A stretch of DNA of 63,908 bases, counting the filler, from Pelomyxa schiedti (lineage: Eukaryota; Protista; Evosea), in NCBI GenBank assembly GCA_020536535.1. It is 10 parts of 10 records of this genome, joined end to end, with 100 filler letters (N's around TTAATTAATTAA, not from the genome) between each part and the next. Parts side by side here need not be neighbours in the genome. Positions count along the whole stretch, not along the records: positions 18,170 to 30,217 come from JAHLWZ010001223.1; 9 more parts are not named here. One strand, given 5' to 3'. The position numbers and the translations under genes are program-made. The first letter of the stretch is position 1, and every line of letters starts with the position of its first letter. Of this stretch, positions 1 to 63,908 are shown piece after piece. The notes below the pieces were generated by a model. It was not told the origin of the DNA. It saw nothing but the letters and a program-made list of their open reading frames with translations, and did not search any database.

Positions 1-863
1 CACGCCGACGCCCCCTCCCACGCCCTCCCCCGCGACCACCACGCCCACGCCCGCGGCCACGCCTCCTCCCCCTTCTTCCTCGGGCAGCGCAGAGGTGCCG
101 CCCCCAGCGAGCCCCCTTCGCACCAGTGGGCCCGCCTCGCCCCCGCAGCAGTGGAAGGCTGTCCCGCCGTCTCCCCCGTCCCCTGGCACTGCCAGGCCGC
201 CGCCCCGTGCTGCCCCTGGGGCGGGCCCGCCTCCTCCCGGCGTTCGGTTCCCGCCGCGGCCGGCTTCGGCGTGGGCGGGGGCGTGGGCCGAGGCGGCATC
301 GGTGGCGGAGTGGCCGTGTGCGTGGCGGGCGTGGTGGCGGTGGGAGGGGCGGGGCCAGGGCTTGGCGGGGGTATGTGGCTCTCGTCGGCCGCGGGGGGCG
401 GTGGAGGTGGGATGTAACTGGCGGCGGAGGGAGTGGGCTGCTGTTGCACCGGCGTGGGACGCGGAGGAGGCGGCGGGCCGACGTCCCCCGAGGAAGAGGG
501 CGTGGGCGTGGAGCTCGGCAGGGACCCCGTGGAGGACCGCAGGGGCACGGCGGGCGGGTGCTGCGTCGCGCCCTGTCTCGGCGGTGGCGTGGGCGGCAGC
601 TGGGCGCTTGTCCTCAAGGGCGTTGCCGTGGCGGGGCTCGCCGTCGCCCCCTGGCCCGGCGGCGGCATCCCCGGCGCCACTCGAGGCGGGGGCCTCGCCG
701 CTCCCCCCAGTGGCGACGTCCCCGTCGCTGCAGGAGGCGGCAGAGGCCGCGTGAGGTTCGACAGGGACACCACCTTCCTAGTGAGGCCCAGCGGCTGTGG
801 GTGCTGTGCGGGAGGGCCCACAGGGGGCGGCGTGCTGGAGTGCGGCGGAGGGTTCGTGGTCAT
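1..863 (-). CDS. Proline-rich hypothetical protein, 5' part (runs off window start)
   Basis: ATG at 863-861 after AT-rich leader. Open GC-rich frame MTTNPPPHSSTPPPVGPPAQHPQPLGLTRKVVSLSNL... with poly-Pro tracts. The + strand ORFs here look like antisense shadows. Confidence 0.5.
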   Translation of the reverse strand, partial: MTTNPPPHSSTPPPVGPPAQHPQPLGLTRKVVSLSNLTRPLPPPAATGTSPLGGAARPPPRVAPGMPPPGQGATASPATATPLRTSAQLPPTPPPRQGATQHPPAVPLRSSTGSLPSSTPTPSSSGDVGPPPPPRPTPVQQQPTPSAASYIPPPPPPAADESHIPPPSPGPAPPTATTPATHTATPPPMPPRPTPPPTPKPAAAGTERREEAGPPQGQHGAAAWQCQGTGETAGQPSTAAGARRAHWCEGGSLGAAPLRCPRKKGEEAWPRAWAWWSRGRAWEGASA

Positions 864-1052
864 TTTGTTGTAATTGTTGAAAAAATGTTTCCACTGTTTT
901 CGGCGACGGCCGCACGATCGGGGATCTGGACTTAGCCGAAGCAAGAAACTCCATGTTCACAAAAAGAAAATGACAACAAAACTGTATTTTTCAGTGCTAC
1001 TGCGTGCTCGTGAGGGCAACAAACCAAAATTGTGTGATTTGGCTCTCACAGG

Positions 1053-2211
1053 TTAAATTATACTGAGGAAGTCACAAACAGAACAGCTCATCACCAGCAT
1101 CTCCTGATTGGTCATATTGACAACTGTACAAACACACTCCTTGTCACATGTTTGGCTGCGAAATACATTAATATTCTGCGAAACAAGTAAAGGAAGTGGG
1201 GAGGCTAACCCGTGATCCTCCACGCAAGAGCGCAGTTGCTGCCCCAAGGATGCCAAGGTGAGAGAACCATTCTGTATTTGCGTGAGAACTCAATTTCAGA
1301 AAAAAAAAGGGGTGAAACATGATTGCTGATTTTCATCCCGCATGGGCAGACTATCCAGTTCAGTCTCTGCTCTAACTTCCGCGTTTTACAAAGAGGACCT
1401 ATTGGCAGCACAGGTTTTGTCATGACTTATCTAGATGCTCGGTAGATGCAACACACATGGAACAGCGTCTTCCAAGTGAAGAGATACAGTGCTTTCAAGA
1501 GCGCAATCTTCATAGAGTGCCTCCGCTCTTATTTGTTCTTCTAATATAAATATCACATGCAATTGCCTAAAAGGGAAAGCTGGAAACCTAAATCATCCAA
1601 AAGGAGCCTCTCCACTTCTTCCAGTAACTCATCATACTCAGGACCCCTGCTCCCTGTCACGATAAGGTACTGTATGAGGAAAACAGCACATTTCCCACAA
1701 CCAAGAGGGTCAACAAAGAGAAAAAAAAAAAAAAGAAAAGAGTTGCAGAGTGTGATGACTCCTCACCAATAGGTGTTGACTTCAATTCAGCACACAAAAC
1801 ATCCCTCACTGCCCTCTGCCTATCTGCTTGATTCCACCCACCAACAGCAGCTGCGCCAATCCCACAATCCGCCGCCGTCCCCGTCCCCACCCGCGGCGCT
1901 GCGGCGGCCGGCGCTCCAAACCGTGCCTGGCACATTGCAGCCAACCTGGCGCCCTTGAGCCTCTCCATGCAGTTTTTCCTCAGGGCCTGGCACAATACCT
2001 GCTTGTCATTGGACCACTGGTGCAGCTTGGTGTACGACTGCCTCAGCCCCGTCACGTTTCCCCCAACACTGGGACGCGCAGCCGGAGAGTGGACGATCCC
2101 TGTCCCACCGGTGTCCATGATCTCAATCTGCTGCGGTTGTGCCAGGGGCGCGGTGCCTTGGGGTGTCTGTGCCACAGGGAACATTGGCGTCCAACCCGGT
2201 GGTGGCATCAT
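1053..2211 (-). CDS. RPAIN: RPA-interacting protein (RIP/RPAIN-like), multi-exon
   Basis: Spliced peptide: LRKNCMERLKGAR (cf. FRQRCLERMRNSR), acidic middle YDELLEEVERLLLDDL/EEQIRAEALYE, and C-terminal Zn finger VPC|PLCK...IVCPCG...LRSCVEDHG|QTCDKEC...LVMSCSVCDFLSII*. Short GT-AG introns join the pieces. Confidence 0.8.
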
Positions 2212-2384
2212 TTTTATATTTCGGATCTGGTATGTTGTGGAGAAGTGATGGTTTTTTATCATCATGGCGCTTTGTTTAGGGAACGTCATCCCATTATGAG
2301 CGAAGTGTTGCGCTTAATGACAAACCAAACAGACCAAAAAAAATGCAGGGGACGAGAGAGGGAGCGGGCAACGGCGAGAGTTCG

Positions 2385-3131
2385 ATGTGGGTACTCGTCA
2401 TGATTTTGGCGATCTCGTTGTTAGGCGGCTTGGTCATAGGCCTGAACTCCTGGTACACAAGACCAGAGTGGAGCGTGGTGTCCGTGTGGGATCTGGACAC
2501 AGGCACGCACACACGGACCGCGCAGCACCGCAGCGGGGGCGCCGGCGACCTAGAAGTGGAGAGATACGACTGCGGCGGGCGGGGCGTCGGCGAGTCGCGG
2601 GAGCAGCAGGAGCACACCAGGGGCGCCGGGGACGGCGACGGGGGCGGGGAGCGCGGGGCCGAGGACGTGGCCGAGCAGGAGCTGCGGCGCGAGGGCGTGG
2701 ACTGGGTGGCGGACAGGTTCCTGGCGCTGAGGGGTTCGGACCCAAGGATGGCGAGGGACAGGCAGAGGCTGGAGGCGCCGTGCGTCGTGGAGATGGGCGG
2801 CAGGGAGTACGTGGCGGTGCTGAGGGCCAGGGGCAAGGACAGGACCACGACGGCGTCAACGTCCACGGAGGAAGGGGAGGGGGCGCCGGGGCGCGGCAGC
2901 GGCGAGGGCGGGGTTGCCACGACGGAGACTACGGCCACAACGACGTGGGAGCGTTGGGCCCTGATCGACTCGGCACCAGTACCAGAAGGAGCTGGCGGGC
3001 CCAGGGGGGACAACTACGCCGCCAGCGGCAGGGCCCTCCTCGACCCTACTCGCGGCAGCATTGAGGAGGCGCCCAAGAAAGGAGGCTGCGACGCCATCTA
3101 CGCGCACCACTACTGGCAGACACCCTCGTGA
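2385..3131 (+). CDS. Hypothetical secreted/membrane-anchored protein, single exon
   Basis: MWVLVMILAISLLGGLVIGLNS hydrophobic N-terminus, GC3-rich open frame, AATAAA just after the stop; divergent from RPAIN. Confidence 0.55.
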   Translation: MWVLVMILAISLLGGLVIGLNSWYTRPEWSVVSVWDLDTGTHTRTAQHRSGGAGDLEVERYDCGGRGVGESREQQEHTRGAGDGDGGGERGAEDVAEQELRREGVDWVADRFLALRGSDPRMARDRQRLEAPCVVEMGGREYVAVLRARGKDRTTTASTSTEEGEGAPGRGSGEGGVATTETTATTTWERWALIDSAPVPEGAGGPRGDNYAASGRALLDPTRGSIEEAPKKGGCDAIYAHHYWQTPS

Positions 3132-3328
3132 TCCACCGCAATAAAACAGGCGAAAATCGTACACCGGAATGCGATTGAACGTAGAAAAATTTGAACGCGA
3201 ATGGTGTTTTTTTTTTTAAACACAAATCGGAACCGCGTCGTGTTTTTGAATGGGGCTCCTTTTAAGCGTTGGTTTTTTTTGAAAAAAAATATGACAAAGC
3301 AAGGGGTACCATGAGCGAAGTGGGCTGT

Positions 3329-3428
3329 NNNNNNNNNNNNNNNNNNNNNNNNNNNNNNNNNNNNNNNNNNNNTTAATTAATTAANNNNNNNNNNNNNNNN
3401 NNNNNNNNNNNNNNNNNNNNNNNNNNNN
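3329..3428. other. Artificial contig linker (N-run, TTAATTAATTAA, N-run)
   Basis: Same spacer recurs near 13556, 18070, 30218, 35322, 39040, 51200, 52637 and 62707. Plain 100-N gaps at 34444, 40026 and 50330. Confidence 0.97.
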
Positions 3429-4430
3429 AATCATAGGTGGGAATAGTGACATTGTGTGGTGTATTTTTGTTCGCGTTTAAGAGGATGGGAGTGAATCACC
3501 ACGGCACTTGTCAGACCACAAAACCATTTTGGGCTTGAAAGCGCACTGAGAACAGCCCGTCTTCATTGATACCATTAGAGCACAAGGCGGCGAAGCTTCT
3601 TGGTATCGCCGTTCAACCCCCAAACAACATCCCACTGCCCCACAATCCCACATTTTTCGTTCGTCTGGGCATCGCTGCTTGCAACTTCAACGGCAGCGTC
3701 TCAACTTTCTACTAAAAAGATTTTTTCATCACTCCGCCCCGTCGAATTGCTTTTCAGCTCGTTTTTCAGCTTGTCGGTGCGTTGTGCGTCGGCACATCAG
3801 TGCATCAGTGTCTTCACACATCTGCACATCAGCACGTCGGCGCCGGCCCTCAAAAAACAAATTTCTTTTTTTTTGTTTTGTTGTTTGTTTTGTCAGGGGT
3901 GTAGCTGCATGTACTCATCAACGAGACTTGCCGATAAATGAGGAGAGGTTGTCAGCCATCATAAGTCATCAGCTCAGTAGCTACTCCAAGTCAGGAAGCC
4001 AGTTGTGCAAGCACGGTGTGACAACAACACAACTGTGTTGTTGTGGTCATCAGTCAAATTGAGCATATTTGCCACAAAAATAATTGCCACAACACCTGTG
4101 CGTGCTGAGAGAGTTAGATTTGTTGTTTTAAAAAATGCTGTTAGGTTCGCCTTTAAAAGCACAGAGGTGCCTTTTTTTTCCTTTTCGAAAAAGAAATTAA
4201 TTAATTTTTTATTTAATTAATTTCCACCATTCCCGCCGGGTGTAGTTTAGTCCCTTCTACTGAAAATTGAATCGGTGAAAGAACGCCGTTGCGCTGACTG
4301 TCATTAGTTCCATTACATCATGTGCTTTTTCCTCTATGTAAAATAACTGCCCCTCCAGATAAATAAAGTAATGTTTTTTTTTCAGACCAAAGTCCCAAAG
4401 GTGAATAAATAAGATAAGAACTTTGTGGTG

Positions 4431-7400
4431 TTAAAGCCAATGCACACAGCGAGCAACCTCAATGGGGACAGCCATCTTGCGCACGCAGTCATCACAGCGG
4501 AAATAAGGGCACTCAGGCACAGTGCAACCCCAGAAGGAGTTCATGTTTCCACAAGAGCACCCAGGTGTGCGTTCTCTTCTGTTGTTTAGATTAGAACAAA
4601 ATCAAGTGGGCCACAAATTTCGTGTGTGTGAGTGAGAGAACACACACCTCCTCACAACAGGGTGATCGTGATCTGGAAAGGCAACCTCCGTGCATGTCAC
4701 AGGATCGCGATCGAACAGTGAAACGTACATCGTTGGTCCAGAGCCCGACACGGCGAGGGTCCACCGTGCCTGAGTCCGGTCGCCCCATGTTGCGTGCCGC
4801 ATCCTGCTGGGTGAGAACGTTGTCTTCCTGAACATGTCGCTGGCACCCGACGGAGCACGGCCTGTCTCGAGATCGTCTCTGTTGTCTGCTTGGATCAGCC
4901 TGCAACCCCAGGCTTTGGGATCTCCATCTTGGTTGTCGATGCCTCTCTTGATGAGCCACACGAGCAGTCCACTCCCTGGCAGGTCTCTGTCTGGGCCCAC
5001 TCTCTGCCGGTTTTCCAAGATGAAATACTCACCCTCTGGGAAGTTGGGATTCTCGATGCACGCAAACTGTCTCTCAGAGAGGCTGTACTCCATCTCGTAG
5101 TTCGACATGATGTCGAGTGACTCTTCCCAGCCAACCAAGAGCTTCAGGTGGGTGCAAACCTGTGAAAGGTTTATCAGCCAAATCGTTGATATCAACCAGC
5201 CAAACCTGTGCAGGACATGTGTCTGAGAAGCTGCTCATGAGACAAAACTTCCCAACACCCTTGGATGGGCTCTGGAGAAAGTAGAGATCAGGAAAATCAC
5301 ACAACATATGTCCATTCTCGTGACAAAAGCACCCCAGAGAGAGTGCATATCCCATGTTGCAAACATTGTAATCCTTGGCGGACCCATAGTTTAAGGGGAC
5401 AGGCGGATCCAGGGAAATCGCACATGGCCAGAGGCCCTGAGGAAAGACATGTTATTGACAAACTTCAGGTTGCATTCCGAACCTGGCGATATCGCCCTTT
5501 GTCACCCGTGTAAAGTATGTTAATGGCTCGAACGTATTGCCTCGAATCTCTTGCCAGACCATCGAACACCCTTGGGTCATGTGCTTGGAAGTGCTCGATG
5601 ACCTCTCTGGCCAACTCGCGAATCCCGGCAGGCCACCTCAGGGTTGTATAGTGATCCCGCACGTGTCTCGTTGTATAGTACGGCGTCACTCTGCATGTGT
5701 AGTTGAGCCTCTTCCCTGAGTTGTAGTAAAAGTATTCAAAGACACTCCCATTGTTCCCAAAGCCTGTGTAATTTCGGTCATTGAAGAAAGCCTCAATGTC
5801 TCCTGTTGTAAACGGCCCGTGACCTTCACCAAGAAACTTCACGGGAATGGACAGTCCCTTCAGGTCACCGGTTATGAGGGGTCGGTTCACAAGGTCTGGC
5901 GCAGGCGCCGCACCAGTCTCCTCAAAAACTTCAGATTTGGGAGTGCCTTTTTGTCTGAATGTACCCAGATGCTGAAAGAGGAGGTCTATTCCCTCCTCAT
6001 ATCTCTCCTGCCAGCGTGGCTTCGGGAGCTCGCAGTCAAGCACAGGCATGTCTGGCCTGAGGTGTGCGGCAACGCCAGGAGCCACGTCTGCACCAGTGAG
6101 AGAAACACGAACGGGCGACGGTGCCAACTCCCCTGTGTCAGTGAGGCGAGCAATGCACCAATATCCACCAGAATCCAACACCTGTGTCAATGTCGGTCAA
6201 TAAAGAAAAACCGGTTGTTGTTTGGGCTCTACTCACAATCGTGTGCCCAGAGAAGTCTTCGTAAAATGTTTGGCCGTTCTCAGTGCACTCTGCGGCGTAC
6301 ACCATGGTTTCGTCACGGTTCCTCAGAACGGGTAGCACCTTCGGTGGAGAAAGCCAATGCACACAGCGAGCAACCTCAATGGGGACAGCCATCTTGCGCA
6401 CGCAGTCATCACAGCGGAAATAAGGGCAATCAGGCACAGTGCAACCCCAGAAGGAGTTCATGTTTCCACAAGAGCACCCTGAACTTGTGCGTTCATTTCT
6501 GTTGTTTTTGTTGTGATTAGAACAAAATCAAGTGGGCCACAAATTTCGTGTGTGTGAGTGAGAGAACACACACCTCCTCACAACAAGGTGATCGTGATCT
6601 GGAAAGGCAACCCCCGTGCATGTCACAGGATCGCGATCGAACAGTGAAACGTACATCGTTGGTCCAGAGTCCGACACGGCGAGGGTCCACCGTGCCTGAG
6701 TCCGGTCGCTCCATGTTGCGTGCCGCATCCTGCTGGGTGAGAACGTTGTCTTCCTGAACATGTCGCTGGCACCCGACGGAGCACGGCCTGTCTCGAGATC
6801 GTCTCTGTTGTCTGCTTGGATCAGCCTGCAACCCCAGGCTTTGGGATCACTATCTTGGTTGTCGATGCCTCTCTTGATGAGCCACACGAGCAGTCCACTC
6901 CCTGGCAGGTCTCTGTCTGGGCCCACTCTCTGCCGGTTTTCCAAGATGAAATACTCACCTTCTGGGCAGTTGGGATTCTCGATGCATGCAAACTGTCTCT
7001 CAGAGAGGCTGTACTCCATCTCGTAGTTCGACATGATGTCGAATGACTCTTCCCAGCCAACCAAGAGCTTCAGGTAGGCGCAAACCTGTGAAAGGTTTAT
7101 CAGCCAAATCGTTGATATCAACCAGACAAGCCTGTGCAGGACATGTGTCTGAGAAGCTGCTCATGAGACAAAACTTCCCAACACCCTTGGATGGGCTCTG
7201 GAGAAAGTAGAGATCAGGAAAACCACACAACATATGTCCATTTGTCTGGCAGAGAAGCCCCAGAGAGAGTGCATATCCCATGTTGCAAACATTGTAATCC
7301 TTGGCGGACCCATAGTTTAAGGGGACAGGCGGATCCAGGGAACTCTCACATGGCCAGAGGCCCTGAGGAAAGACATGTTATTGGCAAACTTCAGATTGCA

Positions 7401-8120
7401 TTCCGAACCTGGCGATATCGCCCTTTGTCACCCGTGTAAAGTATGTTAATGGCTCGAACGTATTCGCTCGAATCTCTTGCCAGACCATCGAACACCCTTG
7501 GGTCATGTGCTTGGAAGTGCTCGATGACCTCTCTGGCCAACTCGCGAATCCCGGCAGGCCACCTCAGGGTTGTATAGTGATCCCGCACGTGTCTCGTTGT
7601 ATAGTACGGCGTCACTCTGCATGTGTAGTTGAGCCTCTTCCCTGAGTTGTAGTAAAAGTATTCAAAGACACTCCCATTGTTCCCAAAGCCTGTGTAATTT
7701 CGATCATTGAAGAAAGCCTCAATGTCTTCTGTTGTAAACGGCCCGTGTTCTTCACCAAGAAACTTCACAGGGAGGCACAGCCCTTTCAGCTCTCCCGACA
7801 CGATGCGTCGGTTCGCCATGTTCAGCCCAATGCTTAGTAAAGAGTACGGCCTGAGGTGTGTGGCAACGCCAGGAGCCACGTCTGCACCAGTGAGAGAAAC
7901 ACGAACGGGCGACGGTGCCAACTCCCCCGTGTGAGTGAGGCGAGCAATGCACCAATATCCATCAGAATTCAACACCTGTGTCAATGTCGGTCAATAAAGA
8001 AAAACCGGTTGTTGTTTGGGCTCTACTCACAATCGTGTGCCCAGAGAAGTCTTCGTAAAATGTTTGGCCGTTCTCAGTGCACACGATGCTGTGGATCACG
8101 GTGTCGTCACGGTTCCTCAG
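4431..8120. repeat. Direct tandem duplication, ~1.9 kb offset
   Basis: 4434-5860 closely matches 6351-7790 (offset 1926 over the C-terminal part), introns included. Confidence 0.95.
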
Positions 8121-8147
8121 ATCGCGTCGCGCGTTTTGTGTAGCCAT
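4431..8147 (-). CDS. M6-family (immune inhibitor A-like) metalloprotease with two tandem [prodomain-M6-Cys/His finger] units in one spliced ORF
   Basis: Motifs GNNGSVFEYFYYNS, GLWP, CHENGHMLCDFPDLY (5308-5322), GVGKFCLMS, EYFILENRQ...LPGSGLLVW. Introns at the same sites in both units. Unit 1 reads through TCT (6348-6350) where unit 2 has TAA (4431-4433). Confidence 0.85.
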
Positions 8148-9430
8148 GTTTGGTTTGTTTGTTATTTCTGATAAAGTTTCTTACTCCAACAATATTTGCG
8201 CTTTCGAAGAAGAAATTGTGCAAGTACGTAAGACACAGTTGCACCAAACCTTTTTTATCTCTTAATTATTTTCTTCCTTCACCACCCCGCCCAGAACGTG
8301 GCTGTTGGTGGCCTCAATCCTTGCGTAGCTACTGGTACTCATGGAACTTTAACAAAAAATTTTTGCCTGGCCCAAAATGGAGAGCACGGCGATGGAGATG
8401 TGAGAGGGGTGCAAGGGCATGAGGGTGGTGGGTGTGGAGGTGAGGTGGATGTCAGCCCTTTTGGCATCTGTGGAATTGAGTGTGGCTCTCAGCTACAAAA
8501 GCCGGCAAGGCACCATCTATAATAATAGAGGTGAGACTGAAAAAGAAAAAAGGAGACACATACCAGTGTCACTGGTGCCGAAAAGGCTCGCACTGCGCAA
8601 TGCTGGGAGGGCTGTTCAAGGTTGAATGGTGGGGGAAAAAAAACCTGGTATTGGAGGTGAGGCAAGATTGAGGGTGTAAATGAACGTGAAAGCGGAGCAA
8701 ACCCGCACACATTCTCCTGGACCTGCCTGTCGGTCTGTGTTACCTATTATGTTTCGGAAATACTACTGGACCAATGCCACTTGGCAGGGTTCATGCCTCT
8801 GTAAATAGTTAGAAGCAAGTGAGAACTCGAGGGAAAACCTACCTTTCGAGTATGAGAAATCGGGAGTGTAACACTGACAAGCATGGCTCCAACACGTAGC
8901 AGGCCAAAGAAAAACGTACCCGCCGAAGAAAAATAGGTTCACAAAGAGCGGAAAGAACACCTCAAAGAGCAAGGGTTTCCAGATCAGAACTAGGTCACGA
9001 TTTGTATTTCGGTGTAAATTCAGAACAGGTTGCACGCCATGCCACTACCTAACGCACCAGAGCCGACAAACGACAGCCCACATCGAAGCGTACAAGTAAC
9101 AAAACGGTACAGCCATATTTTGTGGTGAATCTGGGCACGAAGCTGTCAGACACTTTTTTTCGGCCCCCTCACTATTTGGCTGAATAAAAAAAACACCAGA
9201 CCGCCGATCCTGAGCGACGATAACTGACAGCGTTCCGGTCTGTTGATTATTTTATTCAGCCATTTTTTCTTTATCCCACGAAGCTTCCACCTTTTTTCGA
9301 CAGCATACAGGGGAGAGTACCAGCGAGGTTGCACTTGATGGTTACCAGAACGAAAGACCCTAGTCTTTCTTTATTTTATTTATATATGTTCAAGGCATGT
9401 GCATAGGTGTGGACCCAGAAAGGCGGTGGT

Positions 9431-9877
9431 TTAAGAGCAGGGATGATAAAGCTGCCGAGGTGGAGGAACCACGGGGGTAGACACAGCTTCCAGGTGCCTC
9501 TGGTACCAAGCGCATTCGTGCTGCAACTCGGCCCACCCGGGCCCGTCATCTCCCAGAAGTCGTTCATGCAATCGCTTGGGAATGTGGTCGACAGTTGCTG
9601 GATCAAAGTTCGTTGTTGCGCCAGATCTTATGGGTGCACGTATGGAAGTCGCAACGAGTTCGTTCGTCGGAGCCAGCAGATTGGCGAAGCACCAGTAGCC
9701 CGCACCGTCAAGGACCTGTAAGTTTGTTAGCGCAGTGTGATTGTGATGGCCCGAAGAAGGAACCATTGTGTGGCCATCTAAGTATTCGAAAAACGTGTTG
9801 CCGTCGGGGTAGTTGACCTCGTATGCGTCCACCTCCGTGTCATCTGCGTTCCTAACGTCGCATGGTGTGCGTTCCAT
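9431..9877 (-). CDS. Stand-alone homolog of the M6 protease N-terminal prodomain
   Basis: VRNADDTEVDAYEVNYPDGNTFFEYLDGHTM|VLDGAGYWCFANL aligns with LRNRDDTVIHSIVCTENGQTFYEDFSGHTI|VLNSDGYWCIARL, with the same intron position. Stops before any catalytic domain. Confidence 0.65.
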   Translation of the reverse strand: MERTPCDVRNADDTEVDAYEVNYPDGNTFFEYLDGHTMVPSSGHHNHTALTNLQVLDGAGYWCFANLLAPTNELVATSIRAPIRSGATTNFDPATVDHIPKRLHERLLGDDGPGWAELQHECAWYQRHLEAVSTPVVPPPRQLYHPCS

Positions 9878-10304
9878 GTACGGCTTTGTCCCTTTGTGTC
9901 GTGTTTGTTTGGGCTCGTCGTGTGGCGTTTTTCTTGTTGTTATCTTTTTCAAAACATGTCCTGTCGTTTTCTTGCCTCGTTCTTGCTGTCTTCGCTGCTC
10001 AACAAAATGGCTTCTATTGGCTTACTTACTATTCCATACTTTTTCACGTTTTTTTTCGCGAAAGTTTAATCGATTTTTTTCTAAAACGCGACGATTCGCG
10101 AATTAGAAATAGAAATAGAGAAATCAACTGGGAATCTGTTTTTTGAACCCAATAGACCAATCTGTGTTGCGGATCGTACTTCGAATAAATTTAATTTAGT
10201 ACTATTCGTCGAATGTCGAATGCCTGTTACTATTTGGTATTCGGTTCTTTTGTTGTTGTACGTCGGAAAGTGTCTGCCCACACTATTGGTGGGGGTAGAT
10301 ACAA

Positions 10305-12230
10305 TTAATAGTTGCCTACATAAAGTGTTTGTACCTTGCGTGCCCCGTTAACGTAAGATGTACGTGTCCCTTTTTGCCGGATTTGCGACAGTCTAAGAGG
10401 CCACAAAAAAAAACCCTTCGCATAACAATCAATAATGAGGACCGGTGGTGTCCAAAGGGGTACAAATTGGTGGGGTTCACAGTGGCCCCGGTTTGGGTTC
10501 TTCCAATCTGTGCTAGCTTTTTTTATTTCTTGGGCATGGGTGTAAGGTGTAGTGGGGTGCTGGGGCAGCATGCGTAGCCAGAGCCAGGGGTCCTGGGAGC
10601 ACATGGAAGGATGCAGGAGCAAGGAGCCGGGGCTGGTTGCAGTATACCTTGCCGTTGTCATCCACATGTTTCACCTGAACAATTTTGTTAGCAGTTGGAA
10701 AGTAGAAGAACAATCATACCCAACTCGAAGTAGCGCTGGTTGTCATGGCTGGACTCCATCATTCCGGGTATCTGCCGGCATGTTAGCAGGCTCAGGGAAG
10801 GCTAGAGTGGGGCACAAACCGAATTTGGAGTCGGTCTGGAACAATTTCCAAAGTGTCGGCTTAAGTCTGGGGAAAAAGTGAGAGGAAGAAAGAGGAAAAA
10901 CAAGGAGACCTCAGCCCTGAAGTCCAAATTGGCCAGAACCACTTCCAAAAGTGATTCCCCTATCTCCTGTCCATCTGCGAGATGCCGATCGCTTCCTTAC
11001 AATACACTTGTCACAAACCTACTTTCCCAGCACATTTTCCTTGGAATGCTATTTGATAGGGATGCCATGTCTAAGATTTTGATGGGTTCTGCACTGCCAC
11101 GGAGGAATCCAAGCTTGTAGGATGCCCCTTTGGTTGAGTGTTAGCATTATTCATGTATTCAATTGGAAAGGTACCATCTTCTGCGAGGCAATACTGGTAA
11201 ATTTCTAACCTAGTGCCCACTTGATCTGCAATTATATTGTGCAACTTGAAAGGAAGATCATTCAAGGGGCACCAGTCCCCCCCCAGGTATCAAATGGCAT
11301 TCCAAGGAAAATGTGCTGGGAAAGTAGGTTTGTGACAAGTGGAGGAACATTAGGTTGAGTGTAGATTCGAGTTCTAATACACAATTTCCGAGATGCAAGG
11401 GGTGAAATAGGCTGGTGTTTGCACAGATTTCTTCATCCCGGATATATGACCCTTAAGAGCCTGATCACTGTGAAAATTCTCGTTCCTAACGAAGGTTGCC
11501 AGATCCAAGTTGAATTGCTGTCTGATGGTGCTGCCTGTAGGCCTGCACTCGTAGTCTTATACGTGCCATCCCCGGCAAGAGCTCTCCAGAGGGGAAGTTG
11601 CCCTGGTTCCAGTGCCAGCAGTTCTTGACAGACTTCTGACCTTTCCACTTGTGAGATATTCAAGTATAAGTAGAAGAACGGCAAACTGCGTTAAAGACTC
11701 AAACGAGAGTGTATCTCCTTCCTTTCTAAGTGTGGCCATAATCGATCCACCTTTCAACACCTGGTGAAAACAGCGGTACACAGCTATAAGACATCACTGC
11801 ATATAGATTCTCTTCTTTGCAGAGCCCTGCAGCTTCTGCAGATGGAAGTCGTGAGGAAAAACCACCTGGTTTGTGAATGGTCAGTGGATACTAACAAAGA
11901 GAGAGAGAGCTACTTTGACATGAGCCTCTTCTAGAGCTTCGTAGAGGACTTGCCAAGCATATGGTTGCCCAACCCAGAGATCGGGGGGGATATGTGACTG
12001 AAAAATAGCCGAAGCACACGCACACTCTGCACACATTGCTGAGCCTGTAGTGGCACTTGTGGATGCTGTGGAGGCACTTGTGGATGCTTTAGAGGCACTT
12101 GTGGATGCTGTAGAGCTGGGGTTTGATAAAGATTCCGTAGCACTTATGTTTCTCAGGCTGGCTGGCCGAGGCATATTAAGAGGCTCCTTTAGAGGCAGGT
12201 GTATGAATCTCCTTCGAGATGAGTGGTGGA
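10305..12230 (-). pseudogene. Degenerate multi-exon hypothetical gene(s)
   Basis: Exon-like pieces with GT-AG boundaries (e.g. LSFESLTQFAVLLLILEYLTSGK|ELLALEPGQLPLW), in-frame stops, and a 21-bp STSASTA coding repeat at ~12050-12110. No recognisable family. Confidence 0.25.
11005..11341. repeat. ~54-bp inverted repeat pair, ~230-bp spacer
   Basis: 11005-11058 is the reverse complement of 11288-11341 (45 bp perfect, then one mismatch). Confidence 0.9.
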
Positions 12231-12235
12231 GATTC

Positions 12236-12534
12236 CCAAAAGCCACAGATTTGCCTTCACCCCAACAGCAACATTCCACGGCACTATAAGTGTCGATGGC
12301 ACTGGGCTCTTACAATGTGCTCAATGTGTTAGTGGTGGAAAGATGGCACCTTGCCATCTTTTAGCCAATGGTATGCGCGGGCATTACATGATATAAACCC
12401 GCGCATACCATTGGCTAAGAGATGGCAAGGTGCCATCTTTCCACCACTAACACATTGTAAGAGTGCAGTGCCATCAACACTTATAGTGCCGCGGAATGTT
12501 GCTGTTGGGGTGAAGGCAAATCTGTGGCTTTTGG
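12236..12534. repeat. ~300-bp imperfect palindrome (foldback/MITE-like)
   Basis: Arms 12236-12381 and 12398-12534, 16-nt loop. A few substitutions and a ~10-bp indel between arms. Confidence 0.9.
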
Positions 12535-13265
12535 CTCCAATTAAAGCCCAACTTTCTTTTATTGAAAATGAGTTTGTTAGGCCATTAACGAATAGTATTT
12601 ATCATTTCCTTATAATACAGGTACGGCATATAGGCTACAGCAGGCGATTTGGTGCGTTTTGCTTCGTTTCGTTAATGAGAGGAGGCAAACCTTGAACGCG
12701 TTTTACGTCTCCAGGAGCCCCACTCATGCACCGGTCTCGTCTTTATTGTCGAGTGCGGCAGATCTGAGACCTGGAGGCTTTTGTCGTTTCCGCTAGATCT
12801 GAACCATAGTCTGTCGAGCCGCTGTAGTTTTACGGTACCGCAATACAAGTGGTGGTGGCTCGAGAGTGAGGAGTGAGAAAATCTCTCAGGCTGTAATCTT
12901 ATCCAGCACAAAGTCTCACAGACAGTCCCGGAATAATAATAAAAAAGCAGGAGCAGTGCCACAAAAGGAAAGAAGTGCTGAACGCCAACTCTCTTACTCA
13001 GAGTTGAGTAAGAGTTCTAGTAGCCGAGTTGCTCGAGACAATTGAGATGGGTTCGCGATGTTTCAATACGGCAAAAAACGACACGGGTGCCACCAAATTA
13101 CGCAACGGCCGAAGTTGATTCATTCGACATGGCAGCTTGGTTTGTAGCACAAATCTCGGAGTGACTTGCCGATGCTAGGCACCAAAGCCCGGTCGTGTTA
13201 AAAGTCTGATTTCAGAAATTTGTCATAAAATCAATTCCCACACAGTAAGCTACTTTTTCATGCAG

Positions 13266-13545
13266 TATTTCCAAAACACACAAGGCCTGCTGTTTGTTGT
13301 GGATTCCAATGACAGGGAGAGGCTCGACGAGGCCCGCGGTGTTCTGCAGGGGATGATGGCCGAAGGTGAGCTGAGGGACGCCATTCTCATTGTGTTTGCA
13401 AACAAGCAGGACCCGAAAGGCCATGGTGGCTGAACTTTCCAACAAACTTGGCCTGCAGTCACTCAAGGCACACAAGTGGTTCATTCAGTCCACGTGTGCC
13501 ACATCAGGAGATGGCCTCTATGGGGGCCTGGAATGGCCACACTGA
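13266..13545 (+). pseudogene. Arf1-like GTPase fragment, frameshifted
   Basis: [24 protein letters not shown]...LIVFANKQD, then frameshift, then [32 protein letters not shown]. No G1-G3 exons visible upstream. Confidence 0.8.
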
Positions 13546-13879
13546 AGTCATCTCANNNNNNNNNNNNNNNNNNNNNNNNNNNNNNNNNNNNNNNNNNNNT
13601 TAATTAATTAANNNNNNNNNNNNNNNNNNNNNNNNNNNNNNNNNNNNNNNNNNNNGATAGCAATTATCTGGTGTAATCTGCACTGGCTTCAATAACGGAG
13701 CCCGGTCATTGAATAGAGAGAAAGGGTCCAGTAAAAGAATCATTGGACAAATAAACTTGGAAGCAATAACTGTGACGACCTGCGGTCAAGATGTAAGAAA
13801 GAAATTACAAACACAAGCAATAACATACTGCCTTCACAAACTCCCTCATACTAATTCGACAGTGATTGATTGCACAATA

Positions 13880-14800
13880 CAACAGTCGGGCTTGGTGTGT
13901 TCCCCACAACAAAACGACCAGGAACACTTTGTTGTCCACTTGTGTTGCCGGTGGTCAACGGCATAACGGGCCACACATCTTGTGTTTTTGGTTTTTTTGG
14001 AAGAATGTTAGTACAACAAAGCTGTAGTACCTACGCAACTGGTTGACCCGGTCGACATTGTGATAGTTGAAGCGGTAGTTGAATATAGACCTAGTGTGGT
14101 ATACACAACTTCAAAGGCCTTCTCATTGCCACACGCACCCGGTTTCACCATCGTAACGTACTTGTTGTGGTTGTCAACTACAATGCTGTTAAAAAAAGAA
14201 AAACGAAGTTGAAGAAGAAGAAGGGTTGACCCAAACTCGAAAACCAACCAAGCCTTTGAAAGGGATAATTCCTTCATCAATTGTAACATTTCTCCCTAAA
14301 AAGGAGTGAGTACATTAAAAGACATTCACGCACATGATCCCAGGCACCTGGATGCCACAATGAGGTGAACTTCCAGTTCAAAAAATCAACCAGCCAGTGG
14401 ATGCTGGCAATTCAGTCCCCTGGATTGTCTGCTGTGTTTGAATAGTGCAACACTCGGTTTAATTCCCAAAATCTAGTGGGGGTGTGCATGCAGTGGACAA
14501 CTGTGTTTGGGGAAGAGCCAAATCGTACCTAGTCGAACTGGAAATTAGACTGCGAGGCCAAGGAGACCCACTGCTACTCCAGTTCTCACCCCATGATCCT
14601 TTTTGATTATAAGCACCAACTGTAATAATCGTCAAAAAAAGAAAAAAAAAAACAAAAAACAACAACACCACGAACTGCACCGAAGGTACCTGCAAGAAAA
14701 AACCCATACAGACGTTCGATTTCAGCTGGAGAAGTAGTGAATCCCTCGCACCCATCAACATTTTCGTGTGCGTACCTTCATAGAGCTCTATGAACACAAA
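13880..14800 (-). mobile_element. Decayed, intron-containing piggyBac-like (DDE_Tnp_1_7) transposase
   Basis: RFWELNRVLHYSNTADNPGD*IASIHWLVDFLNWKFTSLWHP|GRNVTIDEGIIPFKGLVGFR and later IFNYRFNYHNVDRVNQLR match piggyBac blocks (RF..I.R.LHF..DRL.KIRPL; PG..LSIDE.MIPFKGR; YN..MGGVD..DQL). Stop at 14412-14414; central region missing. Confidence 0.8.
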
Positions 14801-15100
14801 TGAAAGAACAAACGTTTAGCCACACCGGTTTGTCTCCTCTGCTACATGGGTAAAAAAAGTCTCATCAAATATTTCCGGCCAGAAATCGTAGCATAAAAGT
14901 TGCTCTGAGAACATTTAGCAAAAACACTGTGTTAGACGTGCTGCTAACCAGAATAGAGTTTCACGGACCAACCAAGCCACCAAAATTCCTTTGTGGCAAC
15001 TCATAGGCACTGTCACTCCATAGATCAAGGTTGGTGCACCAGTCCGCAGGGAGAGTGGTACTCATAGGGGAGGAAGCAAAGGTTTTTTTTTTTTTGGGTT

Positions 15101-15364
15101 CCAGATACGTGTCCCACAGGGAAGGCACCGGACACAACTCCCTTTTTTTGTTCCGGATACGTGTCCCACAGGAAATGTGCAGGACACATCGCCGAAAGTC
15201 AGTTTCGGAGATGTATCCCACAAGAAATGTGCAGGACACATCTCCGAAAGTCAGTTTCGGAGATGTGTCCCCCGGAAATGTTCAGGACACATCTCCGAAA
15301 CTGACTTTTGGAGATGTCTCCCACAGGAAATGTTCTCCAAAAGTCAGTTTCGGATACGTATCCC
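15101..15364. repeat. ~52-bp tandem repeat with internal palindrome
   Basis: About 4-5 units of GGAAATGTGCAGGACACATCTCCGAAA-GTCAG-TTTCGGAGATGTRTCCCACA. Stem ACATCTCCGAAA/TTTCGGAGATGT. Confidence 0.9.
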
Positions 15365-15551
15365 TCAAACTGCGAAACACTGAGGAACAGCCTTTGTATT
15401 CACTGCACACAAGTTTTTTTTGAAAACAAACAACAAAAACCAATGGACAGAGAAACGACTCACTGGGCCAGAAGTCCCAGTACTGACACAAAGAGACCTT
15501 TATACCAATGACCAACACGAAGCAGGTTAATCCATATTTTAGTGTCCCAGA

Positions 15552-17368
15552 ATGGGACACTTTTATGAGGCTGTATGTGTCGCAGGTAAGCTCCTGTACT
15601 TTTTATTATTATTATTTCTTGTTTATTGCCTTATCTACAACAACACTAATTCGAAATGGATTATTTCCTTTCTGTTTTTGCAGGCAGTGAAGCTAGTTTC
15701 ACAAAGCGACTATATACAAAGTCTCCCTGCAGTACGCATGTCACTTGGACAGAGGAGGTGGAGTATCTCCAGTTTCCACAGGTTGAGCAAAGTAGTTAGT
15801 TAAAGTAAAAATCTCTAAAACTACTTAGATCACACATGGGTTTCAGATCCGACACCTTGAACAGGGCGCCATGGGGCACCTCGTCGATACGATGTTGAAA
15901 ACTGGAGTTGACCAGTCGTTACTTCCGATCTGTGTAGTACCACTGACAGCGGACGACGCTACCAGGACTTACCTCTGTTTTGACGGAAATCACCGGCGGT
16001 TTGCGGCACCAATCTGCGACTTTGTGACCAGCTGCAAAAAGCAGGGCATCCCAGTATTAACTGAAGCATCGGCAGACTTTTTTTTTAATATGACACTGCC
16101 ACAAACACGGATACCGGCTCGCATCTACTGCACCAACGTCACAAATGATATTATGCAGAATATTTCTTTCTTGGCTGGAATGAGTAAGTATTAAAAAAAA
16201 AAAAAAAAACACCCCCTTTTTTTTATTTGACCTGGCTTGAACTGAGCTATTTTGCAGAGAACAGCACTGAAACCAACTATCTTTGCAAAGCCAGAATTAT
16301 TTACCACCTGCGCTATCCTGCAGTTCAGTACCCTGCTGCCAAGTCAGCAGTGAAACCATGGAAGGTTTGTGTTTGTTTCTTCGTTTTTTATTGAATAACT
16401 GGATTTAGGAAGTAATTGAATCCCCTGTGGTCCAAAACATGAGAATAAAATCGGAAAAGGTTGCTTGTGAATACGTACAACTTTACGAAGATTTGGATGT
16501 GGCCACCCAGGAGAAGTTATTTGATTTACTGGCTCAGTACTTCATTCATTTAGACCTCTCACTCACGGCTTCAAGATACCCCCATTGCCTGGTGCTGAAG
16601 TTCAATGTTCTATACAAAAAGGCAGCGCTGTTCAGATCTGCAACGGCCACTGGTTCATGTGCCACCTCCGATGCCCAATAAACCACAACCCCAAACGCAG
16701 TCAAAGCCACAGACACCTCCCCAGCAACCCGCTAAGGCGAACATATCACCCAGTAAGCTGCAGACACCTCCCCAGCAACCCGCTAAGGCGAACGTATCAC
16801 CCAGTAAGCCGGTATCTCCTTATTCACCACATTATGCGACTTTCGATATGGATGCTTACATCAGGAACTCATTTTCTGATCCCAATCGCCCACCAGCAAG
16901 AGAGAGGACTCCGGCGGAAATCGATGCCGGTATAACACAAACATCTTGTTTTCCTACTATTTACTTACTTTTTACCAGAACTTGCTCTTATTGAGGTTCC
17001 ATCTGACGATGAAAAGGATACTGAGTGGGCCACCTCCCCATTTTTACCACCGGTATCATTTTTACCACCTTGTATCTGCTCATTTTCAAATCCATGAGTA
17101 CAAATCAAGCAAAGGAAATCTGCATTGGTTCAGAGCAACCCCAGAACCAAAGCAAAACAGAACCTCCGCATTAGCCGGGTATTGGATTTATGCAGATGAT
17201 GTAAAGGTCTACCACAACTGCACCCATTTGAAGACATCTATAAACGAGCTTCCTGGGCCAGCCAAAGATTCCAACACTGAGAAAAAGACTGGTGTGTGCA
17301 CTCACTCATCTAGCAGAACCAGTAGTACCACAAAAAAGACTTCGGCATCTGATGAGGATCAACCATAA
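15552..17368 (+). CDS. Multi-exon protein with ParB/Srx-like N-terminal domain and Pro/Gln-rich region
   Basis: EVEYLQFPQ|ITHGFQIRHLEQGAMGHLVDTMLKTGVDQSLLPICVVP...YLCFDGNHRRFAA...IPARIY fits the ParBc pattern (R...L..S/T...G...PI.V...Y...DG.HR..A...IP). 51-bp direct repeat at ~16710-16810. Ends uncertain. Confidence 0.55.
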
Positions 17369-18169
17369 ACCCTCCAGACTGTCTCCCACAAGTATAAATC
17401 CCACAAAACAAACAAGTCAAAAAAGAAACGAGCTGGAGTTCATTGGTGGCTTGAGTAACTTGGGGTGCACCGATAGGGGGCATCGGTGTGAAAAACATGA
17501 AAAAACATCCAAATTTCATCCCCGTTAGGTGCCCTGGCAACGAGTGGATTGTGCCGTACAACGCAAAGAGATATCTGGATGTATTGTTGTTGTGACAGAG
17601 GGGTATGAGCGCAGGACTGATCGATGATTGCGAAAAAAAGGTAACATATTGTTTTTCCTCCTTCAACTGTCACCTTTCTGGCAACACAGGTCTTGGGGCA
17701 AACAACTCTACACTGTCCAACGGTCACAACGCACCACGTCACAGTGCACAGTCCTGTGGGTGGTCCGTCCCAAGTCGACTTCCTTATAAAGAAACTTATC
17801 TCTAGAATTTTGCCCAGGGTGGGGCGAAATTTTTCCTCCTCTATCAAATTTTGCCCCAGGCAAAAAGGGCGGGGCAAAGGGCAAAAATTCACAGAGGAAA
17901 ACTACATGAAAAAAATTTCGCCCCTATGAACCAGATCTGTTAAGGATCGATGGTATGGACTTTTTTTCTTCAGCCAAATGGCAGACCAATTGAGCTGTAA
18001 TGGGATGAGTATGGCACCAATGACAAATGGGTGTGGCACTGGTACATGGAGATGCAGAGAGTGACACCCNNNNNNNNNNNNNNNNNNNNNNNNNNNNNNN
18101 NNNNNNNNNNNNNTTAATTAATTAANNNNNNNNNNNNNNNNNNNNNNNNNNNNNNNNNNNNNNNNNNNN

Positions 18170-18601
18170 TAATGAAAAAGGCACTGGCTGTACCACACAA
18201 CCAACAAGCAAGCCAATTGAGTCCAAACAACGAAAACACACACACAGCCACTGTGCCCCCATAAGTAAAGTAAAGTAAATTGCTTCACCTCGCGAAGGAA
18301 TTTCCCTTTCCTGCTCCAGAGAATCGGCCTCGGCGCTGGCCTTGGCGTCGCGACCAGCCCCCGCGCCCCCGCCGCCGCCGGTCTTGGTTGCCACCGCGTC
18401 GGCGTTGGGACCGTTGTCGCCGCCACCGGCTTGAGCGGTCGTGTCGCCACGATCATGGGCTGGTGGTGAGGGTGGTGGTTGCGGTTGCTCGGCACCAACA
18501 ACACGCGGGCGCTTGGGCTCTGGCTCTGAGGGAACTACTACTGACTGATCGTCGGCATCACCGTGGCTCGCGTGAGGAGTGGCACTCCCTGCTGATTGCA
18601 T
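18170..18601 (-). CDS. Hypothetical protein, first exon(s), truncated by contig end
   Basis: MQSAGSATPHASHGDADDQ...EPEPKRPR (NLS-like)...EIPSR, then GTGAAG donor near 18288. Confidence 0.45.
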
Positions 18602-19550
18602 CCGTGTGACTTTTAAAAAAAAAAAAATTTGACGCATCGAGTGCAATGCCCATGGCGGTTGTCTCACGTGTTGAGTACTCACCCAATAATGATGATCAGT
18701 GGTTCTGTGAAGTCCGAGGAAACGAACGTTTTCCGCATCCAAGACGTAGTGGGTGTGACATCGGTGTCAGGCACGAACAACAGTTGCAATCAATGCTATG
18801 CTCCTGTGCTCCTTTGACAATTGTTTGTACTGCTGATTTTACTATGCCTGCTTCCATCCCTTGGGCAAAGTGTTTGTGGTGACTCAGCAGTGTGTTGCCT
18901 GCTGGTGTAGCGCTTGTCTCAGGGGGCCTTTGGTGTTTGGCAGGCCTTATAATCCACCATGGAGGTGGCGGTGAACTTGTTATTGAAACAGGTTCTGAAG
19001 CAAGTGGGTGTTATTCCAGGAGCGTACACAACTGCAGACACTTCAAGCCAGTGGTGTTTGGAGCCACTGATGTACAGAGGTCATGGGCAATGCACAGTGC
19101 ATTGATCTGTTTGAGAAGGTCCGCTGCGGGATTGAAAGAAGATTGGTCCAGCTTGAGGCCAGTTCACTTCAAAATGCAACCTGTCCCTCTTCTTTTGGGG
19201 AGTGGGTGGTGTTTGTTCTGACAGTGCATTTGCATCGTCTACACTGACTCAGGTTCATTAAACTGACTGTCGGGGCCAGCCGGCAACGATAACGACAGCG
19301 CCGGTAGCACAATCGACAACCACAGTCGTCGTAGTCGCTTGGGCAGAGCCGTAACAGTGGCGCCCAGGTAGTCTGGGTCCCAGACAATCGGCACCACCAT
19401 TACTGCTGACAAGTCGTCGAAGATTTCCGAGCGAAAAGGCACTTTGGCACCCGTTCAGACTACTTCCCTGCCTCTTACCTTCTCTTTCTGAATCGCTATG
19501 GCGTTTCACTCTGGAGCAGCTTCGTTCCCGAAAAACATTTTATCACTTTC

Positions 19551-21023
19551 ATGATCGCCAACCATCGCCAACCGCAGTCGAGAGAGCATGTTGGAAGGGC
19601 GATGAGTGTGGCACCCAGGTTCCGCCCCTCCTACTCATCGTCGTCCTCGCAGTCAACAATCGCGGAGCCCGGCACTACCACCACGCCCAAGGAGACGGCC
19701 AGGGACCAATTCCGCGCCATGGCGGCGGGCGCGCACCCGCGGTGCGGCGCGCGGTGCCCACTGTGGCTCATGGTAGCCAGATACAACAACAGCTCAAGCA
19801 CGATTATGGGTGGTGGAGGGGGAGGGGGCCGCCCAGGTGAGGATGGGACTCTGGCACTGAGGCTGGTGTGGGCGTGGATCGTGGAAACCTCGAGGTTCTA
19901 CTGCTTGAGGCTCTGGGGCGAAACAGGCACGGGCTACGGCTTCGTGGTGGCGCTTCGCGTGTCGCCACTGCTGCTCGCACTCACACACAAGATGTGGTGG
20001 TGGGCGGGACTGAGCGGCCCACGCGAGATTGTGGGGGCCAACCAGGACTACCTCGTCGTCGCGAGGGTGGCGACGGAGAGGCGCGCAAGGGAAATCTATC
20101 TGCAGGACAGGGCCACTGGCGAGAGGGTGAAAATGCTGCCGTCTTTTGGCGGTGACTACAGTCGGCGTCCAAAGTGCCTAGATGCTACCAATGGGAAATG
20201 GTTTGTGGTGTGTGATTCAGGTCGAGGGGAGATGACTGTTGTCGAGGTTCCAAGGAAGGGTTGTTCAGCAACAGGTGAAAGAGCATCTGAACCCACAAGA
20301 ATCAGAAAGCCCACTGTAGTTTCACTCAGGGCAAGGTGGAAAAAAGGCAGGCCTGAGTTTGTGTGTGGCCACGAAGATCAGGTGGTCCTTCACTGTTGTG
20401 ACTTGCAACGGCCAGCCCGTTTTTTTGAGCTTGTTCTTGTGGATGTTGCACGGACCTGTTCATCAAACAAACTTGTGGTGTTGAGTGCAACTGTTCCCAG
20501 ATTGATTGATCTGCCTCCAGACATTCGCAGATATGATCGATACGATCTCTTTATAGGAAGACGTTGCTTTGCATTTCTCAAAGAGAATGGTTGCCGCTGC
20601 TTCGTCATGTTGGAATCCCAGGTCTTGCGAGGCATCCTTCCCTTTGTCATCATGGACGAAGGAACAGGGAAGCTGCAACCAATGTCTCCTGGGCCAAAAC
20701 CAGACAGTTGGGGTGGCGATTGGTGTGTGTCATGGTTGAACAACTCACAGTTCTGCGTTTTCAAAGGCAGTAAAGGCCACTATGAGGTGTGGGGTGTGAA
20801 TGACTCGACCAAACCGGTGAGGACACAACGGTGCCTCTGTTGTTGGGCTGCCACCAGTGCGTTTGTTGAGGGTGGCCTGCTTTTCCAAATGAGTGAAGGA
20901 GAGAAAGAGATGCACGTGACTGAGGAGTCCACTGGTTCTCATGTCGTCACATTCCAGTCATTCAGAAAACTGAGACCAGACCTACTTGAAACCCATCACT
21001 CCTTTCCTCTAAGCTGCCCCTGA
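19551..21023 (+). CDS. Expanded 'QF-x-AL...HPRCG' family protein
   Basis: 490-aa intronless ORF: ARDQFRAMAAGAHPRCG, LVWAW, N-x-KW, LVDVA, YEVW, EGGLLF, VTEESTG, shared with paralogs in this window. Confidence 0.8.
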   Translation: MIANHRQPQSREHVGRAMSVAPRFRPSYSSSSSQSTIAEPGTTTTPKETARDQFRAMAAGAHPRCGARCPLWLMVARYNNSSSTIMGGGGGGGRPGEDGTLALRLVWAWIVETSRFYCLRLWGETGTGYGFVVALRVSPLLLALTHKMWWWAGLSGPREIVGANQDYLVVARVATERRAREIYLQDRATGERVKMLPSFGGDYSRRPKCLDATNGKWFVVCDSGRGEMTVVEVPRKGCSATGERASEPTRIRKPTVVSLRARWKKGRPEFVCGHEDQVVLHCCDLQRPARFFELVLVDVARTCSSNKLVVLSATVPRLIDLPPDIRRYDRYDLFIGRRCFAFLKENGCRCFVMLESQVLRGILPFVIMDEGTGKLQPMSPGPKPDSWGGDWCVSWLNNSQFCVFKGSKGHYEVWGVNDSTKPVRTQRCLCCWAATSAFVEGGLLFQMSEGEKEMHVTEESTGSHVVTFQSFRKLRPDLLETHHSFPLSCP

Positions 21024-21436
21024 CAGACCTTGTCCCAAGAGACTCTTTTCTCTCTGGTGTGAATAGACGAGACAGAACACGATCTGTTCAGAAAGACTTT
21101 TTTTTTTCCTCTCTTTCCGTACGAACGCCAACCTTGCATTGGACTGGACGCCTTACGTATCTGGTAGTTCTCCACGGTACACAACACCCTGTGCCAACCA
21201 AAAACCAAGTTGCCGTATTAGTGTCACAATGACCCACAAAGAAAGGAAAAAATGGCTGGGGCTTAATGGAATGATCACAAAGCTGCCACGATCCCGAGAA
21301 GTTTCTCAAGAAAGCAAAGGTGCACCATGTGTGAGTGGCCTGCCGTCAACCAACTAGAGAGTGAAGTCGGCGCGAACATCAGCGACCCAAGAGAAAAGCA
21401 CCGTCAGACTGGGGGCAAAAAACCGATTTTTTTGCG

Positions 21437-23327
21437 ATGGCCGATGGGGCGGCCGGGTTGGTGGTAACCACAATTGCGGGAGTAAGATCGTCTAACTGCC
21501 GCGTGTTTGAGTTTGGTGCCGAGTCACTGAAGCCGAGAGGAATTAACCTCATTGCTGCCATGTCAAGAGTTTGCAGGGCAAGTGTTCTAAATATAAATAA
21601 GAATATCTCTACTGTAACAACCACTATGCATATCCGTATTATTTATTATCTATAAAAAATGTATTTATTCGAAGTTACGAAGTTCTTGTATTTCTTTTGA
21701 TGACCTATAGTATGTTATGCTTTTGTTTTATACTTTATTGTTGTTTTTAATTACCCCTGTTACAGTCGTGGAATGCTGCATGTAACGCAAGTCGTGTGTG
21801 GGAGACACTGTATCGCATTGACTTCGGGCACTTTCCCTTGCAGACTGTTGATACATCTGGCGGGGCTACAAACTGGAAAGACCGCTACAAAACCAGATTC
21901 CTTCAGACTATTGTCATTCACCTCACAACTAAAATCCCACAGGACTCTCCCACGTAAGGATCTTTTCATACCACCATTCATTCTGATCACATTGTTTTCT
22001 TCGGTTTTTTACAGATTGTCCCCTGACTTTTTCAAATGTTGGATGTATTCATTCAATAAGTGCCCTCTGCATCTGGAAGTGTTCTGTGGGCTCCCTCCCC
22101 ACTTGGATATGAGACCGCCAGCTTTGGTGTCCATTCCCAGCAGAAAAGGGCCAGTTGGATGCATATCATTTATCTCGCAGTTCCTCCTCATTTCTGGGTG
22201 TCCGTATACCGAGGAAGACTTCACTCAGGTCAAGCGCCTTGTAATAATCTATCCACTAACTATCTTCAGATGGGAAGAGCACTTGCAGATCAAATTTTCG
22301 ACGAGGACACAGACGACAGAGATGTAAAATCTGTGCAAAATGTGATTGCCCACATATCCGGCAACACTTTGTTAACCCTGAACGTCGTGGTATGGAAGAT
22401 ATTATTGAAAGGAACCTAAATTCTTACAGGTTCTTGCAAAAGATCCTATTTTGGCTCTAATGAGTCATAAAAGGCGAAAGTTTGACCAGTTCCTTGATTA
22501 TGCACTTTTTGAAAGTCACGGTGTCTTACTTCACCCCATGTTTAAGTTTGTCTGTACTTCAAGCACCGAATTGCTCCTAATTCACTTCACTTCCAGGAGC
22601 TTGCGGAAATTCAACAGGCATCTGAGGAAAACTATTTCCGGCAAAGGGAAACCAGAAGCCGTCGTGTGGAACGGCGTCATTAGTCAAAGGAGTCTCCTGA
22701 ACCAAATGAAATGCTCGCAGCTTCAGTATTTTGGATGTCATTCCGACTGGTTGTTGTCCCCCACTGGCATTGAGAGCGTGATTAACAAAAAAAAAATATA
22801 AAGGGGAGGAGAAAGCATCCTTGAATGCCCAGAGGCATCAAGGTTGGCAAAATGTACAAGAGGGCTCGTGCGGTGGATGTTGCTAACATCAACCGGCTCC
22901 TCCATCAACTGGGTGTTTGATCCCCCTCATCATGTTCTGAACATGGCAATGTAGTACACTCATCCTTTTTTTTCCCTGAGCACCAGTTTTAAAATTCCAA
23001 AGATGGCACAATCAAGAAGATGAGGAAGAGGACAGTCTGAGTTCCAAGTATGGTCTAACTGAGGATGTAATGAACCGAATTGAGGAAGATTTCCGCAGGT
23101 TTTCTGATACACAAATACTCAAAACCAAACTTACCAGCTCTTCAGGGCTCAAGAGGAAAGAGGTCACTCTGATGAGGATTATGATAGCTCTGTATGTCTT
23201 TCTTCTTCCGCGCGGCCGTTCTCAAAAATATTCCCAGGTGGAACCCTTCAAACAGAGTCTGGAACAAGACATCGTTAAGCACAGTGATACTGGTCTCACC
23301 ACAGTCACTGATGGAACTGATTCCTAA
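21437..23327 (+). CDS. F-box-like protein, multi-exon
   Basis: RVFEF...IAAMSRVCR|SWNAACNASRVWETLYRIDFG...NWKDRYKTR is a typical F-box C-half plus following helix. In-frame join uses a GCAAGT donor (~21578) and TTACAG acceptor (21765). 3' exon structure uncertain. Confidence 0.6.
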
Positions 23328-23647
23328 CAAGCAAAAAAACACTGAATAGGAAAAACAAAAAAACAAAAAAACTTACGGCGTGAGTACAAGAGCCAATACA
23401 CCCACTCACCCACCTCGTAACCCTTCTAACTTTGTGAATTAAAGCCAAAAATAGATCATCTTTCGGTTTCAGCTAACGCAACTTTTTTGGTTTTTCATTG
23501 AACTCCGCTGGCGTGGGAATTGTGTGGGTCCTAGGCTTTGGATTGGCCGATGTGTACTTAGTGCCTAACTTGTCCTTCGGAATTTTCACTCAGTAAATAG
23601 CAGACATGCACAAATGGACACTCTACCTGCCTAAAAATTGTTGAAGA

Positions 23648-24640
23648 CTATGAATCTATGACAGTGTGGTAATCCATGAAAGCCAGCAGGAGATCGGTCT
23701 CAACATGAGTGATTGCATACCTGACCACTACTGTGCTGGTTGGCTCTGTTCCATCGGACTGGCATTGTGGTGCCGAACACTCCCACACAAAAACGCCACG
23801 GTTCCGCTGCATTGCAAGGGTCATTATGACCAGCAATGGTGCCAGATTACAATCCATGGGCTGCAGCACCCCTTCGATGGAGCACGTTTCGTTGGTGACG
23901 GTGTTGTGGATGTTTTGAACCAGTGAGGTGGAGCCCTGTGAAACCACGCAGATTGGATCCCCACCAAACACGATCATGTTGGTGGCAAAGGGAGGGCTCG
24001 GTCTTGTGAACAACGGCACTCTTGTGGAAGCTCCGCGTCGAGTCAATGTGGTGGAGTCTCAGGACGCCACCTGATCCGGGAACAGCGATGAGCAGAACAT
24101 CGGGGTCAGACTCGCAGAGTGCCGCGTCAGGAATGGGGGCCAGATGCAGGTTTAAAGTCACCCGGCACTCCTCTGTGAACAGCTTGCAGTGCCCGCTGTC
24201 TCCATCTGGATCGGCGTCGTCGCAGAGCCTCCACAGTATCATCTCTGTCAAATCCCTTGTCGAATTCAACAGCACGATCCAGCGGCTGTTGCAATACACA
24301 CTCGGTGCGTGAAATCGCGGATTCCTAGTGCCATCGCCCGGGAACAAGTTCCTCACCATGAAACCTTCCATCCACAATGTCAACCACCACACCTAACCCC
24401 AGCTTCTTCGTCACCAGCAGCCTGTCCTCACCAGTTGGCAAGTTTCTGAGAGTTGCCACTTGGTCTGGCTGTATCCTCCTTGCGATGTCCGGGGGGGGAG
24501 CCGATGGACCCAACCACCATCGACGAATCCGAGAAGCCTCCAAACGTCTCAAACATCACAGACCTCACAACGCCCACAGTCGGCGACAAGCAGAGCCACA
24601 AGTGCACCTCGTGCTCCAAATCTTTTGTAGTGCCATCTGA
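23648..24640 (-). pseudogene. Frameshifted, 5'-truncated member of the HPRCG-type family
   Basis: LWLCLSPTVGVV, YCNSRWIV and HIDSTRSF blocks spread over different frames. Confidence 0.55.
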
Positions 24641-24649
24641 CACAAGATT

Positions 24650-25145
24650 TCTGGGAAAGATAGCAGGCCTCAGTTTGTGTGTGGCAATGAAGACCAATTA
24701 TTCCTTCACTGCTGTGATTCTGGCAGCAGACCCGCATCATTTTTTGAGCTTGTTCTCGTGGATGTTGCACAGACATTCTCATCAAAGAGACTGGCAGTGT
24801 TGAGTTCAACTGTTCCAAGATTGGATGACATGCCGCCACACCTTCGCGGATATGAGTTCTTTTTTGGCAACAGCTCCTGTTTTGCATTCCTCAAACAGAA
24901 TAAGAGTGGCGAATTCCGCTGTTTTGTCATGAAAAGGAGTCCACACTCCATTTTCTCTTTTCCCTCTCCCTTTGTGGACTTCATCAGAATGGATGAGGGA
25001 ACAGGAAAACTGCAACCAATGTTTCAGGCCCCTGCAGCAACCAATCATTATCCTCTGTCACAGTTGAACCAATCACAGTTCTGTGCTTGTTTTTGGTCCC
25101 AAACAAGATGCCTATGAAGTGTGGGATGTGAATGAAACAAACAAC
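24650..25145 (+). pseudogene. Internal fragment paralogous to the 19551-21023 gene
   Basis: FVCGNEDQLFLHCCD...FFELVLVDVAQTFSSKRLAVLSSTVPRL...MDEGTGKLQPM...YEVWDVN closely matches 20350-20810. No 5' half; frameshift near 25110. Confidence 0.8.
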
Positions 25146-25384
25146 CCGGCTGCTGGTGTGGATGATGTTGATGCTTCCGTCGCACTGTTTGCTTTGTGGG
25201 CCGACGCTGGTAACATGTGACGGCGTTCTGGGAGCTAGATACCACAGAAAGGACTCTGACCCGGTCAGAGTGACCAGCCCACATAATAGACGAGACACAG
25301 AACACGACAACTGGTCGGGGTTTCTCTTGGATCTGTTAAGAGGAACTCCCTTCATTTCTCCGAATCAACAACTTCTTGAAAACC

Positions 25385-28300
25385 ATGATGACAACGACTT
25401 TGTCAAAGTCACGCGTGGGATCCAGGGAGTGGTTCATAGCCGCACATAGGGGCGACAGTGACGCACTGCGGCGTCTGCTGGCCGGCGACCGCGACCTGCT
25501 AAACTCTATAGACAACGGACGACAACGAGTGGTGTGAATTGCGTAGCAACTCTTTTTTTTTTCACACGATAATAATTCCTTTGGGCACACACAGACAGCG
25601 TTGCATACAGCCACGTGGGCAGGGAATCAGCGGTGCGTTGAGTTCCTATTGTCAATGAATGTCGATGTCAATTCTCAGGTAAGGGCCCTTATTTTGAGGT
25701 ACTCACTGACTCACCCACAAACTTGTATCTCTCACTTCACAGATTGTGTGTAATACTATCCTGATTATGTTTTCAATCCCTCTCCTCTAAAAACGTAAAT
25801 TCAGGGGCCGGCTGTACGTACTGTCATAACTTTTCAATCCTTTTATTGCGTTTATTCACTTGCTTCAATTTCTCTCTCTTTGCTTTGCTCTGTGGCATGT
25901 TCAGGGAGTGTGTTACTGCTCCCAACCCTTTTTATCACGTTTATTCATCAATTTTCTGACTTGCTTCAATTTCTCTCTCTTCACTTTGCTCTGTGGCATG
26001 TTCAGCTTGTGTGTAACTGCACCCAACCCTTTTTATCACGTTTATTCATCAGTTTTCTGACTTGCTTCAATTTCTCTCTCTTCACTTTGCTCTGTGGCAT
26101 GTTCAGTTTGTGTGTAACTTCTCCCAACCCTTTTTATCACGTTTATTCATCAATTTTCTGACTTGCTTCAATTTCTCTCTCTTTGCTTTGCTCTGTGGCA
26201 TGCTCAGGATGTGTGTAACTGCTCCCAACCCTTTTTATCACGTTTATTCATCAGTTTTCTGACTTGCTTCAATTTCTCTCTCTTTGCTTCTCTCTGTGAT
26301 AAACTCAGGGAGTGTGTAACTGCTCCCAACCCTTATTATCGCGTTTATTCATCAATTTTCTGACTTGCTTCAATTTCTCTCTCTTCACTTTGCTCTGTGG
26401 CATATTCAGCTTGTGTGTAACTGCTCCCAACCCTTTTTATCGCGTTTATTCATCAGTTTTCTGACTTGCTTCAATTTCTCTCTCTCTTTGCTTTGCTCTG
26501 TGGCATGTTCAGCTTGTGTGTAACTGCTCCCAACCCTTTTTATCATCAATTTTCTGACTTGCTTCAATTTCTCTCTCTTCGTTTTGCTCTGATGTTCAGT
26601 TTGTGTGTAACTGCTCCCAACCCTTTGTATCACGTTTATTCATCAATTTTCTGACTTGCTTCAATTTCTCTCTCTTTGCTTTGCTCTGTGGCATATTCAG
26701 AATGTGTGCAATTGCTCCCAACCCTTTTTACCACGTTTATTCATCAGTTTTCTGACTTGCTTCAATTTCTCTCTCTTCACTTTGCTCTGATGTTCAGCTT
26801 GTGTGTAACTGCTCCCAACCCTTTTTATCACGTTTATTCATCAGTTTTCTGACTTGCTTCAATTTCTCTCTCTTTTCTTTGCTCTGTGGCATGTTCAGTA
26901 TGTGTGTAACTGCTCCCAACCCTTTTTATCGCGTTTATTCATCAGTTTTCTGACTTGCTTCAATTTCTCTCTCTTTCTCTTCACTTTGCTCTGTGGCATG
27001 TTCAGCTTGTGTGTAACTGCTCCCAACCCTTTTTATCACGTTTATTCACCAGTTTTCTGACTTGCTTCAATTTCTCTCTCTTCACTTTGCTCTGTGGCAT
27101 GTTCAGGATGTGTGTAACTGCTCCCAACCCTTTTTATCGCGTTTATTCATCAGTTTTCTGACTTGCTTCAATTTCTCTCTGCAACACTTTATATCATTTT
27201 TCTTACTGTTTGATGGACACTTTTATCCTATTGCCACAAGGGAGTAAGTATACACTCCTTGGCAGCTTTTGTTCTAACTTTCCGCGATTTTTATGATAAT
27301 TTGCACTGCTGCAGATTGTATGAACTCCACTCTTTGAATATTGCCTGTGCTCACCTTCTTATTTTTCAGGAAGTACTACTTTTTTTCTTATTCTTGCTGT
27401 GTTACTCATATATTTTGGGGGTCTCCCTTTCAAATTGAAAGGGTGATGTACGTGGCCACCCCCCAATATCCTTTGTTTCCTTTACTTTATTTGATGCCTG
27501 ACCCAAAACTTAATTTTCGTGTCCCTCTCTCTCAGACGGCACTTCATCTTGCCTGCAGACAAGGAAACGTTAGAATTGTGGAACAACTTCTGTCTTGTGT
27601 GGGTATTGGCAGTCATATCAAGGTTGGTTTCCCCCTTTTTGATTGACATGTGTTGTAATTCCTGCTGGCACAGAACAAGAAGGGAAAAACAGCACTTGAG
27701 AGCTCAGAAAATGATAAAGTGCGTCAAGTATTCCAAGCTGTGTGTCCAGCCACAACATCATCAACAACGCAGGCAGTCACCTCTCCCAAAACAGCCCAAC
27801 AACAACAGCAATCACATCCGAGCCCACCCTCTGCTCCAAATAAGACATCACTGTCGTCACCCACCCCACCAAAACCACATCCACAACCAGCAACTGCAAG
27901 ACGTACCACAACAATGGGGACCAGGAAAGTGCTACCCAGAGCTCTTGATGAAGGTGGTGACACCATCAACAACATCAGGAAACAAGAGAGAGACTGCTGG
28001 GAATTCAAGGCAAGGCCGATGAAGAGTTTAGTGAAAAACCCCTTCCCCTCAAATGAAAATGCAAACGCACTTTGTGTTCAAAAGATGAGATCACGGAACT
28101 GAAGGCAAGAATCACACAATTGGAGGAAGAAAACACAAAGAACCTGAATCTTCTCCATGAAGAAACCAAACAACATGCGACTGCTCAACAAAGAATTAAA
28201 GAAATGAAACGAATCTATGAAGAAAGAGAAACAGACAACCAACAAAGATTTCATGAGCTTCAACAACAATGTTTGTCCTTTCAGATCTTCTTTTTTTGCA

Positions 28301-30217
28301 TTTCTCATTCTCGTTCATATGCACATCATCAAGGGAAAAATAATTCAGAGGTGTGTCTGTGTATATGTGTGTGTTTTGTTGTTTGCCTTGACGTTGACAA
28401 TAACAATAATAATCTCTTAACAACATGCATATACATACAGATGGAGCTCCAAAGGTTGCAAGAAAAAACCGTGTCCGACATGTCTGCAAAGAACAAGGGT
28501 GTGAACACACCCTCCTCCAGTTGAACTCATCATTGGCTCCCTCATCACTGGGGGGTTTTTTTTTCCCTTTTTTCCAAAAGCAGAACTCAAGGAACTGGAG
28601 GCACACATAACAACATTGGAGGAAGAAAGTGTGAAGAACCTTAAAAGGTTTTGTGACGAGAGAGCATCTGACCAACAAAGATTTCGTGATCTCCAATGCT
28701 GTTTGTGCTCTCTGCCCGCTCACGCACACTCCATCCCCTCCTTTTTTTTCTCAACCCTAACCCACCCTACACAACATACATGCAGCACAATAACGACGCC
28801 ACACCAACAATTCTAATTCTGTCAATATAGACATAAATCATGTGATATCACATATTGAACAAGGAGAAGGCACGTGGCGCAACATTCTCCTCCCTGAAAA
28901 CAATAAGACCAATGACTGCAAGCAATTGCAACTCAGGATCACGTTTGAGGATCTTCCCTCTTTTGATGAAATTGTGTGTGGATCCTGTCCCCTTCAAATG
29001 GTGCCTTCCTCTCTTGTGAAGCTCCCCCCTTTCTTCTTTTCTTTTCTTTTTGAAGCTTCCCCACCTCCCTTTTTTTTTTCGTTCTTTGCGATGTTTCTAA
29101 CTAACTGGTTGTTTGTCACAAAAGATGGTGCAGCTTATCGTTTCAAGGAAGTTTGGAGTTGAACCAACACAAGTGATTTTCACTGTCGGTTCAGAAAACA
29201 ACAACTCTGAGGATCTGCTGCCGACCGATTCATCCATTGCCTTGGGTGACATTCAACGACGACTACAACACAGCGGCAGCTGCAGAAACAGAGTTGTTGT
29301 TCAAATCAAGGTTCGAATCAAATCAACAATGTCAATCCAAGAGAAAGACCTGAAACTTGTTTCCCCACTTGGAGTCGGATCGTATGGAACTGTTTTCAAG
29401 TGCACTTTCCATGATGATCACAACGCAATGACCACTTCCTCCTCATCATCCTCATCGGAAAGAACAGCAACGTTTGTGGCAATTAAAGCACTTCACGAAG
29501 CCATCAAGTCTGAGTTCAACATCACCAAGTTTCAGCAGGAAGCTTTGGTGAGTGAGACGGAGTTTTGTCTCTGATAATCTTGCGTTCTAAAATTCACGAT
29601 CCATCCACTCACCAGGTTTCGTCAAGCTTGAGGCATCCAAACATTGTGAGATGCCTTGGAACTTGCGTCACTAGCACAGGGTCACTCTGGATCGTGTCCG
29701 AACTTATGGAAATGAGTCTCAGGCAGCTCCTTCAACATGTTTGTTTTTTGCACGCTCTTCCTCCCACTCGTTTTTGGTTGAACTCACTCAGTTTGTAAAT
29801 ATGAATCTATATGTACATACATACACCAACACAATTATTAGAAAGATTTGACATTCATGGAAGTTGTGGCAGTTTCTTCCGGAATTGCCAAAGGAATGAC
29901 TGCACTTCACAGGTTTCATTCAATTTCAGTTCTTCTTGCCACTCTTTTTAAAAATAATATCATTTACGTTGATCTGCCTAAAAACACAGGAGGAACTACA
30001 TGCACCGGGACCTGAGCAGCAACAATGTTCTCCTCGATTCTTGTGGAACTCCAAAAATAACTGACTTTGGTACTTTCTGCAATTGACACAGACACAGACA
30101 CAGACACAGACACAGACACAGACACAGACACAGACAACACACAGACACACATACACACACCTCAACACACTCAACTCAACCAACTGAAAATGAAGGAGTA
30201 TCAAGAGCCCTCCAGCA
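25385..30217 (+). CDS. Ankyrin-repeat / coiled-coil / tyrosine-kinase-like protein kinase (3' end truncated)
   Basis: ANK exons WFIAAHRGD, TALHTATWAGNQRCVEFLLSMNVDVNSQ, TALHLACRQGNVRIVEQLL, NKKGKTAL; Pro/Gln linker; coiled-coil exons; kinase motifs LGVGSYGTV, VAIKAL, LRHPNIV, HRDLSSNNVLL, KITDFG. Confidence 0.92.
25743..27447 (+). other. Array of 19 candidate in-frame micro-exons
   Basis: AG|x|GT at 25743 ATT, 25805 GGGCCGGCT, 25905 GGA, 26006 CTT, 26107 TTT, 26208 GAT, 26309 GGA, 26410 CTT, 26513 CTT, 26600 TTT, 26701 AAT, 26798 CTT, 26899 TAT, 27006 CTT, 27107 GAT, 27241 GGA, 27315 ATT, 27370 GAA, 27442 GGTGAT. Confidence 0.8.
25840..27180 (+). repeat. ~101-bp tandem repeat, 13 full units, each an intron plus 3-nt micro-exon
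   Basis: Unit: GTGTGTAACTGCTCCCAACCC...TTTTCTGAC (branch-like)...pyrimidine tract...TTCAG-NNN. Confidence 0.95.
30085..30150 (+). repeat. (GACACA)n intronic microsatellite
   Basis: About 8 perfect hexamers after the DFG exon donor. Confidence 0.9.
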
Positions 30218-30317
30218 NNNNNNNNNNNNNNNNNNNNNNNNNNNNNNNNNNNNNNNNNNNNTTAATTAATTAANNNNNNNNNNNNNNNNNNNNNNNNNNN
30301 NNNNNNNNNNNNNNNNN

Positions 30318-33300
30318 TGTACTCTTGGCATTGCAGGCATGTTTTACAGTACTTGTAGACATCTGTACTCATGTTTTTCCACCAGTATCGTCGTCGGATT
30401 TTATCGTACGTTCGGGCAAACGACAGGTGGCCTCCAGCATATGGTGAATCATGGTACTCATGCATGATGTCTTCCCTTTTGACCACGGGCAGGACTACAC
30501 ACAGCAAAGGTGGCTGTCTTATAGAGAAAGTTACCCATCGGTACATGATGTTATCATCACCAAGCAGGAACTGTTCTGCAGTTAGTAACAGCTCACGTTT
30601 CCAACGAGCATCAGTTGAGGTAATTTCCTTTCCCTCCAGTACTGCCCTAATGTCTTGAATGTAGGTGTCACGGCTCTGCGCCAGCACCAGGTCTTGTTGC
30701 GCTTGTCCTATCTCGACAAAGTTGACTACACCACTCTGTGGGTAATGTGACAGTGTGTGCGGTACCACTAGGGCCTTCCCTGGTCTGTGCTGTATGGCTG
30801 CATTGTATTGCAGCAGCGTCAAGGCCCACCGAGCTAATCTTCCTGTGAGATTTTTTGCTTCCATGAGGTACTTGAGGGCGGCATGATCGGTATACAACGT
30901 CACAGTCGCTCCATGGAGATATTGCCTCCAGTGCTTTATTGCTTCAACCGCGGCTAAGCACTCCCGTTCCCGTGTATCATAGTTCCTTTCAGCGCAAGAC
31001 AAGACCCTACTCCAGTATGCTATGGTTGATCTGCCTTTAGGTGTCACTTGGTACAACGTAGCTCCAACTCCGATTCCCGAGGCATCCGATTCTACACAGA
31101 AAGGCTTTATCATATCTGGGAACCCTAGTATTGGTGCGGACACCAATGCTGATCGCAAAGCCTGGAATGCTTTTTCCTGAACGGCCTCCCAGCGGAAAGA
31201 AGCATAGTTTGAACCTACCTCAATTAACGGGCGCGCTATGGCAGCAAAGCCCTGGATGAAACGGCGGCTGAATCCCGCCAAGCCTAGGAAACTTTGCACA
31301 TCTTTTACACATTGTGGCCTGGGGAAATCTGCTACGGCCTGTATTAATGTTGGATTGATGCGAATACCCTGTGGTGAGACCATGTGCCCCAAATACTGTA
31401 GCTCTACTTTCGCGAAGTCGCACTTGGATAAGCGGATGTGTAGGTTTGCTCGGTCGAGCCTGACGAGGACTTCATGCAATCTGGCGTTATGTTCTGCAAG
31501 GGTACGGCCAAAAATAAGAATATCGTCAATATACACTAGGCACTGCTCCCAGAGCAGTCCACTGAGCACTATGTTCATCAACCTTTGGAAAGTAGCTGGT
31601 GCATTACATAGGCCAAAAGGTAACACATTGAACTCAAAGAGCCCTTGCCTTGTCATGAACGCTGTCTTTGACTTATCCTGCTCCGCTCTCGGGACTTGCC
31701 AGTACCCTGAACACAGGTCTAGTAGCGTGAAGAAGGCATTTCCTGCGAGTGTGGATAGGCACTCCTCGATATGTGGTAGGGGGTGTACATCTCGTCGTGT
31801 GACGGAGTTCAGTTTCCTATAGTTCACACAAAACCGGACAGTTCCATTTTTGACTTCAACGCCTGCGGTATTCGCTATTCCTAGATCCGCAGGTAGGGTA
31901 TTTGCGCTACGCATTGTATAGTAACAGTCTTCTTCAGCAAATGCGACGGGCATCTGTTCCACTACTTGTTGGCGTGCTGGGTAGATCTGGTCTACTGGTG
32001 CAGTAATGAAGATCCTGTGCGGTTGTACTGTGGAGTTTGTTCTGACTCCTTTGCGCCACGGGAAATCTATGATGTCTGGGGATACCAATACCACTTTAAA
32101 TGCGTAGCGGAAGTCGTTTCCAAGTAGGAATAAGTTGTTTATGTTTTTGACAATACCAAAGGGGAATTCTAGCATTCGCCCTGCTAGCCAGAATGCCAAT
32201 GTCACTGATTTGTCAATTTGCAGTTCTGTCTTTCCTGCTGTAAGGCAGTCGCCTATAAAATCTGCCTCCTTTTTTATGCTTCTTGGATCTGATGCCTGAA
32301 TTTCCTCCAATATGTTTGCACTCATGAGGGAGTATCCTGAGCCAGAGTCCAGGCATGCATCTCGTTTGTGAGTTGCCAATCTAACTGTCAAATATGTAGG
32401 TGTGAAACGAAATCTTCCGTTAGAGTTGCATATGTGCACTTCAGACTTTTTGCGGAGAATACCCTTTCCAAGACAGCCCGACGGAGGTTTCTCCAACCCT
32501 CCCGGCTTGAAGTTAACAACCACAGCAGACCCCTTACATGTCCGGACCCCCCCAGGAATTTCCTCATCTGGCTGAGATTGGTACGACCAAGTAGAGGTCT
32601 CTGTACGGGTGGAAATGGGCTCACTGCGCCCCATACCAGCACGATCACGATGAACAGCACACCTGGCTGACACCGCAGAGGCATCAAGATCATACAGGCG
32701 AGAGGTACCTTCCCGCCTGGATCCACCCCTACAACCACGTGCTGGTATAGTGTGTACGGATCCTGTATCACACTCTTTATCTAACACCCCATCACTTCCA
32801 TCTTGGATCGGTCTTATACAATAAGTATGCTCACGATGTGGCGACTTGCTTCTATTGGGGGATTCACCTCTATTACTAGCGTATGGGCAATTTCTCTTTG
32901 TATGTCCCCAATTCTTACATCTGAAGCACTGAATGAATCGGACCTTAGGTTTACCTGAATCACTCTCGCTCTTGTCACTATCACCCGTCGGTGGTGGAGA
33001 GGTCTCTGGTCGGTAACTACTGACATGATAAGGTCGCTGGTATGGCCGGTGATAGCTATATGGCTTGTGATAAGATTGACGTTGCATTCCTCTTGGTTGT
33101 CTACTGTGATAGAGGACATTTGCTGAAGTTGGATACTGTTGGTATGGGTTACCCTCTCTTGGGAACTTATCCTTATCATACACCCAGCATTGTTCCACTG
33201 CGTCCGCGAATGCCCTGAATGAGGAATACTTCACTCCATGAGCCTGATCCAATGTTCTTTTCCATTCCAAGGGTAAGAGCTCACGGAATATGTGGATTAG

Positions 33301-34330
33301 CCCAAAATCATCTGTATGACCCGATGCTTCATTGAAAGTATTTACGAACCTCAGGGTCATATCATTCCATGTTTCATCTTGCCTTATTCCAAAGTGTTCT
33401 AGACTAGAAACAGCACTGCTGGTATTACACATGTCGAAATTTGCTGCCAGGAATTGCAGGACTTCCTGAGCTGAAGTGCAGGGTCCCGCCATTGATGCGG
33501 CAGAGCCTTGTACTGCCAGAAGGATGGCGGATAGCACCTGTCGTTCCGAATGCTGAGTAATCATGCTGCGCACTTTCAATAGCCACGGCCTCAGGCTCAT
33601 TGTTGCCGGATTGAAGATAGGTAACTTCAACACTTCCTTGCAATCTTTAGTACTGACTTGAAATAGCAGGCTTTCTGTAGGCGTATTTGGGAAACGAATT
33701 GTGAATGTCGCTGGTGGTGCTGGTTTTTGTACTGGACTTGCTACTGATGGGGGTTTGAGAATGTGAGGATTTGTTGCTTGTATGTTTTGAAGTATTCCCG
33801 CTGTCACGCGATTTATTATCTCATTCATATCTATGGGTTGTACGGTTGCTGATGCGATTTGTCGTTCTGGTTGTTGTGACGGTCGTTGGTCAGTGGGGTT
33901 TGTCGAGGTGCCCGGAGATTTTGGCGCACCTCCACCATTTGTGGGATTGATACCCTTGTCGCCCATAAATGTAAACACAAGAATAGAAAGGAACAAGGTT
34001 AAGGTTTTTATTTAACTCCTTTGTTATGTTGGTGGCTGGTGTAGTTCTAGGCTGAGTCACACTCTGAGTATGTTTCCCAGAGATCCAAATCAGAAGACCT
34101 TCCGCGAAGTAATCAACGTCCATTCTCACACCATTTGGTCGCCCTTGAACGCACAAGATCCGGTGATAAGGAACGACTTGTCATACGAAGGTGTGGTTGC
34201 GCTGCCGTTCATTTTTTTAAAACTCTGCTTTTATTTGATTTGATTCCTTCCGGGAAAACTGCAGGTAAAAGATGCCAACCCAACTTGGTTGAACAGGTCT
34301 GTTTTTGTCTTGGTAATCCTGGTTTTATTC
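30318..34330 (-). mobile_element. Ty3/gypsy LTR retrotransposon, single gag-pol ORF (30318-33996), truncated in integrase
   Basis: Gag knuckle CFRCKNWGHTKRNC, protease LDSGSGYS, RT LDLCSGYWQ/PFGLCNAPATFQ/YIDD, RNase H DASGIGVG, integrase H2C2 HDSPYAGGH...CKTCLQC. PR-RT-RH-IN order. PBS-like TGGTGTGAGAA starting at 34133. Confidence 0.95.
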
Positions 34331-34331
34331 T

Positions 34332-35321
34332 TTAATCCCAGAAACCAAGCTCAGGCTCTGGAGTTTCTTCTACTGCAGGAGTACTTTCAGTCTCATCCCC
34401 ACTCCCAGGTGTAGGTGTAGTCTCCTCCAAAGAAGAGTTGTATNNNNNNNNNNNNNNNNNNNNNNNNNNNNNNNNNNNNNNNNNNNNNNNNNNNNNNNNN
34501 NNNNNNNNNNNNNNNNNNNNNNNNNNNNNNNNNNNNNNNNNNNGCACACCTGGCTGACACCGCAGAGGCATCAAGATCATACAGGCGAGAGGTACCTTCC
34601 CGCCTGGATCCACCCCTACAACCACGTGCTGGTATAGTGTGTACGGATCCTGTATCACACTCTTCATCGAACACCCCATCACTTCCATCTTGGATCGGTC
34701 TTATGCAATAAGTATGCTCACGATGTGGCGACTTGCTTCTATTGGGGGATTCAGCTCTATTACTAGCGTATGGGCAATTTCTCTTTGTATGTCCCCAATT
34801 CTTACATCTGAAGCACTGAATGAATCGGACCTTAGGTTTACCTGAATCACTCTCGCTCTTGTCACCATCACCCGTCGGTGGTGGAGGGGTCCCTGGTCGG
34901 TAACTACTGATATGATAAGGTCGCTGGTACGGCCGGTGATAGTTATATGGCTTGTGATAAGATTGACGTTGCATTCCTCTTGGTTGTCTACTGTGATAGA
35001 GGACATTTGCTGAAGTTGGATACTGTTGGTATGGGTTACCCTCTCTTGGGAACTTGTCCTTATCATACACCCAGCATTGTTCCACTGCGTCCGCGAATGA
35101 CCTGAATGAGGAATACTTCACTCCATGAGCCTGATCCAATGTTCTTTTCCATTCCAAGGGTAAGAGCTCACGGAATATGTGGATTAGCCCAAAATCATCC
35201 GTATGACCCGATGCTTCATTGAAAGTATTTACGAACCTCAGGGTCATATCATTCCATGTTTCATCTTGCCTTATTCCAAAGTGTTCTAGACTAGAAACAG
35301 CACTGCTGGTATTACACATGT
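34332..35321 (-). mobile_element. Second near-identical gypsy copy (gag fragment, gap, probable pol C-terminus)
   Basis: 34544-35321 nearly identical to 32657-33433. 34332-34443 is an acidic ORF end (...PEPELGFWD*). Confidence 0.85.
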
Positions 35322-35421
35322 NNNNNNNNNNNNNNNNNNNNNNNNNNNNNNNNNNNNNNNNNNNNTTAATTAATTAANNNNNNNNNNNNNNNNNNNNNNN
35401 NNNNNNNNNNNNNNNNNNNNN

Positions 35422-35836
35422 CTTCACACTTGATCTCGAATCAGAGCCTTCCCTTTTTGCCTTCACACTGAATACCAGTGCGGTATCGTTTCATTTCCCC
35501 TCAGCCACCTCATTATGTATAGAAAATTTCACCCAGAGCCTGAACGTCGTCGCGGCGGTTCTGACCTCCATGCCTGGAACCGTATGCGCCGAAACGCTCC
35601 TGTCCAGCACCGACTTCGAGGTTGTTCTGTCTCCGGCCAACCAATGGACCCACAGCACCAGCGTGAACTTTTCCGTCAACAAGACCGGCGAGAACCCCCA
35701 CCAAGAACACGAGCTGTGGCTACGGCTCTTCATCAAAAACACCGAGACAGGAGACGTGGCCTTTTGGCAGAGACACGACCTCTACCAGCCCGCCCTCGTC
35801 ACGGCACACGAGAGGAGGCCCCTCACCAACCCCTAG
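35422..35836 (+). CDS. 3' end of hypothetical protein
   Basis: Open GC3-rich frame ...ELWLRLFIKNTETGDVAFWQRHDLYQPALV...* after a CAG acceptor near 35504. Confidence 0.5.
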
Positions 35837-37477
35837 GCGAAATTTCCAACAAAAGATTCGACAGAAAAAGTACTAGCACAACAAAAACTAATGGCCCCGC
35901 TCAGAATCGAACTGAGATCAAGAGAGCCAAAATCTCCCATACTAACCATTATACTACGGAGCCTGAACATAGGGGTTAAGCCCACACGTCGGGGCATTTA
36001 TTACGAACTTTTTATACTGGGAACGACAGAGGGGGTTGAGGGGGATTGGTGGTGTTGGTGTCTGCTACGGTGTTGCGTTGGGTTCTTTTTGGTTTGCGCG
36101 ATGCTTTGTTTGTTTTGTTGTTGTGTGTTTGGTTTGACGGAGGTTTGACGGCTACTGGTTATACTGGTTTAATTGAAGGTGGGTCTGCGGTTATACTTTT
36201 GTTCAAGGTGGGTCATATTGCTGGTATCTCGGGTGGACGACGGCTGCTTTTTGGATAACGGCCTGGGTTGACAACCCCAGAGCCGAGCGGACCTCCACTC
36301 GCGCAAGCTCTTGCGGGAGTGTCGAGGTGTGGAAATTGTAGAGTCCGACGTACGGAGCCTGAACATCTTGGTGTCACCTGAACACAGTTGGTTCTGCTGC
36401 CCTACTTTTTTCCAGTAACGAAAAAATGGCTCACTAACACACTTTGGGGCTTGCATGAAGTCGAGGAGTGTGTTGTGCTGTCATTCCACAGCCATTCCAG
36501 TGTTCCACCTGGTGGCTAATATTAGAAAAAGGCAAAAACAAAAGCAAACACAGAAGCAACAGGAAAAGGAGCCAGGTGCGGAAACTTACCTCGTGATCGT
36601 CGACATGCAGGCCAACAAAACGAGCAGCTCCCTCTCCGCCTCCTCCACGCACCAAGCTCCGTCGTGCGAAGCCGAAATGGAGCGCGAGTTGTCGGATCTC
36701 CCCCAAGACATCCAGGCGATGCTCATGGAGGCACCGTTCGGCCGAGACGCCCGAGGTGCTCCCCTCACCACCCAGCCAAAGAGGCCAGGAGAGGCACCCG
36801 CGCGCACCAATCATCACCATCATCATCAGCCACCGCCGCCTCAACGACAACGACAACGGCCACGACCACCTCCACCTCCGCCGCGTCGGGTTCATCATCA
36901 TCATCAACTCTTGACCCAGACAACAACACCACCGCTGCTGCTTCGTCAGCATCATCCTCGTCCTCTTGTGCCACATCCACATCCACATCCACATCCACAA
37001 CCACAGCAAGCGCATCTTTGGGGTCTCCTTCCCTGTCTGCTCCCCCCCGCTCGTCCGCGTCCTCATCGTCGCCGAGACAACAACTATCCACCAAAACCCG
37101 CTCCTCTTCCTCTTCCTCGTCCTCATCCTCCTCGTCCATAGTCATCACCTCACTCCAACCATCAGCACCATCACGCCTGCTGCTGCTCTTGCTGAAGGTG
37201 CACGAGTCGCTGAAACGGTAACGGAAACAAATGTGCCGAGCCTCACATCCTCTTCTTCAACACAGTCAGAGGATCCAATTGGAACTCAAGAAAGCCTCAC
37301 CAACAATGCCTCCTCTGAGGATAAATCCGCGGTTCCGTCCCATACCACAACAGCAGCCTCAGCCGATAATAGTGCAGAGACAAGAATGACTTCCACTTCC
37401 ACAGGAGTGACGACGCTGGTGGAACACGTCACCACCACCAAGGTTCCTTCTGGAAACTTCCAAGTGACGACAGGTCC

Positions 37478-38824
37478 GTGCAGCCGAACATTGAGGGAAT
37501 TTACTTGAGAGAGCAGATGCTGAGCCTGCTCGCGGGAACTCTTCCCAGGTGCGGAAGTGCATCTGCCCTGCGAGTTCTGACGCCCTCGTTGTTATATTCC
37601 GTCTTCATTTGGGCAAGGGCCTCCGAGAAGAGGCTGGTCATCGTGCTCCGCACCAGCACCGGTCAAGGAACTCCTGAAGAGCGAGCCCCGAAGCTCGGAC
37701 TCTGGCAGGATGCGGGTGTCATATCCTCGGAATTGGAAGTCAATCCCGTGTGGCGTTACCCTGAAGAGCCCTGGTTGGTGACCTGGGCCGGAGAGGATCA
37801 CTACGTCGTTCACCAGAAGAATGGCCCGGGAACCCCTTCCATTTTCAAGCTTCGCAACGTGCAAAGACCGGGTGACTCGAGGGTCTTGCTGGTGATCCCC
37901 ACCCCTCCCCCTCGAGCATTTCACTGTAGAACAAACAGCCACTGGGTCCTTTATCACTATGGAGCTGAACCAAAATTTTACGTTGAGCCTGCTCTGCTTC
38001 CCCCCACACCACCACAAATTGGAAGTGCCTCCTCTTCCTCCTCCCTGTTGAAAATTCAACAAGAAGAGCTGGGCCTGTCGGAAGGACACGTGATTTCCTT
38101 GGTTGCTCTGAGCAAGAGGGAGCCCCACCTGGCGCTCCTCATTTCCCACAAGGTGAACGCCAATGGCACGCAGGCTGAGTATGACATCTTATTTTGGAAT
38201 GTGAAGAAGTCAGTGGAGAGCAAGCGATTCCACGAGATCGAGAGGTGGCCGGTGACTGGAATGGAGGCCTTGCAGGGTGAGAGCATTCGGAGGGCGTTTG
38301 TGATCAGATCTGGTTCCCCTCATGATGACTGCAACCTGGGTGACGACGCAGTCGTGGTTGTACAGTCAGCGAGGGGCAGAGTATACGTCATCAAGAGGAA
38401 GAGTCCATCAGCACCTCACCTCGTCCAAAGTGCCGGGTCTGAAGTCAGGAACTTGTTCCCAATTGGGAACGGAACCAAGTTCTGCATCACATACGACGGG
38501 AGATATGAAACACGAGACGTGAACACGCCAGAGAACGTGCTGATGACCGTCGACACCAGGGGGTTCATTTCGGTGCAATGGGAGACAAACACCGGGCTCA
38601 TGCTGGCCATGTCAGAAAAGAAGAAGGTGGTGGTGGTGCCCACGGGGAGTGACAACAGCAACAACAACTCGGACACCATCCAGCACATCGACGTGAGGAA
38701 CGTGGAGGACAACAGACCACTCTTCATACTGAAGTTGATACAACGTTGGTACGCCGATACCTCCATCGTCAGGTGTTTATCTTTCAGTTCCCCTCACAAC
38801 AACAACCACCACCACACCCCATAA
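37478..38824 (+). CDS. HPRCG-type family protein, possibly with low-complexity N-terminal extension from ~36455
   Basis: REQMLSLLAGTLPRCGSASALRVLTPSLLYSVFIW, TNSHWV, YETRDVN, TGLML. Upstream His/Pro/Ser/Thr-rich ORFs lie in shifting frames. Confidence 0.7.
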   Translation: MQPNIEGIYLREQMLSLLAGTLPRCGSASALRVLTPSLLYSVFIWARASEKRLVIVLRTSTGQGTPEERAPKLGLWQDAGVISSELEVNPVWRYPEEPWLVTWAGEDHYVVHQKNGPGTPSIFKLRNVQRPGDSRVLLVIPTPPPRAFHCRTNSHWVLYHYGAEPKFYVEPALLPPTPPQIGSASSSSSLLKIQQEELGLSEGHVISLVALSKREPHLALLISHKVNANGTQAEYDILFWNVKKSVESKRFHEIERWPVTGMEALQGESIRRAFVIRSGSPHDDCNLGDDAVVVVQSARGRVYVIKRKSPSAPHLVQSAGSEVRNLFPIGNGTKFCITYDGRYETRDVNTPENVLMTVDTRGFISVQWETNTGLMLAMSEKKKVVVVPTGSDNSNNNSDTIQHIDVRNVEDNRPLFILKLIQRWYADTSIVRCLSFSSPHNNNHHHTP

Positions 38825-39139
38825 CCCCATACCATAAAAATAAAAATTCCGAACAAACCTTGACCCATAAGTCTTCGGTACCCCAAAGATCAGTTCCAAA
38901 AAAGACAGACTCTTGGCTGTCAAGGATTGGATGTGTAGACCCTGACCAAATTGTCCCAGGAGGATGTGAAGAGTGTGTCACCAGAGGGACTCAGAGACAC
39001 ACATGTAAGCCTGTTGGTGGCACTTGTATCTCGCCATGCNNNNNNNNNNNNNNNNNNNNNNNNNNNNNNNNNNNNNNNNNNNNTTAATTAATTAANNNNN
39101 NNNNNNNNNNNNNNNNNNNNNNNNNNNNNNNNNNNNNNN

Positions 39140-40025
39140 CCACCATCAAATTCTCTCACCGGTGATGCCACCACCACCAACACTGCCGCTTCTGCTGCTG
39201 CTACAACAGGGAAAAACGGGGCCATCGGGGAGTTTATGAAGTGCATGAAGCGGGGAGACGTCGTGGGAGTGGAGCAGCTGGCCCGCGTCTCCTACGACCG
39301 CGACCGCATGATTTTGCACCGCGCACTGGCCCACGGCAGACCTCGTGTGAGGCCGCCCAAGTACGCCATCCTCTATGGTTCTTTTGCGCCTCGGCCCCCG
39401 TGGGCTCCCTGTGTTCGGATTCTGCTGAATTTGCCCGGTATTGTTTGTTGTTGTGCAACTTACTCCGATTTGCTTTTTATTGTGTGGAGTGTTGTGTTGA
39501 GCTCAAATGCTGCTTTTTAGCAGCTCGTAAAAAACACAAAAAAAGAAACGATGTTCACAACTAAACTATGTAACAATCGAAATGTATGTTGGGTGTTTCT
39601 CATTGAACTAATTTTGGTCACAAGGGATCACTGAAACATTTTCTTGTTTGTACGAGGGCAAATCCATAACGTCTCTTGCGGCATACCATAGTGAGTGGGA
39701 GGTGTTGCCCCCCACACATGTGCTATAGATTTTTTACAACTTTCAGGCGAAGGAGGTGATGCAGTTGCTTTTCGAGGCCGGGGCTGATCCAAATGGAATA
39801 GAGGGTGAGGAAACTCATCCATTCATTTACTCCAAAATTGCCGGTGAGGATATGGCAGGCCTGTTTCTGTCTCACCCAAAATTCAACTTGGAAAAGGTAA
39901 AAGCCTTTTTTTTGAGACTGTGGTAACCTTGTTTTTTTTTTCACAAGGCTGATCTCTCGAAGATCTTTGCCCAGTACTGTTACAGTGTCGAAAAAATATT
40001 TTCCAATACACCCATCAACAAGACA
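39140..40025 (+). CDS. Partial (5') copy of the 44529-47590 ankyrin-like gene
   Basis: Near-identical to 44548-45452. Confidence 0.8.
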
Positions 40026-40125
40026 NNNNNNNNNNNNNNNNNNNNNNNNNNNNNNNNNNNNNNNNNNNNNNNNNNNNNNNNNNNNNNNNNNNNNNNNNNN
40101 NNNNNNNNNNNNNNNNNNNNNNNNN

Positions 40126-40379
40126 ATTCCAAGGACATTGTGGAGATCTGGGACTGCAATCACACCACCAGTTTCAAGCAACACACGCCACTGAGGACAA
40201 TCAGGTCATCAACTGAGGGCTCCACAATCCTTGTTGGGTGTGGATTCATATTCCACATTGAGGACAGGAAACTGCAGGTGACTGAAGCAACCTCTGGCAC
40301 TGTTGTTGCTTCCATTGAATATAAACACACGTGGTGTGTTATGAGGCAGATCATTCCCTGCCAGTCATTCCTGTGGTAA
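40126..40379 (+). CDS. 3' end of HPRCG-family gene
   Basis: EIWDCNHTTSFKQHTPLR...VGCGFIF...LQVTEATSG...SFLW* matches the end of 42888-44132. Confidence 0.8.
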
Positions 40380-40406
40380 CAAAAAATAAGTATTCTGTCA
40401 AGCCAG

Positions 40407-41032
40407 ATGAAAAAGGGCACCTTGGAAATGCCCGAAATCAAAAATCGAATGCAAAACGACACAACCAAGAGCCACGACGAATATGAATGGCTTGGGGAGA
40501 TCGTGTGGACACGGAGTGTTCGCGCCAGAGACCAATTAGCATCGTGGATGATAGGCAATACATCACACTGCGGAGAATTGATTCTCCTGCGGCTTTGTTG
40601 ATGGACACTATAAGTGGTACCAAGAGGCGTCTGGTGTTTGTGGTTCAATCAAATGGAGAGATGTGTACTCTCTGCCACCAGTCTGAGGGTGACGAAACTT
40701 TCGTCAACCAATTGGATTCCTGCCTTTTCTCTCTTTCCCACTCCGAGTACACTGTAACAGACATCTGGGATTGCAACGACACAACATGCTTCAACCAGCA
40801 GTCATCGCCACTGACAGAGAAGGCAAATTGGATGCACTTCTTGTGCACGAGTGAGAAGTGGTGGTTGCAGACCAGAGACGAAGGTCACTCGCTCGTAATC
40901 AACAGCGTGCAGACCCACAATGAGGTCGCGCAACCTTCTGTTGTTGTGCCTGTGCCTGAGAACTACCACGTCGTTGACTCAATGAAATTCAACAAGATGA
41001 GTTCCTCACAAGCACTGATTCTAAATAAATAA
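40407..41032 (+). pseudogene. Scrambled/deleted HPRCG-family copy
   Basis: N block WLGEIVWTRSVRARDQL, then C block DIWDCN, then middle block PVPENYHVVDSMKFNKM. Confidence 0.7.
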
Positions 41033-41520
41033 ACAAAATAAATAGAAGCCACATACCAGTGGAAAGCCACCGTAGTTACTACATAAATGGGATGTAGTGC
41101 AACTCCGGAGATTTACAGGCGGAATGGCAAAAAGACCTAGATGCGTAATTACTTGCTTTAATTTCTCAATTAAAAAAGTAAATAAAGTAACGAAATGGAG
41201 AAATACAAGGCAACTTACAAATAGGTAATTTCTTATTTGTAAATGTATTATTAAAAACACAAACACCGATAAATAAAGAAAACAAAAGCAAATTGGTCTT
41301 CGCGTCCACAAAGGGGCACAGCCTCCCTCCGATTATTTTGATGGTGGTGGCAAAATCGAAAGCACACAACACTGCACAAGCGCCAAAACCGCAAACATGC
41401 CATTTATGTCAGGACCGCTTCACGGTGCCTTGCTCAATAAAAAATTCTGTTTTTCATTTCCCCAACCTTTCACCGAAGAGGGAGCAAATCGACGAGGGCC
41501 CTTACACCACCCAAAGCACA

Positions 41521-42828
41521 ATGAATAAACGGCACAAGGTAAAAAGCAACCCCAAACACCAACACAATCAACAACAACTAACAGAGGCGCTGTGACACAC
41601 ACAGGGAGTTGTGGCCGTTGCAAGCCTTTACTCACAGTTCGTGGCCCTGTGCATGGTCACACACCCAAGGTGCGGTTGTAAATGGAATAGAATGTTGATG
41701 ACAGCCTCGTCTTTATCTGCTGAAAACTTTGCAAACTGGGGGTTGGTTGTGAGGCTGGTGTGGGGGTGGGTTGTTGGTGGTGGTGGGCCTGTGAAGTTCT
41801 TCAGTGTGAGTGTGCGTGATGTTGTTGCAAATGGTAAGTCCACTTTGCTCACATTTGGCATGTCAATGCTCACCCTTGGTATTGTGTCAAAGTACTCACG
41901 GTGGTGGCAAACAAACAAACAAGGGTCTGGCTGTGTTGAAACCATTCCTGCAGCAAATAAGACACATGTGATTTACCGGATGAGCAATGAGAAAGAGTAC
42001 AACATCACGTATAGTAGGAGGAGTGTGGGCTTGGAAACAGTTCGGTGTGCTGGTGGATTGAGAGTGTGGTCTGGGAAAAGTATTGCTGAGTGTGTGAATC
42101 ACAAGTGGCTCGTTTTCACGCATTTGTTTATGAAGAGGAAAGAGTTTGCTGTTGCAAACCTACTCTTGGAGCATCCAACTGCTAGAGTGCTGCCATCCCA
42201 AATGTTCACGCCTATTGACATCTTCATGAATAAGATGAAAGAAGATGAAGCTGTTCTTGTGAAAAAACGAAGGAGATACCACAAGTTAAGAATCGCTGTT
42301 GTAAATATTCAGGATGTTTGGTCTGGGAGAACCTGTAGTCCAATCTTTCAAGAAGAGTACTGCTTTCCATCAAGCATTCCTGATGTTCACTGTTACTACA
42401 TGCCAACAGTGCTGATTCTTCAGGCACACTCAGAACGCTGCTTCATTGTTCAAACTACAGCAGCAATTATTCAGTACAATGAGTCTGCAGACCCACATGA
42501 GGTTCACTCAGCCAACTACGATTACTTGCAGGGAGGGGGCCTAGCCCTGACACAGCTGAGTGAGAGGCTCTATTGTGTGACAAGCACTCCAAACACACTC
42601 GAGATATGGGATTGCAACAACCCCGCCAATGCCCTCAGGATTGTTGACAACCAGTTCTGCTGCAGGATTGTGTATGCCCACTGTGGTCTGCTGTTCCACG
42701 TTGGTGGAAATCGAGTCACAGTGACTGATTACTCCTCAGGCTCCAAGGTTGCCACTCTTCACGTGAACACACTGCGTGAAGGCAACAACCACCCCACAAT
42801 CGACACCCTCTCCTCCTTCTGGTTGTAA
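41521..42828 (+). CDS. HPRCG-family protein
   Basis: MNKRHK|GVVAVASLYSQFVALCMVTHPRCG...VNHKWL...EIWDCN...CGLLF...SFWL*. Confidence 0.8.
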
Positions 42829-42887
42829 TTCATTAGGCTTGTGTTTCATTGAATGGTGAATACAAATCTCATCGGTAAGAGATCGAG

Positions 42888-44132
42888 ATGTCGCTGCAAC
42901 CAACACCAAAGCGTCCGCGCACAAACCGCCAGAAACCAACAAACGACAGTTGTTGGATCGGGGAGATCGCTGTGAGGCAGGGCATCAGAGCCCAGCACCA
43001 ATTCGCGGCGCTGCTTGTGGCGTCGCAGTGTTGTCGGTGCGGGGGCAAGTCGCACGCGGGGGTGTTGGGGCCGGCCCTCGCGAAGCAATTGTGGGACACC
43101 TGGGTCATCGGAACTGAGAGGAAACTGGCTGTTGTTGTTCAACAGAAACTGAGCACGTTGGCGGATGCAACCAAGTCCTGCGTCATCAGGTTTGGGGTGT
43201 CGCTGGCGTTGATGGGACTCACAACCGAAGTGCAAGTCGCGCGTGAATCTTGCTTATGGGCGACTGGGGACATGCTACTCGAACCAGTTCACATGGGGGG
43301 CCCTGTGCACATCCTGAAGAATGTGGTGAGTGGCAAGGAGACACGCCTGGAGGTAGAGACCCATTACAGAACTACGTGGTGCATTAATGGAACGTGGTTG
43401 GTGCAGCCGAGTGTGGATGGGAAGGCTCTTGTTGTGACTGAGGTGCAAAATGAAGAAGGTGCTGTGGTGCACGTGCCCCTTCCTGAGAACTACCACATCA
43501 CCGAGTCATTGAACTTCAACAAAATGTGTTCATCACAAGTGGTGATGCTTATGACCATGGATAACAGCCACAGTCGCAGCAGCTTGTTGGCTGTTGTGGA
43601 CATCACCAGCAGCTATGCAACAAAGGTTCTGCAGATTGTGAGTTCCACTCAGTGTGCGTTTTCACAAAGGAACTCTGTGAAAGCTATCTATTTGATGAAG
43701 AACCAAGCAGACCAGAATGTGTACATCGTTGAGACAAGCGCACAAGACATTGACGGTAACGTAGCGCACATTGTGCTGGCTGTTGAATCAAATGGAATGA
43801 TTTCTGAGCTCAGGCGTGAATACAGAGGTTGGTGGCGTGCAGAGGAGCCGCTCTTTGGTCAACTCAGCGGCTCTCTTTTCACACTTTCTGATTTACACGG
43901 AGGTATGGAAATCTGGGACTGCAGCTGCACTGCAAGTTTCACTCGACACTCACCACTGAGGAAATTCACTCCAACAACAACGTTGCCAGTGCTTGTTGGA
44001 GGTGGGTTGATTCTCTTCATTGATGATCACCACCAACTGCAAGTTGTGGAAGGAACCTCAGGCTTCTGTGTTGCTTCCATTGGGCTCCTCCCTGACTTTC
44101 ATCTGAATGCAATGTGGTCCTTCCTGTGGTAA
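42888..44132 (+). CDS. HPRCG-family protein
   Basis: 414-aa ORF; AQHQFAALL...CRCG...LAKQLWDTWV...EIWDCS...SFLW*. Confidence 0.85.
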   Translation: MSLQPTPKRPRTNRQKPTNDSCWIGEIAVRQGIRAQHQFAALLVASQCCRCGGKSHAGVLGPALAKQLWDTWVIGTERKLAVVVQQKLSTLADATKSCVIRFGVSLALMGLTTEVQVARESCLWATGDMLLEPVHMGGPVHILKNVVSGKETRLEVETHYRTTWCINGTWLVQPSVDGKALVVTEVQNEEGAVVHVPLPENYHITESLNFNKMCSSQVVMLMTMDNSHSRSSLLAVVDITSSYATKVLQIVSSTQCAFSQRNSVKAIYLMKNQADQNVYIVETSAQDIDGNVAHIVLAVESNGMISELRREYRGWWRAEEPLFGQLSGSLFTLSDLHGGMEIWDCSCTASFTRHSPLRKFTPTTTLPVLVGGGLILFIDDHHQLQVVEGTSGFCVASIGLLPDFHLNAMWSFLW

Positions 44133-44528
44133 AAAAAAGTGCCAGACTCAAACACAAACAAAAAACCAGGGTTGTTATTTCAAGTACGTGATGGTGCTTG
44201 TTTAACAAACGGTAGATGACCAATACTTGGGTTTATAAACAAGTAATTTGACTGTGCTTCCTTCTTTTGGGATGCAAACTGATCAAAAAACTGAATCTCC
44301 AAGGGGATGGCAGTGCCAAGTCGCCTGGGCTGGAACTGGTGAGGCAATTGTGGGACACTTGGGTCAACCAAACATAATAGAAAATGGAGTCCGCGGAATG
44401 TCAGCAAGTTGGGACAAGTTATTTCGGGCCATTCACGAGAATTGTGAATCCACAAGGAGAACAAGTGCAAGTCCCATTTCGCGAAACACCGTTGTTTGAT
44501 AAACTCGAAAAACTGTTCAACAACCATC

Positions 44529-47500
44529 ATGACAGAAGCAACAAGGCCACCATCAAATTCTCTCACCGGTGATGCCACCACCAACACTGCCGCTTCTGCT
44601 GCTGCTGCTGCTACAACAGGGAAAAACGGGGCCATCGGGGAGTTTATGAAGTGCATGAAGCGGGGAGACGTCGTGGGAGTGGAGCAGCTGGCCCGCGTGT
44701 CCTACGACCGCGACCGCATGATTTTGCACCGGGCACTGGCCCACGGCAGACCTCGTGTGAGGCCGCCCAAGTACGCCAGCCTCTATGGATCTTTTGCGCC
44801 TCGGCCCCCGTGGGTTCCCTGTGTTCGGATTCTGCTGAATTTGCCCGGTATTGTTTGTTGTTGTGCAACTTACTTCGATTTGCTTTTTATTGTGTGGAGT
44901 GTTGTGTTGAGCTCAAATGCTGCTTTTTAGCAGCTCGTAAAAATACAAAAAAAAGAAACTATGTTCACAACTAAACTATGTAACTATCTATATGTCCTAT
45001 CTGTTGTAGTTGGTTGGGTAATTACTCATTGAACTAATTTTGGTCACAAGGGATAACTGAAACATTTTCTTGTTTGTACGAGGGCAAATCCATAACGTCT
45101 CTTGCGGCATTCCATCGTGAGAGGGAGGTATTGCCCCCCACACATGTGCTATAGATTTTTTACAACTTTCAGGCCGCTGAGGTGATGCAGTTGCTTTTCA
45201 AGGCCGGGGCTGATCCAAATGGAATAGAGGGTGAGGAAACTCATCCATTCATTTACTCCCAAATTGCCGGTGAGGATATGGCAGGCCTTTTTCTATCTCA
45301 CCCAAAATTCAACTGGGAGAAGGTAAAAGGGTTACTTTTTTGAGACTGTGGTAACCTTGTTTTTTTTTCACAAGGCTGATCTCTCGAAGATCTTTGCCCA
45401 GTACTGTTACAGTGTGGAAAAAATATTTTCCAATACACCCATCAACAAGACACTTGAAGTCCTTGGGCTAATACTGAAGCGATTGGAAAATCCAGACCAC
45501 AAAGATAATTTCAAGAATGCATTGGTGAGGTGGGCAACAAACTGTGGACCTGTTGCTCAATTTATTTTGGACAACTCATTGTGCACCCCTGACCAGTTGT
45601 TCAGCCATGGCCTGTACGCAACAAATAATGCAGATGCTGCAACCATTGCCTTGAACGCAGGTGCCAAAGTGATCTTGCCTCAGGACTTCTCCTATACTAA
45701 CGTGTTTCGGTGAGAGTTCAACAAAATCTTTCGCCAAGTTCACTAATGCAATCCATTATCAAAATCAGGAGCAAAAACGAAAAGCTGCTTTCTCTTCTCA
45801 TTGACAAGGGTTTCCCGTTCCCAGACATGGGAGAAGTTGCCTGCCAGAGCACCGAGGTTTGGAACCTGTTCAAATCGCGAGGGTTTGAGTATCGCCCTCA
45901 GTCCGCGAGCTATGACAGACCCACTGTCACACATATCTTTCTGAGACGAGGGGACTTTGACGAAGCAATGAGGATCAAAGGCAATCGCCATTTCCCGTTG
46001 CCGTGGGCAAGGATTATCAGGGAGCGATTTCCCCCAGAGCAGCCAATAGACATGGCAGAAATGAAACGCTACCTCGATGCCGCGTCCAGTGACACAGATT
46101 GGATGGACTTGATAAAGTGTTATATTTACGGCAGCACCACGGAACCCCTGAGAGCTTGTGTTGCCCGAGCCGATCGATCCCAACTCTCACCGGACTTGCT
46201 TCGCGAGTTGCTTATTGGCTCTATTGAATGGAGACTTCCTGTTCCTCTGTACTTTGAGAAGATAAACTTTGTCAAGAGCCTGGGAGCACAAATTGACACC
46301 GAAATAATAACTGCCTGCATTTGCCCCAGTCGTGGAGAACCACCCCCAAGAGAAGTGATAGAATCCCTCATCAATGACCTCTTTGGATCGCTGAGCAGAG
46401 AACAAAAGGAAGGGGCAGCAAACAAGATAATCACCTATGCCGTGGCCCGGAATTTCATGTGGGTGGTGGAGAAGGTTGCAAAGCTCAATGAGGGAAGGCT
46501 TCCAGAGGGAATTCTCTTCAGTGCTCCATCCGACGAGATGTTCAGATTGCTTGAATCATTGGGTGCCGGTCTGGGGGAAGATTTCAGCCTTTACGATTTC
46601 ACAACAAAATCTAGAGAACTTGAAGCGGCCATTGGGAAGTTTATTCTTGAACATCCCGATCAACTTGAACCAATCCCAGAAGAATTCATGGAAGCGTGTG
46701 AGTATGATTACTCCCCGATCCATTTGATGGCTACCCAACTCCGGCTGCCGATTCTGAAGGCACTGTTGGCCACAGGATGGAATGCGAACCTGAGAGATCC
46801 AGACACAAAAGAAACTCCGATCCGAGCGGTTCTTTCACTTCCGGTCAGTGAGAACGATTTCCGGCTTCAACGCGAAGTGGCTTTGGAACTCATTTCCGGT
46901 GGTGCAAAAGTGACGGTGTGTTTTTATTCACCAAATGAATTCATTATTTATTACGCAGTAATACACTCCTAATGGCCGTAAAATCATAATTACCCTCTCA
47001 CCATTCTGTTTCCAATTTACTTACACCCGGTCTCCCAGGTGGATGATCTTAGCAGCATTCTTATTGAGCATAAGGTGAGTGAGGATACAAACGGAGCCAC
47101 TCCGGACTCAATCTACTTTGCTTTCACGCGATTCTCACAACACCGCATTGACACCCTCACCACCGTTGCCAGGGTGGTGCCCCCAACCGTGCTTCTATCA
47201 TCATCACCACCATCAGCCGAATCTTCATCACCAGGCAAGCGGTGCCCCAATCTGTTGTGGGCCGCATGTCTGTACAGAAACACCACCGTGATAACCTCTG
47301 TGGTTTCTCTGCTGAATTCTGCTGCCTCTTCATTGTCTGACTTGGAATCCGTGAGGGGCAGGGAGGAACAAACAACAACAGCAACCACAGGAACCACAGC
47401 CGCGGAAACAACAACAACAACAAAAACAACAGCAGAAGAAGCAGCAAGGAAGAAGGAGAAAGCCAAAGTGATGATGGGGACACTGGTGGGACAAAGGAGG

Positions 47501-47590
47501 GAGAAGGATGGACTCACAGTGGTTGAATTCCTCACCAAAAAAGGTTGTTTGGATTGCCTCAATGCCCTGAACTCTGCCCTCCTCCTCTGA
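44529..47590 (+). CDS. Divergent ankyrin-repeat protein, multi-exon
   Basis: LLFKAGADPNG, ALNAGAK, SPIHLMA...LLATGWNANLRDPDTKETPI, ELISGGAK. Long open exons with GT-AG introns. Confidence 0.75.
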
Positions 47591-47857
47591 CACAAATAAA
47601 TTTTTTTTTTATCTTTGGTTATCGAGACTGGTGGAAATTATTATTACTTGTGACTTTTGATTATCGCGACAACCACAAAAAATCGACGAGGGGAGGCCAT
47701 GCCGCCAGTGGCGTGAGGTACAAGCAGTACTCTCCCATTTGCTTTTTGTTGTCTTCTTCACCACGACTTGTTTATTATTTTATTTATTGGAGGTGTGTTT
47801 ATTATTTAACAAATTTATTTTTAAATATGTAATAACTTCTTTATAAATAATTTTATT

Positions 47858-49615
47858 TACGCCTCCAGTTCTTTTTTCCATTCAACCTGTATTAGAAGTC
47901 TCCGCATTACACCAGTATTTACGGCAGCTTTCCACCAGTATGTGGCTTCTTCTTTCTTCGTTTTCTCACGTAGGATAATTTAGGTGCCGGACGTGGTGGT
48001 GTCTTGTAATCCCAGCTGGCTAGGTAACTTCCTTCTGTATTTTCTTATACTGAGGCCTTATTACCAGGCGTAAATGCGTAAAAAATTAATTCAGAAATAA
48101 AACAATTAATATTAGATGGCACGACGTGATGGAATAGACAAGGCGGGTACCGTTGTTCCTCTTCACCCCAGGGCGGCATGGTCTCCCCTCGTAGCAGCGA
48201 TTTTTTTGATGGTAGTGGAGATAAACAAAGAGGCAAGTCACTGCACAGTCTCCACAACCCCAAACATGGATACCTTTTTTTCCTGCATCACTAAATTTTG
48301 AGTGCAAATATGGATCTGCCCGAGGCAATTTGCAAGGCCCTGTGGGTGTCACTGGTGGCCACACCGCGCTGAACCTCAGTGCACCGCCCACAAATGTATT
48401 GTGGGCCACCCGGCGGCTCTTCTCTTGTCAAAGTGCGACAAATATCCTGGATTTTTTTCATGTGTGAGTTTGGGGGTTTAAAACGATGATTGGAGAGATT
48501 GGTACCTTGTCAAGGAAAATAGGGGGATCAGAATCTCCTTCGACAAGCAATTGATACACATAAAAGTATCCTTCAGGATGTCCCCTGGAGGGATATTTCT
48601 TGGAAACAAAGCACACATCCTTTCCAATCAAGCTTCCTTTCGTGAGTAGAAAGACAAGATCGGTGGTAAAAGGTTACCTTTTCTCAGACTGAGCCTGCAG
48701 CAACATCTGCCGGTCCAGGTAAAAGGGTGTGGAAACTTTCAGTTTTTCAGCCAGGGTTCCTGTGTTTCGTGGGGGTGATGGGCTTCGACTTCGACCCACA
48801 CAGGGTGCAGACAAACAATGCTTGAAATTGCAGACACCTTGGTAGAGGAATATCTGCTTTGTTTGCTGCATTTTATGACTAACATCATTCAGAGATGTTA
48901 GGGGATCAACACCTGATTTATCAGTGTGAATCTTCTGAAGAGAAGGAATTCTTCAACCTGGGAACTGAGACTTCAGCATGGCAAACAGTTCTTCAGGTAA
49001 CAATCCAGAAAGCATGCCCACAACACAAAACATTGACCCGGACATGACGTCTCTATTCACAATGTTTGGGCATGCACCCGTTTTAATGAGCTCAGTGGCT
49101 TTTGCAATAACCGCTAAAGTAATGAATGTGAAAGAATTATAATTTGCTGAAGTGGGGATTAAATATTAGAAAATGAAGAGAAACCTTCTTCAGGGTTCTC
49201 GTTTTCTCCCTTTGCAACAAGGTAAGCAGTGGCCAACTCAGTGAGAACAATGGCACTAGTTATGGACCCTCCTGTCATCGGGGTTGCCGCAATTTGAGGG
49301 AGTTGGCTACCCGTCGTCGGCATTGTAGTACCTATTGCAGTACTGGGTTGTAGAAAATTGTGTTGATAACCCACTTACCTTCTCCCAAATTATGATCCAT
49401 ACTTTGGTGCTGTGGCGGAGGCTGTGGTTGCACTTGCGGTGGGAAAGGCGGGCACCTAAAACCCAATAAAAAACATTGATTAGAGACTCCCTCGATTTGG
49501 CACCACCACATTGGACCCCTGCACACAGTGAGGTTTTGAGTTCTGCTAGAAGGTCAAAGCACGCCACAAGTTTGGTCCATACGAAATTTCCCTTCATTGT
49601 GCCCGTTGATGCCAT
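47858..49615 (-). pseudogene. Multi-exon Cys-containing hypothetical gene with in-frame stops
   Basis: Exons such as GSLIGKDVCFV...IFLDK|DICRTL...YICGRCTE, WGCGDC, and last exon EEATYWWKAAV...EWKKELEA*. Internal TGA/TAA. Confidence 0.4.
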
Positions 49616-49633
49616 GGCAGGTTCACAGAAGTG

Positions 49634-50329
49634 ATGGAGTGCACACGAGTGACGCCTGTTCTGCGGGTGGTCTCTCAGTTCCTCGCTCTTTTGATGCTGG
49701 CACACCCGCGCTGTTGTCGTGGTACCCGTTGTCTCAATTGTGGGAGGGGCACGACATCGTCGTCAGCGTCGTCTGTGTTACTTGCGGATCACATCTGCGT
49801 GGCAGTGAGGACTGTGTGGGAATGGATGATGGGATCCGTGAAGTTTCTGAGTGTGAGTGTGCGGTCAGGCGCCGACTCCGACGTTCCGTCGTCATTGTTC
49901 ACTTTTGGGGTGTCGATGCACACTCTTGGTGTTGTCACAAATCTCACTGGTTCGTGGCAAATAAGGCAAGGCGCCGGGGAAACATTCGTCGGGGCTAATC
50001 AGAGCAGGGTTGTGAGTTTCAGGAGCCCACATTTGCTTGAGTGGTTGAAATTTTGCAGCTGGACGTGGAGGGGAAAGGGGTTTTCATCGTCGGAATCAGA
50101 ATCGGAGGGACAACCGAATGTGCTTGTTGCCAAGGCGTCCCCATTTTGTTATCATTGCATGAATCATAAGTGGCTGCTTGTGTGTGATGACTACAGAAAG
50201 GAAGTGCGTGTTGTGAATCTGCTGGTGGAGCCTCCAACTTCGAATTCTGTTGCATCCTCCTCGGAAAACCTGAGGGTTGTGTCGATGAATCAGTTGAATG
50301 AAGACGAGGCTGTTTTTGCCAGGAGGTGC
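49634..50329 (+). CDS. HPRCG-family protein, 5' part (cut by gap)
   Basis: VSQFLALLMLAHPRCC...VWEW...FGVSMHTLGVV...MNHKWL; closest to 41521-42828. Confidence 0.8.
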
Positions 50330-50429
50330 NNNNNNNNNNNNNNNNNNNNNNNNNNNNNNNNNNNNNNNNNNNNNNNNNNNNNNNNNNNNNNNNNNNNNNN
50401 NNNNNNNNNNNNNNNNNNNNNNNNNNNNN

Positions 50430-51188
50430 AGTGAGAACGATTTCCGGCTTCAACGCGAAGTGGCTTTGGAACTCATTTCCGGTGGTGCAAAAGTGACGGT
50501 GTGTTTTTATTCACCAAATGAATTCATTATTTATTACGCAGTAATACACTACTAATGGCCGTAAAATTATAATTACCCTCTCACCATTCTGTTTCCAATT
50601 TACTTATACCCGGTCTCCCAGGTGGATGATCTTAGCAGCATTCTTATTGAGCATAAGGTGAGTGAGGATACCAACGGAGCCACTCCGGACTCAATCTACT
50701 TTGCTTTCACGCGATTCTCACAACACCGCATTGACACCCTCACCACCGTTGCCAAGGTGGTGCCCCCAGCCGTTCTTCTATCATCATCACCACCATCAGC
50801 CGAATCTTCATCACCAAAAGCGGCAACAGGCAAGCGGTGCCCCAATCTGTTGTGGGCCGCATGTCTGTGCAGAAACACCACCGTGATAACCTCTGTGGTT
50901 TCTCTGCTTAATTCTGCTGCCTCTTCATTGTCTGGCTTGGAATCCGTGAGGGGCAGGGAGGAACAAACAACAACAACAGCAACCACACGAACCACAGCCG
51001 CGGAAACAACAACAACAAAAACAACAACAGCAGAAGAAGCAGCAAGGAAGAAGGAGCAAGCCAAAGTGATGATGGGTGCACTGGTGGGACAAAGGAGGGA
51101 GAAGGATGGACTCACAGTGGTTGAATTCCTCACCAAAAAAGGTTGTTTGGATTGCCTCAATGCCCTGAACTCTGCCCTCCTCCTCTGA
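50430..51188 (+). CDS. Partial (3') copy of the 44529-47590 ankyrin-like gene
   Basis: Near-identical to 46847-47590 with small in-frame indels. Confidence 0.85.
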
Positions 51189-51315
51189 CACAAATAAATN
51201 NNNNNNNNNNNNNNNNNNNNNNNNNNNNNNNNNNNNNNNNNNNTTAATTAATTAANNNNNNNNNNNNNNNNNNNNNNNNNNNNNNNNNNNNNNNNNNNNT
51301 TGTGTTGTGTGTGTT

Positions 51316-52078
51316 TCAGGGCAAATTGGAGCAAACCCAGTCCAGACCCTCAGAAAAACCCATTCCTGTGATTGCAGAGGTGGGCTGAATCATCCACTTG
51401 TTCCTCACGTTGCTCATCTCAAGCATGTCTGCAAGTTCGCTCTTGCTCACGCTGTCCGGCAAGTCATTTTTGTTTGCAAGTACCAACACGAGTGCGTTGC
51501 GGAGCTCCGTATCACTGAGGGCTTTTTGAAGTTCAGCACAGGAGGCAGCGATTTTCCCGCGGTCATGTGCATCAACAACCCAGATGATAACTTCCGTGTT
51601 GGCAAAATACTGAATTGTTGTTGTGGAATGAGAGGAGTCAGTTGTGATAAATGTAGTGTGTATGTAAATTAAATTGTTGTGGGTCGACACATACGTGACG
51701 CCATAGAACTCTGACCCTCTCATTTCCACCAACATCCCAAATCATAAACTTGCGGTTTTTGATCTCGAGACCCTCAGCATTGAATCCCATTGTGGGGATT
51801 GTGGTGGCCACTGCACCGCGAAGATGCCTGTAAAGAAGAGATGTTTTTCCGGCTCCATCCAGCCCCAACTTTTGTGTTCATTGTGTGTTAGATCAAAAAA
51901 AAAACAATAAGAAAGTACACATGGTTCATACCATCAAAGTGCGAACTGGCTCGGGCTCAGTGACGGTCTGTTGTTTTTCTTTTTGATGCGGGTTAGTTGC
52001 GGAGTGTGCAAGAGTACCATATTAGGCTTCAATACCATCATCCGATCCTCCAGCGGTAAGTGCCGTATCGTCGCTCAT
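51316..52078 (-). CDS. Divergent Arf/Arl small GTPase, 4 exons
   Basis: VRTLM|[33 protein letters not shown]|[19 protein letters not shown]...GLDW. Confidence 0.9.
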
Positions 52079-52161
52079 CTTTTTTGTTTTGGTATCGACT
52101 CAGCGGACGCAAATTCTATCGACTGATTGGTTTGTCATCTTCATCCATCAACCCGAAATCA

Positions 52162-52636
52162 ATGTGTTCCCAGACGACACCCCCTCAGGATGGCGCACCA
52201 ACGCCAACGTACCCATCAAACACGGCATTTTGCTGCACACCCACGGCAGCCTCCCACAATGCGGCTGAGAACGAGAGTGGGAGCCACACCCCGCAGCAGC
52301 AACAGGCGTCGGCGTCGCGGTTCGGGGTGCCCGACGACAGGTACCGGGCCGCCGAGTCCGCGTGGCGCGGGATGTCGCCCGCCGAGCGCGGCCGGGCCAC
52401 GACGGTGGACTGGAGGTGGCTGGTGTCCAAGCTGACCGCGCGGGCCCCGCGCCGAGCCGCCGCCACGAGGCAGCGCAGGCAGCGCGGGGCACCAGCGGCA
52501 GAGGGGGAGCGAGAGGGGGCCGCGCCCGGCGGCGGGGAGAAGGCCCAGAATCGGGAGGGAGAGGGCGAGGGAGCAGGAGGAGAGGGAGAGGGAGAGGGGG
52601 AGGGAGCCGAGGGGAAAAGGCCTCCTGGGGATGGTG
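52162..52636 (+). CDS. Hypothetical protein, 5' part
   Basis: MCSQTTPPQDG...RYRAAESAWRGMSPAERGRATTVDW, open to contig end; divergent from the Arf gene across ~83 bp. Confidence 0.5.
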
Positions 52637-52735
52637 NNNNNNNNNNNNNNNNNNNNNNNNNNNNNNNNNNNNNNNNNNNNTTAATTAATTAANNNNNNNN
52701 NNNNNNNNNNNNNNNNNNNNNNNNNNNNNNNNNNN

Positions 52736-55015
52736 NACAACATGGTGAGCTCGTGTTGGAGACTGGCTGCGTTGTCCTGGCGCTACGGTGTTTGGTGAAA
52801 TCAAAAGTAATTTCTGATCGACGTTTCGTTTCGTTTCGTTGCCGATTTGTTGTCAATGACTGTGCGCATTTTCTGCCAACATGGCGTCTGCACAGCACAC
52901 CCACTGCACCACAACTGAAGTGCCAGTGGGGGAAGTATGCACTTGAGGATGTGAAGGTGACCGTTGAGCATGACGGCTGCGTACTTTAGCAAGTACACGG
53001 GTGGAGATTACAGGTGGTCAAGCCACCACCTCGTTTGGAAGAGGTCAGGCATTGCAGAAGTCCTTGATGTCATCAAGAGTGATCCCAAGATTGGTGTTGT
53101 TGGCGGTGAACTGTGCATGAAGTGGTGTGGACGCAATGATGTACATGAAGTGCATGATGGCAACATCCCTTGTGATGTTTGGGAAAAGCTTCAGAATCAA
53201 CTTGGACACCATGGTGCTCAACTGGTGACAAGGGAAACCTCTTCCACACTGACACAGCACGACTGACCTTGGTTTTAACTGTGAATTCACCTTTGATGGA
53301 AGCTTTCACCACACTGAGAACCTCAGAAGGACTGCAGTCAATGTCACAGAAGCAGGAATGGGTGGGCACCCACACAAACCAGTCTTCCTGGGGAATGTCA
53401 CGCCAGGGGATTTTGGACAGAGAAACTTTTGGCCTCGAACCTGTTGTGGTTGTTATTTGCTGCTCCAACCATCTGGAAATGGAGCGATTTGGAACTGCCA
53501 AAGCACTGTGAAGTGCTTCAACAAGATCATCTGGGCACAGATATCCACCCACTTTCTGGAACAACCACTTGAGGAGTTCCACATTGCCATGGTTTCCTAA
53601 ACATGCAGCCCTGAAATTGTCGGTTGTTGGTGCCACACCCTTCTCCTCAACAACCCACTTTCCAAACTCGACATCCCCAGTTCCCACGCACGTGCGACGC
53701 CAAATTCCTTCCAGTGCACTACTATCAGTGACATCAGAGAGTGCCCACTGGATGACTTTTGCCTTTTTCGGCAGGCTTCTCATGAGAGAGAGAAGAAATG
53801 CAGAAGACTTCAGCGAGAAACGATCCTTGAGCCACTGGCACGTTTCAATGATCTCATCTGCTGAACACCCTTTGCACAATGTTGCCGTAGCAGCCAAGTC
53901 TTGGAGTGCCAGTGTGGGAAGGTCTCCACTAAAAGCTTCACATCAGACACTCTGCCTTTCATTGGGTGGAATGAGCACTCCAGTCCCATTTGGCTCACCA
54001 AATCATCCAAGTCAAAGGTGCCCACCAACCACTTGAGGATGTGAAGGTGACCGTTGAGTATGGCCCCTCTGAGGCAGGTGCAAAGTAACAATTCGTTACG
54101 TTTGCTAATCTCCCCGCAGTTCAGCACAAGCCACTTCAACACATCCAAATGCCCATTTCGGCTCACTTCCCCCATGATGTGGAATACTCCACTCTTGCTC
54201 CAGAATTCGTCACACAGAGAACTCCCATTCTTGGACAAATCTGAAATTCTGAAAGACCCCAGCTCATAATGTTCGGCTCTAACCTTTAAAAAAAACCCAT
54301 CAACAGAGAATGAATTCTGTCAGTTAGCAACCTGAGAGAAAGAGAGAGACCCACCACACTGTCAGAATTTCTTCCAGTCATAGAACTGCTTGGTGACCAC
54401 AGCACCCTCCCCCTTGTAAGTGCAGCAGAACTGCCCTCCTCACACCAGCACTCACACCCATTCTCCACGAACCTCTGAGCCATCTTCAAGTGCCCACCCA
54501 CGCACAGCCCCCTCAGCACCGCCATCTGCTCCTTGGCCTTCCTCCTCCTCCCCCTACGATCCGTCTCCATCGCCGTGTCCCTGTCGGCTTCACCCGACGT
54601 CAGCGGCAGCGGCAGGGCATTAGCATCGTGGGTCGACTTGTTTCTGATGAGCCACGCGACGCCTCGGGCTCAGCGCTCCCGCCGCCGCCTCGATGGCCGC
54701 GTAGCGCCGCGACGAGCAGTGGCACATGCTGTGCAGCAGCAGCACGGCGCGGGAGGCCAGGGCCACGAGGGGGAACATCGCCTCGGCCGTGGCCAGCACG
54801 CAAGACACCATGGCCGGGCGCGGGAGCCAGTCGCGCTCGCGCTCGCGGCTGCCCTCCTTGCGGCGAGCGAGGGCTCGGGGAAGGACCCAGGGCACCACCA
54901 CTTGCTCCCACACGATTCGGGACAGAACCAAGATCCCAGCGGGATTATCTGTTGGTGGTGGGTGTAACTCATGCGCGGTGGGGCTCCCCACGACTACGAC
55001 GCTTCGGTTCTTCAT
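52736..55015 (-). pseudogene. Frameshifted tandem paralog(s) of the 55081-57518 ankyrin-like gene
   Basis: Same blocks (SRIVWEQVVVPW, GHLDVLKWL, NGHLHILKW), frameshifts near 54620 and 53890, and a deletion near 53200. A further fragment at 52740-52990. Confidence 0.8.
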
Positions 55016-55080
55016 CTGAACTAGGACCATCGTTTTTCTTGGAACCTGATTTTTCAGTTTGATTGCTCGAGTGTTCAAGG

Positions 55081-57518
55081 TTAAAGGTGGTCAAGCCACC
55101 ACCTCGTTTGAGAGAGCTCGGTGTCCCTATTGGCATTGCAGAAGTCCTTGATGTCATCAAGAGTGATCCCAAGATTGGTGTTGTCAATCGTGAACTGTGC
55201 ATGAAGTGGTGTGGACGCAATGGTGTGCATGAAGTGCTTGATGGCAACATCCCTTGTGATGTTTGGGAAAAGCTTCAGAATCAACTTCCATGTTTCAATG
55301 TCTACTTGTGCCATTAACCTTACCCTTTTTTCTTGTTCAGAGATCACCTGTAAAACGTGAGAGCTGTGTGAGATTTCCAAAACCTTGGAAAAAAAAAAGG
55401 TGAGAGTCCACACACATCAGGAAGAGTGAATTTCAACTTGTGGAAAAGCCACTCGGCACATCCTCGTTTGTTGTGCCCAAGCATCCAGAGAAAAGTTGGC
55501 ACCAGGAGACCGTTATTATCATGTGACTCTTGTTCCGCGTGTGGTTGGCAGACAGAGGAAACGAACCACTTCGTTATTTTGGTGGATCGTGGAAGGTTGT
55601 AATCAAAACATTGCATCAAATCATCAACTGTGAAGTCTCCAAATGACAAAACCTGCTTGAACTCGTAAAATGAGCCAACCTCCACAACCTTTTTCAACAA
55701 CGTGACAAGGACACCATGGTGCTCAACTGGTGACAAGGGAAACCTCTTCCACACTGACACTGCACGACTGACCTTGGTTTTAACTGCGTAATCACCTTTG
55801 ACAGCAGCTTTCACCACACTGAAAACCTCAGAAGGACTGCAGTCAATGTCACAGAAGCAGGAATGGGTGAGCACCCACTCAAGCCAGTCTTCACGTATTG
55901 GCCTTCCACGCAACAGGGCAAGTTTGGACAGAGAAACGTTTGGTCTCGAACCTGTTGTGGTGGTTATCTGTTGCTCCAACCATCTTGCAATGGAGTCATT
56001 TCGCACTGCCAAAGCACTGTGAAGTGCTCCAACAAGATCATCTGGGCACAGATCTCCACCAACTTTCTGGAACAACCACTTGAGGAATTCCACGTTGTCA
56101 TGGGTTCCTGAACATGCCGCCATGAAGTTGTTTGTTGTTGGTGCAACACCCTTCTCCTCAACAACCCACTTTCCAAACTCGACATCCCCAGTTCCCGCGC
56201 ACGTGGGACACCAAGTTCCTTCCAGTGTTTCGCTATCAGTGACATCAGAGAGTGCCCACTGAACCACTTGTGCGTTTTTCGGCAGGCTTCTCGTGACGAG
56301 GAGAAATTGAGAACCATCCAGCGAGAAACGATCCTTGAGCCACTGGCACGTTTCAATGATCTCATCTGCTGAACACCCTTTGCACGATGCTGCTGAAGAA
56401 GCCAACCATTGTGATTCACTGAAGTCCCAGTGTGGGAAGGTCTCCACGAAGAGCTTCACATCAGACACTCTGTTTTTCCTTGGTTGGAATGAGCACTCCA
56501 GTCCCATTCGGCTCACCAACTCATCCAAGTCAAAGGTACTCACCAGCCACTTGAGGATGTGAAGGTGCCCATTGAGTGCGGACTCTCTGAGGCACCCACA
56601 AAGGACATCTTTGTTTCCTTTGTTGATCTCCTTAACACAGTGCAGCACAAGCCACTTCAACACATCCAAATGCCCATTTTCACTCACTTCCCCCATGATG
56701 TGGAACACTCCCCTCTTGCTCCAGAATTCGCCACACAGAGGAGCACTCCAATTCTTCAACTGAAAAGAGTTGCACGATTAAAAAAAAAAAAGAGAGAGAG
56801 ATACAAAACAAATGCACACCACACTGCTGGAACTTCTTCCTGTGACTGAATAACCACCACCATCACTGCTTGGTGGCCAAAGCACCAACGCCTTTTTAAG
56901 TCCGGCGGCGGAACTGTCGTCGGTCTCTCCTCCCTCCTCACACCAGAACTCACACCCATTCTCCACGAACCTCTGTGCAATCTTCAAGTGTCCACTCACG
57001 CACAGCCCCCTCAGCACCGCCACCTGCTCCTTGGCCTTCCTCCTCCTCCGACGATCCATCTCCATCTCCGTCGTTACCGTGTCAGTTTCGTCTGCATTTG
57101 ATGATGCTGATGATGTTAGAGACAGCGGCAGGGCGTCGCGGTCGCGGGACGACTTGTTTCCGATGAGCCACGCGACGCACCTCGGGCTGAGCGCCCCGGC
57201 CGCCGCCTCGATGGCGGGGCGGTACCGCGACCTGCAGTGGCACATGCTGTGCAGCAGCAGCACGGCGCGGGAGGCCAGGGCCACGAGGGGGAACATCGCC
57301 TCGGCCGTGGCCAGCACGCACGACACAGCCGAGGGGCGTGGCCGTTCGTCGTCGTAGTGGGACCCCTTGCGAGGAGCGAGGGTGGGCCGCAGGACCCAGG
57401 GCACCACCACTTGCTCCCACACGATCCGGGAGATACCCAAGATCCGTTGTTTCTCTGTTAGTGGTGATGGATTGGACTTGTTCAAGGTGCGTCTCTGCTC
57501 GCTTTCGTTGTTCTTCAT
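55081..57518 (-). CDS. Ankyrin-like repeat protein (GHLxxLKWL type), multi-exon
   Basis: GHLKIAQRF, NGHLDVLKWL, NGHLHILKWL, GDVEFGKWV, NVEFLKWL repeats; 471-aa central exon. Confidence 0.8.
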
Positions 57519-57823
57519 CAGAATCTCGTTTTTCTTGGAAGTCCAAAAACAAAAGAAAAATCATTTTCTTCGTTTATACTGCAAGTGACTGACGTAACGG
57601 CTATCATGCTATTCCAGTTAGATCTTCGTTGCTTGTCTGGCAGGCGCAGAGGTCCTTCTTGTTCCTATGCAGCGGTGGGCTACCGACTGTGTCACGTTCA
57701 GGGGTCAGTAATGAGATGTTGGAGGCCACGCAAGTCCTTACTCCAACAGGGAGTGTTGGGGTGAGGAGTGGACAACTGAAGGGGAACAAGATGTAAAGAA
57801 GAAATAATTGACTCTTTCTTTAA

Positions 57824-60502
57824 TCACGATGAAAGAAGGCTACAACCAGTGTCGCCGCAGAGGGCTGACAACGGCGCCGGCGTCGCCGCTGCCGAGGTCG
57901 ACGACGATGTAGAGGACGAAGCCGTGGACGAGGTGAGTGTGAGTGGTGGGGGAGGCACCCCCGACGCCACCAGCGAGAGCGGCGACGACGGCGGTGATGG
58001 TGTGCTCACCGGGCACACTGTGCTCCTCTTGCTGTTGCTGTTACTGTTACTGTTACTGCCGGTATTGTTGGTTTGTGTGCCGGTGGTTGCGGTTGATGTT
58101 GTTGTGTTGCTGCTGCTGTTGGGGGATGGATGGGGGTTTGGAATGACGAGTTCAGCTGGGATTACATCGGTTCCGTGCATGAGGGAGTGGGGTGTTGCTT
58201 TGGGGGTCTGCGGTGATTGGGGCGTGGAGAGTAGGTGCGGTGTTGTGGGTTGGGGAGAGGATTGTGGCACGGGCGCTTCGGTGGCTGTTCTAAGAGGAGA
58301 CCGCGGTGAGGAGCGGGGTGATGACCAGGGGCTGGGGGGTGAGGGTGATGAAGGCGGTATGAATGGCCAGACCATGTCGGATACTTTCCGGCGTTTGCTG
58401 TTGTTTGTATTAAGGGCACTTGAGGCTTGTTCCGGAGTGGATTGAGACTGTGCCTGGGGTGTCTCAGTTTTTACTGCGGTGGCGCCGGAAGATTCTCCGT
58501 TAAGTAGCTCGGAAATAGAGCATGTACGGTGTGGTGAAAGAGCAGCACCTGCTTGAGGCGATTCAGGCTGACGAAGTTGTAAATGTTGCAATTTGTCTTG
58601 GAGATGTTGTGGCTCTTCTTTGGGAATTGGTGGATTTTGAGCCGGCCCGGTCTTCTCTGTCTGGTTTTGTTCAATGGGGAGGGGTTCTAATTCTAAGGGA
58701 GCTTCTTCCCTTGGTTCATTCTTAATCTCGGTAGTTTGCTGCAATTCAGTTTGACTTGAGGGCACTTCTGTCGGCAATAAGGTCTCATCGCTGTTGTCAT
58801 GAGGGCTCCCTGTATCATTTTCAGAAGTATGAGTTGCACCGTAGCGGGTCTTGCGTTTATGCCTGTGCTTGTGGGCATGTGGTTTAGGGGGAGCTTGCGG
58901 GCTAGGAGAAGACTGTGTAGGAGGAATATCGCTCGTTTGATTCTCCCCCGACCCAATGCCTTGCTCTGTAGGTGACTTTTTGGAAGACGCAACCTCTGGT
59001 TCAGTGTTGCTTGGTGGTGATTGTTCTTGCTTTAGTTGGACGTGAACTTGCATTTGGGGGAATGAGAAGGGTTGTTGAATTTGTGGTTGTGGTAGTGTAA
59101 GTTGTGTTTGTGATCCCACTGAGTCTGTTAGAAGCTGAGAGTACAACAAGGATAACTGGGCAGCAAGGGTTTCATTGCTGGCGCTAAAGGCACTGTCAGT
59201 TGACATTTGACATGAATCTTCTTGTACTTGAGTGGCTATACACCATATTAGCGAGATATCGATGAAATTTGGAAAGTTACCTTGATTTTGGGGGTTAATT
59301 GACACTACGGTCTGTTCTGTTGATGGAGGGGGTGGTGCAACAGTTGACACAGGGGAACTTTTCTTAGAGTGTCCTATTCGAGAGCGCTTAGCTTTTGGGC
59401 AATTCGTTTGTTGTGAGTTGGACTTGCGGGGAGTCGGTGACCCCCCTTGGGCTGTAGCATGTTGGTTCTTGACTCGCCATTTGATACCACAAGCATTACA
59501 CAGTGTCGTTTTCCCTAAAGGCACAGTAAGATATGCTGATACCTTCTGATAAAGGGTAACACACCAGACGGTCCTCTTCTCCACACGGGGGTAGTTGTAG
59601 AGCCACAAAATTCACAGAACCTGTCCACAGATGGACCCCGGTGATTTGTATTGCCGCGCTTTGTATGACTTTTACCAGAAACGACTGGTTTTTCCTGTGG
59701 GGAAGGAGGAACTTGCTGAGACACAAGGGGCTGCTGTGGGGGACCAACGGTTTGTTGTGGTTGGAGAAGAGGTTGCTGTGGTTGGAGGCCAGGTTGTTGC
59801 GGAGGGAGAGGCTGCTGTGGTGCGGGGACGGGCCCCTGTGATGGGGAAGGAAATGACTTGTCAGAACCTGGAGGAAGAGAGGAACAGTGAGAGGCCTCGG
59901 AGCCAGGATTATAAGGGGGATACTTCCCTCCAGCTGCAGCACATGTAGGGATCGTTAAAGAAAAGAGTATAGAAAAAGCAAAGCAGACCCTCACCCCTCA
60001 TGTTCAGCAATGCTGCCACAGCCATTGCCGCCTGTGTGGCGGAGGACAGCATGTCCCCACCGGCACCGCTGTTGAGGTTATTGGCTTGACAGCACCCAAC
60101 TCCGCCGCAACCGCAGCGACACGGGCCACTAAAGCTACCGGGGGTGGCGGAGGTAGTGGGGTAAGCAGCCGCCGTGTTATCTGCGAGGTTTCCCGATATG
60201 TTGATCTGTTGTAGTGGTGGGGGCGGCGGGTGCGTTACTGGCATGTAGGCCGCAGCTGGTATCGTTATTGGTGTCGGGTAGCCCTGCGGTTGTTGTTGCG
60301 CGCCAATCGGCATGGGATAGAACGACTGCTGTTGGTGTTGTTGCAGTTGTTGGTGTAACTGCTGGAGTTGCTGTTGTTGCTGTTGCTGATGGATAAGTAG
60401 CTGCTGTTGCTGCTGTTGGTATGCGTTGTTCGTGCTGGGCGGTACCGCGGCGACGTTTTGCGTACCGGTCGCAACACCGGTGCCGTCGTTACCAGGTTGC
60501 AT
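57824..60502 (-). CDS. GATA zinc-finger transcription factor
   Basis: CEFCGSTTTPVWRRGPS|GKTTLCNACGIKW (C-x2-C-x18-C-x2-C) split by an intron; poly-Q N-terminus; Ser/Pro-rich C-terminus. Confidence 0.92.
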
Positions 60503-61013
60503 GTCTAGAGGGTGTTTTTTTTTACTCTACCGAATGAGCGGGAGCGTATCGGTCGCGTGTCTCGCTTTGGTTTTTTTTGTTTGTTGTGGATCTCTGCTTT
60601 GGTTTTTTTTTTATTTTGGTCCGGAGTGACAGGCAGGGAACTAGTGTCACTGCACGGCGAGACGAGGACTTGGAGAAGAAATTCTCCTGTTGATGGGGGT
60701 CGGTGTTTTTTCCTTTTTCTTTTTACGATAGGCGGTTCATTGATGATAGGGCAAGAACAGACATAGGTTCCACAGCACAAGAAGGGCAAGTTTTAGTGCC
60801 AAAGGGCCAAAAATGATAAAGTATTTGGGTTTTGTTCGAAGAGGATTAAGTTTGGGTAACTGTTTGGGTGCTGATGGTGATGGTGATGGTGTTTCCGGGA
60901 TTTGCTTGTTGTGATGAGGGGGATAAGGAAACCGGTTTTCTTTTGGTAGCTTCCGCTCCTATGTTGTTGGGTTAATAGGTTTGAGAAAATTGAATGCAAT
61001 TGCATACTTTCTC

Positions 61014-62700
61014 CTATCCTCGCCGCTTGGTTTTCTTTGCTGCGGAGGTGGGTATTACTTTTCTCCTGGTTGGAACTGGCGATTCCTCCTCACTTGAGCT
61101 GCTGCTGCTCTCCGAGCTAGAATCACTGCTAGAACTTGAGGAGGAAGAAGATGATGGTATTGGAGGCTTTTTGACGGCACTTCGTTGATTCGCTCTTGCC
61201 GGTGGTTTTTTCGCGGTGGAGGGTGGTTGTTTCTTTGCTGTTGATGGTTGCTTTTTGGCTGCCGATGTTGGTGGCTTTTTAACTGTAGACGGCGGCTGTT
61301 TCTTTACAGTGGAGGCTGTTTTCTTTATGGTGGAGGCGGTTTGCCTTTTCGTTGCTGTGGGGGTTTGTTTGATTAATTTCGAGCGTGTGTTTGATTTCTT
61401 GAGTGTTTTTGGTGGTGATTCCTCTTCACTGCTGGAAGAAGAGGAGGACGAAGAGGAGAGGGAGGAAGACGAGGACGAGGAACTTGTTTCACTGTCACTG
61501 CTGTCACTTGAACTCAGGGATTTCTTTGATGTGACAGCTATGTTTTTACTGGTTCGAGCTCGTTTTGAAAGCGTGCCTGCCAGAGGTGCCAAAGACAATT
61601 GGGACAGAGTTTCTAGTGATGGTGGCCGTTTGTTTGTGGAAATTGGGGTGGGCTCCGGGGTATGCGGCGCTAGGAGAAGTGGAGTTGGGGTCATAGGTAC
61701 ATTCGTTCGTGACTTCTTCTTAGAAGGTTGCTGTTGGGGTAACTGCTGTTCAACGGCAATCGGCGTATTTGGTAATCTCTTCTTGGTATCGGAAGGCTTA
61801 TTAAGTACTTAAATATATTAGCACTGTGCAAAAAGTAGAAGAATATACCTTTGGATAGCGGGCTCTCCATTATCCTGATTGGGGTTCGTACATCCTTCTG
61901 AATAGCCGAGGTATTATGTATGATATGTGGCGACTCCGACGGTGGAGAACTCCTGTAAAAGAAGGTAAGTAGCGGAATGTGGAAAGGTAGAAAACCCTAA
62001 AGTTCTGAAAACCGCAGGAGAGCTTGTCACAGGTGAGGGGTGAATTGGATGTGGCCGGGCAGATGTGACTATTGGAGATGCTTGTAAATTGTGGGGAGTC
62101 AAGGGTAGCGCAGAAGCTGAAGGTGTGAAATCGGCTATGTCAGGGATGCTTATTGGAGATTCTTCCAAGTACTGTAGAGGAGCTAGATTCAAGGGCAGTA
62201 CAGGGGCTGAAGGTGTGAAATCGTTTTGTTCAGTGATCGTGTCAGCGAGGCTTGCTGCAGGGGAAATTGGTGTAACCAATGATGCTTTAATTGGTGTAGA
62301 TTGGGGGGTAAAAGAGAGAAATGATGGTAAAGATAAAGCCGGTTTTGGGGATGGCGGGGGTAAATCATGCAGTTGAGACAAGAAGGAAGGAAAAGTTGGT
62401 TGCTCCACATGGGGTTTGGGAGGCGCCACTGTTGGTGACACTTCTGTGAAAGGTACCACAGAGGGTTGGGCAGGCGTTACGATATGACAAGGAGGCAGTG
62501 ATAGATTGATATTCTGCAGCAAAAGGAGGCGCAGCAATTTATCTGGTTCACTTAGGACAAATACTAAAGTTTTGTTCTACCTTCTTCTTCGGAACTCTCT
62601 GTCTGAGAGGTGTAAAACTTCAGGGCTTGGTCTGTATTGCCATTGTGTATATAATAGGAAACAAGCTACAGTACTTAGAAATCGGGGGGGGGGGGGGGGG
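61014..62700 (-). CDS. Low-complexity Ser/Pro/Lys-rich hypothetical protein, multi-exon
   Basis: Pro-rich exon, poly-Ser tracts, KKxPSTA repeats. Confidence 0.45.
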
Positions 62701-62805
62701 GGGGAANNNNNNNNNNNNNNNNNNNNNNNNNNNNNNNNNNNNNNNNNNNNTTAATTAATTAANNNNNNNNNNNNNNNNNNNNNNNNNNNNNNNNNNNNNN
62801 NNNNN

Positions 62806-63165
62806 NCGGGCGACGTTGACGCTCTCCAGGTACAGATCCGGGCCCAGCCACCGGGCCCTCCCGGGCGCGTCGCGCACCGCCTCGACGCCGCGCGTGACCC
62901 CCAGCGTCGTGCCCGACACCGCGAGGCTGAAGGCGCCGGGGGGCCGGAAGCCCTCGGGCTCGACCACCAGCACGAACGCGGGCGCGACGGCCGGCCGGCC
63001 GGCGACCCACTCGGACCACAGGTGGCGGGCCAGCGGCGGCGCGAGGCTGCGCGCCGGGCTGAGCGCCCCGCACCGCGGGTGCGACGACGCCATCAACGCC
63101 GCGAACTGGTCCCGCGCCCAGACCGCGCCTTCGCCGACCGACACCACCGTGGGCTTGTCGTCCAT
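62806..63165 (-). CDS. HPRCG-family protein, 5' part
   Basis: ARDQFAALMASSHPRCGALSPARSLAPPLARHLWSEWV...LAVSGTTLGV. Confidence 0.8.
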
Positions 63166-63284
63166 CAGGGAATCGGTTCGAAAACGAACCGTTGCGCGTA
63201 TTTATTTTTTTATTTGGTTTACCAAATCTCAATTTCTTGGTTGATTGGGATGTACAAGCTGGTTGGTATGAATAGGCCTTTTTA

Positions 63285-63908
63285 TCAGCAACATGAACCG
63301 TTGTTTGATGAGTTTTGTGATACAGTGGATGATGATGTGGGCTCCTCAGCTTCTTTCAAGACCTTTATATCAGCAAGGAGAGCCATTATGGCTTCTTCCA
63401 CATTTATAGAGTCTTTTGACGATGTCTCCCTGGTTATGGTGTGTAAACAGTAAATTAGACAATAAAGCACACCAAAATTTGAGGGAGTTCGCTTCTGCAT
63501 ATACTTTGGCCTCACTGTAGTCCACCTGTCTACTGGTGGTGGCCAGGTCCAACTGTTATACAAATAGGCATATAGTTAGCGGGGGCTTTTATTGCAATGT
63601 GTGTATGAGATTATTAGTCCATGTTTCCCAAGAAAACAGGGGATATGAGTCTTTTGAAGCCAACCTTTGTGCCTACTAGTATCTTTGGAAGTGGTGTTGG
63701 ACAGAATATGTCTATTGAGCGCAACCATTCTGGAATATGGTGAAAGCTGGCTTTGTCAGTGATATCACTGTTGCTTGTTAGTGGTTAGTGGTTGGGATGG
63801 TCAACAAACGCACTATACTACAATATGGCCATTGCAACGCCAGTAATCTTGCAATGCAAAGCTAACATCAGGTAAATGTATTTGATTGTAAGAAAATGAC
63901 ATGATTTT
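63285..63908 (-). CDS. Rab-like small GTPase, 3' exons
   Basis: HIVVY|DITDKASFHHIPEWL...KILVGTK|LDLATTSRQVDYSEAKVYAEANSLKFW|ETSSKDSINVEEA...GSCC* (di-Cys prenylation motif). Confidence 0.85.

Follow-up and report, generated by a model that had tools for sequence, protein, structure and literature searches.

Arrays of one-codon micro-exons at an ankyrin hairpin loop in a gene family of Pelomyxa schiedti

Background

What does a cell make of an interval between two ankyrin-repeat exons that is filled with exon-like units, most of them a single codon long? Such an interval lies in an ankyrin-kinase gene of the anaerobic amoeba Pelomyxa schiedti, whose genes are rich in introns (7.43 per gene, 98.4% of them GT-AG; PMC8887013). 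A preliminary description of the window (the whole stretch of joined P. schiedti DNA, 63,908 nt) read the interval as 19 AG-exon-GT units, from which combinatorial splicing would assemble the binding loop of an ankyrin repeat in a kinase codon by codon.

Results and discussion

The 19-unit array of the window gene

All 19 units were found at the claimed positions between 25678 and 27536 (Table 1), in the order I, GPA, G, L, F, D, G, L, L, F, N, L, Y, L, D, G, I, E, GD, and all are in phase 0, free of stop codons and separated by 20 introns of 52-131 nt. The full array amounts to at most 22 residues, the rest of the protein being encoded by ordinary exons, and its GD unit provides the G-x that is otherwise absent from the ankyrin G-x-T motif. 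Pfam and protein searches, run on single exons one by one, put Ank repeats and a PK_Tyr_Ser-Thr domain in one predicted gene, and the domain order is identical in paralogs. The kinase exon is 100% identical to KAH3732212.1 (P0002), whose nine nearest relatives in the protein search are all P. schiedti proteins; the NCBI model of this gene begins at 27912 and leaves the ankyrin exons outside. Exon 1 starts with a polar stretch followed by the ankyrin cap, and the later of its two donors is the one used in the paralog model P0041. Outside the array, the intron at 28026-28084 is supported by contigs of RNA runs, a GTGTGT donor serves an ordinary intron of the NCBI model (28351), and a GTGTGA donor at 28499 is also supported by RNA.

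Table 1. Features of the ankyrin-kinase gene and its micro-exon array (window coordinates)
Feature	Position	Strand	Remark
Contig with the ankyrin-kinase gene	18170-30217 (12,048 nt)		P. schiedti contig; holds the micro-exon array
Exon 1, N-terminal ankyrin cap	25385..25531	+	Donor 25532; alternative in-frame donor 25529
Exon 2, ankyrin repeat, C-terminal DVNSQ	25595..25678	+	Pfam Ank, E 3e-6
First micro-exon, Ile	25743..25745	+	Conserved; Ile in 11/14 genes
9-nt micro-exon GPA (G-x-P-like in paralogs)	25805..25813	+	9 nt in 14/14 full-layout genes
Tandem repeat, 13 units of ~101 bp	25858..27180	+	89% matches
Cassette 1, Gly	25905..25907	+	
Cassette 2, Leu	26006..26008	+	
Cassette 3, Phe	26107..26109	+	
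Cassette 4, Asp	26208..26210	+	
Cassette 5, Gly	26309..26311	+	
Cassette 6, Leu	26410..26412	+	
Cassette 7, Leu	26513..26515	+	
Cassette 8, Phe	26600..26602	+	
Cassette 9, Asn	26701..26703	+	
Cassette 10, Leu	26798..26800	+	
Cassette 11, Tyr	26899..26901	+	
Cassette 12, Leu	27006..27008	+	
Cassette 13, Asp	27107..27109	+	
Micro-exon Gly	27241..27243	+	Invariant 14/14; surroundings 27238-27262 are a candidate docking site
Micro-exon Ile	27315..27317	+	Invariant 14/14
Micro-exon Glu	27370..27372	+	Glu in 11/14; joined to GD in RNA contig of paralog L005
6-nt micro-exon GD	27442..27447	+	Invariant 14/14; both sides spliced in L005 RNA contig
Exon 3, ankyrin repeat, N-terminal TALHLA	27536..27622	+	Pfam Ank, E 5e-6
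Exons: last ankyrin half-repeat, low-complexity linker, coiled coil	27674..29000	+	
Exons of the linker domain and of the kinase domain (TKL-type)	29125..30083	+	Pfam PK_Tyr_Ser-Thr; truncated by contig end

The central cassettes coincide with a tandem repeat, each 101-bp unit of which comprises a whole intron (a GTGTGT donor, a branch-like CTGAC about 50 nt upstream of the AG, and a pyrimidine tract) and one codon. Such a repeat alone could multiply one chance AG-NNN-GT, but this is contradicted by the codon-focused differences between its copies, which in the 13 units of the window gene differ at 56% of codon sites versus 5% of the sites elsewhere (binomial p 1.5e-4). Because the variation sits on the codon and not on the rest of the unit, the array is not trivial despite the tandem repeat. 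A scan of the array region with Rfam gave no family match, a pattern search for the repeat unit found nothing in JGI metagenomes, and the RNA of a unit has no notable fold, its pairing with the whole flanks not exceeding that of shuffled sequences. In the repeat (25858-27180) and in the paralogs, two cassette subtypes can be told apart by acceptor context, one with mostly T-ending and the other with A-ending codons, and the T-ending subtype carries GCATG immediately before the acceptor. We take this to resemble the RBFOX motif, perhaps by chance.

A gene family with arrays at the same site

A scan for other AG-NNN-GT arrays, which the preliminary description had suggested, was run on about 180 kb of fetched P. 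schiedti loci and gave 17 paralogous arrays at the same ankyrin site. These 17 further intervals, each preceding an exon 3, lie in twelve loci, and with that of the window gene there are 18 array loci; clusters of units were found nowhere else on either strand of the ~180 kb. The material is one draft assembly of amplified DNA from one species, in which unit counts may be inexact. All 251 units of a partly tuned parse are 3, 6 or 9 nt long, and 219 of them (87%) are of 3 nt. In an untuned spacing test on all arrays, 165 of 223 fixed donor motifs (74%) within the arrays followed an AG at a distance of exactly 3 nt; elsewhere in the loci, 13 of 514 (2.5%) did.

Fourteen genes share one layout: a 3-nt exon (Ile in 11), a 9-nt exon of the G-x-P-like type, 4-24 central cassettes, and then G, I, E and GD. 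The longest array has up to 30 micro-exons, most of them single-codon, and the array introns of the family are mostly 45-160 nt long. Three of the remaining loci are partial or irregular, and one gene (L006a) has only D, H, F and GD (L006:3820-4177), which, if all are kept, make an ankyrin loop of the canonical kind with five residues; downstream of it, at L006:7570-7870, there is a degenerate copy in which D and F are present. The idea that L006a represents the ancestral form was dropped as unsupported, since the tree is unrooted and the gene may be a deletion product.

As described earlier, the window gene does contain a kinase domain, but the array is the property of a gene family, and the ankyrin-array module is joined to kinase, SAM, or SAM plus U-box domains. 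Because SAM and SAM/U-box proteins carry the module as well, the presumed ankyrin-array sensor appears to have been swapped between output domains. The SAM and SAM/U-box carriers are found at L011:1-717, 7333-8483 and 9662-10665, and at L012:995-1874 and 3494-4416. The ankyrin exons themselves are single-copy, and the units that vary are codons. Protein searches for the module returned Pelomyxa relatives only, none of them transcript-derived across the array. The NCBI models of nearly all family genes break at the array; the only one that crosses it, P0041, has the insert GMP plus GD, but may be an ab initio prediction and was excluded from the evidence.

The kinases P0001-P0036 form a big Pelomyxa family with a conserved pre-kinase linker and swapped N-termini (ankyrin, LRR, ubiquitin-like and MORN-like). 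Relative to the array gene, related sequence on 27062-30075 reaches tens of times its contig depth, and the repeat unit hundreds of times. The family may therefore be larger than the 18 members seen, with tens of genes and hundreds of units suggested, although in amplified DNA such depths do not give copy number.

Selection on the codons

The central codons diversify fast, with a within-gene codon difference of 58%, versus 19% for the adjacent intron. Between nearest-neighbour units the differences are 0.59, 0.55 and 0.18 at codon positions 1-3, versus 0.08 in the flanks, a figure lowered by the fact that neighbours were picked by flank similarity, and among the 106 such pairs 83 are amino-acid-changing and none is silent. 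Stop codons are absent from all 143 cassettes, although base use predicts 6.2 (P 0.002), or 4.1 with every gene-codon pair entered only once (P 0.015). The cassettes use 17 amino acids, with Ala, Val and Lys absent (a codon for Val would look like a donor), and Tyr makes up 16% of them versus 1% in the family proteins. On a tree of the intron flanks the units cluster by gene (35 label changes versus 106 when shuffled), and units homogenise within genes; amino-acid changes on the same tree number 93 versus 107 shuffled, which amounts to almost free change.

The flank exons G, I and GD, on the other hand, encode the same amino acids in all 14 genes, with differences of 47-57% in the intron bases next to them, and the introns of the conserved flank exons as a whole diverge by 38-57%. 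Two opposed selections thus seem to act on the array, conserving its flank units and diversifying its central cassettes, the latter being the signature of a binding surface pressed to vary, as judged from a comparison of divergence rather than from formal dN/dS.

The same data bear on another reading, in which the central repeat, whether a minisatellite within an intron or a silent reservoir, is skipped and the flank micro-exons alone are used. The 13 units do form a plain tandem repeat, and the RNA seen (contigs on 27062-30075) covers E-GD-exon 3 and no central cassette; however, the variation is focused exactly on the three bases between AG and GT, and in many independent genes the 3-nt length is held, stops are avoided and the composition is skewed. 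We regard this explanation as very improbable.

RNA evidence

The RNA data are assembled contigs from four runs of one study, aligned to 27062-30075; two of the runs (X1 and X2) extend across introns in the manner of DNA, and the other two (X3 and X4) are RNA. A single X3 contig, of depth 7, reads through the intron before the Glu exon and continues as E-G-D-T-T-L-H, with two downstream introns removed. Its letters match the paralog L005, the sole fetched gene with that exon 3 start, and L005 DNA contains both of the introns removed. Because the contig keeps the 3-nt E and the 6-nt GD with their introns removed, codon-sized exons are spliced in this family: the last two micro-exons are spliced in one paralog, and in the molecule concerned the downstream introns were spliced before the intron upstream of the Glu exon. 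This contig and the family-wide conservation together support the reading of the units as real micro-exons in the ankyrin hairpin loop, and the architecture of the arrays, i.e. their layout, conservation and diversification, is established. A second RNA contig, without mismatch to the window gene, aligns from exactly 27536 and is preceded by 29 letters. No transcript across the central cassettes was found among the assembled contigs as aligned to 27062-30075; among the junctions listed, the sole RNA one across micro-exons, E-GD-exon 3, shows consecutive inclusion and not skipping.

The loop product and the rule of splicing

One detail of the preliminary description had to be given up. A canonical D-x-x-G-x loop picked from all 19 units is not the general product, since the flank units are conserved in a fixed order and exons for D or N are missing from 7 of 14 arrays. 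A variable tip on a fixed stem would describe the product better. The flanks alone encode 9 residues, the shortest arrays in full 13-14 and the longest 33. A related Pelomyxa ankyrin kinase has, at the matching hairpin, a 12-residue insert encoded by a single exon and ending in a similar hydrophobic-x-G-x-T pattern, which its model places in the loop between two intact repeats. One-exon loops in this related group of ankyrin kinases are of 12 residues in P0004 (L001:2218-2290) and P0007, and of 4 residues in P0033 (L011:4498-4545).

We propose that the family comprises intracellular ankyrin proteins of Pelomyxa with a kinase or SAM/U-box output, in which the hairpin loop is encoded by a chain of micro-exons. 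The conserved units I, G-x-P ... G, I, E and GD would be kept in most transcripts and form the fixed stem, and the one-codon cassettes, each inside a near-identical short intron, would be retained as variable ordered subsets, so that each gene could yield many loop sequences. Two points lead us to variable subsets: skipping any unit leaves the frame unchanged, and adjacent 3-nt exons can be spliced in succession only. Unequal crossing-over and selection on codons would continually renew the set of cassettes, and the tip formed by the loop would bind ligands in the manner of a CDR and signal to a kinase or ubiquitin-ligase domain. Its most likely role, as suggested by domain layout and selection only, is recognition of foreign or symbiont molecules. 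With variable inclusion the window gene could encode up to 4,384 distinct tips, 141 of them with three cassettes or fewer. It is argued for by the length of fully included loops, 13-33 residues and very hydrophobic in the long arrays, versus 12 in the intronless relative. On the other hand, genomic duplication alone would also select frame-neutral units, the introns are complete and of ordinary size, which makes full inclusion physically possible, and L006a in full is exactly the canonical D-H-F-G-D loop. On balance, inclusion of the central cassettes in variable ordered subsets, atop fast genomic turnover, seems to us somewhat probable. As for the further step, a CDR3-like loop built residue by residue via stochastic splicing, with dozens of genes and hundreds to thousands of variants per cell, we find our judgement evenly poised.

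Constitutive inclusion of all micro-exons would give one long loop (5-33 residues) per gene and leave diversification to the genome; loop length and content would vary between paralogs and alleles and not between transcripts, and the codon-sized split would be an evolvability device, permitting duplication, deletion and conversion of whole codons among 100-nt units. We consider it a serious, though less probable, rival. It agrees with L006a, which gives its canonical loop only with all units kept, with the RNA contig that retains E and GD consecutively, with the range of cassette numbers (4 to 24) and the within-gene homogenisation, and with the presence of a donor, a branch-like motif and an acceptor in every intron. 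However, it demands that 20-31 splices in a row, around 3-nt exons whose splice sites are nearly identical, proceed without error, and it would produce hydrophobic loops of 25-33 residues from the long arrays, while codons repeated within an array would add little to one product.

Repeated codons would likewise be wasteful under Dscam-like mutual exclusion, in which each transcript takes one cassette, or a run ending at a chosen cassette, and the donor regions of the cassettes compete to pair with a docking site around the Gly exon. The Gly-exon region is indeed the best or equal-best partner of the cassette donors in most genes. In 9 of the 14 genes it pairs better than 95% of 300 other donor windows, and in the window gene, L003 and L005 better than all 300; there is also a weak own-gene preference (p 0.012). 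This pairing may nevertheless be a by-product of purine versus pyrimidine runs, of a local hairpin of the Gly unit or of shared descent; it is absent in L004b, L007 and L008a, and compensatory changes are not clear. We think mutual exclusion improbable. The local hairpin of the Gly unit spans its own exon and donor. Steric exclusion of neighbouring exons is the mechanism of the tropomyosin type; for neighbouring cassettes it was rejected, the donor-to-branch distance being about 50 nt and exceeding whole introns in the window gene.

Comparison with known systems

The micro-exon genes (MEGs) of Schistosoma have successive, very short and fast-evolving exons and vary their proteins by alternative splicing (PMC10526429, PMC4350168), so that rows of tiny, fast-changing exons are common to both systems. 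MEG exons, however, are of 6-81 bp, mostly 15 bp, within introns of 0.1-5 kb, and encode a secreted protein with a signal peptide (PMC10526429). They span the whole protein, whereas the Pelomyxa array is limited to one ankyrin loop between ordinary exons, is made up largely of one-codon units and has introns (52-131 nt in the window gene) of a different scale; besides, the Pelomyxa proteins do not seem to be of the secreted type, to judge by the polar start of exon 1, the ankyrin cap and the kinase, SAM and U-box domains. In Dscam1, tandem-duplicated cassette exons at a recognition surface are chosen by docking/selector pairing (PMC8042237). The Pelomyxa cassettes are also tandem-duplicated homologous exons, with docking pairing as a candidate only, but a Dscam1 cassette is half or the whole of an Ig domain and strictly mutually exclusive, and a Pelomyxa cassette is one amino acid.

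The brown-algal ROCO LRR and NB-ARC-TPR proteins, proposed immune receptors, are multigene families with exon duplication, diversifying selection and alternative splicing (PMC3341825, PMC11378527). They share with the Pelomyxa family the character of intracellular repeat-domain signalling proteins with diversifying selection on shuffled units, found here by divergence and by silent/replacement counts, short of formal dN/dS; yet their exon (~72 bp) is a whole repeat, whereas in Pelomyxa the repeats are fixed and the inter-repeat loop varies by residue. Isolated 3-nt exons (RPS24, Drosophila hth, MAP4K5) and plant micro-exons of 1-15 nt can be spliced and skipped (PMC11162997, PMC7392893, PMC8632122, PMC8831610), but there are one to three of them per gene, they are conserved, and they do not form tandem arrays of diversified codons. 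The Pelomyxa arrays work like MEGs, Dscam1 and brown-algal ROCO genes, yet fail a defining feature of each. In LoopDARPins, an extended loop at the ankyrin beta-turn is reportedly engineered as a binding element. These and the DARPins, whose binding residues lie on the ankyrin beta-turn (PMC5777970), are artificial libraries, of which the Pelomyxa loop would be a natural, gene-encoded analogue. The view that one-codon cassette arrays are undescribed still stands, as none was found in the literature, in Pelomyxa or elsewhere, in a search that took in few subscription journals.

Duplicated cassette exons for receptor diversity were known already; neither the one-codon unit nor the putative stem-plus-tip design was found in the literature searched. 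Whatever the rule of splicing, no shuffling unit could be smaller than the one found here, which lies in a recognition loop, occurs up to 24 times over and is under strong pressure to change. If the cassettes are variably skipped, a single-celled amoeba would have a somatic receptor repertoire without a recombinase, which bears on the age and spread of anticipatory recognition; and if one-codon splicing is stochastic, an anticipatory repertoire would arise in a unicellular eukaryote by the spliceosome alone. If all cassettes are kept, 20-30 consecutive joins around 3-nt exons would be a natural experiment on intron definition and on the order of splicing. Because the NCBI models break at the array, similar arrays may hide in other intron-rich protists.

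Other features of the contig

Upstream of the ankyrin gene there is an intronless ORF of 490 aa (19551-21023) without a Pfam match, with a shorter, apparently broken relative at 24677-25117, and a minus-strand ORF of 181 aa (23847-24392), also without a match. A GACACA microsatellite (30085-30160) lies at the contig end, where the kinase gene is cut off.

Follow-up and report, generated by a model that had tools for sequence, protein, structure and literature searches.

A tandem array of putative one-codon exons in an ankyrin-repeat kinase gene family of Pelomyxa schiedti

Introduction

In the ROCO genes of the brown algae Ectocarpus and Saccharina, which are proposed immune receptors, tandem intron plus exon modules of a repeat-protein signalling gene are reshuffled, with diversifying selection on the binding face (PMC11378527). 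Each ROCO exon is 72 nt long, in phase 2, and codes for a whole LRR, so that it is the number of repeats that changes (PMC11378527); the effector is ROC-COR. Schistosoma MEGs contain runs of symmetrical micro-exons allowing in-frame variation; they encode small secreted proteins, micro-exons make up as much as 75% of their coding sequence, and their variation comes from skipping (PMC4015677). Arthropod Dscam also diversifies a recognition protein with tandem exon duplicates (PMC4015677); its exons are long and are chosen in a mutually exclusive way. Annotation misses the conserved 1-15-nt micro-exons of plants and animals, and those of plants have flanking introns that are spliced late; tags spanning 3 to 5 exons have been reported, not stacks of 10-30 hypervariable ones (PMC8831610). 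Such micro-exons usually occur alone or in pairs, and their sequence is conserved. In DARPins, the concave face of an ankyrin scaffold carries a variable site made up of the beta-turn and the first helix (PMC10484509). Both DARPins and LoopDARPins are laboratory libraries. In the latter, attributed to Schilling (2014), the central turn is reportedly swapped for a long CDR-H3-like loop.

The genome of Pelomyxa schiedti, obtained from amplified single cells, has 7.43 introns per gene, 98.4% of them GT-AG (PMC8887013). In the ankyrin-repeat kinase family of this species described here, reshuffling of tandem exon modules between and within genes was found together with diversifying selection. Unlike in ROCO genes, the Pelomyxa exon is 3 nt long, in phase 0, and encodes one residue; a single loop in a fixed ankyrin scaffold changes, and the effector is a TKL kinase. 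No ROC-COR domain was found in the annotated protein P0019, which matches only kinase families. Unlike MEGs, the gene has about 22 micro-exon codons within a large multidomain kinase, and its micro-exons, almost all of 3 nt, form a recombining tandem repeat. The stack works like ROCO exon shuffling and has symmetrical micro-exons in common with MEGs, but it departs from both in defining features: exon size and phase, effector domain and coding share. It would also differ from the exclusive choice of Dscam, since in RNA of one paralog (L011) consecutive micro-exons are included together for six residues or more. The gene family would be a natural, genetically encoded equivalent of the DARPin and LoopDARPin libraries. 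No report of one-codon exon arrays or of Pelomyxa micro-exons was found in the literature searched, most subscription journals being outside its scope.

Results and Discussion

Structure of the array

The window is the whole stretch of DNA analysed, 63,908 nucleotides long with filler, and all coordinates count along it; positions 18170-30217 correspond to P. schiedti JAHLWZ010001223.1 (GCA_020536535.1). TRF identified a tandem array with a period of 101 and 13.2 copies (Table 1). A preliminary description had presented its unit as an intron plus a codon, with an invariant CAG acceptor and GTGTG donor, a branch-like CTGAC motif, indels only in the intron part and a triplet in six states, never a stop. 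Alignment of the units agrees with each of these statements: the motif CAG-nnn-GTGTG is present in 13 of 13 units, CTGAC lies 46-56 nt upstream of the acceptor in 12 of them, indels are confined to the intron part, and the 13 triplets show six states and no stop. The proposed concentration of change on the triplet was checked by per-column entropy, which averages 1.17 bits at the triplet versus 0.12 in the 98 other columns. Variability within the triplet falls on positions 1 and 2 (1.83 and 1.28 bits), position 3 being much lower (0.41 bits). The triplet state counts give a binomial p=1.5e-4, calculated on units that are not independent, and the array alignment has a further variable spot (1.33 bits) within the intron, some 25 nt ahead of the acceptor.

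All units of this gene have a CAG acceptor; in the paralogs, most units other than the Gly type have TAG. The Gly unit at 26285-26311 has its own acceptor-side sequence, with a CAG acceptor, common to paralogs, and in L011 this unit type has turned to Arg (AGA) three times over. Open reading frames through the array on either strand were rejected as by-products of the repeat, since the period of 101 shifts the frame and indels break them.

The array lies within an ankyrin-repeat kinase gene

The array sits in an ankyrin/coiled-coil/kinase gene, at the beta-turn that separates ankyrin repeat 2 from ankyrin repeat 3. Exon 2 aligns to DARPin residues 106-133 and the next DARPin repeat starts at 139; the canonical gap is thus five residues, and a D-x-x-G-x beta-turn is missing between exons 2 and 3. 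The 1857 nt that separate these exons are fully tiled by 20 introns (52-131 nt) and 19 micro-exons, in the order ATT, 9-nt exon, 13 array codons, GGA, ATT, GAA and GGTGAT. The six flanking candidates (3, 9, 3, 3, 3 and 6 nt), which the preliminary description did not include, have unique introns. Outside the array AG-nnn-GT occurs four times in 534 nt, against 0.21 expected (0/5000 simulations). All 19 micro-exons are symmetrical (3, 6 or 9 nt, phase 0), and they total 66 nt, in a gene that exceeds 600 codons and encodes a kinase domain.

Table 1. Coordinates of exons, micro-exons and array triplets in the window
Feature	Position	Strand	Basis
Exon 1: start codon and first ankyrin-like repeat, 48 codons, phase 0	25385..25528	+	Translation; predicted junction
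Exon 2: ankyrin repeat 2, ends DVNSQ, phase 0	25595..25678	+	Pfam Ank E=3e-6
Micro-exon ATT (Ile), 3 nt, first loop residue	25743..25745	+	Predicted; slot I/M/L in all expanded paralogs
Micro-exon G-P-A, 9 nt	25805..25813	+	Predicted; slot occupied by a 9-nt exon in every expanded paralog
Array: 13 units, each an 84-104-nt intron and a 3-nt phase-0 exon	25858..27180	+	TRF, unit alignment; array-type triplet of paralog L011 seen spliced, the 13 triplets of this copy predicted exons
Array triplets, first seven (G L F D G L L)	25905, 26006, 26107, 26208, 26309, 26410, 26513	+	
Array triplets, last six (F N L Y L D)	26600, 26701, 26798, 26899, 27006, 27107	+	
Micro-exon GGA (Gly), 3 nt, GTAAGT donor	27241..27243	+	Kept in 9 loci including this gene
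Micro-exon ATT (Ile), 3 nt	27315..27317	+	Joined to next micro-exon in paralog RNA contig
Micro-exon GAA (Glu), 3 nt	27370..27372	+	Spliced in this gene (X1 record 4, 0 mismatches)
Micro-exon GGTGAT (Gly-Asp), 6 nt, before TALH motif	27442..27447	+	Spliced in this gene and paralog
Exon 3: ankyrin repeat 3, starts TALHL, phase 0	27536..27622	+	Pfam Ank E=5e-6; RNA contig
Exon 4: last ankyrin turn and cap, then Pro/Thr/Gln-rich linker	27674..28025	+	RNA joints, translation
Downstream exons: coiled coil, family-specific middle domain, TKL-type kinase	28085..30086	+	P0019

Exon 1, for which an alternative donor lies 3 nt further on, is kept in 7 paralogous genes and gave no match when searched alone against Pfam. 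The annotated protein P0019 is 100% identical to the kinase-side exon and matches Pfam PK_Tyr_Ser-Thr (E=1.6e-28). Its model is cut short near the contig end, where a (GACACA)n microsatellite (30085-30160) lies in an intron. The gene is split at the array by the NCBI annotation into an ankyrin fragment and a kinase. Exons 3, 4 and 5 are joined in RNA, with ankyrin repeats N-terminal to the kinase as in ankyrin-repeat TKL kinases, and the gene models of paralogs connect exon 3 to the kinase; exons 2 and 3 would likewise belong to one gene.

Two members of a large Pelomyxa-only family without Pfam match are located upstream, at 19551-21023 and 24677-25117. The family search gave 17 homologs, all from P. 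schiedti; the second member looks fragmentary, and this region is fused by the NCBI model to ankyrin exons 1-2.

Micro-exons are spliced in RNA

Reads from four runs of one study were compared with positions 27080-28460, which include one unit and the downstream flank. Two runs (X1 and X2) are single-cell RNA libraries; the other two (X3 and X4) behave as DNA, with unspliced contigs of up to 100 kb. The RNA results come from two contigs of depth 3-4, and contigs drop rare variants.

The first contig (X1 record 4) derives from this gene, in which the RNA joints are 27622>27674 and 28025>28085; the GT-AG joint of exons 3 and 4 is matched without mismatch. Its loose 5' end consists of a Nextera adapter followed by GAAGGTGAT, that is, the exon at 27370 joined to the exon at 27442, giving GAA|GGTGAT|exon 3 with 0 mismatches, unlike the unspliced genome, which has AAG before GGTGAT. 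The second contig (X1 record 3) comes from the paralog L011 and reads ATG|GGA, a retained intron, then ATT|GAG|GGTGAT|exon 3, with 60 of the 60 displayed loose letters matching. The ATG is the last unit of the 24-unit array of L011, and the 5' side of the GGA micro-exon is spliced in this contig. The ATG|GGA junction depends on one base (ATG versus the unspliced AAG) and is strong but single evidence. Spliced exons of at most 15 nt were thus recovered from both genes: GAA and GGTGAT in this one, and GGA, ATT, GAG, GGTGAT and, on one base, ATG in L011. The claim that the unit is an intron plus a codon is supported by the splicing of flanking micro-exons in this gene and of the last array-type triplet in L011. 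The one intron retained in the L011 contig fits stepwise removal of introns and recalls the late splicing of introns around plant micro-exons (PMC8831610).

Recursive splicing with zero-length exons was rejected, as 3 nt part AG from GT, the triplets are present in RNA and GT-starting triplets are absent.

Exon inclusion can also be pictured as variable, combinatorial skipping being the main source of diversity: donors and acceptors would pair across units and give many loop lengths per gene, a somatic, MEG-like diversification on top of DNA reshuffling. The splice sites are near-identical from unit to unit, any subset of symmetrical phase-0 exons remains in frame without creating new codons, and 4384 distinct ordered subsequences are possible from the 13-codon array. 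There are precedents in the skipping of symmetrical micro-exons by Schistosoma MEGs (PMC4015677) and in the LRR exons of brown-algal ROCO genes, which are shuffled and alternatively spliced (PMC11378527). However, in the two low-depth contigs all of the micro-exon junctions observed (6/6) join nearest neighbours, that between the last array unit and GGA included, and variation in unit number and order at the DNA level already accounts for exon symmetry, which makes skipping as the main source possible but doubtful. A CDR3-like generator, in which one-codon germline arrays would be both recombined and combinatorially spliced into thousands of ankyrin loops per cell, to recognise microbes or to manage endosymbionts, seems rather unlikely.

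Paralogous arrays differ in unit number and order

Searches with kinase-side exons and proteins identified paralogs whose models begin at exon 3 or later. Their DNA contains nine more complete exon 2-exon 3 intervals and a partial one. Eight of the paralogous intervals have the layout I/M/L, 9-nt exon, array, G-I-E/A-GD, and the flanks I/9-nt and G-I-E-GD are conserved as a block across the expanded paralogs. One of the eight, L009 at 1011, has no GTAAGT-type Gly exon and was excluded from pooled counts. Seven delimited paralog arrays have 4-24 units in differing order, encoding for example YMIW, HLYLLGF, TYRCYRRGHY and NDYYGYGFGIQHRLYG; the stack of L011 is predicted to be up to 29 micro-exons deep. 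The closest copy, L005, is 91% identical over 1.4 kb and may be a paralog or a diverged allele; its array ends with L-G-L-F, versus L-Y-L-D in this gene. One array position (L008:9273-9278) is occupied by a 6-nt exon (Leu-Asp) that keeps the frame.

At the other extreme, L007 (3819-4178) has only GAT, CAT, TTC and GGCGAT, that is, the canonical five residues D-H-F-G-D. This four-micro-exon turn is probably the ancestral state, as far as an unrooted comparison can suggest. A second short D-H-F stack in the same locus (L007:7513-7845), 71% identical, has lost the AG acceptor of its middle exon and is either a decayed duplicate or a shorter-turn variant.

The canonical gap and its exact realisation in this paralog would suit a mutually exclusive, Dscam-like choice of just enough micro-exons for a D-x-x-G-x turn, which can be built from subsets such as D-I-E-G-D. 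Against such a choice, six residues (M, G, I, E, G, D) are already fixed in the L011 RNA contig before exon 2 is reached, many arrays end without D or N, and the I/9-nt and G-I-E-GD flanks are kept as a block; we consider it very improbable.

The array unit is abundant in the DNA libraries, with a summed depth of 26-29 thousand in X3 and 9-10 thousand in X4, against about 60 and 17-34, respectively, on the contigs of this gene itself. This excess suggests hundreds of units genome-wide, although depth in amplified DNA is no copy number. Amplification from single cells (PMC8887013) and the frequency of mis-assembly in tandem arrays raise the matter of an artefact, and unit order in the assembly may be imperfect. 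Independent contigs nevertheless carry distinct arrays with locus-specific introns, and in both DNA runs the unit is present with a very high summed depth, along with the unique flanks of this gene at 0-1 mismatches. An artefact could alter the count or order of units, not create the architecture, and as an explanation it is extremely improbable.

Two identical unit-like sequences in L002 (416-510 and 637-731), 72-78% identical to an array unit and reading TAG-GAT-GT, lie on the two sides of a scaffold gap, which is directly upstream of a close kinase paralog; a collapsed array or a mis-join is the probable cause. Micro-exons are absent from the intronless ankyrin-kinase subfamily (P0021, P0024), so that the stack is restricted to a single ankyrin type. 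No other carrier was found when metagenomes were scanned with the unit pattern, and a protein scan returned only generic ankyrin genes of 38-59% identity. Among the latter matches is a contig labelled as a human-gut metagenome assembly (L020).

Selection on the codon and recombination between units

The 97 pooled array codons comprise 19 codons and 16 amino acids, the commonest residues being Y (16), L (15), D (12), I (11), G (10) and R (7), and include no stop, the absence of stops alone being a weak test (p about 0.05 on the first 57 codons) that is not relied on by itself. None of the 97 starts with GT, against 8.2 expected from position frequencies; this absence would be expected if AG|GT erased the exon. 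In five young arrays the per-site difference is 0.06-0.10 in introns, 0.53-0.79 at codon positions 1-2 and 0.13-0.37 at position 3. Minimum spanning trees of the distinct codons, built per array, contain 34 single-base steps, of which none is synonymous (19% expected, p=8e-4), in support of the diversifying selection proposed earlier. Decay of splice dinucleotides in paralogs, looked for as evidence to the contrary, was not seen: AG-nnn-GT is kept in 38 of 38 branch-motif-anchored intervals, and even where the introns of an array have diverged by 31-42%, these dinucleotides and the 3-nt spacing are still in place.

A tree of 83 unit introns, rough in its supports and based on few columns, clusters by locus with 12 label changes versus 51.9 after shuffling, which indicates that introns are homogenised within genes; the older Gly/Arg unit type is separate. 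This clustering, with the differing unit number and order of close paralogs, supports the suggestion of recent amplification by unequal crossover. The same codons recur across different locus clades, through either recurrent mutation or short conversion, to judge from the tree. In exons 2 and 3 the variable residues are concentrated immediately after the TALH helix. The variable positions of DARPins lie there too, in the part of the concave face, turn and helix, that DARPin libraries vary (PMC10484509).

A neutral intronic minisatellite would arise if a micro-exon unit had been duplicated and were mostly skipped, the flanking micro-exons being real and the triplet variation the product of a mutation or conversion hotspot. 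The RNA libraries do include contigs with the unit, and the single array-type junction belongs to a paralog and turns on one base. That base, however, matches the predicted neighbour exon of L011 itself. Moreover, the variation is uneven, AG, GT and the 3-nt spacing have outlasted the divergence of the introns, and stops, GT-starts and synonymous steps are all absent, constraints on splice sites and codons that a neutral repeat should not display. We regard this explanation as improbable; the triplets are very probably real one-codon exons under diversifying selection.

Proposed function of the stack

We lean towards full inclusion of the stack, the one-codon exons lengthening and diversifying a beta-turn of an ankyrin-kinase sensor. 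Each intron of 45-160 nt would be recognised and removed singly and in succession, as seen for flanking exons and one array-type exon, so that the 3-nt exons are kept; short introns would be taken out one by one by intron definition. Most mature mRNAs would then retain the whole stack and encode an insert of 22 residues instead of the usual 5, made of a conserved stem, I-G-P-A ... G-I-E-G-D, around a variable tip of 13 residues. The very hydrophobic nature of this tip might disfavour full inclusion.

At the DNA level, unequal crossover and conversion would add, delete and reorder single residues without frameshift, as comparison of the paralogs suggests, because each unit is a long, near-identical intron with one codon; the same processes would homogenise the introns within each gene. 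The statistics given above indicate selection that favours amino-acid change at the codon and purges stops and GT-starting triplets. A family of 10 or more genes would in this manner display differing, antibody-like loops rich in Tyr/Leu/Asp/Ile/Gly, coupled to a kinase, on the ankyrin binding face. Location, composition and selection point to the loop as a putative ligand-binding surface of the kinase sensor, and recognition of non-self or microbes would be its likeliest role.

The architecture appears to stand at the lower limit of exon-based diversification, each amino acid having an exon to itself. As every codon comes with about 100 nt of homologous intron, insertion, deletion or exchange of a single residue would become a matter of ordinary recombination, and loop length could vary in ways beyond the reach of point mutation. 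Long runs of 3-nt exons also offer a direct test of the spliceosome, namely whether intron definition keeps or skips them. The amoeba is host to three prokaryotic endosymbionts (PMC10579272), and the genes are candidates for a diversified family of receptors in it. At the stack, the NCBI models of expanded members are interrupted or cut short, which renders such systems invisible in protein databases.

The coiled-coil, middle-domain and kinase module is fused to many other N-termini in P. schiedti proteins (P0018-P0056), among them intronless ankyrins, ubiquitin, MORN repeats and LRRs, and in one of these proteins the module precedes a caspase-like domain instead of the kinase. These fusions suggest domain shuffling in a putative sensor-kinase family.
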